13,207 nt of DNA from an uncultured cyanobacterium (GTDB lineage Bacteria; Cyanobacteriota; Cyanobacteriia; Cyanobacteriales; Microcystaceae): NCBI GenBank assembly GCA_963807635.1, contig CAWEDJ010000023.1, positions 1-13,207 on the forward strand. The letters run 5' to 3'. The stretch's first letter is position 1. Every line of letters starts with the position of its first letter. The notes beneath the pieces were generated by a model, which saw nothing but the letters and a program-made list of their open reading frames with translations, had not been told where the DNA came from and ran no database searches. Shown here piece after piece: positions 1 through 13,207 of this stretch. Made by a program: the position numbers and the translations under genes.

Positions 1-48
1 TACTTAGTCCGATCAAATAGCGATCGCTCCCAACTCTTTCTCACCTCT

Positions 49-621
49 CTATTCAACCCAGGTGACTTTGCGATAAATATCATCTATCAGACAGCGATAA
101 TTGATACTCCGAAACTCTACTTCCTCCTCCGCGTTGTAACATTTTTCTGACCAAAATCCTGATGACTCACGCCGATAACATTCAATTTTTCGCTGACTTT
201 GATTAATAAGAACGTATTCTTGCAATGTAGGACAGGTTTGATAATCCGTAAACTTTTCCCCCCGATCAAAGGCTTCCGTTGATTTTGATAATACCTCAAT
301 GATCAGAATAGGATAAAGAATAAAATCATCGGTATTACTAATCTCTCTTTCATCACAGACAACTGCAAGATCAGGATAATAATAACAATTTGCCTTTTCT
401 AATTTAACCTTAATATCAGAATTGAGAACAAGACAAGGACTATGAATGAGATGATTACTTAAAATTTGAGTCAAATTACTGGCTAAAACGATGTGGGGTT
501 TTCTAGCTCCGACCATTGCATAAACTTCGCCCCGTCGATATTCATGCTTAATCGGACTAACTCTTTCTCCTTCTAAATATACTTCGGGAGAGATATAAAA
601 AAATTGACGATTGCTTACCAT
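49..621 (-). CDS. Uma2 family (DUF820) PD-(D/E)xK putative endonuclease
   Basis: 190-aa ORF with Uma2 hallmarks: KHEY..GEVYAM, YPDLAVVC, IIEVLSKST..DRGEKF..Y, LQEYVLI. The family is highly expanded in cyanobacteria. Confidence 0.92.
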   Translation of the reverse strand: MVSNRQFFYISPEVYLEGERVSPIKHEYRRGEVYAMVGARKPHIVLASNLTQILSNHLIHSPCLVLNSDIKVKLEKANCYYYPDLAVVCDEREISNTDDFILYPILIIEVLSKSTEAFDRGEKFTDYQTCPTLQEYVLINQSQRKIECYRRESSGFWSEKCYNAEEEVEFRSINYRCLIDDIYRKVTWVE

Positions 622-724
622 AATTTATTGATTTGATAGGAAAAGCTTTTAATTCTTCACTCTTTATTAATGATACTGTATTGTTTTAAGAAAATAAATC
701 TCAAGTGGGCTGGAGTACAAATTA

Positions 725-747
725 TAAAAAATGCGATCGCGCACAGT
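725..747 (-). repeat. HIP1-centred 23-bp element; inverted copy of 2941-2963
   Basis: Reverse complement ACTGTGCGCGATCGCATTTTTTA vs ACTGAGCGCGATCGCATTTTTTA at 2941-2963, 22/23 identical. Confidence 0.75.
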
Positions 748-768
748 AAAAATATTTATTTATGATAT

Positions 769-2177
769 CGCTGTTCTATCAATCTAGGCAGAAGATAGAT
801 AGAAATCACGCGGAAAAATCATCTCCAACAGAGAATTTGTTAGTTTACTTAACTGGAAGAATAGACGACAAAATACTCGCAGTATTTGAGGAGTAAAAAT
901 CACGACTAACCAAGGTTTAAGCAGATTGAAGTAACATAATGGCTGAATAAACAATCGTAAATTATTGAGGGTATTTTTCCAGCCCTTTCCCTTATTCCAT
1001 TTTGGGTGTTTCTGCATTTCTTCTTGAGCAGATTCAGCTAATGTATCAGGAGGTTTTCTGGATTTGTTCAAGGCTTCTGATTGAAGACTCACCATTAAGT
1101 AAGCACTCATGACCAGTTCCCACCACTTTTCAATTTTTTTATATTCTGTTACTCGAAAATCTGCCCATCCTAATTCATTTTTACTTTGCTTTAAACCGTA
1201 CTCTACCCAATTTCTTACTCCGTACAAGTTACCAACTTCTTTATATTTAATGTTGGCTACTTTTGTCATAATATAGAAAGTGGAGTTCGGTGGTAGCGTT
1301 TCTGTATTATCTGTTACTTGCCAATATCTTATTTCTCTTTTTTTACCGAATATAATCTCTCTTATATATCTGATTTCTTTCTTTCCTGTTGAGAATATTC
1401 TGGTGAACTCTCTCCATTTATTACATCTTACTTTTTGCTCAGGTGCCAACCATACTCCGTGATTGCTCCGAATCGCTAGCACAAAGTCTAGTTTTTCTTT
1501 TTCTAAGATACTAACAAAATTATTCTCACTTTCACCATATTCACTATCTGCTAATACGATTTTAATTTTAAATCCTAACTCTTTCAGCTTTTTAATCATT
1601 TCTCCTGCAATTTTTGGCTTACTTTTGTATTCATCTCCTTCTTTTAATCTTGACTTTGGTTTGTACACTTCACTTAATAAGGGGAATGTCATTTCTCTTA
1701 TTACGCCATAGGCTGTTACTGCCACTATTCCATTTTCTATCTTTCCTAGATTTCCTATGTATTGTCTCTTCACATCATCTGTTTTATTCCCTTTTTTCTA
1801 TCTCCTGTTTCGTCTATAATTACTATTATTTCCTCCTCTTTTACTTCATTTAAAATTAATTTTAATCTTCTCTTTCTTACTTCCTCTACTGACCACTCTG
1901 ATTTTCCTATAAAATAATCTATTCCCTGACTATTTTCTAGCCCCGCTACTTCCGCTATTACTGGAAATGTCTTTCTTTTTTTCTCTGATATTAATCCCAA
2001 ATGGATGTATTTAAAATATTCATAACTTCTCACTTCTGGGAATAAGTCTCTATACACTTCATAGTATTCATCAATGAATTTCACTGTTTCTTGCGCTACC
2101 CGTGGCTTAACCATATACCACCTACCTCTTTCAGGGCTTTTTCTTAATTATAACTCTCCTTCTCTGATATAACAGCG
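769..2177 (-). mobile_element. IS701-family insertion sequence (~1.4 kb)
   Basis: The transposase ORFs are bounded by 13-bp imperfect inverted repeats: CGCTGTTCTATCA (769-781) and TGATATAACAGCG (2165-2177), 12/13 match. The size fits the family. Exact ends are inferred and no target duplication is visible. Confidence 0.75.
784..2114 (-). pseudogene. IS701-family DDE transposase split into two frames (1770..2114 and 784..1773); pseudogene or -1 programmed frameshift
   Basis: ORF A ends IIDETGDRKKG and the -1 frame continues NKTDDVKRQYIGNLGKIENG. Later motifs are VLADSEYG and RNWVEYGLKQSKNELGWADF. Joining the frames gives a typical cyanobacterial IS701 transposase. Confidence 0.88.
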
Positions 2178-2238
2178 TTAGATACTTGGTTTATTGTTGC
2201 TCTGATTAATAAACGAGATCAATCTCATCTTTTTTGAT

Positions 2239-2295
2239 GATCGCATTTTAAAAATTTGATAAGACGGCGATCACTTTTTGGGTTAATGATAGTCA
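2239..2295 (+). repeat. Direct repeat copy A (double degenerate-HIP1 element) downstream of parE
   Basis: GATCGCATTTTAAAAATTTGATAAGACGGCGATCACTTTTTGGGTTAATGATAGTCA aligns by hand to 2950-3007 at 48 of 58 columns. Confidence 0.8.
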
Positions 2296-2322
2296 AGTGA
2301 AATTTTGGATAAAGTTCTATTA

Positions 2323-2610
2323 TTAAAACAAATCGCTTAAGTTTTGATGACCATTGACAATTCTTAGGATCTCAATTTGGTCGTCACTCACCCGATAAAA
2401 AATAATGTATCCTTTCAGAGGTAAGCCCCGCAGTGAAGGCGTAATGTGGTTATAACTTCTTCCCATTAAGGGAAACTGAGTTAACTGTTTAATTTTCTGG
2501 TTAAAAAGTTGAAATAGTTTCTCTCCTGCGGTTACATTAACAGTCAGAAAGTAGTCTGCAATTTTGTTTAAATCTCGACTGGCAGTAGGAGCAATAATAA
2601 ATTTTTTCAT
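2323..2610 (-). CDS. parE: Type II toxin, RelE/ParE family (ParE-like)
   Basis: 95 aa with I.P.ASRDL..I..Y, L..FPLMGR and YIIFYRV....IEILRIVNG motifs; starts 2 bp after the antitoxin stop. Confidence 0.88.
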   Translation of the reverse strand: MKKFIIAPTASRDLNKIADYFLTVNVTAGEKLFQLFNQKIKQLTQFPLMGRSYNHITPSLRGLPLKGYIIFYRVSDDQIEILRIVNGHQNLSDLF

Positions 2611-2612
2611 TA

Positions 2613-2873
2613 CTATTTTTGCTGGACTAGGGCAAATTTAGTGAGTAAATCATTGATGACTGTTTCACCATCTAAGCCTTCACCATTATCTATTTCTTGG
2701 ATGGCAACATCAATTTTTTGACGAGTTTCATCTACCCATTGCCAATAGTCATCTTGAAGATTTTCTAAAACCTTAAAGGCGGCATCTATCACCTGTTCAG
2801 GGTTATCAAATTTCCCTGTGTTTAATTGTTTTTGAATAAATTCTTCTTGTTTGGGCTGAAGTTGAATATTCAT
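2613..2873 (-). CDS. parD: Type II antitoxin, ParD-like (ribbon-helix-helix N-terminus)
   Basis: 86 aa: MNIQL.P.QEEFI..QL.TGKF....QVI..A, then an acidic C-terminus (I.EID.GEGLDGETV); directly upstream of parE. Confidence 0.85.
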   Translation of the reverse strand: MNIQLQPKQEEFIQKQLNTGKFDNPEQVIDAAFKVLENLQDDYWQWVDETRQKIDVAIQEIDNGEGLDGETVINDLLTKFALVQQK

Positions 2874-2949
2874 AATATATTCTTACGTTAAAATTTGTAC
2901 GCCGATTATACTGTATCAATTCCATTATAGCCAGACGATAACTGAGCGC

Positions 2950-3007
2950 GATCGCATTTTTTAAGTTTTGATAAGAGAGCGATCGCTTTTTTTGTTGATG
3001 ATAGTCA
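2950..3007 (+). repeat. Direct repeat copy B with two intact HIP1 sites (2948-2955, 2979-2986)
   Basis: GATCGCATTTTTTAAGTTTTGATAAGAGAGCGATCGCTTTTTTTGTTGATGATAGTCA; counterpart of 2239-2295. Confidence 0.8.
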
Positions 3008-3046
3008 TCTAACATCGCAGTTTTCTCGATTTCGATATTTTAAAAA

Positions 3047-3964
3047 CTAATCAACTTCAAAATAGTCAAAATCAATCTTTTTAATTTTATACTCTGAAAC
3101 TGTAGAGACTCCTAAATCAACATCAATCATATATTGAGCTAACTCTTCACCATCAATCATAACTAATTTTATATCGTTCTTAGGAGAATAGGATTTAGCT
3201 TGTTCAGAAAATCTAGACGTTGTAATAAAAATTCCTTTTTTAGCACCTTGTCCAGCCAAAGCACCTACAAATTTCTGAAGCTCAGGTCTTCCTACTACGC
3301 TTTCCCAGCGTTTTGCTTGAATGTAAATGGTATCTAATCCCAGGCGATCTTCCTTAATAATACCGTCAATTCCTTCATCTCCAGTTTTACCAATTGCTCG
3401 ACCAGCCTCTTTAATCGAGCCACCATATCCCATCTTAACAAGTAATTCTACGACTAATTTTTCAAAAAAGTCGGGTGGGCAAGATTTCACTTTTTCTAAA
3501 ATTTCTAACGCTAAGTTACCCCTAATTTCTTGATAGGAATATTCGAGTAACTCTTCAGGGGTTTGTTGATTATCTCTAATCGTCTCAGTTACACTATCTA
3601 ATTGTTTAGAGACAATTCCTGTAATACCAACAAAGTCTAAATATTCGGGATATTGTTTTAATAGAGATATAGTAATCTTTTCTGGTTTATTTTTGAGTAA
3701 CTCCAACCCGCGAGACGTTATTTGAAAAAATGCTCGACTAGGATATTCTAGTAAACCCGCTTTTTTAAGATGAGTTCTTGACCATCCTACACGATTAAAA
3801 AAAATTGTTTGCTTACCACTAGGTAACAATCTTTTTTGCTCATCCTCAGTTAAATTGAAATAACGAGTAAGATATTCAATACATTCCTTAAGAGAGTGTT
3901 GTTTTTCATCACTAGCAAAATCAAGAAAAGGAAGTAAAATACTTTGAAAAGCGGGAATTGGCAT
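3047..3964 (-). CDS. mrr: Mrr-family (type IV) restriction endonuclease
   Basis: 305 aa. Mrr N-terminal winged-helix region (LLPSGKQTIF.NRVGWSRTHLKKAGLL..PSR..FQIT.RG) and catalytic domain (FFEKLVVELL..MGYG, GDEGIDG, IYIQAKRW, KGIFITTS, IDGEEL) with an intact D..QxK motif. Confidence 0.93.
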   Translation of the reverse strand: MPIPAFQSILLPFLDFASDEKQHSLKECIEYLTRYFNLTEDEQKRLLPSGKQTIFFNRVGWSRTHLKKAGLLEYPSRAFFQITSRGLELLKNKPEKITISLLKQYPEYLDFVGITGIVSKQLDSVTETIRDNQQTPEELLEYSYQEIRGNLALEILEKVKSCPPDFFEKLVVELLVKMGYGGSIKEAGRAIGKTGDEGIDGIIKEDRLGLDTIYIQAKRWESVVGRPELQKFVGALAGQGAKKGIFITTSRFSEQAKSYSPKNDIKLVMIDGEELAQYMIDVDLGVSTVSEYKIKKIDFDYFEVD

Positions 3965-3969
3965 ATTGA

Positions 3970-4461
3970 CTAATAATTAAGAACGAGTTGTCGTAAAGGT
4001 TCAGCATTAGGTTCAGTTTTAACTAAATTAAAACCTGTTATTTTTTCTGCAATAGCTATTTCATCTTCTTTAAGATAATGAAAGGATTGCGGCGGACGAA
4101 ATCTCACCCATGTTTTACGAATTTCTTCTAAAGAAAGTTTAGATGTAAATCTATCTTTAATCCTAATACCAACGCCAAAATTAGATTTTTGATAATAATC
4201 ATCAAACTCTTTTTTGCTTACACCAGCATCATCTTTGACTTTTTTCCATAAAACTTGAGTTTCTTCATAAATAATTTCCTGAACTTCAAACCATCCGACT
4301 AAAGATTTAGTAGGTGAAGACTCATAGATAAGTATAAAATCCCCGATATTTAACTGAGGCTTGGCTTTACGAAGCTCAATCGTTTTTTGTTTGTCCAAAA
4401 TTTTTTGAACAAATTCAGGTTTAATTGATAGAAGTAATACTTGAGGTTTTCTTAAATTCAT
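3970..4461 (-). CDS. Stand-alone ASCH (PUA-superfamily) domain protein
   Basis: 163 aa: LLSIKPEFVQKIL..QKTIELRK (ASCH KxxExR motif), GD.ILIYESSP...VG.F.V and RPPQSF.YL. Its start overlaps the upstream stop (ATGA, 4458-4461). Confidence 0.85.
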   Translation of the reverse strand: MNLRKPQVLLLSIKPEFVQKILDKQKTIELRKAKPQLNIGDFILIYESSPTKSLVGWFEVQEIIYEETQVLWKKVKDDAGVSKKEFDDYYQKSNFGVGIRIKDRFTSKLSLEEIRKTWVRFRPPQSFHYLKEDEIAIAEKITGFNLVKTEPNAEPLRQLVLNY

Positions 4462-6566
4462 TTGATTTCTAAATTAAATCCTAAACGATAAAGCGCAATA
4501 AATTCAGCTTGAGATATTCTGGTTGTTGATTGCATAGTAACACGTTTTTCGAGACATTGTTGTATCTTTTTTAACTCAATAGGGTTTGGCAATTGTTCAG
4601 TATGACTGAATTTTATTGCCATAACTTGTTTAGATTTTGAGCAAGACTTAATTTGTTCAAGATTATACAAACCCAGATGTTGAAATTTTTTATACAGAAC
4701 TTCAGGTGTATCAATGATAACATCATCAACCTGTGAACAGGCTCTAATTGAACTGATATTAGAATAACCAGAATCTTTACATTGGCTGACGTACCAAAAG
4801 ATACGAGCAGGAGCCTTTTTTAAACCACCATTACCTTGAATACTTTTATAATAAACTGTATCTAAACTTAAAAATAAATCTGATCGTCGTGAACCAAATA
4901 AGTTTTCTTTTGCTAAATTCTTATCAAATAGCTCTTTGGCATATTCGGGTTTAATGGGAATAATAAAGTTTGGCATATAAGCATCTTCTATCTTTAGAGG
5001 CCATAACAAACGTTCCATGTCCATTGCATAAAATGGGTCTTGTAATGCTTCATCTGAATCTAACCATGAGATTAAAAGCTGGCTAAGACTAGAGTATTCA
5101 GGATTATTTTTACTAGATTGATTTAAAAATGTAATAACTTTCTGTGAACTTAATGTGTCTCGATAACACGCCTTAATCCATTCAAAACCCTGCTGATTTT
5201 TAATAAAATATTGACTTTCTAGAATTTGTTTCTCTGATTCTTTTAGATGAGGATCGGTAATTTTTAAAAAAGAACAATTTTGTAAAATTGAAATTTCTAA
5301 TAACTTATTAACGACAAAGTTTAACAATGTACCTGTTAAGTTCGTGTCTTGGATAATCCGTAAAATAGGCGTTTCTATTTGTCCTTTTTGTGACGTGTCA
5401 TAAACAAATAAAATATATGGCTCATTCTCGTAAGCTAATATATAACATTGAAAATTAGCCTTTTGATTATTATAATTATTGAGTTTTTCTAGGAAATTAT
5501 CGTGATTAGAATCCGGATAAATATCCTGAATTGCTTTGCTAATATCTTTTAAAATAGAGTCATTTAATGTCTTTAATTGAACAGATTTGTTTTCTAATAA
5601 TAAAGGCTGATATTCAATTTTGTCGGTATTGCCTTCTCGAAGATCAATAGCCTCCTCTACTGAAATAATCCGTAAACCTGTCTTCTCGTAAAACAAACTT
5701 GACAAGTCTAATAATTCACTTCTTTCCGTGATAAAGTACGAAATTTTTGAGGCTAAACATCTCGCTATGTGTCTAATACTTACGACATTGAGTTTCACTT
5801 CTTTTTCAGACAATATCACTTTAAGAGATTTAAGGTATTTTTGAAAATCAATATTTTCACAATCTTGTTGCAAAAAATGGCTCTTGACTAAACTCCATAA
5901 ATCTTCTTGTCTTTCAGAATATAATGTTTTAATTTCATTTAAAATTTCGCTGGTTATACAAACACCTAGATAGGAACGAAGCCATTCTACTGAATTTTCA
6001 CTGGGATTTTCTTTTATGAATTTTTGTAAGGTATAAGCATCAATAGAACATTTAAGATCTAAGTTTTCAGAATTAATATACGAAAAAATAGATGGAAGAT
6101 TTGGATTTATAAACCGCATTGACCAGTCTGTTAAGGTATCTCCTGGTCTTTTAGCTGGTTTATCAAAAATTGAGGAATAACCCAACGCACGCCACATTTC
6201 ATCGATACCATAATAACTTTTACAATGGAATTGAATTTGAGAAGAAAGAGGACGAGCTAATTTGACTAATTCATCGTTAAGACGTTTTGCAAGTTTTTTT
6301 CCCTTGTGTTCTTGTTTGACACAAAGTTGCCATAATCGAGTATAGTTTTTATTCTTGTTAACACTCCAGATTAAGTAACCTGCCAAATTGTCATTAATAA
6401 ATGCAACTAATATGCCAGGATTTTTTGCATGTTGCTGATAAAAACAATATGAACAAAAACCTAGAGTTTTCTTATTTGCATCGGCAAGATCAATGATTTC
6501 TTGAATGAAAGGAGAGTTTGCCTCTTTTATTAGTTCAATTCTTACATCAGATTCTAAAGAAGACAT
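4458..6566 (-). CDS. Multidomain protein: N-terminal GNAT acetyltransferase, PIN-like domain, second degenerate GNAT-like region, C-terminal ASCH/PUA-like domain
   Basis: aa ~8-152 GNAT (LAGYL, QLCVKQEHKGKKLAKRL motif A, MW.ALGY). aa ~170-310 PIN-like layout (SIDAY, ITSEILNEI, SIRHIARCLA....FITER). aa ~533-702 resembles the neighbouring ASCH protein (IPIKPEYAKELFD, RIFWYVS, MQS). AGGAG RBS 9 nt upstream (6576-6580). The second GNAT-like region is the least certain call. Confidence 0.75.
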   Translation of the reverse strand: MSSLESDVRIELIKEANSPFIQEIIDLADANKKTLGFCSYCFYQQHAKNPGILVAFINDNLAGYLIWSVNKNKNYTRLWQLCVKQEHKGKKLAKRLNDELVKLARPLSSQIQFHCKSYYGIDEMWRALGYSSIFDKPAKRPGDTLTDWSMRFINPNLPSIFSYINSENLDLKCSIDAYTLQKFIKENPSENSVEWLRSYLGVCITSEILNEIKTLYSERQEDLWSLVKSHFLQQDCENIDFQKYLKSLKVILSEKEVKLNVVSIRHIARCLASKISYFITERSELLDLSSLFYEKTGLRIISVEEAIDLREGNTDKIEYQPLLLENKSVQLKTLNDSILKDISKAIQDIYPDSNHDNFLEKLNNYNNQKANFQCYILAYENEPYILFVYDTSQKGQIETPILRIIQDTNLTGTLLNFVVNKLLEISILQNCSFLKITDPHLKESEKQILESQYFIKNQQGFEWIKACYRDTLSSQKVITFLNQSSKNNPEYSSLSQLLISWLDSDEALQDPFYAMDMERLLWPLKIEDAYMPNFIIPIKPEYAKELFDKNLAKENLFGSRRSDLFLSLDTVYYKSIQGNGGLKKAPARIFWYVSQCKDSGYSNISSIRACSQVDDVIIDTPEVLYKKFQHLGLYNLEQIKSCSKSKQVMAIKFSHTEQLPNPIELKKIQQCLEKRVTMQSTTRISQAEFIALYRLGFNLEIK

Positions 6567-6640
6567 AAATGGTGACTCCTAATATTTGCATAAGACACAA
6601 AATCAAAAAACTATTATTTAAGTTTAACAGAAAAAATATT

Positions 6641-6901
6641 TTAGTCTTCTATTCCTTGCCATAGCTCCGAAACTGGTCTTATTTTTCCTTCTTTGTACTC
6701 CTGTAAAGCCCTTCTCAAACTAGCCTTAACTTCTTCTACAGGCGTATCATCGGGATCAAACTCAACTTCATCCGATTTCGTCAGGTCATTGCTCTCCTGT
6801 CCCGCTAAATGGGCCAAAAAATCAGCCGCAATTAATAGCTTATCGTTTGATAACTGTTCGACATAATCTTGAATTTGACTGCGAAGCTCTACCACACTCA
6901 T
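6641..6901 (-). CDS. Small acidic antitoxin-like hypothetical protein
   Basis: 86 aa with a helical N-terminus (I.DYVEQLS..KL....DFLAHL) and C-terminal DPDDTP.EEV..SLRRALQE.KEG...PVSELW..I, resembling cyanobacterial putative antitoxins. GAGG RBS at 6911-6914. Confidence 0.65.
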   Translation of the reverse strand: MSVVELRSQIQDYVEQLSNDKLLIAADFLAHLAGQESNDLTKSDEVEFDPDDTPVEEVKASLRRALQEYKEGKIRPVSELWQGIED

Positions 6902-6929
6902 AACAAAAGACCTCTACAAAATCTAGACT

Positions 6930-6938
6930 ATTATAGCA
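6930..6938 (-). promoter_or_regulatory. Extended -10 promoter element (TGCTATAAT) upstream of the small gene/GNAT/ASCH/Mrr run
   Basis: The minus strand reads TG-C-TATAAT, a perfect TGnTATAAT, 28 nt upstream of the 6901 start codon. Confidence 0.55.
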
Positions 6939-7026
6939 AAATCCGTTAAGCGCGATCGCCTGCAAATATCTCAACGATTTAAAATATGTAACCCAACAGG
7001 ATTTGGTATTAAAAATTGTGTAGGAT

Positions 7027-7035
7027 TGGTATAGT
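7027..7035 (+). promoter_or_regulatory. Possible extended -10 (TGGTATAGT) for crr7
   Basis: TGn-TATAGT, 26 nt upstream of the ATG at 7062. Confidence 0.35.
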
Positions 7036-7061
7036 GAAACTTTAGTTTAATTTAAAATTCT

Positions 7062-7319
7062 ATGCCAAGCTCCTTAATGTACCAAGAAGAAATGTTTGTA
7101 ATTCTGGAAACCGATCAAGAAGAACAGTTTTTAACCCCAGAAGAATTATTAGATAAATTAAAAATTGTTTTGCAAAATTATCCCGAAGAATTGCCCAGGG
7201 AACTACAAAAGTTTTCTAACTTAGAAGAAAAAGCAACCTATCTACGGGATAATTTTTGTGAATTGGATATTGGAGAAAATGGCTATTTGCAATGGTATGT
7301 CGTGAGACTCGAAAAATAG
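7062..7319 (+). CDS. crr7: Chlororespiratory reduction protein 7 (NDH-1 assembly factor homologue)
   Basis: 85 aa: MYQEE.FV.LE..QEEQFLT.EEL..KL, LP..LQKF and CELD.G..GYLQWYVVRLEK, characteristic of CRR7. Confidence 0.9.
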   Translation: MPSSLMYQEEMFVILETDQEEQFLTPEELLDKLKIVLQNYPEELPRELQKFSNLEEKATYLRDNFCELDIGENGYLQWYVVRLEK

Positions 7320-7349
7320 GCTTGACGGTATAGAAAATCAAGAAAAATT

Positions 7350-9113
7350 CTAATCTATAATTTTATCCGCTAATAACCATTCACCCCCTAAGTTAGAACG
7401 CCCTAAAACCGAAATCAACTGTTCATTTTCCAGTTTTAATAATTGTTCATTCACCTCTGGCCGTTCCGTGATTAATTGCCAAATTTTTGTGTTCTCCTCA
7501 TCGGTATTTTTTTCAGTAAAACGATAATTCTGTTCGCCGATTTTTTCAAAAATTCCTGTGAATAATTGAGTATATTTAGGTTGATAATCCATTGTCGGAC
7601 AGGGACAATTTCCATCCAAAGGATAATCTTCTGGATTGTCTAGATAATGCCGTTGCCAACTTAACCAATCGGGATGATCGGGCGGTAAATTGTAACAGGG
7701 AATCACCGCAGAAGGAGCCAATTTATCGGTTAATAATGCTTCTTGCAACTGTCGAACAGGGAGATCCTGAGGTTGACAATCTAGCTCAATACAGAGGGCG
7801 GCGGCCATTCCTGCGGCTTGCCCCAAATTCATGACAACGGGCTGTAAACGGGTACTGCCATTGGCGATATGAGAAACAGAAATATTTTTTTCACAGACCA
7901 GGAATCCTGCTAAATTTTCAGGGACGATCGCCTGATAGGGAATGGTAAAAGGAGTTCCCGTCCAACGACCTCCCCAGCGCAGGGATTTGGGTAACAAGGG
8001 AAATTCAATGCCTGGATAGTGATGATCGTTGGCATAATCCCCGATCGCGATCGCACTTACTTGATTATCAAACAAAGGTAAAGCGGCGACTAATCCACCT
8101 GATTGGGGTAAAAGATCCTGCTCAGTAATGGTAACTTTTCCCTTTAAACGTCGGCTTTCTCGGTAATAGGGATGGAGCGCGAAAGCGGAATGATAGTTCG
8201 GATTTTGTTGAGGGAAAATATTTTCCGCTAACCCAATATTTTTACCCGATTCTTGTTGGAGAAAATAGCCAAAATTATAACTATGCTCATAGGCTTCTGC
8301 TAAAAAAGCTTGTTTTTCTGAAGGGGAACCAATCAAACGATTCAAATTTACCCCATAGTCATTTCCCGCGATCGGCCAATTGATCATAAGGCGATCGCCT
8401 GGTAAACGCCCATAGTTGAGAAACATCTCGACCCCATAATTTTTCCAAGCATCCTGAAAACAAGTGGGATCATAACTCGGTAAAAGACTTAACGGAGGCG
8501 CGGGATCTTTCCCGTAATCCTGGGCAATAAAAACCCAAGTAGGCGATTGTACGGGATATTGTTCAGTCAATTCATTACTGCTCACGGGCGCACTCAATTC
8601 CCCAAATTCTTCTCGCCATTCCCAACCCCAACGATGGGGAATTTCTGCTAATGCTAATAAATCGCCTAATTCCGTCCCATCTAGGGTAATTTTGGCATTA
8701 ACTTGGTAATCTTGAAACTTCGCGCCTAAAATCCGATTCTCTTGACGAATCACTTCTACAGGCGTTTGCCCCGCGATCCAAGTTAAATTCGGCAATTCTT
8801 TAACCCAATCAGCAAAAATCTCTGCCCCCACGCGAGGATCGTAGGTAAACAAACTGACCCAACTATGATCCAGTCCTCCTGGTTGTTTTTGCTGTAATTC
8901 CCCCAGAAATGCCCCCCAAAATCCTGTCTGCCACGCGGCCAACTCATTGCCATCAGGAGCCGCAACCCCCGCCACTGTTAGCATCCCCCCCAACCAATCA
9001 AATTCACTTACTAAGATTGTCGAAACTCCCCGACGAGCAGCTTGAATCGCGGCGGCAGTTCCCCCAGTTCCACCTCCTACAATCAGCAGATCGGTTGTTA
9101 GTTGAGTTGTCAT
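7350..9113 (-). CDS. FAD-dependent oxidoreductase
   Basis: 587 aa with Rossmann motif LIVGGGTGG.AAAIQAARRG, WLGGMLT, LDGTELGDL, YRESRRL, SVSHIANGSTRLQP and GQAAG.AAAL. Substrate unknown. Confidence 0.9.
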   Translation of the reverse strand: MTTQLTTDLLIVGGGTGGTAAAIQAARRGVSTILVSEFDWLGGMLTVAGVAAPDGNELAAWQTGFWGAFLGELQQKQPGGLDHSWVSLFTYDPRVGAEIFADWVKELPNLTWIAGQTPVEVIRQENRILGAKFQDYQVNAKITLDGTELGDLLALAEIPHRWGWEWREEFGELSAPVSSNELTEQYPVQSPTWVFIAQDYGKDPAPPLSLLPSYDPTCFQDAWKNYGVEMFLNYGRLPGDRLMINWPIAGNDYGVNLNRLIGSPSEKQAFLAEAYEHSYNFGYFLQQESGKNIGLAENIFPQQNPNYHSAFALHPYYRESRRLKGKVTITEQDLLPQSGGLVAALPLFDNQVSAIAIGDYANDHHYPGIEFPLLPKSLRWGGRWTGTPFTIPYQAIVPENLAGFLVCEKNISVSHIANGSTRLQPVVMNLGQAAGMAAALCIELDCQPQDLPVRQLQEALLTDKLAPSAVIPCYNLPPDHPDWLSWQRHYLDNPEDYPLDGNCPCPTMDYQPKYTQLFTGIFEKIGEQNYRFTEKNTDEENTKIWQLITERPEVNEQLLKLENEQLISVLGRSNLGGEWLLADKIID

Positions 9114-9185
9114 GAATTGTCCTGGATTTTCTTAAAAACTAAAGAGTGATTTTAACCGTTTTCGCGCCCCAATAACGATATTGCT

Positions 9186-9234
9186 ATCATCCTCTTTTGG
9201 GGTTAATCATCCTCTTTTGGGGTTAACCATCCTC
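9186..9234. repeat. 20-bp tandem repeat ATCATCCTCTTTTGGGGTTA, two perfect copies plus a partial third
   Basis: 9186-9205 and 9206-9225 are identical; 9226-9234 (ACCATCCTC) is a partial copy. Confidence 0.92.
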
Positions 9235-9388
9235 CTGTGAGAGCTAATTCTCTCCCAAAATTGCCTTGTAACCCTTGGGTTTAATCAAAAAGATTGTATC
9301 AACTTGATTTTGAACGGGCGACCCCCTACCAAGTTATAGTGGTATACAGTGACTATATTCAGAAGAGCAACTCACCGCTCGATCCGCT

Positions 9389-10327
9389 ATGGCAACCATT
9401 GACATTCTGGGCGTTACCCATAACTATGAGCTGACTCCTAGCGTCTCTTGTTCATCGGCTCCTACTTTGATTTTTATTCACGGTTGGCTACTCAGTCGCA
9501 ACTACTGGCAACCCCTCACTGAACGCCTCTCTGCCGACTACCAATGCCTCACCTACGATCTTCGAGGATTTGGTGAATCCCAACCGATTAGTAGTTTGAA
9601 CTCGACCAATTATTCCTTGAGATTCAATGAAGATGCTCAATATCCCATCAAAGAAAAGCATGAGCCTTCTCCCTACAGTTTGGCTGCTTACGCGCAGGAT
9701 CTGATTATTTTATTAGAAAAATTAAATATTACTCATGCCTGGCTCGTCGGTCATTCCCTGGGCGGGAGTATTGCGCTTTGGGGCGCAGATTGCTGTCCTG
9801 AACGGGTTAAGGGGGTTATTTGTCTTAATTCGGGAGGGGGTATTTATTTAAAAGAAGAATTTACTCGATTTCGGATATTTGGCAAGCAATTAGTCCAGTT
9901 ACGTCCCCCCTGGTTGCCCTGTTTGCCAGGAATGGCTCGATTATTTTCGAGGGCAATGGTGCATAAACCCCTGGAGCGAAAATGGGGAAAACAGCGTGTG
10001 ATCGATTTTGTGCAAGCTGATACGGAAGCCGCTCTAGGAGCTTTACTAGATTCCACTACCGAGGCGGAGGTTCATCTGTTACCCCAAATTGTTTCTCGCC
10101 TCAAAGAGCCTGTATATTTTCTCGCAGGTGAGCAAGATAGGATCATGGAATTAAAGTATGTGCGCCATTTAGCGAGTTTTCATTGGCTTTTTCATCTCCA
10201 AGGTGGAAATATTATCGAAATTTCTGATTGTGGTCATTTATCGATGCTAGAACAAACCGAAAATGTCACCGCCGCGATCGCAGAAATCTTAAAAAAAGAA
10301 AGCGCTAGGCATTGTGTTAGTGCATAA
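9389..10327 (+). CDS. Alpha/beta fold hydrolase
   Basis: 312 aa: FIHGW oxyanion motif, YDLRGFG, nucleophile elbow GHSLGG, acid GEQD and catalytic His in CGHLSM. Confidence 0.92.
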   Translation: MATIDILGVTHNYELTPSVSCSSAPTLIFIHGWLLSRNYWQPLTERLSADYQCLTYDLRGFGESQPISSLNSTNYSLRFNEDAQYPIKEKHEPSPYSLAAYAQDLIILLEKLNITHAWLVGHSLGGSIALWGADCCPERVKGVICLNSGGGIYLKEEFTRFRIFGKQLVQLRPPWLPCLPGMARLFSRAMVHKPLERKWGKQRVIDFVQADTEAALGALLDSTTEAEVHLLPQIVSRLKEPVYFLAGEQDRIMELKYVRHLASFHWLFHLQGGNIIEISDCGHLSMLEQTENVTAAIAEILKKESARHCVSA

Positions 10328-10349
10328 AAATTAAAGAGTCTTGAGTAAT

Positions 10350-10368
10350 TGGTATACTGTATACAGTA
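10350..10368. promoter_or_regulatory. Palindromic operator-like site overlapping a putative extended -10
   Basis: TGGTATACTGTATACAGTA contains the perfect 14-bp palindrome TACTGTATACAGTA (10355-10368), GTATAC-N-GTATAC (10352-10364) and TGn-TATACT (10350-10358). Confidence 0.55.
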
Positions 10369-10446
10369 CAACAAAAACCCTCGGCTAAAACCGCTATAAA
10401 TAGGGGGTTAAGCGTCATAAATAATGTTCCTGTCAAGAATAAAACC

Positions 10447-11691
10447 ATGTTAAAAACCCTCAATTTAGATTTAGCCATTGACCAAGCTCGTTTGAGCAAA
10501 ACCCTAGATCAATTAGCTCAAGTGGGCAAATTAACCGAAGGGGGGGTACGCAGAATTGCCTTTTCTCCTGAAGACGTTGCCGCCCGTGAGTTAGTCCGTC
10601 AATGGATGTTGGATTTAGGCATGATGGTTGAAATCGATGCCGCAGGGAATTTGATTGGGGTTTATGCGGGCAAAAACTCAGAAATTCCGGCCCTAGCAAC
10701 GGGTTCCCACATTGATACCGTGCCTTCTGGCGGTCGCTACGATGGAGCCTTGGGAGTGATCGCGGGCTTGGAAATGATTCGCACTTTGGATGATCACAAT
10801 ATTCGTCTCAACCATGACATCAAAGTGATTGTTTTTGCGGATGAAGAAGGAACCATGATCGGCTCAAAAGCCATTTCAGGCACGGCTTCCCTGAAAGCAT
10901 CGGACTATCGACGTAGTGACGGTCAATCTATTCAGGAGTGTTTAGCCAATATTGGTGGAAATTGGGACAAATTAGCAACAGCAAGACAAACTAGCCAAAA
11001 TATTGCCGCCTATGTGGAATTACACGTTGAACAGGGAGGTGTCCTAGAGGCGATCGGTCGAGAAATTGGAGTTGTTGAAGGAGTCGTGGGGCAACAGCGT
11101 CACCTCATTAAAGTCACTGGGGTTCCCAACCATGCAGGAACAACCCCGATGTCCATGCGCCGAGATGCTTTAGTGGCGGCTTCTTCTTTGGTATTAGCCG
11201 TTGAAGATATGGCGAAACATTATCCAGGTGATCCCGTTGCCACCGTTGGAGCGTTTCAGGTTTGGCCCAATGCGGCCAATATTGTGCCTGGTTATGTGGA
11301 AATGACCGTTGATATCCGCGATCTTTCCCAAACGACTATTGATCATCTCGTCGCCCAATTACGCCGAAAAATTGAAACGATCGCCGTCAGTACCCGCACT
11401 CGCATCACCATTGAACGAATGTTATCGGTACAACCCACTCCCGCAACCCCCAAGATTCAAGATGCGATCGTTGAAGTCTGTCAACAATTAGAATTAAGTG
11501 ATAGCCATCTCCCCAGTCGTGCCAGCCACGATGCCCAGGAAATCGGACGATTTACCGATATGGGGATGATTTTTGTGCCTTCTAAGGAAGGAATTAGTCA
11601 TTCGGAGCAAGAATACACCACGCCCGAACAATGCGCCCAGGGAGCCAATGTGTTGCTAAAAACCTTTTTGAAGTTGGATTCGTTGTACTAA
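10447..11691 (+). CDS. M20-family Zn-dependent amidohydrolase (allantoate amidohydrolase / N-carbamoyl-L-amino acid hydrolase type)
   Basis: 414 aa with metal-ligand and family motifs GSHIDTV, GRYDGALGV, DEEG, ELHVEQG, NHAGTTPM, SHDA and GISHS. Confidence 0.92.
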   Translation: MLKTLNLDLAIDQARLSKTLDQLAQVGKLTEGGVRRIAFSPEDVAARELVRQWMLDLGMMVEIDAAGNLIGVYAGKNSEIPALATGSHIDTVPSGGRYDGALGVIAGLEMIRTLDDHNIRLNHDIKVIVFADEEGTMIGSKAISGTASLKASDYRRSDGQSIQECLANIGGNWDKLATARQTSQNIAAYVELHVEQGGVLEAIGREIGVVEGVVGQQRHLIKVTGVPNHAGTTPMSMRRDALVAASSLVLAVEDMAKHYPGDPVATVGAFQVWPNAANIVPGYVEMTVDIRDLSQTTIDHLVAQLRRKIETIAVSTRTRITIERMLSVQPTPATPKIQDAIVEVCQQLELSDSHLPSRASHDAQEIGRFTDMGMIFVPSKEGISHSEQEYTTPEQCAQGANVLLKTFLKLDSLY

Positions 11692-11730
11692 TCTTTTGTC
11701 AAGATTATTTTTCCCGCAAAAAATCCCTAC

Positions 11731-13207
11731 CTGTAAATAATTAGTTGATGATTAGGTAAAATGAAGAGAAAGCAAAAAAACAGATTGTCTTAAAAAAAGG
11801 AGTAAAAAGGATGAAAGTGACGGTAGAATTCGTGATTCGTAACGAAATGGGAAATATTCTCAGCCAAAACAGCCCATTTGCAATGGAAATAGGAACCCAA
11901 AGCTTACATGACATAGAAGGAGGTGTAGAACAGATGAAACAGAAAGTATTGCCTGAAATAGAGGCAGCATTACTGGCGCAGGCACAAAACGAGTTCACGG
12001 AAAAAGTAAAAAAAACTAAACTTGTGGTGTAATGGTACGAGAAAAATCTGTATAAAAACATTACACGGTCAGTTTGAGTTTTACTTACAAAAGTATCAAA
12101 CGAATAAAAAAGAAGTTAACTATTTTCAGTTATCGGAGCAATTGCAGGAAAGATTTGTGAGTCAGAGATTAGAGGAATTATGCGGTTATTACGCCAATCG
12201 GCTCAGTTATGAGAATTTGGCTGGATTAGTGGAGCGAGTAACAGGAGAAAACTTATTGAGTGACCAGACCATTTGGGGAATAGTGAAAGGGAAAGCCGAA
12301 ACCTATAGCCAGCAAATCCGACAAACTGTACAAGAATCATTAGAATAGACCACATCTGAGCAGATTCAGATAAAGAAAAGCGTAGAGATTTATAACGTAG
12401 AGGAGTCAGAAATTCTCCTATTTGACGATGGTATTCAAGTCAAAGAACAAAAGCCTGAGCGTAATTCGCGTAATGAATCTACTGCCCATACTCCAAGTCC
12501 AGATACCACCAAGAATAAGACTCCCGCCGTCATTACCGATGTAGTAATGTTGCAAACACCCAAAGGGGGATTTGAATATCTCGTTTCTCCTTTTGATACT
12601 GAGGTAGAAGAACCGATAAGTCTTGCGACAGTCGTTAGAGCGAGAATTCTCGACCTCTATCAAAAGGAATCAAAACCGTTGAATATTGTTGCTATCACCG
12701 ATGGGGCAAAAGTCATTCGCCATCGCCTCTTGGCTATCTTTGGTGTTTTACCTGTTGTGATTTTAGACTGGTATCACCTATGCAAAAAAGTGCGAAATCT
12801 GATGTCTATGATTGCTTTCAACAAAGAAGAAAAATCCAATCATGTCAAGTTTTTACTCTCACAATTATGGCATGGTCAGACTGAATATTGCCCTCAACTA
12901 CTTAAAACATCAGGTTGTTGCTCGCAATAACAAGGTCTTGTTGGAACTTATTGGTTATTTGGAGAAACATCACTCAGAAATCATCAACTACGAAGGTCGG
13001 CGAAAAGTCGGTAAAAGTATTGGTAGTGGTCGCATTGAAAAAGGCGTAGATTTGGTCGTTGGTCATCGTCAGAAAAAAAAGGGTGTAAGTTGGAGCATGA
13101 ATGGTAGCAAGGCTTTAAGCTTTCTCAAGGTAGCTGAACTTAATCATTGCTGGACTTCTCTTTGGTTTCCTGCTCAATCTTGTTAATCATCAACTAATTA
13201 TTTACAG
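11731..13207 (+). mobile_element. IS element of ISKra4/ISLre2-like type (~1.48 kb) with perfect 24-bp terminal inverted repeats
   Basis: IRL CTGTAAATAATTAGTTGATGATTA (11731-11754) and IRR TAATCATCAACTAATTATTTACAG (13184-13207) enclose the transposase fragments. The outer boundary and target duplication cannot be checked because the window ends here. Confidence 0.88.
11811..13186 (+). pseudogene. Disrupted DDE transposase (ISKra4/ISLre2-like)
   Basis: Motifs LLFDDGI, ITDGA, ILDWYH and IGSGRIEKGVDLVVGHRQKKKGVSWS. Breaks: frame change at an A8 run (12008-12015), in-frame TAG (12346-12348) and a +1 frameshift at ~12884-12886 (LWHGQT / IALNYL). Confidence 0.85.

Follow-up and report, generated by a model that had tools for sequence, protein, structure and literature searches.

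Results

The window analysed here is a 13,207-nucleotide stretch from an uncultured cyanobacterium of the Microcystaceae (contig CAWEDJ010000023.1). It carries three minus-strand open reading frames of the same direction, at 4458-6566 (702 aa), 3970-4461 (163 aa) and 3047-3964 (305 aa). The large frame overlaps the ASCH frame at 4458-4461 (ATGA on the minus strand), and a 5-bp gap (3965-3969) separates the ASCH gene from mrr, which confirms the coordinates of the co-directional gene trio described in the original prediction. The features are as follows.

4458..6566, minus strand: 702-aa GNAT–PIN–GNAT–PUA (EVE/ASCH-like) fusion gene, P0001
6111..6545, minus strand: GNAT domain 1 of P0001 (aa ~8-152), putative active acetyltransferase (Pfam PF00583, fold match, residue tables)
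5631..6059, minus strand: PIN-like domain (aa ~170-312), probably catalytically dead (conservation of tetrad, PIN matches in relatives)
5169..5585, minus strand: putative second GNAT-like domain (aa ~328-466), without acetyl-CoA motif (secondary structure of the model, sequence, Matelska 2017 Fig. S6B)
4476..4976, minus strand: C-terminal PUA-superfamily domain (aa ~531-697; hhalign, PADLOC PDC-M11A, Atlas)
3970..4461, minus strand: 163-aa solo ASCH protein, P0002, ZmASCH-like, K-x-x-E-x-R type (Pfam ASCH, PADLOC PDC-M11B, ZmASCH alignment)
3047..3964, minus strand: 305-aa Mrr type IV restriction endonuclease, P0003 (Pfam Mrr_N and Mrr_cat, PADLOC mREase_IV)
6641..6901, minus strand: RelN-type antitoxin gene upstream of the three genes, toxin partner absent
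2948..2986: two HIP1 octamers (2948, 2979), downstream cassette edge
6952..6959: HIP1 octamer, upstream edge of the variable slot adjoining crr7

In a genome of the same genus (G004), the RelN-type antitoxin gene is followed by a RelE-like toxin in place of the three genes. Other defence or toxin-antitoxin genes also occupy the slot in G004, and its contents in the window include ParDE, Uma2 and transposases. At the cassette ends, neither a target-site duplication nor a terminal repeat was convincing; a single contig (run X6) joins 2992 to 6999, a weak hint with only 27 letters on its short side. Promoter and terminator scans remained at chance level (15 versus 21 expected and 2 versus 2.2, respectively). 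As originally noted, the window contains no DNA methyltransferase, with zero Pfam matches among the 17 ORFs scanned, and no cognate enzyme for classical methylation-based restriction-modification recurs around 80 related loci; the host genome has eight methyltransferase matches, all on other contigs.

P0001 is matched over its whole length by the profile of a family with 1,276 representatives at 50% identity (E up to 1e-30). The GNAT Pfam match (PF00583) covers residues 43-105, and in a full-model fold search the best matches of GNAT1 were protein N-acetyltransferases (Ard1/NatC/Naa50/RimI; Z up to 20, rmsd 1.6, 142 aligned). GNAT1 and the PUA domain show similar conservation; motif A of GNAT1 (R/Q-x-x-G-x-G/A; R-G-x-G-x-A in the family) reads K88-G89-K90-K91-L92-A93 in the window. 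Four family-conserved residues are substituted in the window's clade (H80Q, G91K, R116K, D118Y), a pattern that could represent decay.

The PIN domain was undetected by the Pfam scan of P0001 itself and is listed in 35 of 40 full-length relatives scanned. All four residues of its tetrad (DEDD), assigned from conservation rather than structure, are present in 130 of the 144 family representatives, with Asp at positions 263 and 282 in 132/144 and 133/144, respectively. The window retains D176 and E207, whereas D263 is replaced by S, D282 by R and N178 by Y; with two tetrad residues lost, the domain lacks the full set of four acidic active-site residues of an active PIN ribonuclease and is probably catalytically dead. 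Between PIN and PUA lies a putative second, degenerate GNAT-like domain that lacks motif A. By hhalign, the C-terminal domain shares homology with the solo ASCH proteins (95.7%, E 1e-8); it is the most conserved domain within the window's clade, with Y in place of the family W542. An EVE cluster came up as a lead in an Atlas search (13% of members), and PADLOC PDC-M11A matched only residues 514-695 (E 1e-7). Thus, the GNAT, PIN-like and ASCH-like domains first proposed for the 702-aa fusion are borne out, but the PIN site is degenerate and a putative additional GNAT-like domain is to be added.

P0002 carries the Pfam ASCH domain and matches PADLOC PDC-M11B (E 9e-35 over 5-140). It resembles ZmASCH (PDB 5GUQ) both in the aligned span (residues 9-136, E 7e-16) and in the equivalents of Y47, K53 and S128 (Y46, K52 and S126). 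The earlier lead to E. coli YqfB, an N4-acetylcytidine (ac4C) amidohydrolase, fails on the catalytic threonine: the YqfB type has K-x-x-T/S-x-R with a Thr nucleophile, whereas P0002 has K26-T-I-E29-L-R31, in which E29, present in 79/79 aligned ASCH proteins, replaces Thr24 of YqfB. We accordingly rejected a YqfB-type identity. Removal of ac4C has been reported for some Glu-type ASCH proteins, so P0002 may still act as an eraser; it is reported absent for ZmASCH, which binds and weakly cuts ssRNA.

P0003 combines Mrr_N and Mrr_cat (a winged-helix and a PD-QxK domain), matches PADLOC mREase_IV (E 5e-86) and has an intact D-x-G-x-D...Q-A-K motif, in agreement with the original prediction. Its domains and motif identify it as an Mrr type IV restriction endonuclease, for which modification-dependent cleavage is predicted. 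Mrr is present in 69 of 400 phylum genomes, unlinked to the module in 68 of the 69, and also adjoins methyltransferases and housekeeping genes. A single clade of module-linked Mrr proteins was rejected (AU p 2e-6), and the linked genes show three arrangements (downstream, upstream and tail-to-tail) and are spread over three branches in the module tree. Mrr was recruited to the module from two or more separate lineages. Two unlinked Mrr proteins nest inside the window's Mrr group, and relatives with 63-71% identity occur in G352 and G298, genomes in which the module was not found. Two of the three genome loci closest to the window are broken: L001 has an Mrr truncated at about 71 residues, and L002 has two stops in the large gene.

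The second PUA/ASCH gene lies directly downstream of the large gene in the window and in 79 of 80 related loci. A modification-dependent nuclease gene adjoins the pair at 61 of the 80: McrB lies 3' of the ASCH gene in 51 (with McrC too in 47), Mrr is adjacent in 10, and no locus has both, so that by gene content McrBC and Mrr appear to be mutually exclusive partners. Linkage to Mrr or other nucleases is therefore not rare, and the nuclease coupling that had been proposed extends to most relatives, but Mrr itself is a minority partner. When 400 genomes were sampled evenly across the phylum, 17 full-length modules were obtained, of which 14 had a nuclease (13 McrB, 1 Mrr) and the remaining three combined an intact PIN tetrad with no nuclease. 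None of the 11 non-cyanobacterial or unassigned loci had such a nuclease, and every other defence gene is limited to at most four of the 80 loci. A metagenome scan queried with P0001 found nothing; with the clade alignment, six loci were recovered, and the three on cyanobacteria-like contigs that extend beyond ASCH carry Mrr (L118) or McrB (L121, L122). A viral scan yielded one distant locus, with an intact PIN and an adjoining Eco57I-type methylase gene, and no sign of a phage gene family. Overall, the pair is fixed, and in most cyanobacterial loci it has a type IV nuclease beside it, either Mrr or McrBC whose reader has a glycosylase fold.

Of 64 nuclease-linked rows, only 3 retain the whole PIN tetrad, versus 16 of 19 unlinked rows, and the site has decayed in most nuclease-linked cyanobacterial loci. 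A naive Fisher test (p 1e-7) was discarded because the rows are related; independent pairs, on module trees built with FastTree only, gave about two concordant and no discordant cases (p 0.5), so the correlation comprises few independent events and is not significant. Exceptions run both ways: L025, L030 and L034 keep an intact PIN despite McrBC, and L064, L067 and the possibly misaligned L076 have a degenerate PIN but no nuclease.

The N-terminal domain of the relatives' McrB partner was found in 13 of 400 genomes, each time adjoining the module (13/13), whereas McrC-family genes are found in 95 of 401 genomes. Seven of its top eight fold matches were HhH-GPD-type glycosylases and one was a phage base-modifying enzyme (best match Z 6.8, rmsd 4.2, 177 aligned), suggesting, from the model, a glycosylase-like reader domain in this subtype; an Atlas search with the domain returned unnamed clusters and DUF8425. 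Motifs are intact in 46 of 47 McrB and 44 of 44 McrC proteins. A single founding event could account for every McrB link.

Discussion

Our preferred, tentative reading makes the module an accessory to a modification-dependent nuclease: the nuclease would have taken over from the PIN, and the module would acetylate invading DNA or prime it for that nuclease. The cyanobacterial GNAT–PIN–GNAT–PUA and ASCH pair would be an anti-invader module with its output through a modification-dependent DNase. The two PUA/ASCH domains would bind foreign nucleic acid bearing unusual bases, and GNAT1 would move acetyl from acetyl-CoA, most likely onto a base amine of the invading DNA. The altered DNA would be an Mrr substrate, and Mrr would cut the invader DNA, or the chromosome, so that the infected cell dies. 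The PIN RNase would be an earlier built-in effector that later became redundant; Mrr would also act alone against methylated DNA, with the module broadening its range. Since two unrelated nuclease folds occupy one slot and mainly share dependence on modified DNA, a chemical link seems favoured over a protein contact. With 61/80 relatives adjoining modification-dependent nucleases, the writer, reader and cutter module originally proposed is plausible, but Mrr is the minority partner (10/80) and is mostly module-free.

In favour of the accessory reading we counted the 61/80 linkage, the 13/13 association of the McrB domain and its glycosylase-like fold, the several lineages and arrangements of linked Mrr, PIN decay, GNAT1 conservation and the McrB/McrC motifs, together with the precedent of BapA/Brig3, in which, according to the part of the preprint available, a base-modifying helper widens the range of a defence enzyme. 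Against it we counted Mrr unlinked in 68/69 genomes, the unlinked proteins inside the window's Mrr group, the possible single origin of the McrB links, the broken L001 and L002, the 0/11 outside cyanobacteria, the protein-N-acetyltransferase-like fold of GNAT1 and its four altered residues, the PIN exceptions and the p value of 0.5. The fuller scheme, a mark-and-cut immune system in which the host enzyme acetylates bases of invader (probably hypermodified) DNA for destruction by the modification-dependent nuclease, and the role of effector passed from a PIN-RNase module to McrBC and, on two or more occasions, to Mrr, is a speculative extension that we regard as unlikely as a whole.

The strongest alternative, improbable but a serious contender, casts GNAT1 as a toxin: once PUA/ASCH sense infection it would acetylate aminoacyl-tRNA or protein, as a guard or back-up abortive-infection line beside restriction enzymes with no shared chemistry. 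PIN-GNAT-EVE operons lie near type I restriction-modification systems and tRNA acetylation has been proposed for them (Bell 2020, PMC7641849); PDC candidates are defined, in the accessible part of their description, by their position within BREX, DISARM or type I restriction-modification loci; PIN is described as dispensable in some GNAT–PIN–PUA-type operons; and both the fold of GNAT1 and the ssRNA activity of ZmASCH fit. However, such a guard predicts neither the 13/13 co-occurrence of one McrB subtype with the module nor PIN retention mainly at nuclease-free loci.

An unlikely alternative is hitch-hiking, in which a defence slot caught an ordinary Mrr together with a GNAT/ASCH pair that is autonomous or decaying, and the genes travel as one cassette with no functional coupling. 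The slot does carry other defence and toxin-antitoxin genes, Mrr is common (69/400) with varied neighbours, independent events are few and broken copies exist. Direct adjacency at 61 of 80 loci, the mutual exclusion of McrBC and Mrr, the recruitment of at least two Mrr lineages and the recurrence of other defence genes in at most four loci all argue against mere co-residence.

McrBC-like enzymes that are paired with methyltransferases and cut unmodified DNA exist (LlaJI), and the module accompanies every occurrence found of the relatives' McrB subtype, much as a restriction enzyme relies on its modifying partner; the eight host methyltransferase matches also imply that a type IV nuclease needs restraint. 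Self-marking, in which GNAT1 acetylates host DNA (or the nuclease) as protection and the nuclease cuts unmarked DNA, was part of the original prediction. It nevertheless fits poorly because close Mrr relatives occur without the GNAT gene (G352 and G298) and so need no mark, and E. coli Mrr targets methylated DNA (PMC12707154); we consider it quite improbable and less likely than the accessory reading. The type II AtaT/TacT layout is a small GNAT toxin behind an RHH/DUF1778 antitoxin, and was rejected here, where the GNAT protein is multi-domain and the upstream antitoxin is RelN-type, with a RelE-like toxin as its partner in G004.

If the mark-and-cut scheme is true, host-written DNA base acetylation would act as a "cut here" mark, an inversion of restriction-modification; it would bring a new DNA modification and restriction logic, provide a function for the glycosylase-fold McrB reader and bear on cyanophage infection barriers and DNA transfer into cyanobacteria. 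The cyanobacterial version would offer a direct handle: PIN appears off, the partner nuclease has a simple readout, and two partner forms can be swapped.

Comparison with known systems

By architecture, the P0001/P0002 pair can be assigned to the PIN_17 or (PIN)-GNAT-PUA and ASCH operons. PIN_17 operons (Matelska et al. 2017, PMC5499597) share the domain set and two-gene layout; in the part of the supplement available, Fig. S6B gives GNAT, GNAT, PUA and PUA, with examples from Trichodesmium and Microcystis, motif A is missing from the GNAT next to PIN, and the terms "McrB" and "Mrr" are absent. The window differs in its degenerate PIN, and PIN_17 is uncharacterised in that study. The similar (PIN)-GNAT-EVE and ASCH operons of Bell et al. 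2020 (PMC7641849), also described, according to a citing paper, in Iyer et al. 2013, have a predicted defence context and are linked to prophages as well; that text does not contain "Mrr" and has McrBC only for EVE-McrB fusions. Compared with these operons and PDC-M11, the window has an extra N-terminal GNAT (702 aa versus profiles of 357-501 positions) and neither AAA_17 ATPase nor HTH-ASCH. The PADLOC check gave a strong PDC-M11B match on ASCH, an mREase_IV match on Mrr and a partial PDC-M11A match, on the C-terminal part in the window and on the PIN part in relatives.

In a literature search with subscription journals mostly outside reach, we found no experimental study of the GNAT–PIN–GNAT–PUA and ASCH module, consistent with the earlier statement that such pairs are known from comparative genomics, and no paper tying it to McrBC or Mrr; we report the linkage to McrB and Mrr as new here. 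Family functions in the papers found are predictions (DNA acetylation, tRNA acetylation or toxin-antitoxin).

E. coli K-12 Mrr shares the winged-helix and PD-QxK architecture and the motif of P0003, which differs in its close coupling to the GNAT/ASCH module. END nucleases, including iEndoIII-McrB fusions (PMC12191111), resemble the relatives' McrB in the HhH-GPD/Ogg-like N-terminal domain, although the fold match is middling (Z 6.8), the McrB partner is absent from the window and the available part of that paper mentions no GNAT partner; there, inactive EndoIII is a sensor of hypermodified bases. Finally, BapA/Brig3 (bioRxiv 10.64898/2026.02.25.707755), for which we claim no homology, follows a logic like that of the preferred reading: an enzyme alters phage DNA bases and thereby feeds a defence enzyme, although BapA does so by removing glucose for a glycosylase.

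Genomic setting of the cassette

The three cassette genes and their surroundings in the window are as follows.

49-621, minus strand: Uma2-family putative endonuclease
784-2114, minus strand: DDE_5 transposase, broken into two ORFs
2323-2873, minus strand: ParD-like antitoxin paired with a ParE toxin, next to mrr on its downstream side
3047-3964, minus strand: Mrr
3970-4461, minus strand: solo ASCH protein
4458-6566, minus strand: large protein
6641-6901, minus strand: RelN-type antitoxin, toxin absent (full pair at the same slot in G004)
11811-13186, plus strand: four short ORFs resembling a fragmented transposase, with no Pfam match

The three ORFs, their ATGA overlap and 5-bp gap, and the intact nuclease motifs of Mrr are all as first described. 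The host is a cyanobacterium, as indicated by crr7 and a HIP1 density of 1.18 per kb. The GC content of the three genes is 30-34%, against 40.9% for the genome, and no HIP1 sites were found within the 3.5 kb of these genes. Five genomes of the same genus (four at least 90% complete) yielded no match to the large protein or to Mrr. In the same-genus genome G004, a RelN-type antitoxin paired with a RelE-like toxin occupies the slot beside crr7; the window's antitoxin lacks a toxin and is followed by the three genes. Furthermore, the gene junctions are bridged by contigs from sequencing runs X1, X2 and X4, one of which could be the source sample, and an X4 contig (2970-5779) covers mrr, the ASCH gene and part of the large gene. 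Thus, the cassette is real, is a recent acquisition and moves as one unit. The full toxin-antitoxin pair in G004 adjoins an AAA ATPase gene (weak MADS3-like match) and a DUF4276 gene, so that the crr7-side site is a variable defence slot.

Domain composition

The structural model of the large protein (pLDDT 82, pTM 0.56) contains four globular parts. The first, GNAT1 (aa 8-152), superposes on Ard1, NatC, Naa50 and RimI (best Z 20.0, rmsd 1.6, 142 aligned), a likeness that leaves its substrate unfixed. The second is a PIN domain (Pfam PIN_3 or PIN in 35 of 40 relatives scanned among the 150 listed). Of the 144 representatives whose length was suitable, 130 have D, E, D and D at positions 176, 207, 263 and 282; the window's residues there are D, E, S and R, a degenerate site as judged from its residues. 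The third part resembles a GNAT lacking motif A, a description also applied to PIN-adjacent GNATs in a section of Matelska 2017 (PMC5499597), and the fourth (PUA) shares homology with the solo ASCH family. Mean identity within the window's clade is 0.69 for PUA, 0.57 for GNAT1, 0.48 for PIN and 0.43 for the second GNAT. GNAT1 residues H80, R116 and D118, near-invariant elsewhere, are altered in this clade, which might reflect either a new substrate or decay.

The solo ASCH protein is ZmASCH-like, lacks the YqfB nucleophile and retains all three residues described as tested in part of the ZmASCH paper. Some Glu-type ASCH proteins remove ac4C, according to a portion of a 2026 preprint.

Linkage to type IV nucleases

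A genome scan with a query biased to cyanobacteria confirmed 116 module loci. Among the best 80 of these 116, ASCH follows the large gene in 79, McrB follows ASCH in 51 (50 by ORF clustering plus the broken L015), with McrC accompanying it in 47, Mrr is adjacent in 10, and McrB and Mrr occur together in none. In 47 of 49 measured cases, ASCH and McrB are separated by -4 to 282 bp. Mrr lies downstream, as in the window, in L001 (truncated Mrr) and L002, upstream in L003, and tail-to-tail in L004, L009, L012, L013, L014, L022 and L070. The 19 of 80 loci with neither nuclease comprise 11 non-cyanobacterial or unassigned records and eight cyanobacterial ones, two of which stop no more than 600 bp past ASCH. 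In an even sample of 400 genomes of the phylum, partly overlapping the first set, 17 full-length modules were found: 13 with McrB, one with Mrr and three with neither.

In L042 (9769-10917) and L055 (9914-11062), a beta-lactamase-like gene separates ASCH from the retained mcrBC. Two non-cyanobacterial modules (L071, L076) have DUF499 ATPase genes as neighbours; part of Bell 2020 (PMC7641849) notes this defence context too. The module also occurs on cyanobacterial plasmids (L154, NZ_CP023279.1; and NC_019727.1); in L154, the ASCH gene is followed by an ATPase gene and then transposon genes.

In the reverse direction, the McrB N-terminal domain profile has matches in 13 of 400 genomes, and in every one the match immediately follows the module; McrC-family members were detected in 95 of 401 genomes. 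This domain (~230 aa in L044, 9653-10342, and relatives) belongs to no Pfam family and has an HhH-GPD-like fold: the best matches of its model (pLDDT 91) are HhH-GPD glycosylases with middling Z (5.2-6.8), recalling the iEndoIII-McrB fusions in part of the END nuclease preprint (PMC12191111). In L038, an additional ~130-aa insert separates it from the GTPase. The reverse test for Mrr was negative: Mrr occurs in 69 of 400 genomes and is linked to the module only in G123. Neighbours of 20 unlinked Mrr genes are mostly housekeeping genes, with methyltransferases in some. Module-linked Mrr proteins form two groups, a single clade being rejected (p-AU 2e-6; 23 rows, near-duplicates dropped); the tail-to-tail group is common to two different module lineages, and the window's group also includes two unlinked Mrr proteins. 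Coupling is better supported at the McrBC loci than it is for Mrr in the window.

A comparison of 83 full-length rows, which leaves out split genes and the uninformative L053, gives 61 that combine a nuclease with a degenerate PIN, 16 that combine an intact PIN with no nuclease, and three discordant rows of each kind. Degenerate patterns vary among lineages, which suggests relaxed selection on PIN. L070 is the sole member of a PIN-intact, nuclease-free cyanobacterial clade with both Mrr and a degenerate PIN. With about two concordant and no discordant independent pairs on the tree (p 0.5), a tie between PIN loss and nuclease linkage is suggestive rather than established.

Possible mechanism

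The original prediction of a GNAT writer, ASCH readers and an Mrr cutter in DNA acylation-linked restriction gains comparative support, in altered form. The sequences establish that the genes are coupled, which domains they encode, that the nuclease motifs are intact and PIN degenerate, and that pairing with type IV nucleases has recurred; the chemistry as a whole is inference. Because two unrelated nucleases occupy one slot in three orientations, the simplest common link would be a DNA state, favoured over protein contact or a promoter. The chemistry we infer is that acetylation would prime invader DNA, and the module would thereby broaden what Mrr cuts; we tentatively prefer this reading. 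That the module is a GNAT-toxin guard seems somewhat unlikely, and hitch-hiking unlikely. Self-marking, which would protect the host from Mrr, is improbable: close Mrr relatives exist without the module, so that it more likely widens the range of Mrr than shields the host.

Comparison with known systems

The module-nuclease link is not described in the portions covered of PMC12839542, PMC10853773, PMC12707154 and PMC11037411, and a literature search, mostly outside subscription journals, found no report of McrBC/Mrr pairing or PIN decay. In L103 (5041-7362, genome G176), a 574-aa PIN-GNAT-EVE-type gene lies tail-to-tail with an ASCH gene and matches PDC-M11A better than the window's large protein does. 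The module pair matches PIN_17 in part of Matelska 2017. Its relatives include the (PIN)-GNAT-EVE + ASCH operons in a section of Bell 2020, a paper stating that no module of the set had been characterised, and PDC-M11, which belongs to a group of 145 untested candidates. From sequence comparison, the module appears to be a variant of a kind known from predictions, the new elements being its pairing with McrBC or Mrr and the decay of its PIN domain.
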